A stretch of DNA of 32,000 nt. Source: Thermofilum pendens Hrk 5. Its GTDB lineage: Archaea; Thermoproteota; Thermoprotei; Thermofilales; Thermofilaceae. A program made the position numbers and the translations under genes. The stretch covers positions 270,001-302,000 of the forward strand of contig NC_008698.1 in assembly GCF_000015225.1 (NCBI RefSeq), read 5' to 3'. Below, in pieces: positions 1 to 32,000 of this stretch; within the stretch, counting starts at the first letter, position 1, and each line of letters begins with the position of its first letter. The notes beneath the pieces are model-generated. The model searched no databases. It worked only from the letters and a program-made list of their open reading frames with translations, and had not been told where the DNA came from.

Positions 1-2489
<2,489 letters not shown>

Positions 2490-2497
2490 TTATAAAT
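2490..2497 (-). promoter_or_regulatory. TATA-like box for cdc48
   Basis: The minus strand reads GATTTATAAGGG, centred about 35 nt upstream of ATG 2459. GGTGA lies 5 nt before the ATG as a possible SD. Confidence 0.45.
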
Positions 2498-2620
2498 CTA
2501 CGCGTAGAGGAGGAGGACGGGCACCGCCTTCCTTGAATCTTCACAACTTGTGCACGTTCGCAAGCTTTAAGGAACTTCGCCCGGCTCCTCTACGGCTTTC
2601 CCTCGGGTAAGCGTGCATAC

Positions 2621-2632
2621 AAAAATTAATAT
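2621..2632 (+). promoter_or_regulatory. TATA-like box for the FKBP gene
   Basis: AAAAATTAATAT lies about 30-40 nt upstream of GTG 2662 / ATG 2671, spacing consistent with a leaderless or near-leaderless mRNA. Confidence 0.4.
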
Positions 2633-2661
2633 CTCCCGCTTTACAGGGTGCACCTGGATCG

Positions 2662-3462
2662 GTGAACTGCATGGGATTGCAAAAGGGAGACTTCGTACTG
2701 GTAAACTACACGATAAGCGTGCTTGAAGAGTCGGGAGAAAGAGTGATCGACACAACAATCAAAGAAGAGGCCGAAAAGGCGGGCTTCAGAACAGAAAATG
2801 TAGCCTTCGAGCCGGAGCTTGTCGTCGTGGGTGAAGGGTTCCTGCTCAAACCCGTAGAGGAAAAGTTAGTCGAGATGAACGAGGGTGAGAAAAGGGAGAT
2901 AGTACTCGAACCTTCCCAGGCTTTCGGAGAGAGGGATCCCAAAAACATCCGCGTGATTCCGGCGCGTGAGCTATCGAGCAGGGGGATCATCCCCAGAGTC
3001 GGAGAGGAAATTGAGCTCGACGGCAAAAGAGGAAAGATAATTAAAATAGGAGCAGGAAGGGTCACGATCGACTTCAATCATCCCTTCGCAGGGAAGAAGG
3101 TTAAGGTTGTTCTCTCCCTAGAGAAGGTGCTGAAAAACGAGGAGGAGAAAATTAAAGTGCTCTTCCGTAGATGGTTCAGAGGGATACCCCAGGACAAAGT
3201 AAACGTGACCAAGGGAGACGGCGCAGTTAGGATAGAAGTTCCTCCATCGATATTCCTCTTCGAAAACTCCTTCAACCTACTGAGTGGGTTCGTAAGGGAC
3301 GTTGAGAAGTACTTCGGAGACATAGCTTCGATCGAGCTCGTAGAGAAGATACAGCTGGAGAGAGGAGAGAAAAAGGAGGGAGAGGCCGCCAGCGAGGCTA
3401 CGACCGCTTCAGGAGAAACCTCTTCGCAAGAAGCCAAAGCCGAGGAGAAGGCTGCTCAGTAG
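2662..3462 (+). CDS. Long-type archaeal FKBP peptidyl-prolyl cis-trans isomerase (FKBP fold with insert-in-flap plus C-terminal domain)
   Basis: 266 aa. Contains GDFVLVNYT...VVVGEGFLLKPVEEKLVEMNEGEKREI...AFGERDP...VTIDFNHPFAGKKV, which closely parallels archaeal FKBP/SlyD-like sequences (VTLDFNHELAGK block). Low-complexity E/A/S/T tail. The start may be ATG 2671. Confidence 0.9.
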   Translation: MNCMGLQKGDFVLVNYTISVLEESGERVIDTTIKEEAEKAGFRTENVAFEPELVVVGEGFLLKPVEEKLVEMNEGEKREIVLEPSQAFGERDPKNIRVIPARELSSRGIIPRVGEEIELDGKRGKIIKIGAGRVTIDFNHPFAGKKVKVVLSLEKVLKNEEEKIKVLFRRWFRGIPQDKVNVTKGDGAVRIEVPPSIFLFENSFNLLSGFVRDVEKYFGDIASIELVEKIQLERGEKKEGEAASEATTASGETSSQEAKAEEKAAQ

Positions 3463-3916
3463 CCTCTACTTCGCAGAGGAATAGCTGAGAATCAACCTTA
3501 GCCAACCGCCTGAGAACTTTCACTCTTTCGCCTTCTTCCACATATATTGGATCACACTCTACGCGGTACTTCCCTTTCACCTCCTCGCTACACTGCGGCT
3601 TCGAATACCTAACGGTAGCCCCTGGGAAGGCAAGGCGGGCGCTGAGTACAACGTTAAAGGGTTGTTCTTCGACTTCGACTACCCTCATCTTCTCTGCAAG
3701 CGCCGGGCACTGGTTGAAGTGGTTCCTCAGCGCCACAACCTTATACCTAACGAGCGGTCTAAGTGCGCCTATGCAGGCATTGAAATACTCACAGTCAATG
3801 CACTTCGACGAGAGAACGGGCTGAAAGGTTGCTCCTGGGTATGCAAAAGGCTCTGTAACCATGGAGATCGTTCTTCTACCCATGAGCAAGACACCAGAAA
3901 GCATAGAGATTGCCAT
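3398..3916 (-). CDS. UPF0179-family conserved archaeal protein (Cys-containing, unknown function)
   Basis: The pattern G-ATF...CIDCEYFNAC...L...YKVVALR....CP....MRVVEVE...VVLSARLAFPGATVRY..PQC......C.P...EEGERVKV matches my recollection of UPF0179 proteins such as M. jannaschii MJ1627. Start is uncertain (ATG at 3916, 3904, 3883 or 3862). The 3' end overlaps the FKBP 3' end by 65 nt. Confidence 0.75.
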   Translation of the reverse strand: MAISMLSGVLLMGRRTISMVTEPFAYPGATFQPVLSSKCIDCEYFNACIGALRPLVRYKVVALRNHFNQCPALAEKMRVVEVEEQPFNVVLSARLAFPGATVRYSKPQCSEEVKGKYRVECDPIYVEEGERVKVLRRLAKVDSQLFLCEVEATEQPSPRLWLLAKRFLLKRS

Positions 3917-3955
3917 GCATAAAGCTTTTAGCGTGCTCTTTTCCTTTCGAGCACG

Positions 3956-3970
3956 TATAAATATTTAAGG
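3956..3970. promoter_or_regulatory. AT-rich double TATA element in the divergent UPF0179 / psmB intergenic region
   Basis: TATAAATATTTAAGG. The TTTAAG part lies 30-35 nt upstream of psmB ATG 3999. The reverse-strand reading is positioned for the minus-strand gene. Confidence 0.5.
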
Positions 3971-3998
3971 CTCGTGAAACGAATTGTGCTGAGGCTTC

Positions 3999-4601
3999 AT
4001 GAGCGCGGATTTGCGGGATAAAGTATTGAAGGGTACAACGACTGTTGGACTCGTAGGTAAGGACTTCGTGGTGCTGGCGGCAGATAGGAGGGCGACCGCG
4101 GGGTATTTCATAGCAAACAAGCAAACGTGGAAAATTGTAGAGATAGACTCCCATATAGCCGCTACAATCGCTGGAACTGTTGGAGACGCCCAGCAGCTCG
4201 TCGACAGGTTGAGGGTAGAAGCTCGATACTACAAAACAATCACGGGAGACAGTATGCCCGTGAAAAGCGTTGCGACGCTGGCTTCCCTAATACTTTTCCA
4301 ATACAGGCCCATACTATCCGTTCAAATGCTGATTGGCGGTGTAGACTCAGACGGCCCATCACTCTTCTCGGTGGACTGGCTCGGCACGGTAACACGGGAG
4401 AAGTACACGGCCACGGGGTCTGGGTCGCCCTATGCGGTCTCGCTACTTGAGCACGAGTACAGAGAAGACCTCTCACTAGAAGAGGCCGTCAACCTTGCAG
4501 TAAAAGCTGTAAACATAGCTTTAGCCCGCGACCCAGGAAGCGGAGAAGGAGTGGACATTGCGACAATAACAAAGGAAGGAATAAGAATGAAGAGAGTTTA
4601 A
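3999..4601 (+). CDS. psmB: 20S proteasome beta subunit (Ntn hydrolase with propeptide)
   Basis: 200 aa. The propeptide [12 protein letters not shown] is followed by the catalytic [21 protein letters not shown]. The GSGS/GxG block ...[10 protein letters not shown] is typical of active beta subunits. Confidence 0.93.
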
Positions 4602-4721
4602 ACCCCACGCATACACTCGTTAGTTTGTTAAAAAAAATAGATTAGACGGGTTTCTACACCCCGGTGCGAGTCCAGGACTTCCCAGTTTCCACGTTGAAAG
4701 CTGGACGTAAAACTAAGGACG

Positions 4722-4994
4722 ATGAAAGTTGTAGTCAAAGTTCGCGAGGAGCAAGTCGACCTAGATGTGGATGTCGACGAGCCGGAATATCTCCTTGATG
4801 CATCAGACAAGGCTTTGAGGGGTCTTTCGAGAGCAGTTATCGAGCTAGCGATAACTAGGGACCTCGCAGTGCTGATAGATGCGGTGAGGAGAGTCGCAGC
4901 CGAAGTCTCGGCAAGCAAGATCGAGTGTAAATTCGTCGAGCAGGCTAGCCCTGACCTTGACTACGAGCTGGAGTTAGAGTGCACATTAGAGTAG
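4722..4994 (+). CDS. Hypothetical acidic 90-aa protein
   Basis: ATG-initiated ORF filling the psmB-aCPSF1 gap. Very acidic (DLDVDVDEPEY, DLDYELELE) and I recognise no motif. The overlapping antisense ORF 4628-4918 has an S/T/R-rich off-frame-like composition. Confidence 0.45.
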   Translation: MKVVVKVREEQVDLDVDVDEPEYLLDASDKALRGLSRAVIELAITRDLAVLIDAVRRVAAEVSASKIECKFVEQASPDLDYELELECTLE

Positions 4995-5047
4995 ACTTTC
5001 TTCCCGCAAGCTACGTCCCACGAAGCTAGGCAGGCGTGCGTCGCTAA

Positions 5048-5057
5048 GTATTTAAGG
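5048..5057 (+). promoter_or_regulatory. TATA-like box for aCPSF1
   Basis: GTATTTAAGG lies about 45-50 nt upstream of TTG 5102. GGTGGG at 5091-5096 is an SD-like element 6-11 nt before the start. An in-frame stop at 5066-5068 limits any N-terminal extension. Confidence 0.45.
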
Positions 5058-5101
5058 CTGTATCATGATTTCTTTCTGCGATTTTCACAAGGTGGGTATT
5101 C

Positions 5102-7021
5102 TTGGAGGCTATTATCGCCGTAGCGAGAGAGATCAGAGAGACGATAGCGAGCAACGTCCCAAAAGAAGCGGAAATAACGAAGGTAGACTTCGAGGGACCC
5201 AAAGTCGCTATCTACACCAAGAGACCGCAGGTCTTCTTGGAGAACGACGGAGAGCTCGTTAAGAGAATAGCGAAAACGATAAAGAAGAGGGTCATAGTGC
5301 GCGGGGATCCTGAGAGCAGATTGAACGAAGGTAGCGCCGAAGAATTCATAAAAAAAGCTGTCCCCCCGGAGGCTGGTTTAAAGAACGTCTACTTTAACGA
5401 TGTTACCGGCGAGGTTGAGCTGGAGGTCTTATACCCGGAGAAAATACCCCCCGAAGTTCTGAACAGGGTTTTCTTCGAGACTCTCTGGACGCCCAGAGTG
5501 TTGAGAAAGCCCCCCGTTCACTCTAGGACTGTAAGCGAGATAAGGGAGCTGTACAGGGCGTCAAAGCAGGAGAGAATAGATTTCCTGAGAAAGCTTGGAT
5601 ACAAGGTTTACCGCAAGCCTATCTTCCCGGCAGACAGGGTAAGAATAGTTTCGCTGGGCGCCTTCCACGAGGTCGGTAGAAGCGCCGTGCTAGTACAGAC
5701 ACCCGAGGCAAACATTCTGCTCGACGCCGGATTAAAGCCTACCGGCAACGGCGACGAACTACCCTTATTCGATTTACCGGAATTCGACCTGGAAAGCCTG
5801 GACGCAGTCGTAATTACGCATGCACACCTAGACCACGTTGGAGCCCTACCTGTTCTCTTCAAGTACGGGTACAAGGGACCCGTCTACATGACCGAACCTA
5901 CGCTTCACTTGTCAAAGCTACTGTTCGAGGACTACATAAAGGTGGCTCAGAGAGAGGGAAAGAACGAGCTTTACTCAATGCGGGATGTTAACTCGCTACT
6001 CCTCAACACGTATACGCTGTCCTACGGAGAGGTAACAGACATCGCGCCCGAGATAAGGCTCACCTTTTACCGTGCGGGGCACATACTCGGGTCGGCCATG
6101 GTCCACCTACACATAGGTGAAGGGCTCATCAACATCGTCTACACAGGGGACATGAAGTACGCTAGGACAATGCTACTGGACCCGGCCTACAACAAGTTTC
6201 CGAGGGCCGAGGTACTTATAATAGAATCTACGTACGGCTCTAAATCTGACGTATTGCCGAGTGAAGACGACGCTAAGCTAGAACTTGCAAAGATAGTGCT
6301 GGAGACCATAGAGAGAAAAGGGGTCGTCCTCATACCGGTCCTGGCCGTTGGGCGCGCCCAGGAGGTGCTGCTGGCGCTCTTAGACCTCATGAAAAAAGGC
6401 GCGGTGCCGCGCGTGCCTATATTCATTGAAGGGATGATAGACGAGGTCTCAGCCGTACACATGACGTTCCCGGAGTACCTCTCGGCCACTATAAGAGAAA
6501 TGATATACAGAGACGAGAACCCGTTTACCTCCGAGAACATCCACGTTATACGCGGGGAGGCCAGAGAGGACATCACAGAGAAAAAGCCCTCAATCATCCT
6601 GGCGACCTCAGGGATGCTTACAGGAGGGCCGGTACTGGACTACCTCAGGATCCTGGCGGATGACGAGAACAGTAGCCTAGTCTTCGTGAGCTACCAAGTG
6701 GAAGGGACTCTGGGAAGGAAGATACTCCAAGGGCTTAGAAAGCTAAGCTTCACAGACCCCTCCGGTAAAGTCATAAACAAGGACTTAAAGATGAGGGTAT
6801 ACAGGGTAGAGGGCTTCTCAGGACACAGCGATAGAAGGCAACTCGAGGCGTTCATAAGGAGAATGGAGCCTAGCCCTCGAACCGTGATCCTTAACCATGG
6901 AGAAGCTGGTAAAATAGAAGAGTTTAGAAGGTATCTCTCAAGCGAATGGTTCAAGAAGAAGACAGGGCTTAACCTCGACGTGCTAACGCCGAAGAACGCC
7001 GAGAGCATAAGAATAGTGTAG
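5102..7021 (+). CDS. aCPSF1: archaeal CPSF73-like beta-CASP metallo-beta-lactamase ribonuclease with N-terminal KH domains (transcription termination/RNA 3' processing factor)
   Basis: 639 aa. The N-terminal KH-like segment is EAEITKVDFEGPKVAIYTKRP. MBL motif 2 is VVITHAHLDHVGALP. The beta-CASP region and C-terminal ...GFSGHSDRRQL...ILNHGE motifs are present. Apparent TTG start. Confidence 0.93.
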   Translation: MEAIIAVAREIRETIASNVPKEAEITKVDFEGPKVAIYTKRPQVFLENDGELVKRIAKTIKKRVIVRGDPESRLNEGSAEEFIKKAVPPEAGLKNVYFNDVTGEVELEVLYPEKIPPEVLNRVFFETLWTPRVLRKPPVHSRTVSEIRELYRASKQERIDFLRKLGYKVYRKPIFPADRVRIVSLGAFHEVGRSAVLVQTPEANILLDAGLKPTGNGDELPLFDLPEFDLESLDAVVITHAHLDHVGALPVLFKYGYKGPVYMTEPTLHLSKLLFEDYIKVAQREGKNELYSMRDVNSLLLNTYTLSYGEVTDIAPEIRLTFYRAGHILGSAMVHLHIGEGLINIVYTGDMKYARTMLLDPAYNKFPRAEVLIIESTYGSKSDVLPSEDDAKLELAKIVLETIERKGVVLIPVLAVGRAQEVLLALLDLMKKGAVPRVPIFIEGMIDEVSAVHMTFPEYLSATIREMIYRDENPFTSENIHVIRGEAREDITEKKPSIILATSGMLTGGPVLDYLRILADDENSSLVFVSYQVEGTLGRKILQGLRKLSFTDPSGKVINKDLKMRVYRVEGFSGHSDRRQLEAFIRRMEPSPRTVILNHGEAGKIEEFRRYLSSEWFKKKTGLNLDVLTPKNAESIRIV

Positions 7022-7039
7022 CAAGCGTCACGTGAGCCA

Positions 7040-7612
7040 TTAAGACTTTGTCGAAAGTTCCCATAGCTCGTCTCCCAAGTAGTGGATGTTTCTAACAGCC
7101 TTCCCTTTCTGCGCACCTCTAATCTCATCAGAACCCATAATGGCAATGCCCAACGCTATTACGCGGTTCTTCTCTATTTCCCTAACGAGAACCCTGTCTC
7201 CAGGCTTGAATTCGCCGTCGATCTTTTTAATCCCTGGAACCATCACATCTGCGCCGTTAAGGATCCTAGGCACGGCCCCAGAGTCCACGTAGACGTTCGG
7301 AAAAACAGGGTAAACGCTGTTCTTGTAGATGAAGAACAGCGTCGGGACGAGCCCCGCGCTCCTCGTTTTCACGACTGTTAAAACTCCGTCGACGTAGTAC
7401 ATCTCTTCTATTTCCTCGTGCTTGACAGAGGCTACCTCGATTCTCGAAGCCTTCTCGAAGTAGGTGGCGAATACTTCCCCGAGAGAGCTCTTCACATCTT
7501 CCTCTACTTTCTTCCTGTCCTTCTTACTCAGAAGGTACCTCGAAGTTATCTTCAACGCTTGCCCCGACTTGCTCGTAGCTACCACCCTCCACCGTGTAAT
7601 AGGTAACCACAC
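7040..7612 (-). CDS. PUA-domain RNA-binding protein (MCT-1/Tma20-like pre-PUA plus PUA architecture)
   Basis: The C-terminal PUA block is VDSGAVPRILNGADVMVPGIKKIDGEFKPGDRVLVREIEKNRVIALGIAIMGSDEI. The N-terminal RYLLSKKDRKKVEEDV is typical of pre-PUA. The true start is probably internal: a TTG at 7555 reduces the overlap with the upstream gene from 89 to 32 nt. Confidence 0.8.
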   Translation of the reverse strand: MWLPITRWRVVATSKSGQALKITSRYLLSKKDRKKVEEDVKSSLGEVFATYFEKASRIEVASVKHEEIEEMYYVDGVLTVVKTRSAGLVPTLFFIYKNSVYPVFPNVYVDSGAVPRILNGADVMVPGIKKIDGEFKPGDRVLVREIEKNRVIALGIAIMGSDEIRGAQKGKAVRNIHYLGDELWELSTKS

Positions 7613-8105
7613 CCTCCTTATCTACAATGGCGATCACCAACTCCCTATCGCTCTCTAAAGCCCTGCGAAACATGTCCTCGAACTCCGGGAAGCTCACACG
7701 AGTCCCCTCCCTAAGGATCCTCACTAGGAGCCTCCTCGGCTTCCCCTTCTTCTTCCAATCCACCAGGAACTCGTAGGGGTTTACTCCCGGCTTCGCTGGG
7801 AGAGCCCTGTTTCTCAAATCCGTGTAGACGTTCAGCTTAACCCAGAAGTCCGGGTCAAAATTCGACGCCAGCCTAACGATCTCTGGAAACGATAAAGTCC
7901 TTCCTTGGTCGTCTTTAACCTTCAACATCTCGCGGTAAACGAGGTACGCTGCCTCTACTAGTGTAAGCTCTAAGATCTCCCCGCTTAGCATACCGTAGCC
8001 ACGCTGGTACAGTTGCTCCGCGAACTCTTTGTCGAGCACCCTGACGATCCTCCCGTCGAACACCCCCTCCCCGCTAATCTTCGCGACCTCCTGACCCTTC
8101 TCCAC
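7524..8105 (-). CDS. endA: tRNA-splicing endonuclease family protein, apparently the non-catalytic (structural/beta) subunit type
   Basis: 193 aa. EndA-like blocks are LTLVEAAYLVYREML, VYTDLRNRALPAKPG and ELVIAIVDKEGVVTYYTVE. At the positions where catalytic subunits carry Tyr/His/Lys I read W (EFLVDW), no His (RRLLVRIL) and R (SDRELV). GTG start with a TATA-like CTTATTAT about 30 nt upstream. Confidence 0.72.
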   Translation of the reverse strand: MEKGQEVAKISGEGVFDGRIVRVLDKEFAEQLYQRGYGMLSGEILELTLVEAAYLVYREMLKVKDDQGRTLSFPEIVRLASNFDPDFWVKLNVYTDLRNRALPAKPGVNPYEFLVDWKKKGKPRRLLVRILREGTRVSFPEFEDMFRRALESDRELVIAIVDKEGVVTYYTVEGGSYEQVGASVEDNFEVPSE

Positions 8106-8270
8106 AAAGAACTGTGACGCCGCACCTAGATAATAAGCTTATGTAACGCGGGTACGCGGCGAAGTTTAGACATCCGAGCAGGCATGCAGAGCGCGAGGTA
8201 GGGTTCACCTTTAAGTAGAAACGAGAACCTCTAGGCAGAAAAGTTAAGAACACACATGCATTGGTGATTT

Positions 8271-8819
8271 GTGGACAAAGATTTAGGCTCCTCGATAGCG
8301 GAGCACAAGCGTAAGGCATTGAGGGATCTTCGCTACGCGTTTGTAACCGTGAGTACTTCTCGCTTCGACGCTGAGCTCCGCGGAGAAAGGATACCAGACG
8401 TTTCGGTAGAGGTTGCGAGAGAGCTTATAGAGAGGCACGGCGATAAGCTTGTATCCTACATCCTCGTACCGGACAATCCGAGACTTATACTTGAGGCGCT
8501 GGTTAACCTCCTGGAGCGGAACGATGTAGACGTGGTAGTGTTCAGCGGTGGCACGGGACCCGCACCTTCAGACGTAACGGTTGAAACCGTAGAGCCGCTC
8601 TTGGAAAAGCGGCTCGCCGGGTTCGGCGACGTGTTCCGAGGCTTAAGCTACCAGGAAGTGGGCTCCTCGGCCTTCCTATCGAACGCTATTGCCGGCGTGG
8701 TGCACGGGAAACTCGTGTTCCTGTTGCCCGGTTCTCCGGACGCTGTGAGGGAGGCTTTCGAGAAACTTATTTTACCCGAGTCTGGACATGTACTTTCGAT
8801 AGCTAGGGGTCATAGATGA
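8271..8819 (+). CDS. moaB: Molybdenum cofactor biosynthesis protein B (MoaB/MogA family)
   Basis: 182 aa. Contains FVTVSTSR...VVVFSGGTGPAPSDVTVE...FLLPGSPDAV, the MoaB/Mog signature blocks. GTG start. The stop overlaps the moaC start (ATGA, 8816-8819). Confidence 0.85.
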   Translation: MDKDLGSSIAEHKRKALRDLRYAFVTVSTSRFDAELRGERIPDVSVEVARELIERHGDKLVSYILVPDNPRLILEALVNLLERNDVDVVVFSGGTGPAPSDVTVETVEPLLEKRLAGFGDVFRGLSYQEVGSSAFLSNAIAGVVHGKLVFLLPGSPDAVREAFEKLILPESGHVLSIARGHR

Positions 8820-9268
8820 TGAGCGTAAACGTGAGGATGGTCGATATCACCGGGAAGGCTGAGTCGGAAAGGTTAGCCGTCGCGGAGGGGAAAATCAGGC
8901 TGAGAAGAGAAACTATTGAGAAGATCAGGCGTGGCGAGGTGCCGAAAGGGGACGTACTGGCAGTAGCAAAGACTGCCGCTATAATGGCGGTTAAAAAAAC
9001 CTGGGAAATTATACCCCTGTGCCACCCTATACCGATTACGTTCGTAGACGTGAACTTTGACGTCATGGAGGAGGAATTGAGGGTGAGGGTCGAAGTAAAG
9101 ACTACCGCGAAGACGGGCGTCGAGATGGAGGCTTTAACGGGTGCAAGCGTAGCTCTCCTGACAGTGTGGGACATGGTAAAGTCTCTCGAAAAAGACCAAG
9201 AAGGACAGTACCCCTACACGGAAATTAATTCGATACGAGTTGTCGAGAAGGTCAAGCGTCAGCTCTAG
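8816..9268 (+). CDS. moaC: Cyclic pyranopterin monophosphate synthase accessory protein MoaC
   Basis: 150 aa. Contains MVDITGK..ERLAVAEG.I...........GDVLAVAKTAAIMAVKKTWEIIPLCHPIPI...VEMEALTGASVALLTVWDMVK, a canonical MoaC. Confidence 0.93.
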   Translation: MMSVNVRMVDITGKAESERLAVAEGKIRLRRETIEKIRRGEVPKGDVLAVAKTAAIMAVKKTWEIIPLCHPIPITFVDVNFDVMEEELRVRVEVKTTAKTGVEMEALTGASVALLTVWDMVKSLEKDQEGQYPYTEINSIRVVEKVKRQL

Positions 9269-9716
9269 GTCTCCTTGGGACTCTCTTCCTATCGCCGATA
9301 ATCCAGTACTCCCCGTCTTCCCGTTTTTCGAGCTTCCAAACGTAAGCCTCATGCTTTACCCTTTCAAGCGTAGAGCGTAGCCCGCTTACAGCCTCTTCTC
9401 TGGACTTCGAAGCAACAGCTATGAAAAGCACAGGTTCCCCGGGCACGGCAACCCCTTTCTTGTGATGGATAGACACGGCTAACAAGTTGTTTTTTTCGAG
9501 CTCTTCCCTGGCTATCCTCTCCAAGCTCTGACTCGAAGAAGGCTCCACCACCTCGTACATTAAGCTCTCTACCCTGCGACCCTCAATTCTGCCCTTGACT
9601 CTCCCTATAAATACTGCCACCGCGCCCACCTCCTCTGGTAGAGAGTCCAGGAAGTCGGCGAGAAGCGCACCTGGATTCAAACTTTCAGAGAAAGCTACAT
9701 TTACGGTTCTCGGCAA
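9252..9716 (-). CDS. moaE: Molybdopterin synthase catalytic subunit MoaE
   Basis: 154 aa. Contains GAVAVFIGRVKG...VESLMYEV...SIHHKKGVAVPGEPVLFIAVASKSREEA...LERVKHEAYVWKLE, matching MoaE blocks. The 3' end overlaps the moaC 3' end by 17 nt (convergent). Confidence 0.88.
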   Translation of the reverse strand: MPRTVNVAFSESLNPGALLADFLDSLPEEVGAVAVFIGRVKGRIEGRRVESLMYEVVEPSSSQSLERIAREELEKNNLLAVSIHHKKGVAVPGEPVLFIAVASKSREEAVSGLRSTLERVKHEAYVWKLEKREDGEYWIIGDRKRVPRRPRADA

Positions 9717-9718
9717 GG

Positions 9719-9970
9719 CTACCCACCCGATACTGGCGGTGCTATTACTACCTGGCTCCCATCTGAAAGCTTTTCCTTCAAACCGCTCCTCCTGCCATTG
9801 ACGAGCACAAGCATCTCCTCCTCGCCTGAAAGCATCGGGACACCGTACTTTTCCTCGAGGATCCTCAAGAGATCCTCCAGGGTCGGTTCTTCCGCGTCCA
9901 GTTCAATCTCCTCCTGCTCCTTCCCAGTCTTATCCTTCATCAGCGAGACGTACCTCACCTGGAGCTTCAT
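9719..9970 (-). CDS. moaD: MoaD/ThiS-type ubiquitin-fold sulfur carrier (C-terminal Gly-Gly)
   Basis: 83 aa ending ...VVIAPPVSGG. Lies immediately upstream of moaE on the same strand (2-nt gap). Length is typical of the beta-grasp fold. Confidence 0.8.
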   Translation of the reverse strand: MKLQVRYVSLMKDKTGKEQEEIELDAEEPTLEDLLRILEEKYGVPMLSGEEEMLVLVNGRRSGLKEKLSDGSQVVIAPPVSGG

Positions 9971-9984
9971 CTCTCTAAGCCACC

Positions 9985-11193
9985 CTAAGGTTTGAGGAAC
10001 TCGTACATGAACTTTCGGAATGCCTCGATGTCTTCTACGTATACGTGCTCCCCCTCCGAGTGTATGTTTGTACCTTCGCGTATAGTGCCAAAAGCTACGA
10101 CGTCCATTCCATACTCGTCGAAAAACGTTCCATCGTTACCGCCAAGCTCCGCCGCTACCGGAACCTCGCGGCCCTTGCTTCTCCCAGCAGCCGTTAGCAC
10201 CTCCCGAACGAACGCCTCGTTCTTCGAATACCAGCCTTTCTGCTTCCCTATTATCTCTACCTCCAAGGACACTCCAAGCTTCATCGCGATGGACGAGAGC
10301 TTGGCGTAAAGCTCTCTCACAGCTTCCTCGACGTCCTCCTCCGGTAGGAGCCTCATGTCGAACCCGCACCACGCCTCGCCGGGAATCCTGTTGTGTTTTT
10401 CAGGCTCCGTGGGAGGCAACCTTAGTATATTGAAAGTAAGTCTTCCCCATACGTAGGGCACCGGGCTCCCGGGAGGCGACGGATACTTCGAGAGCCTTGC
10501 TCCTCGCACAGTCTTGAGCTCCATAAGCTCGCCCAGAACCCTCACGAGGTCCTCGACGGCGTTCCTAGCAACGTGGGGGTAGCCGGCGTGCCCCGATTTC
10601 CCCTTGACCTTTATCCACCCGTGCACAACGCCGCTCGCGCCTACCGAAACGTACTCTGACCCGCTATCCACTATGATCACGTAGTCCCACCGGTAGCCCT
10701 TCTCGAGAAGCCGCCTAATACCCGTTCCCCCCACTTCCTCGTCCCCTGTGACCACGACCACGGGGTTGTATCTCGGCTCAATGCCCGCCTCCCTGATGTC
10801 TACAAGCCCGGCGATCGTCGCGACTATCCCCGACTTGTCGTCTGCAGCCCCCCTTCCGTAGACCTTCCCGTCTAGAACCAGGGGGGAGTAGGGGTCCATA
10901 GTCCTTCCTTCAACTACCCAAGGACCCTTTGCTGGTACAACGTCGTAGTGCGTAACGAACGCGACCGATGGTTTGCCGGATGCCTTACCTGGAAGCGACG
11001 CAATAACTGTAGGGATCTCGCCTCCCTCGAGATCCACTTTTTCAACCCTCAAGCCATGAGTTTCGGCTAGGCGCGCAACGGCTTCAGCAGCTTCCCGGTA
11101 GTACCTCCTTACTATCCGGTTTCCTTCGTAGTAAACCTCGGAGGGAATCTTCACAAGTTCTACCAATGACTGTACAACGTCCACTGTCATCAA
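9985..11193 (-). CDS. M20-family metallohydrolase (ArgE/DapE/LysK-like deacylase)
   Basis: 402 aa. Metal-ligand blocks are THYDVVPA, GRGAADDKSGI and TGDEEVGGTG, followed by a dimerisation-domain-sized insert and a C-terminal ...HSEGEHV. Substrate cannot be assigned from sequence. Confidence 0.85.
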   Translation of the reverse strand: MMTVDVVQSLVELVKIPSEVYYEGNRIVRRYYREAAEAVARLAETHGLRVEKVDLEGGEIPTVIASLPGKASGKPSVAFVTHYDVVPAKGPWVVEGRTMDPYSPLVLDGKVYGRGAADDKSGIVATIAGLVDIREAGIEPRYNPVVVVTGDEEVGGTGIRRLLEKGYRWDYVIIVDSGSEYVSVGASGVVHGWIKVKGKSGHAGYPHVARNAVEDLVRVLGELMELKTVRGARLSKYPSPPGSPVPYVWGRLTFNILRLPPTEPEKHNRIPGEAWCGFDMRLLPEEDVEEAVRELYAKLSSIAMKLGVSLEVEIIGKQKGWYSKNEAFVREVLTAAGRSKGREVPVAAELGGNDGTFFDEYGMDVVAFGTIREGTNIHSEGEHVYVEDIEAFRKFMYEFLKP

Positions 11194-11249
11194 AGCTTAA
11201 AGGTCTCCGGGTAATAAAAAGCTATGTCACACATTACTCTCTATCAGAA

Positions 11250-12137
11250 TCAGATCATATCCTCTAGCAGCTCTCTTAGTCCTCTAACCACAGAGGGTGC
11301 TACGGAAATCTTCGAGACCGGTGAGGGAACGGTATCGGTGGCTACAACCTCCCGTACACCCGAGTAGTAGAGCAAGTCTAACGCTCCCTGAACCATTACC
11401 GCATGTGTACACACAGCTGTAACAGAGCTGGCACCCTGCGCTAACGCGCTTTTAGCTGCCAGCGCTATGGTTTTCCCCGTGCTTATAATATCGTCTACGA
11501 TGACAACGTCTCTTCCGTTCACTTCCAGGCTTTTCGGCTGGACACGCACTTCCCCCGTAACCCTGTCCCTCTCCTTAACCAGGTAGTCGAAATCCGCGCC
11601 TATAAGCTCGGCAACCCTCCGCGCCCTCTCAAGAGCACCCATGTCCGGAGCCAGTACGACCGCGTTTTTAACCTTGCCGTACAGGTACCCAGCTATGTCC
11701 TCGAAAGGTAACACGTTCTTAGATGGGATAGAAAGCCATTCCGACAAAACTCTGGGCTGGTGAACGTCCACCGCTAAGAGACCGGAGGCTCCCGCGGCTT
11801 CGAGAGCCTTTAAGACAACCTTTATGCTGATGGGTTCCCCTTCTAGGAAGCGTTTATCCTGTCTCGCGTACGCCAGGTACGGTACTACCGCTATGACGCT
11901 ACCCTGAGCGTAGCTGGAGAGAGCTTCAACGGTTAACAGCAACTCTAGAAGCCTCCTTTCCTGCGGGGGGTGTGTCGACGAGACGACTATGGCTACTCCG
12001 CTAGGCTTCGAGGGCACCCTTACGTAGATTTCTCCGTCGGGAAACACCTTTTTCTCAACGAAGACTAGCTCGTCCCCCAAGCCTCTCGCTACCTGTGCGG
12101 CAATACCGTTCGAGCTTTCCAGTGAGTATACCGTCAC
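11250..12137 (-). CDS. prs: Ribose-phosphate pyrophosphokinase (PRPP synthetase)
   Basis: Contains FPDGEIYVRV, VVPYLAYARQDKRF and the PRPP-binding loop VVIVDDIISTGKTI. I moved the start from the ORF-track 12230 to GTG 12137 (VTVYSLESS...), because a TATA-like AACTTTAAGT (12161-12170) sits about 29 nt upstream and the resulting length of about 295 aa is typical. Confidence 0.9.
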   Translation of the reverse strand: MTVYSLESSNGIAAQVARGLGDELVFVEKKVFPDGEIYVRVPSKPSGVAIVVSSTHPPQERRLLELLLTVEALSSYAQGSVIAVVPYLAYARQDKRFLEGEPISIKVVLKALEAAGASGLLAVDVHQPRVLSEWLSIPSKNVLPFEDIAGYLYGKVKNAVVLAPDMGALERARRVAELIGADFDYLVKERDRVTGEVRVQPKSLEVNGRDVVIVDDIISTGKTIALAAKSALAQGASSVTAVCTHAVMVQGALDLLYYSGVREVVATDTVPSPVSKISVAPSVVRGLRELLEDMI

Positions 12138-12160
12138 GCTAAGATAAGGAATTTTTGAGA

Positions 12161-12170
12161 ACTTAAAGTT
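12161..12170 (-). promoter_or_regulatory. TATA-like box for prs
   Basis: The minus strand reads AACTTTAAGT about 29 nt upstream of GTG 12137. It lies inside the longer ORF-track prediction, which argues for the shorter gene model. Confidence 0.45.
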
Positions 12171-12268
12171 ATCAGCCTGCGCGCACGAGTGAAGGCAGGG
12201 TATGCTTCTCAGAAAATTCCCCCTGCACACACGGCTTAGCTTCTGCCAACGTCGTGCAATAACGCGTG

Positions 12269-14536
12269 CTAAACGTAGTCTACGAGGTAGGCGTAGTAGA
12301 TCTGCCCCGCGGATATCCCGTTGTCTCCCGGGGGGAGCTTTCTTGGGATATACACGTTCTCGCCTCCGAGAACGGACTTTATTCCCTTGATTATTACGGT
12401 GTTTACAGCGGAGCCTCCCGCAACGTATACTTTGCGCGCCCCGCTCTCCAAGGCTATCTCCGCGAGCCTTCTGCCTAGCAGGAACTGAACGGTATAGGCG
12501 AGGTCTCTCGGGTGTCCCTTCACCTCTCCGGTTAGAAGTCTTGCTAGAAAGTCCTTTGTAAGGACGACTCCCTCTTCGCGTTCAAGTAAAGAGTCGCCGA
12601 TTAGAGAGCCGCCCCAGCTGTACTCTTCGAGCGTTATCGCCGGTTCACCCTCGTAGCTTCTCTCCCAGGAAACCTTCAATGCCGCCGCGACGGCGTCTAG
12701 AAACCTCCCAGCGCTCGAAGCTTTAGGCGCAGAGCCGAGCTGCTTTAAGGTTAGTAAGAGCTCCTGGCGTCCTCCGGGAAGGAGGTTCTCCAGGCCGTTA
12801 GCCTCCGCGATTTTTGCCGCCTCTTCGCAACCGAATACTTCCCCTGCGACGCCGACCAGTATTCGGGCAGGGTAGTAGGTAGCCCTGTCGCCCCCTGGTA
12901 GCGGTACGTAGTCTAGGTGTCCTAGCCGCTCGTAGCCCTCTCTGCCTACTCGGAGCACCTCCCCACCCCACGCCTGGCCGTCGTCCCCGTACCCGACACC
13001 GTCTATGGCTATCCCTACTGCGTCCTCCTCCCACGCTTCGAGCATCGCCGCCGCCACGTGGGCTACGTGGTGTTGAACCTCTACGAGTTCTCTCGAGCAC
13101 TTCGCGCTAAGCTCCTCCGCCACCCTCCTTGATAGGTAGTAGGGATGCTTGTCCACTATCGGAACTGCATCGCAGTCCGACACCCCGTACGTTCTCTTCA
13201 AGAACTCCAGCGCTTCGATTAGAAAGTTGTAAGTCTCCAGGTTTTCGAGGTCCCCTATGTGTTGCGTCGTGATAACGTATTTCTCTACCGCGATGCTACC
13301 GGTGTTCATTAGGAAGGCTCCCGTGGAGAGAGCCGGCACTCGGACGGGCCTGGGAAGTGGGAGCCACTTGGGAGCGTAGCCGCGGCTCCTACGTATCAGA
13401 ACGGTTTCGCCGTCCGTGAATCGAACAACGCTGTCGTCGACCCTGTTTACTATTCTCCTGTTATGCATTAGGAAGTAGTCGGCTATCCCCGACAGCTTAC
13501 GCAGAGCCTCCTCGTTGTCCTTTATTATCGGCTCCCCGCTCTCGTTCCCACTAGTCATGACCAGGTACTTGTCGCGCGTAGCCGAGAGCAACAAGTAGTG
13601 CAACGCGCTGTAAGCCAGCATAACCCCTACCGTTCTAAGACCCGGGGCTACAAGCTCCGAAAGAGAGCCGGGAACCCGGGGAAGGATTAGTATAGGCCTA
13701 GCGGGGCTCGAGAGTATGCTCTTCGCATTCTCGTCGAGCACTGCTATCCTCTCTGCAACCTTGAGGTCTAGCGCCATCACCGCGAAAGGCTTCCTGGGCC
13801 TCTTCTTACGGTCCCTCAGCCTCCTCAACACGTCGTCGTCCGTCGCCAGGCACGCCAGGTGAAAACCCCCTATCCCCTTTACGGCCACTATGCTTCCCTC
13901 GTCTATCAGCCGCGCGGCCTCAACTATGGGGTCCTTCACGTTTACGGGAGACCCCCTGCCGTCCACGAGGTATACCTGGGGCCCGCAGTTCGGGCACGAG
14001 ATCCCTTGAATATGGAACCTCCTGATATTCCCCGGGTCGCCGTACTCCTCTAGGCAGTCAGGACATAGTGGGAAGTGCCGCATAGAGGTGTTCTCCCTAT
14101 CGTAGGGTATCCTCTCTATCACCGAGAACCTGGGACCGCACCAGGCACAGCTGTGGAAGGGGTACCTGTACCACCTCGAGGATGGATCGAGGACTTCTCG
14201 GAGACAGTCGTCGCAGATACCGAAGTCTGGGGGGATCATGGATACCTTGGTTATATTTGTCCCGCTTCTCAGAATGGCGAAGTCGCTGAAGCCCGAGGGC
14301 TCCACTTCTTCAACTACGACCTCGTCCAGCTCGGCAGAGCGGGGGGTCTTCAGCTTTAAATCTTCGAGAAAACTCCTCAGAAGGGTTTCCTCGCCCTCTA
14401 CCCAGATCTCGACCTCCGAGCCTCCCAGGTTTTGCACGTACCCCCTGAGACCGTACTTCTTCGCCAGTCTGTAAACGTGGGGCCGGAAGCCGACGCCCTG
14501 AACTACGCCCGTTACGCGTATCCTCCAAGCACGCAT
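12269..14536 (-). CDS. hypF: [NiFe]-hydrogenase maturation carbamoyltransferase HypF
   Basis: 755 aa. It has an N-terminal acylphosphatase domain (RIRVTGVVQGVGFRPHVYRLA), two zinc-finger CxxC pairs (CDDC...CAWCGPRF; CPDC...CPNCGPQ), a YrdC-like domain (VAVKGIGGFHLAC) and a Kae1-like C-terminal domain. Confidence 0.95.
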   Translation of the reverse strand: MRAWRIRVTGVVQGVGFRPHVYRLAKKYGLRGYVQNLGGSEVEIWVEGEETLLRSFLEDLKLKTPRSAELDEVVVEEVEPSGFSDFAILRSGTNITKVSMIPPDFGICDDCLREVLDPSSRWYRYPFHSCAWCGPRFSVIERIPYDRENTSMRHFPLCPDCLEEYGDPGNIRRFHIQGISCPNCGPQVYLVDGRGSPVNVKDPIVEAARLIDEGSIVAVKGIGGFHLACLATDDDVLRRLRDRKKRPRKPFAVMALDLKVAERIAVLDENAKSILSSPARPILILPRVPGSLSELVAPGLRTVGVMLAYSALHYLLLSATRDKYLVMTSGNESGEPIIKDNEEALRKLSGIADYFLMHNRRIVNRVDDSVVRFTDGETVLIRRSRGYAPKWLPLPRPVRVPALSTGAFLMNTGSIAVEKYVITTQHIGDLENLETYNFLIEALEFLKRTYGVSDCDAVPIVDKHPYYLSRRVAEELSAKCSRELVEVQHHVAHVAAAMLEAWEEDAVGIAIDGVGYGDDGQAWGGEVLRVGREGYERLGHLDYVPLPGGDRATYYPARILVGVAGEVFGCEEAAKIAEANGLENLLPGGRQELLLTLKQLGSAPKASSAGRFLDAVAAALKVSWERSYEGEPAITLEEYSWGGSLIGDSLLEREEGVVLTKDFLARLLTGEVKGHPRDLAYTVQFLLGRRLAEIALESGARKVYVAGGSAVNTVIIKGIKSVLGGENVYIPRKLPPGDNGISAGQIYYAYLVDYV

Positions 14537-14592
14537 TCTCCCTCTTCTAGGAAAAGCAAAGCTGATATCCTTTTCGATCCTCTCGAAAAACC

Positions 14593-15843
14593 GTGCAAAG
14601 CCTGGACTACGAGTACGCGTATAGAATGGCAGTTCTCATCTCCGAGAGGCCCCGCTTCACGGGAACGGAGGGAGAGAGGACAGCCAGGGAGGCTATCAAG
14701 GAGGAGCTCGAGAAGCATGGGTACAGCGTGAGCCTAGAGAAATTCTCCACGAAGACATACGAGGTCGTCGAGTCGGAACTCGTGATAACAGAGCCGTATC
14801 TCGGAAGGGTAGAGGCGTCCGCGCTGGGATTCAGCGGGGAGACCCCCGCTGAGGGCGTTGAGGGGGAACTCGTATACCTGGAGAACACGGACCCGGTGCT
14901 CATACCGGAGGAGGACGGCTGGATAGGAATAGTCGTTCAGAGACCCTCGAAGGAGGGCTGGCAGAGACTTGTGAAGAAGGCTGGTGGACTCGTAATAGCC
15001 GAGAGTACTCCTTACAGGGGGCTGAGCAGGGTCGCCGTTCCTTACGAGTGGAGGGAGAAGATAGGCTCTCTTCCCAGCGTCTACGTGAAGTACCGGGACG
15101 CGGTGAGGATGCTGACAGCGAGGAGAGCTAGGCTAAAACTGACACAAGTCTACAGGGACGTGGACACGTACAACATTATAGCCGAGGTCAAGGGGTACAA
15201 GTACCCAGACGAAATAGTCTACCTTACGGCGCACTACGACAGCGTGATGGGGGTCCCTGGGGCGACGGATAACGCCGGTGGCACAGCGTTGCTCCTTGCA
15301 CTAGCTAAAGCTCTCGCAGGCTTCAAGCCTAAGAGAACTGTGCGTTTCGCGTTCTTCGCGGCGGAGGAGCTCGGGCTACGCGGCTCCCTCTTTCACGTCG
15401 GCTCGTTGAACGAAGAGGAGAAGAAAAAGATCAAAGTGGTGGTCAACCTCGACGTACACGGCGGAGCCCTTGGAAGCAGCGCCGCCGTCATCAGTGGACC
15501 TAAGAGCCTTAGGTACTTCGCCGAGATACACGCTAAGAAGCTAGGCGTGAACCTGAGCATATCCGAGGATATCATGAGCAGCGATGGTACTTCCTTCGTA
15601 AAGCACGGCATCCCCGCCGTTAACCTCTATAGATCCAGCGGTAGCGGGGCAGACATACACACAGAGAGCGACTCCCCGGAGCACCTACACCCGTTGGCCT
15701 TCAAGGTGATAGGGCACTACGCGCTCCACCTGGTCACGGAACTGCTGTCCGCCGAAGAAATACCGTTTGAGCGCGAAATACCCGAAGAGATAAAGAAGAA
15801 GGCCGAGGAATACTTCGCCAAGAGACTGGGGGTTGACGGCTAG
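14593..15843 (+). CDS. M28-family aminopeptidase with protease-associated (PA) domain insert
   Basis: 416 aa. Contains RFTGTEGE...LTAHYDSVMGVPGATDNAGGTALLLALAKAL...FFAAEELGLRGS...NLDVHG..., the M28 zinc-ligand blocks. GTG 14593 or ATG 14626 as start. Confidence 0.85.
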   Translation: MQSLDYEYAYRMAVLISERPRFTGTEGERTAREAIKEELEKHGYSVSLEKFSTKTYEVVESELVITEPYLGRVEASALGFSGETPAEGVEGELVYLENTDPVLIPEEDGWIGIVVQRPSKEGWQRLVKKAGGLVIAESTPYRGLSRVAVPYEWREKIGSLPSVYVKYRDAVRMLTARRARLKLTQVYRDVDTYNIIAEVKGYKYPDEIVYLTAHYDSVMGVPGATDNAGGTALLLALAKALAGFKPKRTVRFAFFAAEELGLRGSLFHVGSLNEEEKKKIKVVVNLDVHGGALGSSAAVISGPKSLRYFAEIHAKKLGVNLSISEDIMSSDGTSFVKHGIPAVNLYRSSGSGADIHTESDSPEHLHPLAFKVIGHYALHLVTELLSAEEIPFEREIPEEIKKKAEEYFAKRLGVDG

Positions 15844-15852
15844 CGTGCAGCA

Positions 15853-17307
15853 CTACCCGGAGCTCTCCCGAGCGAGGCGTGAGAACCTCCTTAATCCTCC
15901 CTTTAGGCTCCACGCGTTAAACCCGGCTTTTCTCAGCATGTATGCGGCTTCGCGGCTTAACCCTCCCTCGTCGCATACAAAGACGTAGGTCTTGCTCTTA
16001 TCGAGCCTTTCGAGGAAGAGGGGTAGCTCGGTAAACTCTATGTGGAGACTCCCCGGTATGTGCCCCTCTTCGTACTTCTCCTTCGGGCGCACGTCGACTA
16101 TAATGCTCCCCTCGGGCGGGGCATCCACGTCTACCTCTATGAGGGGGCTCGGCGTCGCTGAGCGAAGGTCTATCTCCTCCACCGTGGATAGAACCCTCCC
16201 CAGGATCGCCGGGTCTAGTTTGCTCTCCTCTCTTTCTACCTCTTCCAGCCTGGACCTCGTCTTGGGATGCACGGAGAACACTCCACAGACTTCCTTTACC
16301 TTCGAGCTCTCCTCGTAGGTCCCTATCTCCTTGGACTTGGAGATTATCTCCTCCTTGTCGAAGCCTATGAGGGGCCTGTAAATGGGCATGGAGGTGGCTT
16401 GGGAGGCTACGTAGAGGTTTTCGAGTGTCTGAGAGGAGACCTGTCCAAGGCTCTCCCCTGTGACTATCCCTATCGCCCCGATCCTACCTGCAATCGCCTC
16501 TGCAACCCTGTACATGTACCTTTTTAGAACTACCCCGAAAAGCTCAGGGGCGACTTTCGCCCTAAGCTCTCTAAGCAACGGGGAGAAGTCGGCGACGTAG
16601 AGCCTCGGTTTATAGCCGTAGCTCCAGGAATCTGCCAGCTTCTTCGCAACGGAGAGTACAAGGCTCTTGGTTAGGTCCCCCGCCATGTTGCAGTACAGGT
16701 AGTGTACCTCCGCGCCTCTCTTGAGCATGTACCACGCGGCTACCGCAGAGTCGTAGCCACCGGATATCAACGCTAGTACTTTACCTTCACTACCCACGGG
16801 GAGGCCTCCATACCCCCTTACGACGTCGGTGTAGAAGTAGGCCCTGCTCCCTCTAACCTCTATGAAAACCTGAACCTCTGGGTTCGACAGATCGACGCCG
16901 CTCGAGCAGGGGTAAAGCTTCTCGCCAACCTTTCTCGCAACGTCCATCGAAGTAAAGGGGTGGTCTCCAGTCCTCCTGGCTCTTACCGCGAAGGTTTTAC
17001 CTTTCAGCTTATCGCAGTAAAGGTTGTAAACCGTGCTCGCGATATCGTCCAAAGCCTTGAACTCGTACTCAAGAGCCATCGAGAAGGACGTTATCCCGAA
17101 CACCCTCCTTAGAACACCGGCGAAGCTACTCGGCGCGTAAACGTAGATCCTCCCGTACTCCCTCCTCACTTCTCCGCTCACACCGGAGGAGCTAAGCGCG
17201 TCGCGGATATTCTCCAGCAACCTCTTTTCGAAACGCTCCCTGGACTTCTTACTCTTCACTGTGATCTCTCCCAGCCGCACCACAAAGACTTCTCGAAGCC
17301 CCTCCAT
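15853..17307 (-). CDS. thiI: tRNA 4-thiouridine sulfurtransferase ThiI (ferredoxin-like/THUMP, PP-loop ATPase and C-terminal rhodanese)
   Basis: 484 aa. It has a THUMP-region N-terminus, the PP-loop LISGGYDSAVAAW and a C-terminal rhodanese-like domain with an active-site-like loop VFVCDEGGLSR. SD-like GAGGTGTGAGGAG lies directly before ATG 17307. Confidence 0.9.
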   Translation of the reverse strand: MEGLREVFVVRLGEITVKSKKSRERFEKRLLENIRDALSSSGVSGEVRREYGRIYVYAPSSFAGVLRRVFGITSFSMALEYEFKALDDIASTVYNLYCDKLKGKTFAVRARRTGDHPFTSMDVARKVGEKLYPCSSGVDLSNPEVQVFIEVRGSRAYFYTDVVRGYGGLPVGSEGKVLALISGGYDSAVAAWYMLKRGAEVHYLYCNMAGDLTKSLVLSVAKKLADSWSYGYKPRLYVADFSPLLRELRAKVAPELFGVVLKRYMYRVAEAIAGRIGAIGIVTGESLGQVSSQTLENLYVASQATSMPIYRPLIGFDKEEIISKSKEIGTYEESSKVKEVCGVFSVHPKTRSRLEEVEREESKLDPAILGRVLSTVEEIDLRSATPSPLIEVDVDAPPEGSIIVDVRPKEKYEEGHIPGSLHIEFTELPLFLERLDKSKTYVFVCDEGGLSREAAYMLRKAGFNAWSLKGGLRRFSRLARESSG

Positions 17308-17388
17308 CTCCTCACACCTCTGCTGAAAAGTCGTACGCGATATTTATTCAATGCTTTGCATACAGCATGTAAAGCCGCGAGCATCACG

Positions 17389-17396
17389 TTTTTTAA
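17389..17396 (+). promoter_or_regulatory. T/A-rich TATA-like box inside a short inverted repeat, upstream of the 50-aa mini-ORF
   Basis: CACGTTTTTTAACGTG (17385-17400) is an inverted repeat (CACGTT/AACGTG). TTTTTTAA is centred about 28 nt upstream of ATG 17420. Confidence 0.35.
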
Positions 17397-17419
17397 CGTG
17401 GAAGGGGTAAGAACGATGT

Positions 17420-17572
17420 ATGTCCGAGATAGTGTTAGGCACCCTTGACTTCGTGCTACTACTGCTCGGCACAGCCCTCTTCATCCTCTTGATAGTCATT
17501 GTCGCAATCGAGTACCACAATTGGAGAACGAGGAGACAACTCAGGAAGATAGTGGCCCCTGCCCGCGCGTGA
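17420..17572 (+). CDS. Unannotated 50-aa single-pass membrane mini-protein (hypothetical)
   Basis: Hand translation gives MSEIVLGTLDFVLLLLGTALFILLIVIVAIEYHNWRTRRQLRKIVAPARA, with TGA at 17570-17572. It has a hydrophobic span of about 20 residues followed by a basic cluster (positive-inside-like). It falls below the ORF-track size cut-off and occupies an otherwise empty 390-bp gap. Confidence 0.4.
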   Translation: MSEIVLGTLDFVLLLLGTALFILLIVIVAIEYHNWRTRRQLRKIVAPARA

Positions 17573-17697
17573 GGTTGAACGCGCGGAGAAGACCGGGGCT
17601 CAGCGAAAAGCTAAAGTGTGCACGAAAAGCCATTACTCTGACAATGACGACTTGAACCCGAACTGAAAAGCATGAGGAAGGCCGTCGCTACTGAGTC

Positions 17698-17955
17698 TCA
17701 GACTATCTTCACCTTTGTACCAACGGCTTGGCCTGGCAAGTGCCTCTTAAAGTACGCTAAAACGTGCCCCCTCCTCCCGTGCATCCTCACAATCTTACCC
17801 ACGAATTTTTCGCCTGTTTCGGGGTGTACCCAGAGAACTTTTCTTCCTATTACTTTGACCGCATCTTTATACGTCACACCATCTAGAGACAGTATTACCT
17901 GCCGCGGGTAGTACTTGTTCATTCCGCGCCGGAAGGATACTATCCATCCTTCCAT
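17698..17955 (-). CDS. rpl35ae: 50S ribosomal protein L35Ae (eL33)
   Basis: 85 aa. Contains GWIVSFRRGMNKYYPRQVILSLDGV...GRKVLWVHPETGEKFVGKIVRMHGRRGHVLAYFKRHLPGQAVGTKV, the canonical L35Ae pattern. Confidence 0.92.
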   Translation of the reverse strand: MEGWIVSFRRGMNKYYPRQVILSLDGVTYKDAVKVIGRKVLWVHPETGEKFVGKIVRMHGRRGHVLAYFKRHLPGQAVGTKVKIV

Positions 17956-17993
17956 GCGCGATCACCCGCGCATACGAGAAGATACGTCACAGG

Positions 17994-18003
17994 CTATATA
18001 AAG
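17994..18003 (-). promoter_or_regulatory. TATA-like box for rpl35ae
   Basis: The minus strand reads CTTTATATAG about 43 nt upstream of ATG 17955. GGGTGAT (SD-like) lies in the predicted short leader. Confidence 0.45.
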
Positions 18004-18039
18004 CTCACGCGCGGGAATACTCGGAGCGGAGCATCCCCT

Positions 18040-18300
18040 CTATTTTCTCTGAGCTATGCGCGACCCGGAGCATATCTCGGGGCATCTGTCCGATAAATCG
18101 TTGCAGATGGACTCGCAGACCGCTTTGCTGTCCTCGCAGATAGACTCGCATTGCTCGGAGAAGGCTCCTTGAGCCTCTGCGCACTCTTCGAGACAATCCG
18201 CGGCTGCCTCCTGACAACGCCTTGAACACTCATCGACGAAATCCATACACGCGGATATGCACTCGTCCTCGGACTTTTCCTTGGGAGCCTTCACAAGCAA
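18040..18300 (-). CDS. Acidic Cys-rich mini-protein with six CX3C motifs (predicted helical hairpin; possible metal-thiolate or disulfide-stapled protein)
   Basis: 86 aa with 12 Cys at residues 14/18, 25/29, 36/40, 51/55, 62/66 and 73/77, so CX3C pairs recur every 11 residues in two blocks separated by AEAQGAF. A 33-nt DNA periodicity is visible (gcagatggactcgca at 18103-18117 versus gcagatagactcgca at 18136-18150). TATA-like AATAATATATAG sits 22-28 nt upstream of the TTG 18300 / GTG 18294 start. Confidence 0.65.
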   Translation of the reverse strand: MLVKAPKEKSEDECISACMDFVDECSRRCQEAAADCLEECAEAQGAFSEQCESICEDSKAVCESICNDLSDRCPEICSGSRIAQRK

Positions 18301-18314
18301 AACCCTAAAAACGG

Positions 18315-18326
18315 CTATATATTATT
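18315..18326 (-). promoter_or_regulatory. TATA box for the CX3C mini-protein gene
   Basis: The minus strand reads AATAATATATAG, centred about 26 nt upstream of GTG 18294 and about 20 nt upstream of TTG 18300. This geometry is consistent with a leaderless transcript. Confidence 0.5.
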
Positions 18327-18485
18327 GCCTCCGATCCTGGTGCGTGTAGAACAGGTACTTCACCTTGGTTGATGGGGCGAGCACGGAGACTTGAGAGAGG
18401 AGCTTCGCGAAGACAGCCCCCGCCCGTATCTGCCAAGCGCTCGGGGGAGGGGGCCGGGCGCCTTTCCCTGCCGGTCTTACCCCTT

Positions 18486-19952
18486 TTATTCTTGTGCCCC
18501 AGCTAGGCGTATCTTCAGCAGTTCTTCGACTAGCTTCTTCGCGGCTGGCTTAGCCTGCGCCTTTGCGGCTGCGAAGCGGTATAGCGCCTCCCAGAGCGTT
18601 GCATCTTCCGCCGCGTGCTCGAAAAGAGAGTCCTGGGGAACCTGGTAGTAGAGCATACCGGCGTTCCTTACGACTCTTACGACCCAACCCTCCTCTACTA
18701 CTCTCTCGTACCAGCCTGGCGGCGCGCCATCGACAGGCATCCTAGCGTAGATACGGGCGTAGTCGCCATGCCCTATGAGCACGAGGTTAAGCAACGCCCC
18801 TGCCACCGGTGCATAAAGATCGAGACGCTGACCATTCTGCCCGGGCTTCCTACCCCTCCTGCCTGGCGCTCCGTAGGCAACGTAGAGCCAGTGCCGAATC
18901 TTCGCGCACCTAGTGACCTTGCCTACGAATGCTACGTACTCCCATGCACGCTCAACCGCGGCGCGGGCATTAGCTATAGCGCTCTCCGCCGGCAAGTAGA
19001 TGTGCTCCTGTCCAACCTTAAAGTAGAGCCATCGAAGCCTTAGGAAGAATTCAAGCTCGCCGTCCCCTAGGAAAGCGGTCGCCAGTGCCACCGAGTCGCC
19101 GTTGAGCTCCTTGCACCTCTCGACGAGTGCACGGAACTCTGCTCGCTTCGTAGCGCCTACAAGTCCTGAAGCCCAGCCTAGCTCATCAGCGTAGCCGTGG
19201 ATGCTCACTTCCCACTTAATGCTCAGCCCGGTGCTACCGAGAATGCCCGCCGTGACACCTATGTCAACGTGGTCGCTTGGAAAGGTTGCGAGCGTGCTTG
19301 GAAGTTGCCAGCTCTGGGTAGTACCGAATTTTATGTCGCTGTAGCGCCCATGAGGGGGTGTCACATCCGTCAGGATCCACCCTCTCTGCAGGCTTCTAAG
19401 CACGTCTGGCGATGTCCTCGCGAGAACCTCCGGGAAACTAGTCTCTGTCCAGAAGCCCTCCAATGGGACGTGTACGATCCAGTCATATGTAGGCTTGTGT
19501 GCGATGACGTGCCAGTTCTCTCTAGGTATGTATACATGCCAGACTTTACCCTTCTTCTCGGCTCTAAGACCGTCTTCTGTTGCATCGACGATTGCCTGTA
19601 GCCTATCGCGTAGCTCTACGACCGCGCTTCCCTCCCTCGGCCTGTTGTCATCGCCTAGCAAGAGGTACTGCCTCAAATCGTAGTCAAACAGCTTGCCGAA
19701 CCTCGGGTAGACGTCGTCCGGCACGACTGTCAGCGCGTGCGCCACGAAGCGCGTAAAGTCCCAGTTAATCGTAGACACCGTGTCGAAGAGGCCGCGGTAG
19801 TGTACCCTGCCCTTCCTCCCGCCCCTGGCTTTCCTCTTATCCTCTGTCCTGGTGGCGTAGAGGCTTAGAGCCGCCCTCCTCCACGTCTCCTCTCTAACCT
19901 TTCTCTCAACCTCTTCATCCCCCATCACGTTCTCTCCAACCATACTTATCAC
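18486..19952 (-). CDS. Hypothetical 488-aa protein, no recognisable domain (Trp/Arg/Ala-rich, Ala/Lys-rich C-terminal tail)
   Basis: An uninterrupted 1467-nt ORF. No P-loop, CxxC, HExxH or other signature that I can recognise. It has 16 Trp by my count and the tail AAAKAQAKPAAKKLVEELLKIRLAGAQE. Possible starts are GTG 19952, ATG 19943 and ATG 19925; the last is preceded by GGAG with 8-nt spacing. Confidence 0.7.
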   Translation of the reverse strand: MISMVGENVMGDEEVERKVREETWRRAALSLYATRTEDKRKARGGRKGRVHYRGLFDTVSTINWDFTRFVAHALTVVPDDVYPRFGKLFDYDLRQYLLLGDDNRPREGSAVVELRDRLQAIVDATEDGLRAEKKGKVWHVYIPRENWHVIAHKPTYDWIVHVPLEGFWTETSFPEVLARTSPDVLRSLQRGWILTDVTPPHGRYSDIKFGTTQSWQLPSTLATFPSDHVDIGVTAGILGSTGLSIKWEVSIHGYADELGWASGLVGATKRAEFRALVERCKELNGDSVALATAFLGDGELEFFLRLRWLYFKVGQEHIYLPAESAIANARAAVERAWEYVAFVGKVTRCAKIRHWLYVAYGAPGRRGRKPGQNGQRLDLYAPVAGALLNLVLIGHGDYARIYARMPVDGAPPGWYERVVEEGWVVRVVRNAGMLYYQVPQDSLFEHAAEDATLWEALYRFAAAKAQAKPAAKKLVEELLKIRLAGAQE

Positions 19953-19956
19953 CCGT

Positions 19957-19966
19957 CCTTAAATGG
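19957..19966. promoter_or_regulatory. Shared AT-rich (TATA-like) element of the divergent 488-aa / 77-aa gene pair
   Basis: CCTTAAATGG is the only AT-rich element in the GC-rich spacer of about 60 bp. It reads CTTAAAT toward the plus-strand gene and ATTTAAG toward the minus-strand gene. Confidence 0.4.
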
Positions 19967-19974
19967 TGGAGGGG

Positions 19975-19991
19975 GCGCCCTGCGAGGGCGC
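19975..19991. promoter_or_regulatory. Perfect 7-bp inverted repeat (GCGCCCT-gcg-AGGGCGC), operator-like or 5'-UTR hairpin
   Basis: Read directly from the sequence. It lies between the TATA-like element and the GGTGG SD (20008-20012) / ATG 20016 of the 77-aa gene, around the expected transcription start. Confidence 0.4.
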
Positions 19992-20012
19992 GGCATCAGG
20001 GGTCAGTGGTGG

Positions 20013-20246
20013 TTGATGAGTGACCCGAGGGATATCGTGCGAACGATAGGCGCGCTTTCGCGTCTTCTGGCGAGCACTCTTAAGGGCGACGAGCTGTACG
20101 AGGCGCGCCTAGTAGAGGCTTTGGACGCAATCGAAGAGTTTCTAGCCTCCGTGGGAAGCGCCCCAGCGAGGGTCGAGGAAGACGAGGAGCTAGCGAGAGA
20201 GCTTGAGGAGGACGTCGAAGAGCTTAGGGGGCTTGGGCTAGCGTAA
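20013..20246 (+). CDS. Hypothetical acidic helical 77-aa protein (start probably ATG 20016)
   Basis: Sequence is MSDPRDIVRTIGALSRLLASTLKGDELYEARLVEALDAIEEFLASVGSAPARVEEDEELARELEEDVEELRGLGLA. An SD-like GGTGG lies 4-8 nt upstream of the ATG, and two T5 runs follow the stop. No motif recognised. Confidence 0.5.
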   Translation: MMSDPRDIVRTIGALSRLLASTLKGDELYEARLVEALDAIEEFLASVGSAPARVEEDEELARELEEDVEELRGLGLA

Positions 20247-20250
20247 AAAC

Positions 20251-20267
20251 TCTTTTTCTCCTTTTTC
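20251..20267 (+). terminator. Oligo-T archaeal terminator after the 77-aa gene
   Basis: tCTTTTTCtcCTTTTTcc contains two T5 runs within 25 nt of the TAA at 20244-20246. Archaeal RNA polymerase terminates at such oligo-T tracts. Confidence 0.5.
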
Positions 20268-20326
20268 CCTGGTTTGTAAACGCGGGAGCACGCGAGAGTG
20301 CGGTATAGCTTTCAGAACCGCCAGGC

Positions 20327-20935
20327 TTATGACCCTGTGTCCAGCGGAGAGCGCGCGCTTGTATTCACGCGGGCAAGAACTCCCATCTCTTCTAGCCTCT
20401 GGGCGACTCTCCTCAACACGTCGCGTACAATGAAACGCTGGTTCAAGCCGCCCAGAGCGTAGGCCGCTTTTCGAATGGACCCCTCGCTTACTACCAGCTT
20501 CAGGACGTTTCTCTCGAACTCGTCGAGCTCTAGGGTGTTCAGCGCTTTCTCTGCTACTTCTCTAAAGGAGGCCGCGTACGGCCACGAGACGTCCACGTCG
20601 CTGGGCGGTTCTTCGAACCTTTCTACCCAGCTGAAATTTATCACGTAGACGTAGCTGTCCGCGGAAAGTCTTGGATAGTGCCGCTTCAGGTTGCGTATCA
20701 GTTCTTCAAGGCTTCCAAAGCCGTCTCTGACCGCTTCGTCAAGCGTCAAGTCCCTGAGCTTCTTCTTATAGATGTACGTTATCTTCGCGCGTCCCAGAAC
20801 TCTACCTCCACAGTGTACAAGCACCTCGTCTCCGGGTTTGAGGCGGGGGCGCTTTACCCTGATCGTTGTCGTCTTCTCGTTTGAGAGAAGCTTTTCGAGG
20901 TACTGCCTAGAGAACAGCAGGTGCTTCTCCCGCAT
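20327..20935 (-). CDS. ASCH-domain (YqfB-like, PUA-fold) protein fused to a C-terminal LuxR/GerE- or sigma-region-4-like helix-turn-helix
   Basis: 202 aa. The N-terminal HLLFSRQYLEKLLSNEKTTTIRVKRPRLKPGDEVLV...LEELIRNLKRHYPRLSADSYVYVINFSWVE aligns by eye with E. coli YqfB ([22 protein letters not shown]...FKTGDVLRV...YVIEFKCL), including the K-T-x-T-I-R block. The C-terminal LDEFERNVLKLVVSEGSIRKAAYALGGLNQRFIVRDVLRRVAQRL follows the L-x3-E-x2-VL-x-LV-x2-G-x-S...(A/L)...V-x2-h-x3-(I/V)-x2-(K/R)-L HTH pattern. ATG 20935 lies 10 nt after the valS stop. Confidence 0.8.
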   Translation of the reverse strand: MREKHLLFSRQYLEKLLSNEKTTTIRVKRPRLKPGDEVLVHCGGRVLGRAKITYIYKKKLRDLTLDEAVRDGFGSLEELIRNLKRHYPRLSADSYVYVINFSWVERFEEPPSDVDVSWPYAASFREVAEKALNTLELDEFERNVLKLVVSEGSIRKAAYALGGLNQRFIVRDVLRRVAQRLEEMGVLARVNTSARSPLDTGS

Positions 20936-20945
20936 AGCGAGCTTT

Positions 20946-23375
20946 TTACGGCGAAATCTGTATCGAAATCTCCGGGTACTCGGGTACCTTTCTGCCCGCG
21001 GGCTCTCCCCTTACGACCTCTACCTTCTTGGCGCGCAGGGTGCCCGCTACGTCGTCCACAACTGCTTTCAGCTCCTCTGAGTACTTCTCCGAGTACAAGT
21101 ACACCGCGCTTACTTCCTTGTTAAGCGGTATCCTAGCGTCGTGCTTGGCGCGCCTACCCTCCGCCAGAACCGCTATCAGTATGTCTCCTACCCTGGCCTT
21201 CTCCTCGTCGTAGGCCGGCGGCTCCGGCCATGGGGACACCGTTATGCTCTCCCAGCCTCCAGCCTTCTTCAAAACGTCGACGTAGATCTCCTCGGAGATG
21301 TGGGGCGCGAAGACCGAGAGCATCTGCAACGTCTTAATGAGTACTACGTACAGCGTGTACTTCGCGGCTTCGTCGCTCCTGCTAAGTCTGTGCTTCACAG
21401 CCTCGACGTAGTGGTCGGCGAGCTTGTGCCAAGTGAAGTCTACGAGAGCCTGAGAGGCTTCCTGAAAGTTGTAGTTTTCAAGGGCTTGCGTTACGCGAGT
21501 CACCGTTGAAGCGAGCTCGCGCAGTATCCAGTGGTCAGCATGCGAGAGGTTGCCGAGGGGGACTTCTCTCACGTCCTCTATAAACGGGCTTGCAAGCCTC
21601 GCGAGATTCCACACCTTAACTAGGAACCTGTGCGCGTAGTCGACGCCGTCCCAGGAGAACCTGACGTCTTGCCCTGTAGCGGCTGCGAGGGCAACCCAAA
21701 GCCTGAAGCTGTCTGCACCGTACTTCTCGAGAACCTCCTGCACGGCAACATAGTTCCCGTAGCTCTTATGCATCATCCTCCCATCTGTGCCTCTCACCAT
21801 CCCGTTGATTAGGGCTGTTTTGAACTGTGAACGTCCGAAGAGAGCTACGCCTCGCAATATCAGGTAGTAGTCCCACGTTCTTATAATGTCGTAGCCGTTT
21901 GGCTGAAGGTCGGCGGGGAAAAGCCTTTCGTCGAAGTTGTCAGGCCAGCCGGCGTGCACCGCGGCAGTTATGCTCGAATCCATCCACGTGTCCATAACGT
22001 CTCTCTCCGGCACTATGTTCTTTGAACCGCACTTTGGACACTTCTCGAATGGTGGCGGGTCGAACCTAGGGTCTATCGGTAGCTTTTCTGGAGGAACTAC
22101 TAGCTCGGCTCCACAGTCCTTGCAGTAATACACGGGGATGGGGGTCGCGAAGAGCCTTTGTCTCGATATTACCCAGTCCCAGTCCAGGCTCAGAACCCAG
22201 TTTTCGAGCCTTTTATACATGTAGCTTGGAACCCAGTTCACCTTCCTCCCTTCTTCGAGAACTTTTTCGTTGAGCGCAGTCGAGCGTACGAACCACTGCT
22301 TCTTGGGTATTATCTCTACGGGGGTGTGGCACCGCCAACAGGTCCCGACAGTGGATCTTATGCTCTCAACCTTCACGAGCAAACCGTTTTCCTTCAACAT
22401 TTCGACAATCTTCTTTCTGGCATCCTCCACCTTTAAGCCCTTAAGGGGTCCGGCGTTGTCGTTCATTGTTCCCTGCTCGGTTATCGAGATGATCACCGGT
22501 AGGTTGTACTTTTTCTGCCACTTCACGTCCGTCTTATCTCCGTACGTGCACACCATGACTGCGCCTGTGCCGAAGTCCTTATCCACGGCTTCGTCGGCTA
22601 TTATGGGCACCTTTCTACCGTAGATAGGCACTACAGCGTTTTTTCCCACGAGGTGCTTGTACCTCTCATCGGATGGGTTCACGGCGACGGCCACGCAAGA
22701 AGCCAACAACTCGGGCCTCGTGGATGCTACTACGAGTTCTTCTCCTGTTCCTTCAACGCCAAACTTGAAGTAGTACAACGGCCGATCCCTTTCTTCGTAC
22801 TCCACTTCAGCTTCGGCTATTGCCGTTTCACAACGTGGACACCATATGACCGGGTGCTCCCCCCTGTAGATCAACCCCTTGTTGTACATTAGGACGAAGC
22901 TCAGTTGTGTTCTCCTCCAGTAATCCGGGTCCATAGTTTTGTACTCCGTAGACCAGTCGATGCTTAAGCCTAAGCCTTTAAGGGCGGCTTTCATACTCTC
23001 TATCCACTTCAACGTGTACTCGCGGCAAAGCCTCAGGAACTCGTTGGGATCCATTTCACTCTTCCTCTTGCCGACAGCCTTCTCCACGCGAACCTCCGTT
23101 GGAAGCCCGTGGCAATCCCAGCCCTGCGGGAAGAGCACGTTGTACCCTCTCATCCTCTTGTACCTTGCCACGAAGTCTATGTAGGAAAAGTTCAGCGCGT
23201 TCCCCACGTGGAGGTCTCCGCTGGGATACGGGGGAGGCGTATCTATGACGTAGACAGGCCTACTCCTGTCCTTCCGGTCAAACCTGTATATGCCCTTCTC
23301 CTCCCAGAATCTCTGCCACTTACCCTCCACCGCCTTGAAGTTGTATTCCTTGGGTAAGCGAAACTCTACAGTCAT
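20946..23375 (-). CDS. valS: Valyl-tRNA synthetase
   Basis: 809 aa. The class I HIGH region is PPPYPSGDLHVGNA. GWDCHGLPTE is present. The CP1 editing block is VASTRPELL...AVAVNPSDERYKHLVGK...PIIADEAVDKDFGTGAVMVCTYGDKTD. The KMSKS variant is RMMHKSYGN. Size and CP1 fit ValRS rather than IleRS or LeuRS. Confidence 0.92.
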   Translation of the reverse strand: MTVEFRLPKEYNFKAVEGKWQRFWEEKGIYRFDRKDRSRPVYVIDTPPPYPSGDLHVGNALNFSYIDFVARYKRMRGYNVLFPQGWDCHGLPTEVRVEKAVGKRKSEMDPNEFLRLCREYTLKWIESMKAALKGLGLSIDWSTEYKTMDPDYWRRTQLSFVLMYNKGLIYRGEHPVIWCPRCETAIAEAEVEYEERDRPLYYFKFGVEGTGEELVVASTRPELLASCVAVAVNPSDERYKHLVGKNAVVPIYGRKVPIIADEAVDKDFGTGAVMVCTYGDKTDVKWQKKYNLPVIISITEQGTMNDNAGPLKGLKVEDARKKIVEMLKENGLLVKVESIRSTVGTCWRCHTPVEIIPKKQWFVRSTALNEKVLEEGRKVNWVPSYMYKRLENWVLSLDWDWVISRQRLFATPIPVYYCKDCGAELVVPPEKLPIDPRFDPPPFEKCPKCGSKNIVPERDVMDTWMDSSITAAVHAGWPDNFDERLFPADLQPNGYDIIRTWDYYLILRGVALFGRSQFKTALINGMVRGTDGRMMHKSYGNYVAVQEVLEKYGADSFRLWVALAAATGQDVRFSWDGVDYAHRFLVKVWNLARLASPFIEDVREVPLGNLSHADHWILRELASTVTRVTQALENYNFQEASQALVDFTWHKLADHYVEAVKHRLSRSDEAAKYTLYVVLIKTLQMLSVFAPHISEEIYVDVLKKAGGWESITVSPWPEPPAYDEEKARVGDILIAVLAEGRRAKHDARIPLNKEVSAVYLYSEKYSEELKAVVDDVAGTLRAKKVEVVRGEPAGRKVPEYPEISIQISP

Positions 23376-23486
23376 TGTCTCAGCACCTACTAAGGATCCA
23401 TCCTGCTTCTAATCCAGCCACTGTATTGCGCAATAAAGTTTGCGCATGTCTATGTTTAGATAAAGAACGCGACACTGTTGCACAGG

Positions 23487-24266
23487 TTAATGATGGTGAT
23501 GGTGGTGATGGTGTAGTTCCTCGTCTTCGTAAGTCTCCTCAGTATACTGGGCTTCTATCCCGGCTATCGCTTCCTGAAGACTTCTGGGTATCTCGACTCC
23601 GTAGGCTTCGAGTATTTTCGCCACGAAGTAGGGGTCGGGAGCCGCCCCTTCGAACTCGTTCTTATCCTCGCCGTTTACCTGTATAACGTTCTTCGGGACA
23701 GCGTACACGCCATACCTGTCCGCTAAATCCGAGAACTCTAGAGCCTCTATCATGTCTCCGTAGATGTTCTTGTTCACCATGGCAAACCTGTGAGCGGCAC
23801 GGACAGCTATCGGGCAATAGGGGCAAGTGGGTGTCACGAATATCATTATCCGGGTAGGCTTAGTCACGTACTTCAAGAGTATCTCCCTGATCTCCGGAGA
23901 AATGTTAACCCTACCCGTAGACGCATCGATGATGTCTTCAACAAACGCGCCGAACTCGTAGCCAGCCGGTATACCGAAGAACCTCACATTCCACTCGTCC
24001 ACACCATGGATGAGTATAGCCGGAAACATGTCTATGCTGTACTTCTTTGCCTCAGGGTCTTTACTCGTATACCTAGTGACGCGGACTTTCCCACCGGATA
24101 CCTGTTGCACAAGGTTTAGTATCTGCTCTGTGTCATCGCAGTAAACACACTCGGAGCCCGGGTCCACGAACCACTTGATGCTCACTGGGTTCTCGAGAGC
24201 CTGAAACATCTGCCTCAAGTCGTTTACGAGTTCCTCATCGTATTCAACAGGCATAGAGTTTACCAC
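23487..24266 (-). CDS. Protein disulfide oxidoreductase (PDO; two thioredoxin-fold units with CVYC and CPYC sites) with a C-terminal His8 tail
   Basis: 259 aa. The N-unit is GSECVYCDD and the C-unit is FVTPTCPYCPIAV...VPKNVI, the architecture of the Pyrococcus/Aeropyrum PDO family. It ends ...TEETYEDEELHHHHHHHH (eight His codons at 23490-23513, mixed CAC/CAT). Start is GTG 24266 or ATG 24254. Confidence 0.88.
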   Translation of the reverse strand: MVNSMPVEYDEELVNDLRQMFQALENPVSIKWFVDPGSECVYCDDTEQILNLVQQVSGGKVRVTRYTSKDPEAKKYSIDMFPAILIHGVDEWNVRFFGIPAGYEFGAFVEDIIDASTGRVNISPEIREILLKYVTKPTRIMIFVTPTCPYCPIAVRAAHRFAMVNKNIYGDMIEALEFSDLADRYGVYAVPKNVIQVNGEDKNEFEGAAPDPYFVAKILEAYGVEIPRSLQEAIAGIEAQYTEETYEDEELHHHHHHHH

Positions 24267-24339
24267 TCGCTGTTGTCTTCGCTTGTTTTAAAGCTTTTGT
24301 GTTACTCAGCATTGTGTCGGTCTCGCGGAGCGCTTCGCA

Positions 24340-25032
24340 TCATATCACTTGCACACCGTGCAGGTACCCCACTATGATCTTTGATGGTTTTTTGACGGAG
24401 AATATTCCCGTCTCTATTAGTCCAGGGACGCTCTTTAAGGAAAGCTCGAGCCTTAACGGGTCTTTAAGTTCGTCGAAAAGCGCATCGAGGATAAAGTTCC
24501 CGTTATCGGTTAGCACCGGTCCTAGCTTCCCTTTTTCGTAGGTTCTAAGCGTAACGTTCACCGCGCCGTAACTCTTCCTTAACTCCTCCATAACCTTCTT
24601 GAAAGCCTGAGGATGGACCTCTACGGGAACGTTAAGGTTCCTTGGGGTCTCCGCGACCTTTGTCGCATCCACAATTACTACATACTCCTTGGAGTAGTAG
24701 TCCACGATCTTTTCTCTAAGAAGACACCCTCCTCCCCCCTTGATCAGGGACCTATCCGGTAGCACGGTGTCGGCGCCGTCGAAGCTTACCTCTGGGGTGT
24801 ACTCGTGTAGCGGTACTTCGAGTAGACCTTTCCCGGCAGCGTAGAGGCTTGTATCGATGGATGAGGATACAAAGAAAATTGTAAGGTTTTCCTGCCTTAC
24901 CCTCTCGGCGAGTACGTCTATGAAGATCTTCACTGTAGTCCCACTCCCAAGCCCCACGACCATGCCGTCACGAACGTGGCGCGCAGCTTCCCTAGCGGCG
25001 TTTAGCTTCATACTGAGCGAATCCTCGGTCAC
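24340..25032 (-). CDS. rpiA: Ribose-5-phosphate isomerase A
   Basis: 230 aa. Contains VVGLGSGTTV...FDGADTVLPDRSLIKGGGGCLLREKIV, the canonical RpiA blocks. The GTG start has a TATA-like CTTAATAAGG (25053-25062) about 26 nt upstream, suggesting a leaderless mRNA. Confidence 0.92.
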   Translation of the reverse strand: MTEDSLSMKLNAAREAARHVRDGMVVGLGSGTTVKIFIDVLAERVRQENLTIFFVSSSIDTSLYAAGKGLLEVPLHEYTPEVSFDGADTVLPDRSLIKGGGGCLLREKIVDYYSKEYVVIVDATKVAETPRNLNVPVEVHPQAFKKVMEELRKSYGAVNVTLRTYEKGKLGPVLTDNGNFILDALFDELKDPLRLELSLKSVPGLIETGIFSVKKPSKIIVGYLHGVQVI

Positions 25033-25118
25033 GCACGCCTAAAGCGCCTGAGCCTTATTAAGAAAACGCGACGCGTGCGGGAGAAGGATAAGCCTAGCGT
25101 AGATTTTCGGCTCTTATT

Positions 25119-25481
25119 TTGAATGTTGGGGTTTTATTTCTGCTAGGAAGAAAAAGGTACGGTGTATCTCCAATGCCTGACGATGTGCCCGGATGGCCTT
25201 TAATGGAGGAGGAGGTCTTGATCCTGGAGGGCAAGGATAAGATATACTTCAATTTTCCCTACCAGCTGTACAAGAAGGAGTTGAGGAGGCGACTTCTAAG
25301 ATACAACGTTGAAGTAAACATAAAGGAGGATGTTCTCGGCGGTAAACGGGTCGAAATCACTGTTGACAAACAAGTGGGTTTGGAGATAAAAGCTTGGCTT
25401 TCAATACGCCTCCCAACCATGCGAGAAAAATACTACGTAACAGAGCTAGAAGAAGTGTCGCATGCAAAAGAAGAAGCTTAG
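25119..25481 (+). CDS. Hypothetical protein (about 102-120 aa)
   Basis: ORF upstream of and co-oriented with the SPOUT methyltransferase gene (63-nt gap). TTTTATTT (25131-25138) sits about 35-40 nt before ATG 25173, which suggests the shorter MPDDVPGW... model. No motif recognised. Confidence 0.5.
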   Translation: MNVGVLFLLGRKRYGVSPMPDDVPGWPLMEEEVLILEGKDKIYFNFPYQLYKKELRRRLLRYNVEVNIKEDVLGGKRVEITVDKQVGLEIKAWLSIRLPTMREKYYVTELEEVSHAKEEA

Positions 25482-25544
25482 GTTGTCTGAGCGGATCCTG
25501 TTGCGTTACCTTTAAGCCTAAGCGCTTGAATGTTTCTCTGAGCG

Positions 25545-26237
25545 ATGAAGAGCCTTGTAAGGGCTGAAGGTATGACGAGTCGAACCCCGCTGAGCAATTG
25601 CCGGGTAGATGTTTACATAGAAGTCCTAGAGCCATTTATAAGCAAGTGGATGTTCATAGAGTTGAAACACATTGCGACAGTTTTAGAGCCCAAATGCATT
25701 CACGTTTTCAATGTAAAGAGAGACTGCGAGATAGACGTTCTCAAAAAGGTTTTTGGAGAAGTGAGACATGAAAGCGTAACCGAAGAGTTACGCCTCGCGG
25801 AAACCTACGACACCGTGATAATCCTGGACCCCTCGGCGCCGACGCCTCTATCCCCGGAGGATTTCCGCGGTAAAACGGCCGTAGTTATCGGCGGCATTAT
25901 GGGCTCACACCCCCCTAGGCGCAGAACGAGGGAGGAGTTGACGAGTAAAATGAGAATTGGAGCCGCGAGGAATATCGGGGACGGACAGTTCACCATAGAC
26001 GGGGCCGCGTACGTAGCCCTAGAGGTCTCCCGCGGGAGGAGGCTAGATGAAATCCCTGTCCAGCGGGGCTTGTCTCTCTCCCTGAAGGAGGGGATCGAAG
26101 TCGTGCTCCCGTACGTCTACCCGCTTGTGGGCGGCGTTCCCTTTATTTCGAAGGAGGAGGAGCTCTACATACTAACAGAACTCGAAGAGGATGAATCCTC
26201 CTTCATATCCGAGGGTAGAGCTCCGAGCATCTGCTAA
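25545..26237 (+). CDS. Sfm1-like SPOUT-family SAM-dependent methyltransferase (DUF431 type)
   Basis: VVIGGIMGSHPPRRRTREELTSKMRIGAARNIGDGQFTIDGAAYVA parallels yeast Sfm1 FVFGGILGDHPPRDRTKEL...RRLGDKQMTTDTA, and the N-terminal IEVLEPFISKWMFIELKHI parallels IEHMEEGFSEWVILEYSQI (both recalled from memory). The start is more likely ATG 25572. Confidence 0.78.
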   Translation: MKSLVRAEGMTSRTPLSNCRVDVYIEVLEPFISKWMFIELKHIATVLEPKCIHVFNVKRDCEIDVLKKVFGEVRHESVTEELRLAETYDTVIILDPSAPTPLSPEDFRGKTAVVIGGIMGSHPPRRRTREELTSKMRIGAARNIGDGQFTIDGAAYVALEVSRGRRLDEIPVQRGLSLSLKEGIEVVLPYVYPLVGGVPFISKEEELYILTELEEDESSFISEGRAPSIC

Positions 26238-26261
26238 GCTCTGAGGCGATAGAGACGCCTG

Positions 26262-27656
26262 TTACTCGCTCTTCACTCTCTCCACGGAGACTAGATCCGT
26301 TGAGCCGCGCCTCCTCCCGGAGGTAAACACCACGAGGTCTCCTAGGTTCACCAAGTTATGTTCCAGGGCTTTTGACAGCATCTTCGAGAATAGGTTCTGG
26401 TCGGCTTTTGAGAGGCTCGGGTCGTAGACTACCCTTACGCCGTAGATCATGTTGACGTAGCGGGCAGTGGCCGGATCGTTCGTGAACACTATGAGCCCAG
26501 CTTTGGGCCTGAACTTCGAGATGCGGCGCGCAGTGTTGCCTTTCTCGCTGAAGGCGATTATCTTCCCAGATATTACCTCCGCGAGCGAGACGACTCCCTT
26601 CGCTATCGACTCGTAGAGATCGCTTTTATCTGGAGCCACGTCCTCGACCTCCAAAGGTTCTCTCTCAGCCTCCTCTACTATCCTCCTCAACCAGTAAACG
26701 GACTCCACGGGATACTTCCCGGCTGCGGTCTCGCCTGCTAGTAGCAAGGCATCGGCACCCATCCTGACTGCCGTGATAACGTCTACAACCTCGCTTCTTG
26801 TAGGCAACGGGTTGCTGATCATCGACTCGAGAAGTTGGGTAGCGACGATGCTGGGCTTGCCGAATCTCCGGGCCCTCGAGATTATGTAGCGCTGAATGGA
26901 GTAGATCTCCTCCAACCCGTAGAAGTTGGCTAGGTCTCCGCGGGCGACTAAAGCAGCGTCGCTTTTCTGCAGGATAGAGTCCAAGTCTTCGACGGCGCTT
27001 TTAGTCTCTATCTTCGCGATTATCTTTACGTCCTCGGCGCCGTAGTCGAACAGGATGTCTCTCAGGCGCTGGACATCGCTGGAGCTCCTTACAAAGCTCA
27101 GAGCTATCGCGTCGAACCCCGCCTTTACGGAGAACTCGATGTCTCTGAGGTCTTTCTCGGTTATCGTGGGAAGCGGGATATCCTTTCCCCGGACGGTCAC
27201 AGTTTTCCGGGGTTTGACCTCTCCCTCGAGCAACGCTTCCCCAACCGCTTTTTCAGGTCCAGCGTCCACTATTCTGAACGCTAGCCTTCCACCCTCCACG
27301 AGGACTTCGTCCCCTTCTCTGACTATCTCAAAGAATACACCGTTGGGTACAGGTACCGCGTACTTCTCCTCAGTTTTACTAGAAAGTGTAAAGGTTACCC
27401 TATCTCCAGGCCTGACCTGAAACGGGGCGAACTCTCCAAGCCTGATGACGGGTCCCTGAAGGTCAGCTATCAAGGTCAAGGGCCTAAGAGGGGTCTCCAA
27501 CCTTCTCACTTGCTTGGCCAGCTCTTCGAACCTGGCGTAGTCCACGTGGGAGAAGTTCAGCCTGAAGGCGTTGACCCCCTCTGCGACCATCCTCTTCATC
27601 GTCTCCTCTGACCAAGACGAAGGACCCAGCGTCGCTACTAGCTTGACTTTTGCCAT
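26262..27656 (-). CDS. pyk: Pyruvate kinase
   Basis: 464 aa. Contains KLVATLGPSS...FRLNFSH...ARGDLANFYGLEEIYSIQRYII...KPSIVATQLLESM...MGADALLLAGETAAGKYP. TATA-like CTTAATTT lies about 25 nt upstream of ATG 27656. Confidence 0.93.
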   Translation of the reverse strand: MAKVKLVATLGPSSWSEETMKRMVAEGVNAFRLNFSHVDYARFEELAKQVRRLETPLRPLTLIADLQGPVIRLGEFAPFQVRPGDRVTFTLSSKTEEKYAVPVPNGVFFEIVREGDEVLVEGGRLAFRIVDAGPEKAVGEALLEGEVKPRKTVTVRGKDIPLPTITEKDLRDIEFSVKAGFDAIALSFVRSSSDVQRLRDILFDYGAEDVKIIAKIETKSAVEDLDSILQKSDAALVARGDLANFYGLEEIYSIQRYIISRARRFGKPSIVATQLLESMISNPLPTRSEVVDVITAVRMGADALLLAGETAAGKYPVESVYWLRRIVEEAEREPLEVEDVAPDKSDLYESIAKGVVSLAEVISGKIIAFSEKGNTARRISKFRPKAGLIVFTNDPATARYVNMIYGVRVVYDPSLSKADQNLFSKMLSKALEHNLVNLGDLVVFTSGRRRGSTDLVSVERVKSE

Positions 27657-27749
27657 AAAAGCACTACGCGTCCATCCAAATTAAGGTTTTACGTGCGAGT
27701 TTCTGCGCTACGGCGAGGCGCTTGGAGAGCCTTCCCGCGTTGGCTCCAC

Positions 27750-30700
27750 CTATTCGCGTACTTGCATCATTTTCTCTAAGGCTTTTTGACCAGCCTGGCT
27801 GTTGAAGATGAGCCATAAGAGGTAGATGACCCTAACGTTTTCGTCGATGAACCTCCTGGAGGCTTCGTCGAGGAATTTCATGGAGGGTAGCCGCTTTGGG
27901 CTCCTCCCAGGCGTTCTTAGCCTCGAGTAAAAACCGGCTAGCTCTAGTTCTAGATCTCCTAGGTCTACCGTCTTTTCGATACCTAGCGAGCTTAACGCGT
28001 CCTTACTCAGTAGCTGTTTAGCCGTGGATAACGGTAGCTGAAGACCCGTTTTCTCTTCGACAACTTTCTTCACGTCGATAACTGCGCCCAGCTGGAGTAG
28101 GCCGGCGAGGGTGGCCGCATGGTAGGTTAACCCCGCTGCGTGCAGTTCTCCGCGGACTCTGTCCAAATCGTAAATGAGGACTCTGAAGCCATCGTTCACT
28201 AAGTTCATGAGTTTGTTGTTCAACTCGTCTCCGGGACCGCTTACCTTGTAGAACTCCTTCGTGAAAACCGAGACCGCGGACTCATCTCCATCGAATATTC
28301 CTACGTAGGCTTTCGACACCTCTCCACCCTCACGGATGGGTACGAGCAGTGTGTCCAGCGCTACCAGCTTCAGATGCCTGCCAGGCTTCGGAACAAACAT
28401 TTCTTCGCCATAAAACACAACCTTAATCCTCCTCTTCTGCAACACGTATTCGAGGAGCCTTTTGGTGAACGCCTTCGCTACCTCCCAGTCCCCCGAGAAT
28501 GAAAGCCACTCGCTGTAAGCTTCTTCGTCGCGCAGTAGGAGGTATATCTCTGCCAGCTCGGAAGGCTTGTAGTCGTCTATCTCCCTGTATACCTTGAACC
28601 AGTCCATCTTCTCGATGAAGCCCGCGCACTCCTCCTCCCATATTACGACTGTTTTCCTGCCGCCCAGCGCCGAGAATGAGAAGGAAAACGTATGTAGCGG
28701 CATGTTGTAGCGTTCCCTCAGAAAGACCGATAGGAAAGCAGCCCCGAGCCTTATGTTCTTCAGCTCGTCGCCGGGGTTCAGCTCGTAGAGCTCGCCGTAC
28801 GTGAAGTCGCTGTACCTCCCGGCGACGAAGCCCGGAACCTCAATTGTCCTCTTCCTGCGGTAAATGAACGTCTTGCCGGAGAGGCTAAGCAGAGATCCTC
28901 GTTCGCTTTCAACGTGCCAAACCACCTTGTACGGGAGCTTTATGTACATGCCAAAGCCTCCAGTCGGCGGTATAACGTTGCTTATCGCCTCCGATCGAAC
29001 GCTCCCCTTCATGTAGTCCGAGTAGAGGCTGGGCTTTTCTCCCCACTGGAGCTTCGTCTTCTTGTACTCCTCCAGAGCATAAGCTATAGCGTCGTGCGCG
29101 TAAAGCACGCTCTCCCTTATAGGGGATACCTCTATCCTCCTTACTGCTCGCCCCCTGCTTCCACCCAGCAGGATCCCGGTAACCAACCCGTCGGAGGTAT
29201 AGTCGAAGCAGCCAACCTGGAACTTCTCCACGAGGTCAGAGAACGATACATCCTCAAGGTACTTCTCCCCGGACTCGTCCCTGTAAACCCTCTTGACGCC
29301 GAACGGGGGTGCATACTCGTAGAAGTTAATGTAGTACCATGCTTGTTCGCCCTTCTTGGTCAGCTCCCCGTTCTCAAGGAGCCCCAACCCTTCCAGGAAC
29401 TCCGCCTCCTCCTTGGAGAGGCTTCTGCCCGATTTCAGCTTGAAGATCAAGTAGAAGAGTAGAGAGTACTTGTTGTCCTTGTTTACCAGCGTTACCTCTA
29501 GCGGCGCGTTAACCCACTTCACAAAAAGGTCGACGCCCCTCGATAGGAGCTCGCGGTCCCACCTCGTGTGCGGTATGATTACAGACTCCGTGAACTCCTG
29601 CTCCAACCGTCTACCCTTCCTGCCTTCCTTCTGGTAGAATTCGCGAACCTCCTCCGGTAACCCAAGGTGAACAACGCGGACAACGTTACCTATGTCAATA
29701 CCCTGGCTCAGCGTTCTCGGCGAGAGTACTACGCGTACGGCTCCCTCCCTTATCTTCTCCTCTACCTCCCTCCTCTTCGACTTAGCGACGAGGTGGTGGT
29801 GAACAGCCACGCGCCCCGCTAACTCTTCTCCAACTCTGTGCCTGAGCTTTCGGTAAACCTCCTCCGCCTTGTTAATGCTACCCGTGAACACTATCGTGAC
29901 GCCGTCGTCGTAGAGGTAGTTCTCCAGTATCTCCACGGGGTCTACGCTCGGCGAGGGAGGATCCACACCCACAGCTCTCAGGGCTTCGAGCACCTTGTAG
30001 AGGTTGCGCTGAAAGTAGTCGAAGTCTTCTAGGGCCTTCCTGATGTCCTCGCCCGCGCCGGCGTTCAGTAACTCCTCGTAGTGTTCCCTGGCGAATTCCC
30101 AGAGTTTGTCCAGGTTCTTTCCGAGGACGAGGATGTACCTGTTTTCTCTCTTGAAAGGTTTCCCCTCCACCACGGCGCACTCCCTTCCGTTCATTCCCCG
30201 CATGATGTCGCAGAACTCCGAGGGGTTCGAAAGCCCGGCTGTGAGGACTGCGAACTGTAGGGTAGGGCGTAGCTCCGAGAGAATCTTCATAATCGAGACA
30301 AGCAGGGCTAGCTCTCTGGGGCTGTAGAAGTCGATCTCGTCTAGGACGAGAAGATCCAACTGCTGAAAAAAGCTGAAAAGAGTACAGGTGGACGGCTTTG
30401 TAGCTAGGCGTTTAAGGTCCATCAACAGGAAGGCGGGGTTCGTTACCACTATGTCAGACTCCGAGAGAGCAGACCTTATGCCCGAGGACTTTAAACCCTT
30501 CTCGAACATCTCGGACTTCGACGTAGCATCTATCTGGGAGACCCTTACCCCCAGGCTCTGCGAGTAGTCCTTCAGCCTCGCCAGCTGGTCAGAGGCTAGT
30601 GCCAGCGTAGGGTAGACTGCCAAGGCACGCTTCTTACTCTTCACCACGTACAGGAACCATGCCTCTGTTTTCCCGCTACCCGTACCGGCTTTCAGAACGA

Positions 30701-30908
30701 CGTTCTTCCCTTCGCTTAACGCCTTGAAGGCTTCTACCTGGTGCTTGTAGAGCTTTCTGCCCAACAAGGCTGCAAGCCTCCCCGAGGCTTTCTCAACGCC
30801 CAATATGTCCGCGAAGCTGACGTCCGCTGTCTCGGGCTCCGAGGGGGGCTCTCTAAACGCATAGTACCTGTAGCCCAGCTTTTGCAATATCTCCTCTGAG
30901 TTCAGCAT
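27750..30908 (-). CDS. Large SF2 helicase (YprA/MrfA/Hrq1-like motif set) with an uncharacterised C-terminal region of about 600 aa
   Basis: 1052 aa. Motifs: I AGTGSGKTEAW (aa 74-84), Ia VYPTLALASDQ, II LVLDEIDFY (DEID, aa 190-193), III LTAG, V LSPRTLSQGIDIGNV, VI YQKEGRKGRR (aa 425-434). An insert of about 100 aa lies between motifs III and IV. Residues from about 450 to 1052 have no motif I recognise and lack a four-Cys cluster. TATA-like GTTTAAGT lies about 29 nt upstream of ATG 30908. Confidence 0.9.
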   Translation of the reverse strand: MLNSEEILQKLGYRYYAFREPPSEPETADVSFADILGVEKASGRLAALLGRKLYKHQVEAFKALSEGKNVVLKAGTGSGKTEAWFLYVVKSKKRALAVYPTLALASDQLARLKDYSQSLGVRVSQIDATSKSEMFEKGLKSSGIRSALSESDIVVTNPAFLLMDLKRLATKPSTCTLFSFFQQLDLLVLDEIDFYSPRELALLVSIMKILSELRPTLQFAVLTAGLSNPSEFCDIMRGMNGRECAVVEGKPFKRENRYILVLGKNLDKLWEFAREHYEELLNAGAGEDIRKALEDFDYFQRNLYKVLEALRAVGVDPPSPSVDPVEILENYLYDDGVTIVFTGSINKAEEVYRKLRHRVGEELAGRVAVHHHLVAKSKRREVEEKIREGAVRVVLSPRTLSQGIDIGNVVRVVHLGLPEEVREFYQKEGRKGRRLEQEFTESVIIPHTRWDRELLSRGVDLFVKWVNAPLEVTLVNKDNKYSLLFYLIFKLKSGRSLSKEEAEFLEGLGLLENGELTKKGEQAWYYINFYEYAPPFGVKRVYRDESGEKYLEDVSFSDLVEKFQVGCFDYTSDGLVTGILLGGSRGRAVRRIEVSPIRESVLYAHDAIAYALEEYKKTKLQWGEKPSLYSDYMKGSVRSEAISNVIPPTGGFGMYIKLPYKVVWHVESERGSLLSLSGKTFIYRRKRTIEVPGFVAGRYSDFTYGELYELNPGDELKNIRLGAAFLSVFLRERYNMPLHTFSFSFSALGGRKTVVIWEEECAGFIEKMDWFKVYREIDDYKPSELAEIYLLLRDEEAYSEWLSFSGDWEVAKAFTKRLLEYVLQKRRIKVVFYGEEMFVPKPGRHLKLVALDTLLVPIREGGEVSKAYVGIFDGDESAVSVFTKEFYKVSGPGDELNNKLMNLVNDGFRVLIYDLDRVRGELHAAGLTYHAATLAGLLQLGAVIDVKKVVEEKTGLQLPLSTAKQLLSKDALSSLGIEKTVDLGDLELELAGFYSRLRTPGRSPKRLPSMKFLDEASRRFIDENVRVIYLLWLIFNSQAGQKALEKMMQVRE

Positions 30909-30932
30909 TACCGGTAAGACTACACGCTAGGC

Positions 30933-30963
30933 ACTTAAACCCTTTTGTACGTGAAGCTTATAT
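30933..30963. promoter_or_regulatory. Divergent promoter region: back-to-back TATA-like boxes for the helicase (-) and membrane protein (+) genes
   Basis: acttaaac (30933-30940) reads GTTTAAGT on the minus strand, about 29 nt from ATG 30908. cttatat (30957-30963) lies about 33 nt upstream of ATG 30993. Confidence 0.45.
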
Positions 30964-30992
30964 CGTCGTGTACACTAGCTAGCCGATGATAC

Positions 30993-31661
30993 ATGCATCC
31001 GCTACTGGCATGGCTGCTAAGCATAGCTAGAGGCGTGGGGGGCTACCTGGGCATATTCGTCATATCCATCCTGGGAAACCTCATCCCATTCATACCCATA
31101 CCGTACCTAGTAGCCGTTTACCTCTACGCCGCCTACGTGCCCGGCTCTAACCCGTTCCTCGTAGGCGTGGTGAGCGGTGTGGGAGCGGGCGTTGGAAAGC
31201 TCCTCGTTTACCTGTTCAGCCGGGGAGGGGCACGCCTGTTCATGAGCCAAGAGTCGAGAGAAAGGTTCGAGAAGATAGGGAAAATGCTCGGTAACTATGG
31301 AGCAATAGCGGTATTCCTATTCGCTGTAACGCCATCGCCGGACGATGCAATCATAATACCGCTGGGAATGATGGGGTACCATCCCTTGAAGTTCTTCGCA
31401 GCCGTTACGGCAGGCAAGATAATAATCAGCATAGCCACGGCATTCGCGGGGAAAGCGGTCTTCCAGCTAGCCGGGGAAAACTTCCTCGAAAGCCTAGCCA
31501 CTTCAATAGCGCTCTTCGTCGTAGTGATGCTTTTAATCTACCTTCTAGACTGGGAGGCCATACTGAGCGATCTTGGAAGCAAGGGGGCGAGAGGCTTTCT
31601 GGAAGACCTGCGCAGAGAAGGTTTCTCGAAATACATGAAGTACCGCACGAGCGCGCGCTAA
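30993..31661 (+). CDS. Polytopic membrane protein, DedA/VTT (SNARE-associated)-like
   Basis: 222 aa with five or six hydrophobic spans. GIFVISILGNLIPFIPIPYLVAV and FLFAVTPSPDDAIIIPLGMMG resemble the re-entrant-loop segments of DedA/VTT-domain proteins. The family assignment is tentative. Confidence 0.55.
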   Translation: MHPLLAWLLSIARGVGGYLGIFVISILGNLIPFIPIPYLVAVYLYAAYVPGSNPFLVGVVSGVGAGVGKLLVYLFSRGGARLFMSQESRERFEKIGKMLGNYGAIAVFLFAVTPSPDDAIIIPLGMMGYHPLKFFAAVTAGKIIISIATAFAGKAVFQLAGENFLESLATSIALFVVVMLLIYLLDWEAILSDLGSKGARGFLEDLRREGFSKYMKYRTSAR

Positions 31662-31702
31662 ACGGAAAAAACCTTATATGTAGAGCAACACGTGGCTTCG
31701 TT

Positions 31703-31951
31703 GTGACACACCAGGACTACAAGTACGAGCTCGAAGTGATCAAGCTCGAAAAGCCGATGAAGGTAGACGAGAAACTTCTAGAAGACCTGAAAAATGCGAG
31801 AATCTCGCGTAAAATGATCTCCGAGATGAAGAAAGAGGCCGTCCAGTGCCCGATTTTAGGGCGTCAGGTATCCTTCCTCCAGTGCTACAACTGTAAGAAC
31901 TTCGTTAGGAGAGTTCGCGGGCGCGTTTTCTGCAGGGGAGACCCCCTCTAG
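31703..31951 (+). CDS. Hypothetical 82-aa protein with a C-terminal four-Cys (zinc-ribbon-like) segment
   Basis: GTG start with TATA-like CCTTATATG about 26 nt upstream. The C-terminal half is CPILGRQVSFLQCYNCKNFVRRVRGRVFC (C-x11-C-x2-C-x12-C). No family recognised. Confidence 0.45.
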   Translation: MTHQDYKYELEVIKLEKPMKVDEKLLEDLKNARISRKMISEMKKEAVQCPILGRQVSFLQCYNCKNFVRRVRGRVFCRGDPL

Positions 31952-32000
31952 CGGAAAGTTTTTCGAGAAGCGAAGGCGGAGGGACTAGAGAAGCTCGAAG

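Follow-up and report, generated by a model that had tools for sequence, protein, structure and literature searches.

The locus at positions 18040-18300 (-) of the window, by which we mean the whole 32,000-nt stretch of DNA that was analysed, raises the question of whether an open reading frame so rich in cysteine is a gene at all, and if it is, what its 12 Cys might be doing. The frame runs to a TAG stop at 18040-18042 and encodes 86 aa from a TTG at 18300, or 84 aa from an in-frame GTG at 18294, and it is supported by the ORF list, an orthologue, the substitution pattern and GC3. An earlier note, made from the letters alone, had described an 86-aa acidic ORF with 12 Cys, and this ORF gives exactly that protein, with Cys at residues 14/18, 25/29, 36/40, 51/55, 62/66 and 73/77 (8 TGC and 4 TGT codons); its net charge is about -10. 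The Cys form six CX3C pairs that recur every 11 residues, three pairs to each helix of the fold described below. The pattern is not a chance one: at least six CX3C pairs arose in only 539 of 1,000,000 composition-preserving shuffles, a count that does not yet demand the periodicity. The motif C-x3-C-x6-C-x3-C has no second occurrence in all six frames of the 32-kb window, and Cys makes up 14% of the mini-protein versus 0.7% for the other genes there, while GC3 is 65.5% for the mini-protein gene and 65.3% for the window's genes. A secreted peptide was considered and dropped, the N-terminus being hydrophilic and free of any signal-like segment as read from the sequence.

Direct searches with the mini-protein do not place it. 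There is no match in Pfam (above threshold), NCBIfam, PHROGs or the PDB families, nothing was found by a word-indexed search of 5.8 billion proteins, and an exhaustive HMMER search of 1.84 billion representative proteins gave no true match; its sole hit (P0001) is a 1439-aa, Cys-poor, D/E/Q-rich repeat protein, which we regard as a compositional artefact. Scans with the single protein, confirmed by tblastn, found nothing in genome contigs, metagenome contigs or plasmids, and viral contigs scanned with the alignment of window and orthologue gave nothing either. Given those results, and the location of the gene within a housekeeping gene order, a viral or plasmid origin was rejected. Literature searches turned up no archaeal hairpin with hexa-CX3C or hendecad Cys. 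Judged by these searches, the mini-protein is outside every described family. The orthologue was reached by synteny only, going from L35Ae and ASCH homologues to the contigs that encode them, and rescanning the metagenomes with an alignment of the two sequences brought up further orthologue contigs. It lies between the ASCH gene and L35Ae, directly upstream of L35Ae, in six environmental contigs (L013-L015, L017-L019).

Whether the Cys periodicity is kept outside the window had been raised beforehand, and it is: the orthologue, 81 aa long and 51% identical, aligns 12/12 Cys without gaps at identical spacing, and phmmer relates the two proteins at E = 6e-17 even at Z = 5.8e9. Differences between the window and the orthologue are distributed over the three codon positions as 28/24/53, with pN 0.33 and pS 0.94, and synonymous differences occur at 7 of the 12 Cys codons, Cys being kept through TGC/TGT changes. 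Among the six environmental variants, 11 of the 13 segregating sites are synonymous third-position changes and the 2 non-synonymous polymorphisms are at residues 4 and 6 of the N-tail. Read in the two remaining forward frames, the polymorphisms would be non-synonymous at 13/13 and 11/13 sites. The mini-protein frame has the best codon score of the six, above 99% of non-coding frames, and its synonymous codon use falls inside the range for the window's genes. On this comparative evidence, 18040-18300 (-) is a genuine protein-coding gene under purifying selection. The frame at 18005-18229, which had been put forward as the one that might be expressed instead, is not the conserved one, as it has 19-23% identity and stops against the orthologue, and the polymorphisms are non-synonymous there. 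An antisense ORF at 18056-18172 was also rejected, having stops against the orthologue and a poor codon score.

A TATA-box-like element, AATAATATATAG, read from the sequence at 18315-18326 (-), bears out the claim of a TATA box at leaderless distance, being located at -26 to -15 from TTG 18300 and at -32 to -21 from the in-frame GTG 18294. Relative to the ATG of the orthologue, a counterpart, AAAATAATAATT, is found at -30 to -19, without change across the six environmental variants. The mini-protein gene is probably independently promoted and leaderless. It sits in a conserved gene order of PDO, ValRS, ASCH, mini-gene and L35Ae that is not an operon, and the nearby PDO, earlier taken as a functional hint, gives no specific functional link because it is part of this housekeeping order. 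Distribution in the Thermofilaceae is patchy, with the mini-gene in two lineages and missing from one, the close lineage L008-L012, where it is absent with no remnant. By this comparison the mini-gene is dispensable, which would suit an accessory stress or metal function.

The next matter is the shape of the product. AF2 on the single sequence predicts a confident helix-loop-helix, pLDDT 84.5, which is the two-helix hairpin with a stripe of Cys on each helix that had been proposed before. With the orthologue alignment in agreement, helix 1 is assigned to residues 10-41 (18178-18273 (-), block pLDDT 90-96, Cys 14/18, 25/29 and 36/40), the turn to residues 42-45, EAQG (18166-18177 (-)), and helix 2 to residues 46-78 (18067-18165 (-), Cys 51/55, 62/66 and 73/77). 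Mirror partners sum to 91 in every Cys pair, and at the centre of this mirror symmetry are Gly45 and Ala46, both invariant. The most conserved segment in the orthologue alignment is DECISxCMDFVD of helix 1, residues 12-23. In helix 2 all pairs have the form C-x-x-I-C with an invariant Ile, and the h positions, from the sequence, are small or hydrophobic (F/A/A and S/L/S). The arc holding the six Cys of a helix is 80 degrees at 3.6 residues per turn, 154 at 3.5 and 33 at 11/3; it is narrowest at 11/3, and therefore the hendecad description is the right one, the Cys stripe being straight only at the periodicity that the earlier note had named. In an idealised antiparallel helix pair, the six mirror pairs fall at Cα-Cα distances of 4.6-5.6 Å with the helix axes 9-10 Å apart, so that this idealised geometry would permit an inter-helix disulfide in each of them. 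Foldseek against the PDB finds no match at E <= 0.001, with the best at E = 0.72, and the top neighbours are generic hairpins, namely saposins, WXG100/EsxA and a lengthened ROP with a TM score of 0.55.

How the repeat arose is less evident from the DNA. A repeat search detects a single 33-nt-spaced echo, in 18098-18150 (strand not assigned), in which 18098-18117 and 18131-18150 are 85% identical over 20 nt and encode two CESIC pairs. That much of the claimed 33-nt DNA unit stands, but the echo is the sole one, and the six Cys units are otherwise about 30% identical outside the Cys codons, which equals background. Tandem Repeats Finder reports nothing, and with the units at background identity a tandem-repeat DNA element was rejected. 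The further proposal of growth by tandem duplication finds little support: its one piece of evidence is the 20-nt echo, whose two copies both specify CESIC, at positions where the orthologue differs, having CEEIC and CDHIC.

For the function of the hairpin, the reading that we lean towards, at somewhat short of an even chance, is a model of three stacked twin-CX3C layers, most likely closed by six inter-helix disulfides in a disulfide-rich cytoplasm. The antiparallel interface would be a zipper of the mirror Cys pairs 40-51, 36-55, 29-62, 25-66, 18-73 and 14-77, with one twin-CX3C layer per 11 residues and about 16.5 Å between layers. In a disulfide-rich, PDO-containing crenarchaeal cytoplasm, oxidation would most likely link these pairs into a ladder of as many as six disulfides, and these could stabilise a poorly hydrophobic hairpin at high temperature, the part played by two disulfides in the hairpins of small Tims, CHCH proteins and alpha-hairpinins. 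With the Cys reduced, each layer would offer four thiolates for metal chelation, comparable to Tim9/Tim10 with Zn. The likeliest site for binding a partner would be DECISxCMDFVD, a conserved surface patch where the hairpin is open. Abundant cytoplasmic disulfides are predicted for all Crenarchaea, PDO being the marker (PMC3177088). The window has a PDO-like gene at 23487-24266. Counting against the ladder, Thermofilum-type organisms are presumably anaerobes of reduced hot springs. The dispensability of the gene also weighs on that side, as do the Cu(I)-binding CXXXC motifs of single Csp3 helices and the acidic residues beside Csp3 Cys, both taken up below. The orthologue also has a 13th Cys, C81, which is i+4 from C77 and has no mirror partner, and from its position this unpaired Cys would be no harder to reconcile with metal binding or exchange than with a ladder.

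The close rival to the disulfide ladder, which we consider a tentative but serious possibility, is that the Cys are reduced and that this is a thiolate-lined metal protein convergent with Csp. It has two versions. In one, two hairpins would form a ROP-like four-helix bundle with 24 inward thiolates for the storage or sequestration of Cu(I) or a soft metal (Cd, Hg, As(III), Ag), and in the other each twin-CX3C layer of a monomer would hold one tetrathiolate Zn or Fe, so that the hairpin would carry three sites at intervals of about 16.5 Å. Twin CX3C hairpins such as Tim9 and Tim10, with two inter-helix disulfides when oxidised, bind Zn 1:1 through all four Cys when reduced (PMC3759932). The Cys density, six per helix, is comparable to the roughly 4.5 of Csp3, and the first helix of Csp3 is weakly similar over a local stretch (BLASTP E = 0.003; DUF326 18 bits). 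The invariant Ile beside each Cys pair of helix 2 could form a dimer interface, the orthologue's added Cys completes an extra terminal CX3C, and the patchy presence across close lineages fits an accessory metal-stress gene. Set against these, the window lacks copper or other metal-homeostasis genes, so that the copper role suggested earlier finds nothing nearby to lean on, and there is no conserved His/Met entry motif, His26 and His64 being in the orthologue only. In addition, the d positions of helix 1 are the conserved charged residues R/K28 and E39, which are unlikely in a four-helix core, and three Zn(Cys)4 sites would burden a protein already at about -10 with 6 further negative charges. 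Stated as a natural, minimal thiolate-lined metal hairpin evolved independently of Csp, whether a 24-Cys homodimer for storage or detoxification of Cu(I) or some other soft metal present in hot springs, or three tetrathiolate centres one hendecad apart, we think the proposal less likely than not.

A redox-active thiol/disulfide or sulfur-carrier protein is improbable. The Cys ladder would in that case cycle between reduced states and oxidised or persulfide/polysulfide-loaded ones, acting as a redox buffer, a partner of PDO or thioredoxin, or a carrier of sulfane sulfur for an archaeon that respires sulfur. Twin CX3C motifs are known to switch between a Zn-bound reduced form and a disulfide form, C81 of the orthologue could attack or resolve, and the neighbourhood includes PDO and a rhodanese-containing ThiI; but that neighbourhood is the conserved housekeeping order and not an operon. 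The mini-protein moreover has no CXXC or CPC catalytic motif, Cys at i/i+4 within a helix are not easy redox pairs, and a search for experimental or comparative support found none.

Direct descent from the copper storage proteins, with the mini-protein as a divergent, half-length and dimerising member of Csp/DUF326, is less probable still. The earlier note had named this family as a precedent for function, and there are two hints in favour of descent, a sub-threshold Pfam DUF326 (PF03860) match over residues 13-26 (18.0 bits, E = 0.0028) and a local BLASTP match to BsCsp3 residues 2-29 that reaches E = 0.003 in a one-to-one comparison. The Pfam score falls short of the gathering score (20.4) and comes from one stretch only, whereas the BsCsp3 control gives 70.3 bits in four stretches, and the orthologue has no DUF326 match at E <= 10. 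There is no match to the NCBIfam 'four-helix bundle copper-binding protein', sequence and profile searches of the PDB list no Csp at E <= 10 where Csps find one another at 1e-7 to 1e-14, and hhalign of the window and orthologue alignment against a Csp alignment has a probability of 1.2%. Like Csp1 and Csp3 (e.g., BsCsp3, PDB 5FIG), the mini-protein has Cys-rich helices with acidic neighbours, Csp3 too having acidic residues beside its Cys, and the CXXXC motifs within a single helix of Csp3 are proven Cu(I) sites (PMC5171941). BsCsp3 has the pattern C-x3-C-x2-C-x3-C-x2-C-x3-C, a heptad spacing of 4-3-4-3, as opposed to the hendecad 4-7-4-7 of the mini-protein, which has no CX2C. A Csp is a four-helix chain of 108-133 aa, and the mini-protein is 86 aa and by AF2 a two-helix hairpin, with neither the conserved His-rich mouth nor copper genes in the neighbourhood. 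Membership in Csp/DUF326 is thus already contradicted by the homology tests, the spacing and the predicted fold.

Weakest is the notion that there is no gene here, the frame being open by accident in a GC-rich intergenic region, or the functional product being an RNA or an overlapping frame; the substitution pattern effectively refutes it. In its favour, the minus strand has three open frames at the locus, the ORF went uncalled by the gene caller in same-strain Logan contigs, five start and sequence variants looked up in a 15-billion-protein collection gave 0 found, and the codon log-likelihood (+2) is under that of every 87-codon window of real genes, but the low overall codon score is due to the 14% Cys and acidic composition (synonymous codon use being normal), the conservation is specific to the one frame in which all Cys are retained and polymorphism is synonymous, the other frames have stops or low identity, Rfam and tRNA scans of the window are empty, and the orthologue starts with ATG and is called as a gene in three contigs.

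What follows depends on which state the Cys are in. A six-disulfide ladder, if true, would be an extreme case of cytoplasmic disulfide stabilisation and a hyperstable scaffold ready for protein design. A metal protein, if that is the answer, would mean that the thiolate-lined helical bundle of the copper storage proteins had been invented a second time, independently, and it would be the first Cys-lined metal scaffold in archaea to be built on a hendecad. For the present, the narrow distribution in two Thermofilaceae lineages limits the practical importance. The case also indicates that real, selected micro-proteins still escape gene callers and very large protein collections.

Among known systems, the closest in arrangement are the small Tim proteins. 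Like Tim9 and Tim10, the mini-protein is an antiparallel hairpin with CX3C on each helix in mirror register (C1-C4 and C2-C3 pairing), and its innermost layer, C36-x3-C40-x10-C51-x3-C55, is a twin-CX3C motif of the small Tim kind; with partners summing to 91 about the AF2 turn at 42-45, the mirror register extends over three layers. Homology to Tim9/Tim10 was not seen, with no Tim family in Pfam at E <= 10 and no Tim chains among the PDB matches. Unlike the small Tims, which have 4 Cys in one layer, depend on MIA40 for their oxidation and assemble as hexameric chaperones, the mini-protein has 12 in three stacked layers on a strict 11-residue repeat, and it is archaeal and cytoplasmic, with no MIA40/Erv1 pathway or mitochondrial intermembrane space; the archaeal setting is indicated by an archaeal-type L35Ae and by relatives named Thermofilaceae or Thermofilum. 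The view taken at the outset, that the protein is shorter than Csp and the small Tims and organised differently from them, agrees with its 86 aa, two helices, 4-7 spacing and three layers.

Alpha-hairpinins (C-X3-C...C-X3-C) and CHCH proteins are short helix-loop-helix structures with two mirror-paired inter-helix disulfides. Both they and CHCH members such as Cox17 and Cox19 are eukaryotic, and secreted or in the intermembrane space, with two disulfides where the mini-protein has six pairs; CHCH (twin CX9C) uses i/i+10 spacing, and neither group has a sequence relationship to the mini-protein. ROP-like dimers and designed hairpins have a similar length, and none has a Cys-lined interface. Metallothioneins differ further, with about 30% Cys in CXC, CXXC and CC and an unstructured apo form, compared with 14% Cys, CX3C only and a confidently helical prediction for the mini-protein. 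If confirmed, the mini-protein, from the cytoplasm of a hyperthermophilic archaeon and with six mirror pairs strictly repeated every 11 residues where small Tims, CHCH proteins and alpha-hairpinins have two, would be, to our knowledge, the most densely Cys-zipped natural alpha-helical hairpin.

Within the window, the evidence that the minus-strand ORF at 18040-18300, translated as MLVKAPKEKSEDECISACMDFVDECSRRCQEAAADCLEECAEAQGAFSEQCESICEDSKAVCESICNDLSDRCPEICSGSRIAQRK, is coding is ambiguous. Three minus-strand frames are open at the locus, and the codon log-likelihood of the mini-gene, +2, is the top of the six frames, above 99% of non-coding frames and below every 87-codon window from real genes. 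The low score is attributable to amino-acid composition, since the choice among synonymous codons ranks at the 11th percentile of real genes, and GC3, at 65.5%, is close to the 65.3% of the window's genes. The gene caller left the ORF uncalled in two same-strain contigs 100% identical to the window. Rfam and tRNA scans found no RNA family and no tRNA in the window.

Gene status is settled by comparative data. An orthologue was located by way of the neighboring genes: L35Ae and ASCH homologues pointed to contigs of a related lineage with 74% identity in L35Ae. There, the same site between ASCH and L35Ae holds an ORF of 81 aa that begins with ATG, MSDKRDAKKIMDECISQCMDFVDDCHAKCSENASECMEECSEFPGAYSDQCEEICNDNKNACDHICDEFADKCTDICSKTC, which is also on two JGI metagenome contigs. 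It shares 51% identity with the window protein, with no internal gaps and 12 of 12 cysteines kept, so the periodicity described in the earlier note is retained, and phmmer scores the pair at E = 6e-17 with the search space set to 5.8 billion sequences. Differences between the two genes fall 28/24/53 on codon positions 1/2/3, with pN at 0.33 and pS saturated at 0.94; among the 12 cysteine codons, 7 have changed synonymously. Across six environmental variants of the 81-aa gene, 13 sites segregate, 11 with synonymous third-position changes and 2 with non-synonymous ones, at residues 4 and 6 of the N-terminal tail. The identical 13 changes read in the other two forward frames would be protein-altering in 13/13 and 11/13 cases. 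Because the changes are synonymous in the mini-gene frame only, the alternative frame at 18005-18229, which had been raised as the possible product, and the antisense frames are not what selection acts on, and both are rejected. By this substitution pattern, the ORF at 18040-18300 is confirmed as a genuine gene under selection.

The TATA box that had been placed at leaderless distance is located as AATAATATATAG at 18315-18326 (minus strand). Counted from the TTG at 18300 it occupies -26 to -15; counted from the in-frame GTG at 18294, it occupies -32 to -21. Its counterpart upstream of the orthologue is AAAATAATAATT at -30 to -19 of the ATG, invariant in all six variants. In archaea the center of the TATA box precedes the transcription start by about 26 nt, so the orthologue mRNA is predicted to be leaderless at its ATG. 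For the window gene, the GTG start (84 aa) would have a slightly better TATA distance than the TTG start (86 aa); the TTG gives a 13-residue N-terminal tail, equal to that of the orthologue. For L35Ae, located 84 bp downstream, a separate TATA and a Shine-Dalgarno-like element, GGTGAT, are present, and the two genes would be separate units, or at most co-transcribed by read-through.

The window is a housekeeping stretch, with CDC48, FKBP, a proteasome subunit, FttA, tRNA endonuclease, Moa genes, PRPP synthetase, HypF, M28 peptidase, ThiI, L35Ae, ASCH, ValRS, PDO, RpiA, and pyruvate kinase, and there are no copper or other metal-homeostasis genes near the mini-gene. The PDO a few kb away had been taken as a functional hint. 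Since the order PDO, ValRS, ASCH, (mini-gene), L35Ae, small ORF, ThiI, M28, HypF is kept in relatives, this is neighborhood and not linkage. In a third related Thermofilaceae lineage (contigs L008-L012; L35Ae identity 69%), the mini-gene is replaced by a 418-bp spacer that is free of ORFs and holds no detectable remnant (about 4583-5000 in L009), and more distant Thermofilaceae/Thermoproteales genomes have other neighbors. From this distribution, we infer that the mini-gene is lineage-restricted and dispensable. The spacer between ASCH and L35Ae may have some other content, for instance a regulatory element or an RNA.

Directly upstream of the mini-gene is a 488-aa ORF at 18486-19952 (minus strand) with no Pfam, PHROG, phage-database, or exact look-up match. 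It is missing between ASCH and L35Ae in every relative examined, and on that basis appears to be an orphan gene whose insertion was lineage-specific. Two Logan contigs, 100% identical to the window and apparently of the same strain, stop at 18364 and 18419; these ends coincide with the 3' boundary of the ORF (window 18364-18470) and adjoin a G/C-rich tract, gggggagggggccgggcgcc, at about 18446-18465. A repeat or a drop in coverage could explain the breaks, as could heterogeneity among strains at the insertion. A strongly hydrophobic 50-aa ORF, MSEIVLGTLDFVLLLLGTALFILLIVIVAIEYHNWRTRRQLRKIVAPARA, occupies 17420-17572 on the opposite (plus) strand, in the gap separating L35Ae from ThiI. It has no Pfam match and a weak PHROG match (E = 0.01). 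A gene of 49-51 aa is called at the equivalent site in most relatives examined (L008-L013, L017-L019), and the ORF probably encodes a genuine, conserved micro-protein of the membrane. P0010, a homologue of the ASCH protein (44% identical, on contigs L020-L022), is annotated in 'Nanoarchaeota archaeon NZ13-N' and has a different gene context. Elsewhere in the window, a PUA-domain protein ORF at 7040-7612 and the tRNA-intron endonuclease ORF at 7524-8105 overlap by 89 nt as listed (7524-7612), probably by start-codon over-extension of the downstream gene.

The window protein has cysteines at 14/18, 25/29, 36/40, 51/55, 62/66, and 73/77, which verifies the six CX3C pairs, three per helix, at 11-residue spacing. 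Eight are encoded by TGC and four by TGT. Cysteine content is 14%, compared with 0.7% for the other genes of the window. Among 1,000,000 same-composition shuffles, only 539 reach six CX3C pairs when periodicity is not required, and C-x3-C-x6-C-x3-C is found nowhere else in any frame of the whole window. On a helical wheel the six cysteines of each helix span an arc of 80 degrees at 3.6 residues per turn, 154 at 3.5, and 33 at 11/3, so the hendecad description is correct. The mirror pairs 40-51, 36-55, 29-62, 25-66, 18-73, and 14-77 each total 91, making the pattern symmetric about Gly45/Ala46. The orthologue carries a 13th cysteine, absent from the window protein's set of 12: its C-terminus (L013 4942, L014 5243) reads C77-S-K-T-C81, a seventh CX3C in which C81 has no mirror partner, at the place where the window protein has a basic tail, SGSRIAQRK. 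Cysteines aside, conservation is highest in DECISxCMDFVD, at the hairpin's open end, where the two sequences agree at 11 of 12 residues; this segment is a candidate interaction surface. Growth by tandem duplication, also proposed earlier, fares less well. The echo between units 4 and 5 exists, over 20 nt at 85%, both coding for CESIC where the orthologue has CEEIC and CDHIC, but DNA likeness is limited to these two; outside cysteine codons the six units share about 30% identity, declining from codon position 1 to 2 to 3, and Tandem Repeats Finder reports no repeat. The unit similarities show protein-level constraint, and a duplication origin is plausible, though not demonstrated.

As anticipated, AlphaFold2 on the single sequence predicts a two-helix hairpin, with helices at residues 10-41 and 46-78 joined by a turn of four residues (mean pLDDT 84.5; 90-96 over most helical residues). 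Foldseek has no significant match in the PDB (best E = 0.72), and its neighbors are generic hairpins only: saposins, WXG100 proteins, and a lengthened ROP. The composition of the modeled helix interface would be unusual, with cysteine at the hendecad a and e positions. The h positions are F/A/A in helix 1 and S/L/S in helix 2; at d, helix 2 carries an invariant Ile (C-x-x-I-C three times) and helix 1 carries A/Q, R/K, and E, a partly charged set. Hydrophobic content is low by the standards of hyperthermophile proteins, which suggests that stability must come from the cysteines, via cross-links or metal. In an idealized antiparallel hendecad pair, a geometric estimate and not a structural model, the six mirror pairs have Cα-Cα distances of 4.6-5.6 Å at an axis distance of 9-10 Å, a range that would be compatible with disulfides for all six.

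Each four-cysteine layer, such as 36/40 with 51/55, would be one twin-CX3C motif. In small Tims this motif forms two inter-helix disulfides when oxidized and binds one Zn via all four cysteines when reduced (PMC3759932), and in Csp3, CXXXC motifs within a single helix bind Cu(I) (PMC5171941). Chemically, disulfide and metal readings would both be allowed. We lean tentatively toward a disulfide ladder between the cysteine pairs, because the register is exactly mirrored about the tight turn, the small residues at h imply close helix apposition, and abundant cytoplasmic disulfides, for which PDO is the marker, are predicted for all Crenarchaea (PMC3177088), a PDO-like gene being present here. That the cysteines are metal ligands is somewhat less probable and still a serious candidate: the orthologue's extra CX3C cysteine is unpaired, the Ile stripe could serve as a dimer interface, acidic residues lie beside the cysteines as in Csps, and the patchy accessory distribution would fit a role in stress. 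Redox activity or sulfur carriage is without specific support and improbable.

The Csp/DUF326 copper-storage family, suggested earlier as a precedent, does not hold as kin. Pfam DUF326 gives the window protein 18.0 bits against a threshold of 20.4, over a single 14-residue stretch, and does not match the orthologue at E ≤ 10; the control BsCsp3 (sequence from PDB 5FIG) scores 70.3 bits over four stretches. NCBIfam has no match for the window protein. Neither it nor a two-sequence profile finds a Csp in the PDB at E ≤ 10, and Csps detect one another at 1e-7 to 1e-14. The profile comparison by hhalign against a Csp3 alignment gives a probability of 1.2%, and one-to-one BLASTP against Csp only a short cysteine-driven local match (E = 0.003). 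The helix spacing differs as well, being 4-3-4-3 in Csp3 (heptad, CX3C + CX2C) and 4-7-4-7 in the mini-protein, and membership is rejected. Pfam, PHROGs, and the PDB have no match to small Tims or other families. There are no true relatives among the 5.8 billion or 1.84 billion proteins searched, nor in GTDB representative genomes, viral contigs, or plasmids, and the variants looked up are absent from a 15-billion-protein collection, which speaks for the searched collections only. Among helical hairpins that are Cys-stapled or Cys-lined, the mini-protein is a new form that falls in none of the families searched. Its likeness to small Tims is the twin-CX3C layer, and it would work like a triple twin-CX3C module without being a member of that family.

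Follow-up and report, generated by a model that had tools for sequence, protein, structure and literature searches.

The window analysed here is a 32,000-nt stretch of the Thermofilum pendens Hrk 5 genome. The locus under study holds a large gene and a small gene in divergent orientation on either side of a short spacer, with a Cys-rich ORF to the left of the pair. Its features, numbered from the first nucleotide of the window, are as follows.

18040-18300, minus strand: 86-aa Cys-rich ORF to the left of the module, with a weak DUF326 match (E 0.0028).
18486-19952, minus strand: large gene, an ORF of 488 aa (stop codon included in the coordinates), assigned to an unnamed Thermoproteales family with a predicted double LAGLIDADG-like core.
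18489-18815, minus strand: tail module of the large protein (aa 380-488), present in two variants that appear to have been recombined among paralogs.
18612-18734, minus strand: C-terminal alpha-beta-beta-alpha segment (aa 407-447), recognised by comparing the subfamily consensus with Pfam.
19059-19094, minus strand: LAGLIDADG-like motif 2 (aa 287-298, SVALATAFLGD(297)G(298)), a predicted helix with a near-invariant Asp-Gly at its end.
19362-19409, minus strand: LAGLIDADG-like motif 1 (aa 182-197, PDVLRSLQRGWILTD(196)V), with a predicted helix at aa 182-193 and a near-invariant Asp at its end.
19953-20012: divergent control region of 60 bp common to both genes, with a TATA-like box and an inverted repeat.
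19959-19964, in the spacer: TATA-like sequence TTAAAT.
19975-19991, in the spacer: inverted repeat GCGCCCT-GCG-AGGGCGC (7+3+7).
20013-20246, plus strand: small partner gene, encoding an acidic, helical protein of 77 aa from the TTG at 20013 (76 aa from the ATG at 20016).
20247-20288, plus strand: conserved stretch 3' of the small gene with T-runs, terminator-like for archaea, including CCCTGGTTTGTAAACGCGGGAG (22 nt) at 20267-20288.

The 488-aa ORF proposed in the first-pass annotation was found in the translation, where it is read from a GTG at 19952. This GTG is doubtful as a start because the TATA-like box is 7 nt away and the equivalent ATG of L002, a further copy of the gene pair, is out of frame; the real start is probably the ATG at 19925, which corresponds to M10. 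The protein is basic (pI 8.6), of the DNA-binding type, and contains the 16 Trp residues (3.3%) that had been counted, with A, L, V, R and G as the most frequent residues. Both the N-terminal basic patch and the tail rich in Ala and Lys described earlier were seen. The composition had also been called deviant, but ValRS is nearly as rich in Trp (3.0%), and the GC content (0.577), GC3 (0.664) and codon-usage distance (0.171) of the large gene lay in the ranges spanned by the neighbouring genes. Foreign DNA composition was ruled out by these host-like values. The absence of a nameable signature was confirmed: direct searches with the large and the small protein gave no match in Pfam, NCBIfam, PADLOC, PHROGs or the PDB sequences, and a family profile retrieved nothing but designed helical proteins from the latter.

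The spacer was as described, 60 bp long with TTAAAT as its single AT-rich box. The palindrome said to be perfect has perfect 7-nt arms, but its central 3 nt are asymmetric. It occurs once in the window, compared with 0.19 occurrences expected. Since the repeat lies at or near the plus-strand transcript start expected from the TATA-like box, it is a candidate operator. No structured RNA was found when the spacer was searched against Rfam. The stretch CCATACTTA..CCTTAAATGGTGGA.GGGGCGCC..GCGAGGGCG is kept in the spacers of the window, L001 and L002, in agreement with the earlier view of a two-gene cassette with a common divergent promoter.

The divergent 77-aa acidic ORF was also found, and its product has a pI of 4.17 and a net charge of -12. 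With a dN/dS of 0.09-0.22 at a dS of 0.67-1.08, the small gene can be taken as genuine and under purifying selection. Its 18 homologs, 72-100% identical, came from T. pendens or a hot-spring metagenome only, and no family or PDB match was found for the protein, which by this comparison is specific to the T. pendens lineage. It has about 15 paralogs, and 15 clusters are carried by the same genome that carries 14 clusters of the large protein. Downstream of the small gene, the 3' flank is common to the window and L001 up to position 20288 and divergent beyond it, while L002 departs earlier, at about 20270; the 22-nt CCCTGGTTTGTAAACGCGGGAG occurs once in the window. The region of 20288 therefore appears to be the approximate right-hand boundary of the repeated unit.

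The large protein had been called an orphan, which did not hold. It matches a hypothetical protein of T. pendens at 100% identity and has 14 further paralog clusters, giving 15 T. pendens clusters at 90% identity (37-100% identity), to which 3 more were added for a total of 18. Another homolog search brought up known paralogs and a single fragment. Fourteen of these 18 clusters are in one genome, which has a contig of 1,815,852 bp, and most 90% clusters are confined to one of two genomes. A profile search for the large family gave 33 matches in total, and about 30 clusters of distant members were found in Thermoproteales MAGs, where these remote homologs either occur in several copies or are located at the ends of contigs. 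The small gene adjoins a large-family gene divergently in all three copies for which DNA was available (the window, L001 and L002). The L001 copy pairs P0031 with P0013 and neighbours an M48 peptidase gene, not ASCH. A homolog of the small partner was looked for beside remote members of the large family and none was found. Because the same acidic partner stands beside all three copies with DNA, the gene pair looks like a repeated, DNA-targeting two-gene cassette of T. pendens, which is probably selfish or domesticated.

Comparison of the paralogs gave conflicting groupings for different parts of the large protein. The tail of the window protein is 72-77% identical to those of P0002-4 and P0013-15 and 40-58% identical to those of P0005-12, whereas its core (aa 129-360) is 26-28% identical to that of P0013-15 and 64-81% identical to that of P0005-12. 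As core and tail identities group the copies in conflict, the paralogs appear to be mosaics in which the ends are conserved, the core is divergent and parts have been recombined between copies. The paralogs are 61-81% identical with a dS of about 0.7-1.1, a divergence that gives no sign of recent copying.

The cassette had been suspected to be an insertion in the rpl35ae-valS interval, and comparison with relatives agreed with this. Gene order at the locus in Thermofilaceae relatives is ValRS-ASCH-[UxaE-like gene]-L35Ae-ThiI. The UxaE-like gene occupies the slot between ValRS and L35Ae in four Thermofilaceae MAGs, two of which (L005 and L021) have ASCH after ValRS; the comparison used the relatives' contigs, in which the best ValRS match was 73% identical. 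On this evidence the cassette is lineage-specific at the ValRS-L35Ae locus. The 86-aa Cys-rich ORF is also missing from the relatives' syntenic slot, and it has an AT-rich box of its own at approximately 18312-18325. The genes flanking the cassette are housekeeping genes and do not form a defence island. A search around the module for terminal inverted or direct repeats and target-site duplications gave short matches at chance level only, no tRNA gene that could serve as an integration site was found in the window, and no relatives of the cassette were found in viral contigs, phage records or plasmid records.

Two conserved motifs in the large protein resemble those of LAGLIDADG proteins. In the family, motif 1 reads LQxGW[RIL]x[ST]D(196) and motif 2 reads LLTxxLGD(297)G. 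They are separated by 101 aa, within the spacing of about 90-110 residues between the motif helices of monomeric LAGLIDADG proteins. D196 and D297 place an acidic residue at the base of both motif helices, and active LAGLIDADG endonucleases retain such a residue at the base of each (PMC3384342). In alignments of 33-43 sequences, G191 and G298 are invariant, and conservation is at least 90% for W192, D196 and D297. Conservation is 0.80-0.82 in the motif helices and 0.90 in a TTQxWQ element, compared with 0.52-0.68 in the predicted strands, within which the variable positions alternate when paralogs are compared. In LAGLIDADG proteins the beta1-beta2 loop of either domain carries a basic residue that is conserved (K43 and K130 in I-DmoI). 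In the large protein, R307 is invariant among the T. pendens paralogs, whereas K351 is kept without exception throughout the family. The R-x-WLY elements, proposed earlier as an internal duplication, did not behave as one: W308, Y310 and W355 vary, both elements belong to a single domain but to different secondary-structure elements in it, and no match was obtained when domain 1 was compared with domain 2 by hhalign.

The fold was evaluated by structure prediction and structural searches. An AF2 model of aa 166-488 had a pLDDT of 90.4, and when it was searched against the PDB with Foldseek, the top 44 matches were all LAGLIDADG proteins, including I-WcaI (probability 1.00), I-Tsp061I (0.98), I-SceI (0.96), I-OnuI, I-CreI derivatives and WhiA. 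An earlier model of low confidence gave the same LAGLIDADG matches. In a BFVD search, I-SceI-like proteins and LAGLIDADG endonucleases were matched with a probability of about 1.0 and a TM of up to 0.43, and most of the named matches were LAGLIDADG proteins. Global superposition of the model on LAGLIDADG structures was poor, however, with a TM of 0.2-0.43 and an rmsd of 6-17 A, which counts against the fold assignment.

Sequence-level matches pointed in the same direction below the usual thresholds. Using hhalign, motif 2 was aligned in register with LLGLIIGDGG of I-DmoI and LAGFVDGDGS of I-CreI at low probabilities, and the motif-2 region of the family member P0059 matched positions 4-48 of Pfam LAGLIDADG_3. 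The consensus of the segment at aa 407-447 matched LAGLIDADG_3 (E 0.002, 18.8 bits, cutoff 22.5), LAGLIDADG_2 (E 0.0099, 16.3-16.4 bits, cutoff 25) and LAGLIDADG_WhiA (E 0.016, 15.8 bits, cutoff 23.2), and its best local hhalign match, not significant, was to residues 125-172 of I-DmoI. In the second LAGLIDADG-like domain, this segment probably makes up the second half (alpha2-beta3-beta4-alpha3), with an insertion of about 90 aa probably lying between it and motif 2. None of the curated Pfam LAGLIDADG cutoffs was reached and the window protein itself matched no LAGLIDADG model. Domain 1 gave no LAGLIDADG match at the sequence level, and its assignment is supported by the motif, the order of predicted secondary-structure elements and Foldseek. 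The unreached Pfam cutoffs and the low hhalign probabilities, together with the poor superposition, count against this fold.

The large protein is best read, from its modelled structure, as belonging to a new, unnamed and Thermoproteales-wide family with a strongly diverged double LAGLIDADG fold, the fold of homing endonucleases that cut DNA at specific sites. Taking the locus as a whole, we consider it a multicopied cassette of a divergent free-standing double-LAGLIDADG protein and a lineage-specific acidic partner, with a probability of roughly 0.55. The large protein would consist of a helical/beta N-terminal region followed by the double LAGLIDADG core with its insertion in the second domain, and its beta-sheet saddle would bind a long specific DNA site. 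Since D196 and D297 are kept across the family, DNA binding and metal-dependent cleavage or nicking are the most likely activities, and the protein may cleave or nick the bound site with divalent metal ions. It is thus probably a site-specific DNA binder or cutter, and the earlier suggestion of a nuclease remains the most likely activity. The predicted strands are the most variable part and vary in an alternating pattern, which suggests that the copies of the cassette may recognise different DNA sites.

The small gene would be transcribed divergently from the common promoter, with the inverted repeat as candidate operator. By analogy with immunity or DNA-mimic proteins, its product might modulate or inhibit the DNA-binding protein, a role that we propose with low confidence. 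The pairing was seen in three copies and the remote homologs have no partner, points that count against this part of the reading. The cassette itself would have been copied to different chromosomal sites, with parts recombined between copies, and may be an old, partly domesticated, selfish element of the homing type. Against mobility stand the age of the paralogs, the host-like codon usage, the absence of terminal repeats around the module and the absence of copies from the viral, phage and plasmid sequences searched.

A more active form of selfish element is possible rather than probable. The locus would then represent a kind of archaeal selfish element not recognised before, a LAGLIDADG cassette of two genes, free of introns and inteins, that encodes an active thermostable meganuclease and a dedicated acidic inhibitor or immunity protein; its target specificity would have been diversified by swapping the divergent recognition core between conserved ends, and the PaREP2b repeats of Pyrobaculum might be distant relatives.

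It is also conceivable, though we do not favour it, that the large proteins are domesticated regulators with a LAGLIDADG fold, like WhiA, that bind DNA or a partner, for example at their own divergent promoter, with neither cleavage nor movement. In favour are the age of the family, its purifying selection, its host-like codon usage, its additional N- and C-terminal regions and the absence of signs of recent mobility. WhiA was among the Foldseek matches, LAGLIDADG_WhiA matched the consensus, and the position of the conserved inverted repeat is one that a repressor would occupy in archaea. However, WhiA has lost both acidic residues, has a helix-turn-helix (HTH) domain at its C-terminus and is single-copy (PMC3384342). 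In the window family at least 90% of 43 sequences keep D196 and D297, and no HTH domain was detected in the large protein. Such a regulator would also not be expected to have expanded to about 14 divergent copies in a genome, at loci unrelated to one another, or to have replaced a metabolic gene.

The first-pass annotation had suggested a toxin-antitoxin pair or defence effector, in which a nuclease and an acidic antitoxin or immunity factor would be kept by addiction or anti-virus benefit, not by homing. The charges suit it, the acidic small protein facing a basic partner of the DNA-binding type, and so do the tight linkage of the genes in three of three copies, the palindrome in the common promoter and a multicopy, mosaic family that differs between two genomes. 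But neither protein matched a toxin, antitoxin or defence family in PADLOC, Pfam or NCBIfam, the neighbours are housekeeping genes, and the genes are divergent whereas typical type II toxin-antitoxin operons are co-transcribed. Furthermore, remote family members have no small partner, indicating that the large protein is not intrinsically antidote-dependent. We regard this explanation as improbable.

A resemblance to PaREP2 had also been suggested. The part of that suggestion that stood is the general one, a repeated, PaREP-style paralogous family of crenarchaea; membership in PaRep2a/b did not. In Thermoproteales, the paREP2 families occur in many copies and accompany indels that distinguish genomes (PMC3558965), and aa 366-427 of the remote member P0055 matched positions 109-170 of Pfam PaRep2b (E 0.0035). 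When the PaRep2a/b models were searched against 43 members, however, none exceeded the cutoff; this local match (16.4 bits, cutoff 20.4) covers 62 of the 512 profile positions in one of the 43, and neither the window protein nor any of its T. pendens paralogs gave a PaRep2b match. The matched stretch is a short alpha-beta-beta-alpha unit that also matches LAGLIDADG and SPOR models, so it may be a common small sub-fold only. It is thus very doubtful that the cassette is the Thermofilum counterpart of the Pyrobaculum PaREP2b repeats, described as putative transposons. Weakest of all and practically untenable is the PD-(D/E)xK nuclease, whose proposed catalytic residues D196, D206 and K208 are at their stated places with the spacing D196-x9-D206-x-K208 in the window protein alone, but D206 (conservation 0.6) and K208 (0.2) vary even among 61-73%-identical paralogs and are absent in remote homologs, D196 ends a predicted helix and not a strand, and the structure searches returned a LAGLIDADG-like fold in place of the restriction-endonuclease-like one anticipated, with no such fold among the best 50 matches listed in each of three structural searches.

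If the double-LAGLIDADG reading is true, one of the large 'hypothetical' repeat families that account for much of the Thermoproteales accessory genome would gain a fold and a function open to testing, and the question arises whether the PaREP-type families generally derive from homing endonucleases that have diverged. An obligate small acidic partner would then add to LAGLIDADG enzymes an accessory of a new kind, regulatory or inhibitory. The closest characterised relatives of the large protein are genome-engineering scaffolds, and if fold and catalytic residues mean activity, T. pendens would have a natural set of about 14 diversified meganuclease-like proteins that are hyperthermostable. Should they be inactive, they would represent a second independent domestication of LAGLIDADG besides WhiA, in Archaea.

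Among known systems, PaREP2b (PF07775, Pyrobaculum) resembles the window family in being a group of multicopy, lineage-specific large proteins of Thermoproteales with one weak local match. It differs in that the similarity is confined to a 62-aa sub-domain of one remote member and that the Pfam cutoff is reached by none of the members. An analogy is offered by the free-standing homing endonuclease genes of phages, which are intergenic, intron-less and able to spread between related genomes (PMC3384342). The colicin E9/Im9 nuclease-immunity pair offers another, in which the gene of a DNA-targeting enzyme adjoins that of a small acidic protein. Both differ in nuclease fold, which is GIY-YIG or HNH in most phage cases and HNH in colicins, and relatives of the window cassette were not found on viral contigs. 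WhiA/DUF199, a domesticated regulator of Gram-positive bacteria, shares a host-encoded, free-standing LAGLIDADG fold with extra domains and appears among the Foldseek and sub-threshold Pfam matches; unlike WhiA, the window family keeps the acidic residues, is multicopy and gave no HTH.

The closest likeness is to the monomeric LAGLIDADG endonucleases (I-DmoI, I-SceI, I-WcaI, I-Tsp061I and I-OnuI), which share the two motif helices about 100 aa apart with conserved Asp(-Gly) ends and the predicted order of helices and strands, and which are almost the sole structural neighbours of the large-protein model. The sub-threshold matches to three Pfam models and the register of motif 2 with I-DmoI and I-CreI fit the same comparison. 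In contrast to these enzymes of about 190-300 aa, the window family, known from sequence and predicted structure alone, is roughly twice as large (479-488 aa), with an N-terminal region of about 165 aa, the domain 2 insertion of about 90 aa and a helical tail. Its motif 1 is atypical, GW[RIL]x[ST]D[EV], the TM values are 0.2-0.43, and it lies outside introns and inteins, in about 14 divergent chromosomal copies per genome, with a dedicated small partner.

Our check of ORFs, composition and sequence agreed with the first-pass annotation on the two divergent ORFs, the spacer of about 60 bp, the AT-rich box, the inverted repeat and the 16 Trp residues of the larger product. The elements of this cassette are as follows:

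18486-19952, minus strand: large ORF, 488 aa, GTG start
20013-20246, plus strand: small ORF, 77 aa
19959-19964, spacer: TTAAAT, TATA-like
19975-19991, spacer: inverted repeat GCGCCCT-GCG-AGGGCGC (7-bp arms, 3-nt centre)

The gap between the ORFs was 60 bp. Ala, Leu, Val, Arg and Gly were abundant in the large protein (pI 8.6), while the small protein carried a net charge of -12 and had a pI of 4.17. No match to either protein was found in Pfam, NCBIfam, PADLOC, PHROGs or PDB sequences. Two starts have been proposed for the large gene, GTG 19952 (annotated or longest) and ATG 19943 (NCBI model). Since the TATA-like box precedes GTG 19952 by only 7 nt, and in another cassette copy (L002, 1-135) the ATG equivalent to the window start falls out of frame, the protein probably starts at ATG 19925 and both proposed starts would be wrong. 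As the inverted repeat is located at or just upstream of the position where a TATA-driven plus-strand transcript would start, it is a candidate operator.

The large protein was 100% identical to a hypothetical protein of Thermofilum pendens. It had been regarded as an orphan, but 14 further paralog clusters (37-73% identity) and three additional members, Tpen_0804, ABL77965 and ABL77859, were found in T. pendens, and the family profile gave 33 matches in a search of 1.84 billion representative proteins. The distant matches were "hypothetical proteins" of 350-490 aa from Vulcanisaeta, Thermoproteaceae and Infirmifilum MAGs and hot-spring metagenomes. Fourteen of the large-family clusters, and 15 of the 18 homologs of the small protein (72-100% identity; 17 from T. 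pendens, one from a metagenome contig), occurred in the T. pendens genome with a 1,815,852-bp contig. According to the protein-cluster records, only the most divergent members, ABL77965 and ABL77859, were common to Hrk 5 and that strain. No 90% cluster of the main expansion was listed from both genomes, which suggests that cassette copies turn over or diverge rapidly within T. pendens.

The repeat nature of the large family is well supported. Several distant homologs were placed at contig ends and one Vulcanisaeta MAG carried two copies within 5 kb, as fits repeats that break assemblies. At that MAG locus (L003; 1004-2473, minus; 2782-4152, minus; 6001-7476, plus), the two members were separated by a 456-aa gene without a Pfam match and not of the large family. 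When the three copies with readable DNA (window, L001 and L002) were compared, the small gene faced the N-terminus of a large-family gene in L002 as well, and in L001 the small gene P0031 was divergent from and adjoined the N-terminus of P0013, whose core was only 27% identical to that of the window protein. All three copies retained the promoter region with its TATA-like box and inverted repeat. Similarity of L001 and L002 to the window stopped approximately 25-42 bp past the stop codon of the small gene, and the far-side neighbour was an M48 peptidase gene in L001 versus ASCH in the window. The two genes thus appear to be a repeated unit. With a dN/dS of 0.09-0.22 at a dS of 0.67-1.08, the small ORF qualifies as a genuine gene. 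No relative of it was found beside the distant large-family homologs, so the partner is a novelty that arose within T. pendens and its lineage.

Positions near-invariant throughout the family were G191, W192 and D196 (motif LQxGWRASDE; LQRGWILTDV in the window), T211, W215 and Q216 (MGTTQPWQ), D297 and G298 (LLTxxLGDG), and K351. The two D-ending motifs were 101 residues apart, each in a predicted helix followed by beta-hairpins, the same signature as in monomeric double-motif LAGLIDADG enzymes. AlphaFold modelling of the full-length protein gave a poor result (pLDDT 57.7), yet the best 50 PDB neighbours of this model were all LAGLIDADG proteins. With 43 sequences as input, a second model restricted to aa 166-488 achieved a pLDDT of 90.4 and a pTM of 0.68; its top 44 PDB matches were again all LAGLIDADG proteins, including I-WcaI (probability 1.00), I-Tsp061I (0.98), I-SceI (0.96), I-OnuI, I-CreI derivatives, WhiA and bI3 maturase. 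Matches in BFVD, a viral-protein library, were I-SceI-like and LAGLIDADG endonucleases. The TM-scores of the structural matches were low (0.2-0.43). By hhalign, motif 2 was in register with the motifs of I-DmoI (sequence checked against PDB) and I-CreI. The motif-2 region of the family member P0059 matched LAGLIDADG_3 positions 4-48, and the consensus of a distant subfamily matched LAGLIDADG_3 (E 0.002), LAGLIDADG_2 (E 0.0099) and LAGLIDADG_WhiA (E 0.016), every score lying below its Pfam cutoff; sequence-level support is weak but consistent. Because all three consensus matches fell on a C-terminal alpha-beta-beta-alpha segment, this segment may represent the second half of domain 2, shifted away from the first by an inserted stretch of about 90 aa. 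The fold of the family is well supported, and we put the probability of a LAGLIDADG fold for the large protein at roughly 85%.

Membership in PaREP2a/b, raised in the first-pass annotation, was rejected, as one of 43 members gave a single local sub-threshold match. In a separate observation, the alpha-beta-beta-alpha segment (P0055, a remote member, aa 366-427, and the subfamily consensus) weakly matched PaRep2b, SPOR and three LAGLIDADG Pfam models; since one short segment matches models of both, Pyrobaculum PaREP2b proteins might possibly contain a LAGLIDADG-like sub-domain. The proposed D196/D206/K208 core of a PD-(D/E)xK nuclease was ruled out because D206 and K208 vary even between close paralogs, though D196 is invariant. 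The two R-x-WLY elements of the supposed duplication are variable and fall in different elements of one domain, and hhalign of the two halves gave no match.

Active LAGLIDADG endonucleases retain an acidic residue at the base of each motif helix; WhiA, a domesticated regulator, lacks these residues through loss (PMC3384342). Both are conserved in the large family, unlike in WhiA, which makes nuclease activity plausible. Among 12 close paralogs, conservation was highest in TTQxWQ (0.90) and the motif helices (0.80-0.82) and lowest in the predicted strands (0.52-0.68), with conserved and variable positions alternating, as would be expected for a diversifying DNA-contacting sheet face. Among the paralogs P0001-P0015, groupings by core (aa 129-360) conflicted with those by tail (aa 380-488), and the tail occurred in two types common to very divergent cores. 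P0013-15 were 26-28% identical to the window protein in the core and 73-77% in the tail, while P0005-12 were 64-81% identical in the core and only 40-58% in the tail. This conflict indicates recombination or gene conversion among cassette copies. The core was far less conserved than either cassette end (the tail; the promoter and small gene). The small protein is acidic, helical and encoded beside a putative DNA-binding enzyme; from its linkage, purifying selection and charge, it may act as an inhibitor, an immunity protein or a DNA mimic. Like this role of the partner, the nuclease activity and mobility of the cassette are inferences.

The neighbourhood of the pair comprises the genes for ThiI, L35Ae, ValRS and a protein with an ASCH domain, together with a Cys-rich ORF of 86 aa. 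The rpl35ae-valS interval was compared in the four Thermofilaceae MAGs nearest to the window (ValRS identity 71-73%; ASCH gene detected in two, L005 and L021), and the cassette proved lineage-specific at this locus: the order there was ValRS-ASCH-UxaE-like gene (487-504 aa)-L35Ae-ThiI, and the corresponding slot in the window holds the cassette and the Cys-rich ORF.

L005, 11073-12536, plus strand: UxaE-like (tagaturonate epimerase family) gene in the cassette slot
L021, 11011-12525, plus strand: UxaE-like gene in the cassette slot
Window, 18040-18300, minus strand: Cys-rich ORF, 86 aa, 13 Cys, CxxxC-type spacing, weak DUF326 match (E 0.0028)

The UxaE-like gene has been lost or replaced at this position in T. 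pendens. The Cys-rich ORF has its own AT-rich promoter-like box (about 18312-18325) and was not found in the syntenic slot of the Thermofilaceae relatives; it could have come in together with the cassette or separately from it. A deviant DNA composition was not borne out, as GC (0.577), GC3 (0.664) and codon-usage distance (0.171) all fell among the values of the 23 remaining long ORFs in the window. Between ThiI and L35Ae, 17640-17696 (plus strand) gave full-length sub-threshold matches to three Rfam C/D-box models (sR9, 21.8 bits), has its boxes in the expected succession C (AUGACGA), D' (CUGA), C' (AUGAGGA), D (CUGA), and is likely an unannotated C/D-box sRNA.

A search of a literature collection found no mention of these genes, nor of LAGLIDADG together with T. 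pendens. As a repeat family, the large family is analogous to PaREP2b, whose families are described as putative transposons (PMC3558965). It probably descends from LAGLIDADG homing endonucleases and may work like them. However, it fails their curated family thresholds, its proteins are about twice as large, and it is free-standing and multicopy, with a dedicated partner gene in T. pendens; we regard it as new, divergent kin of LAGLIDADG proteins.
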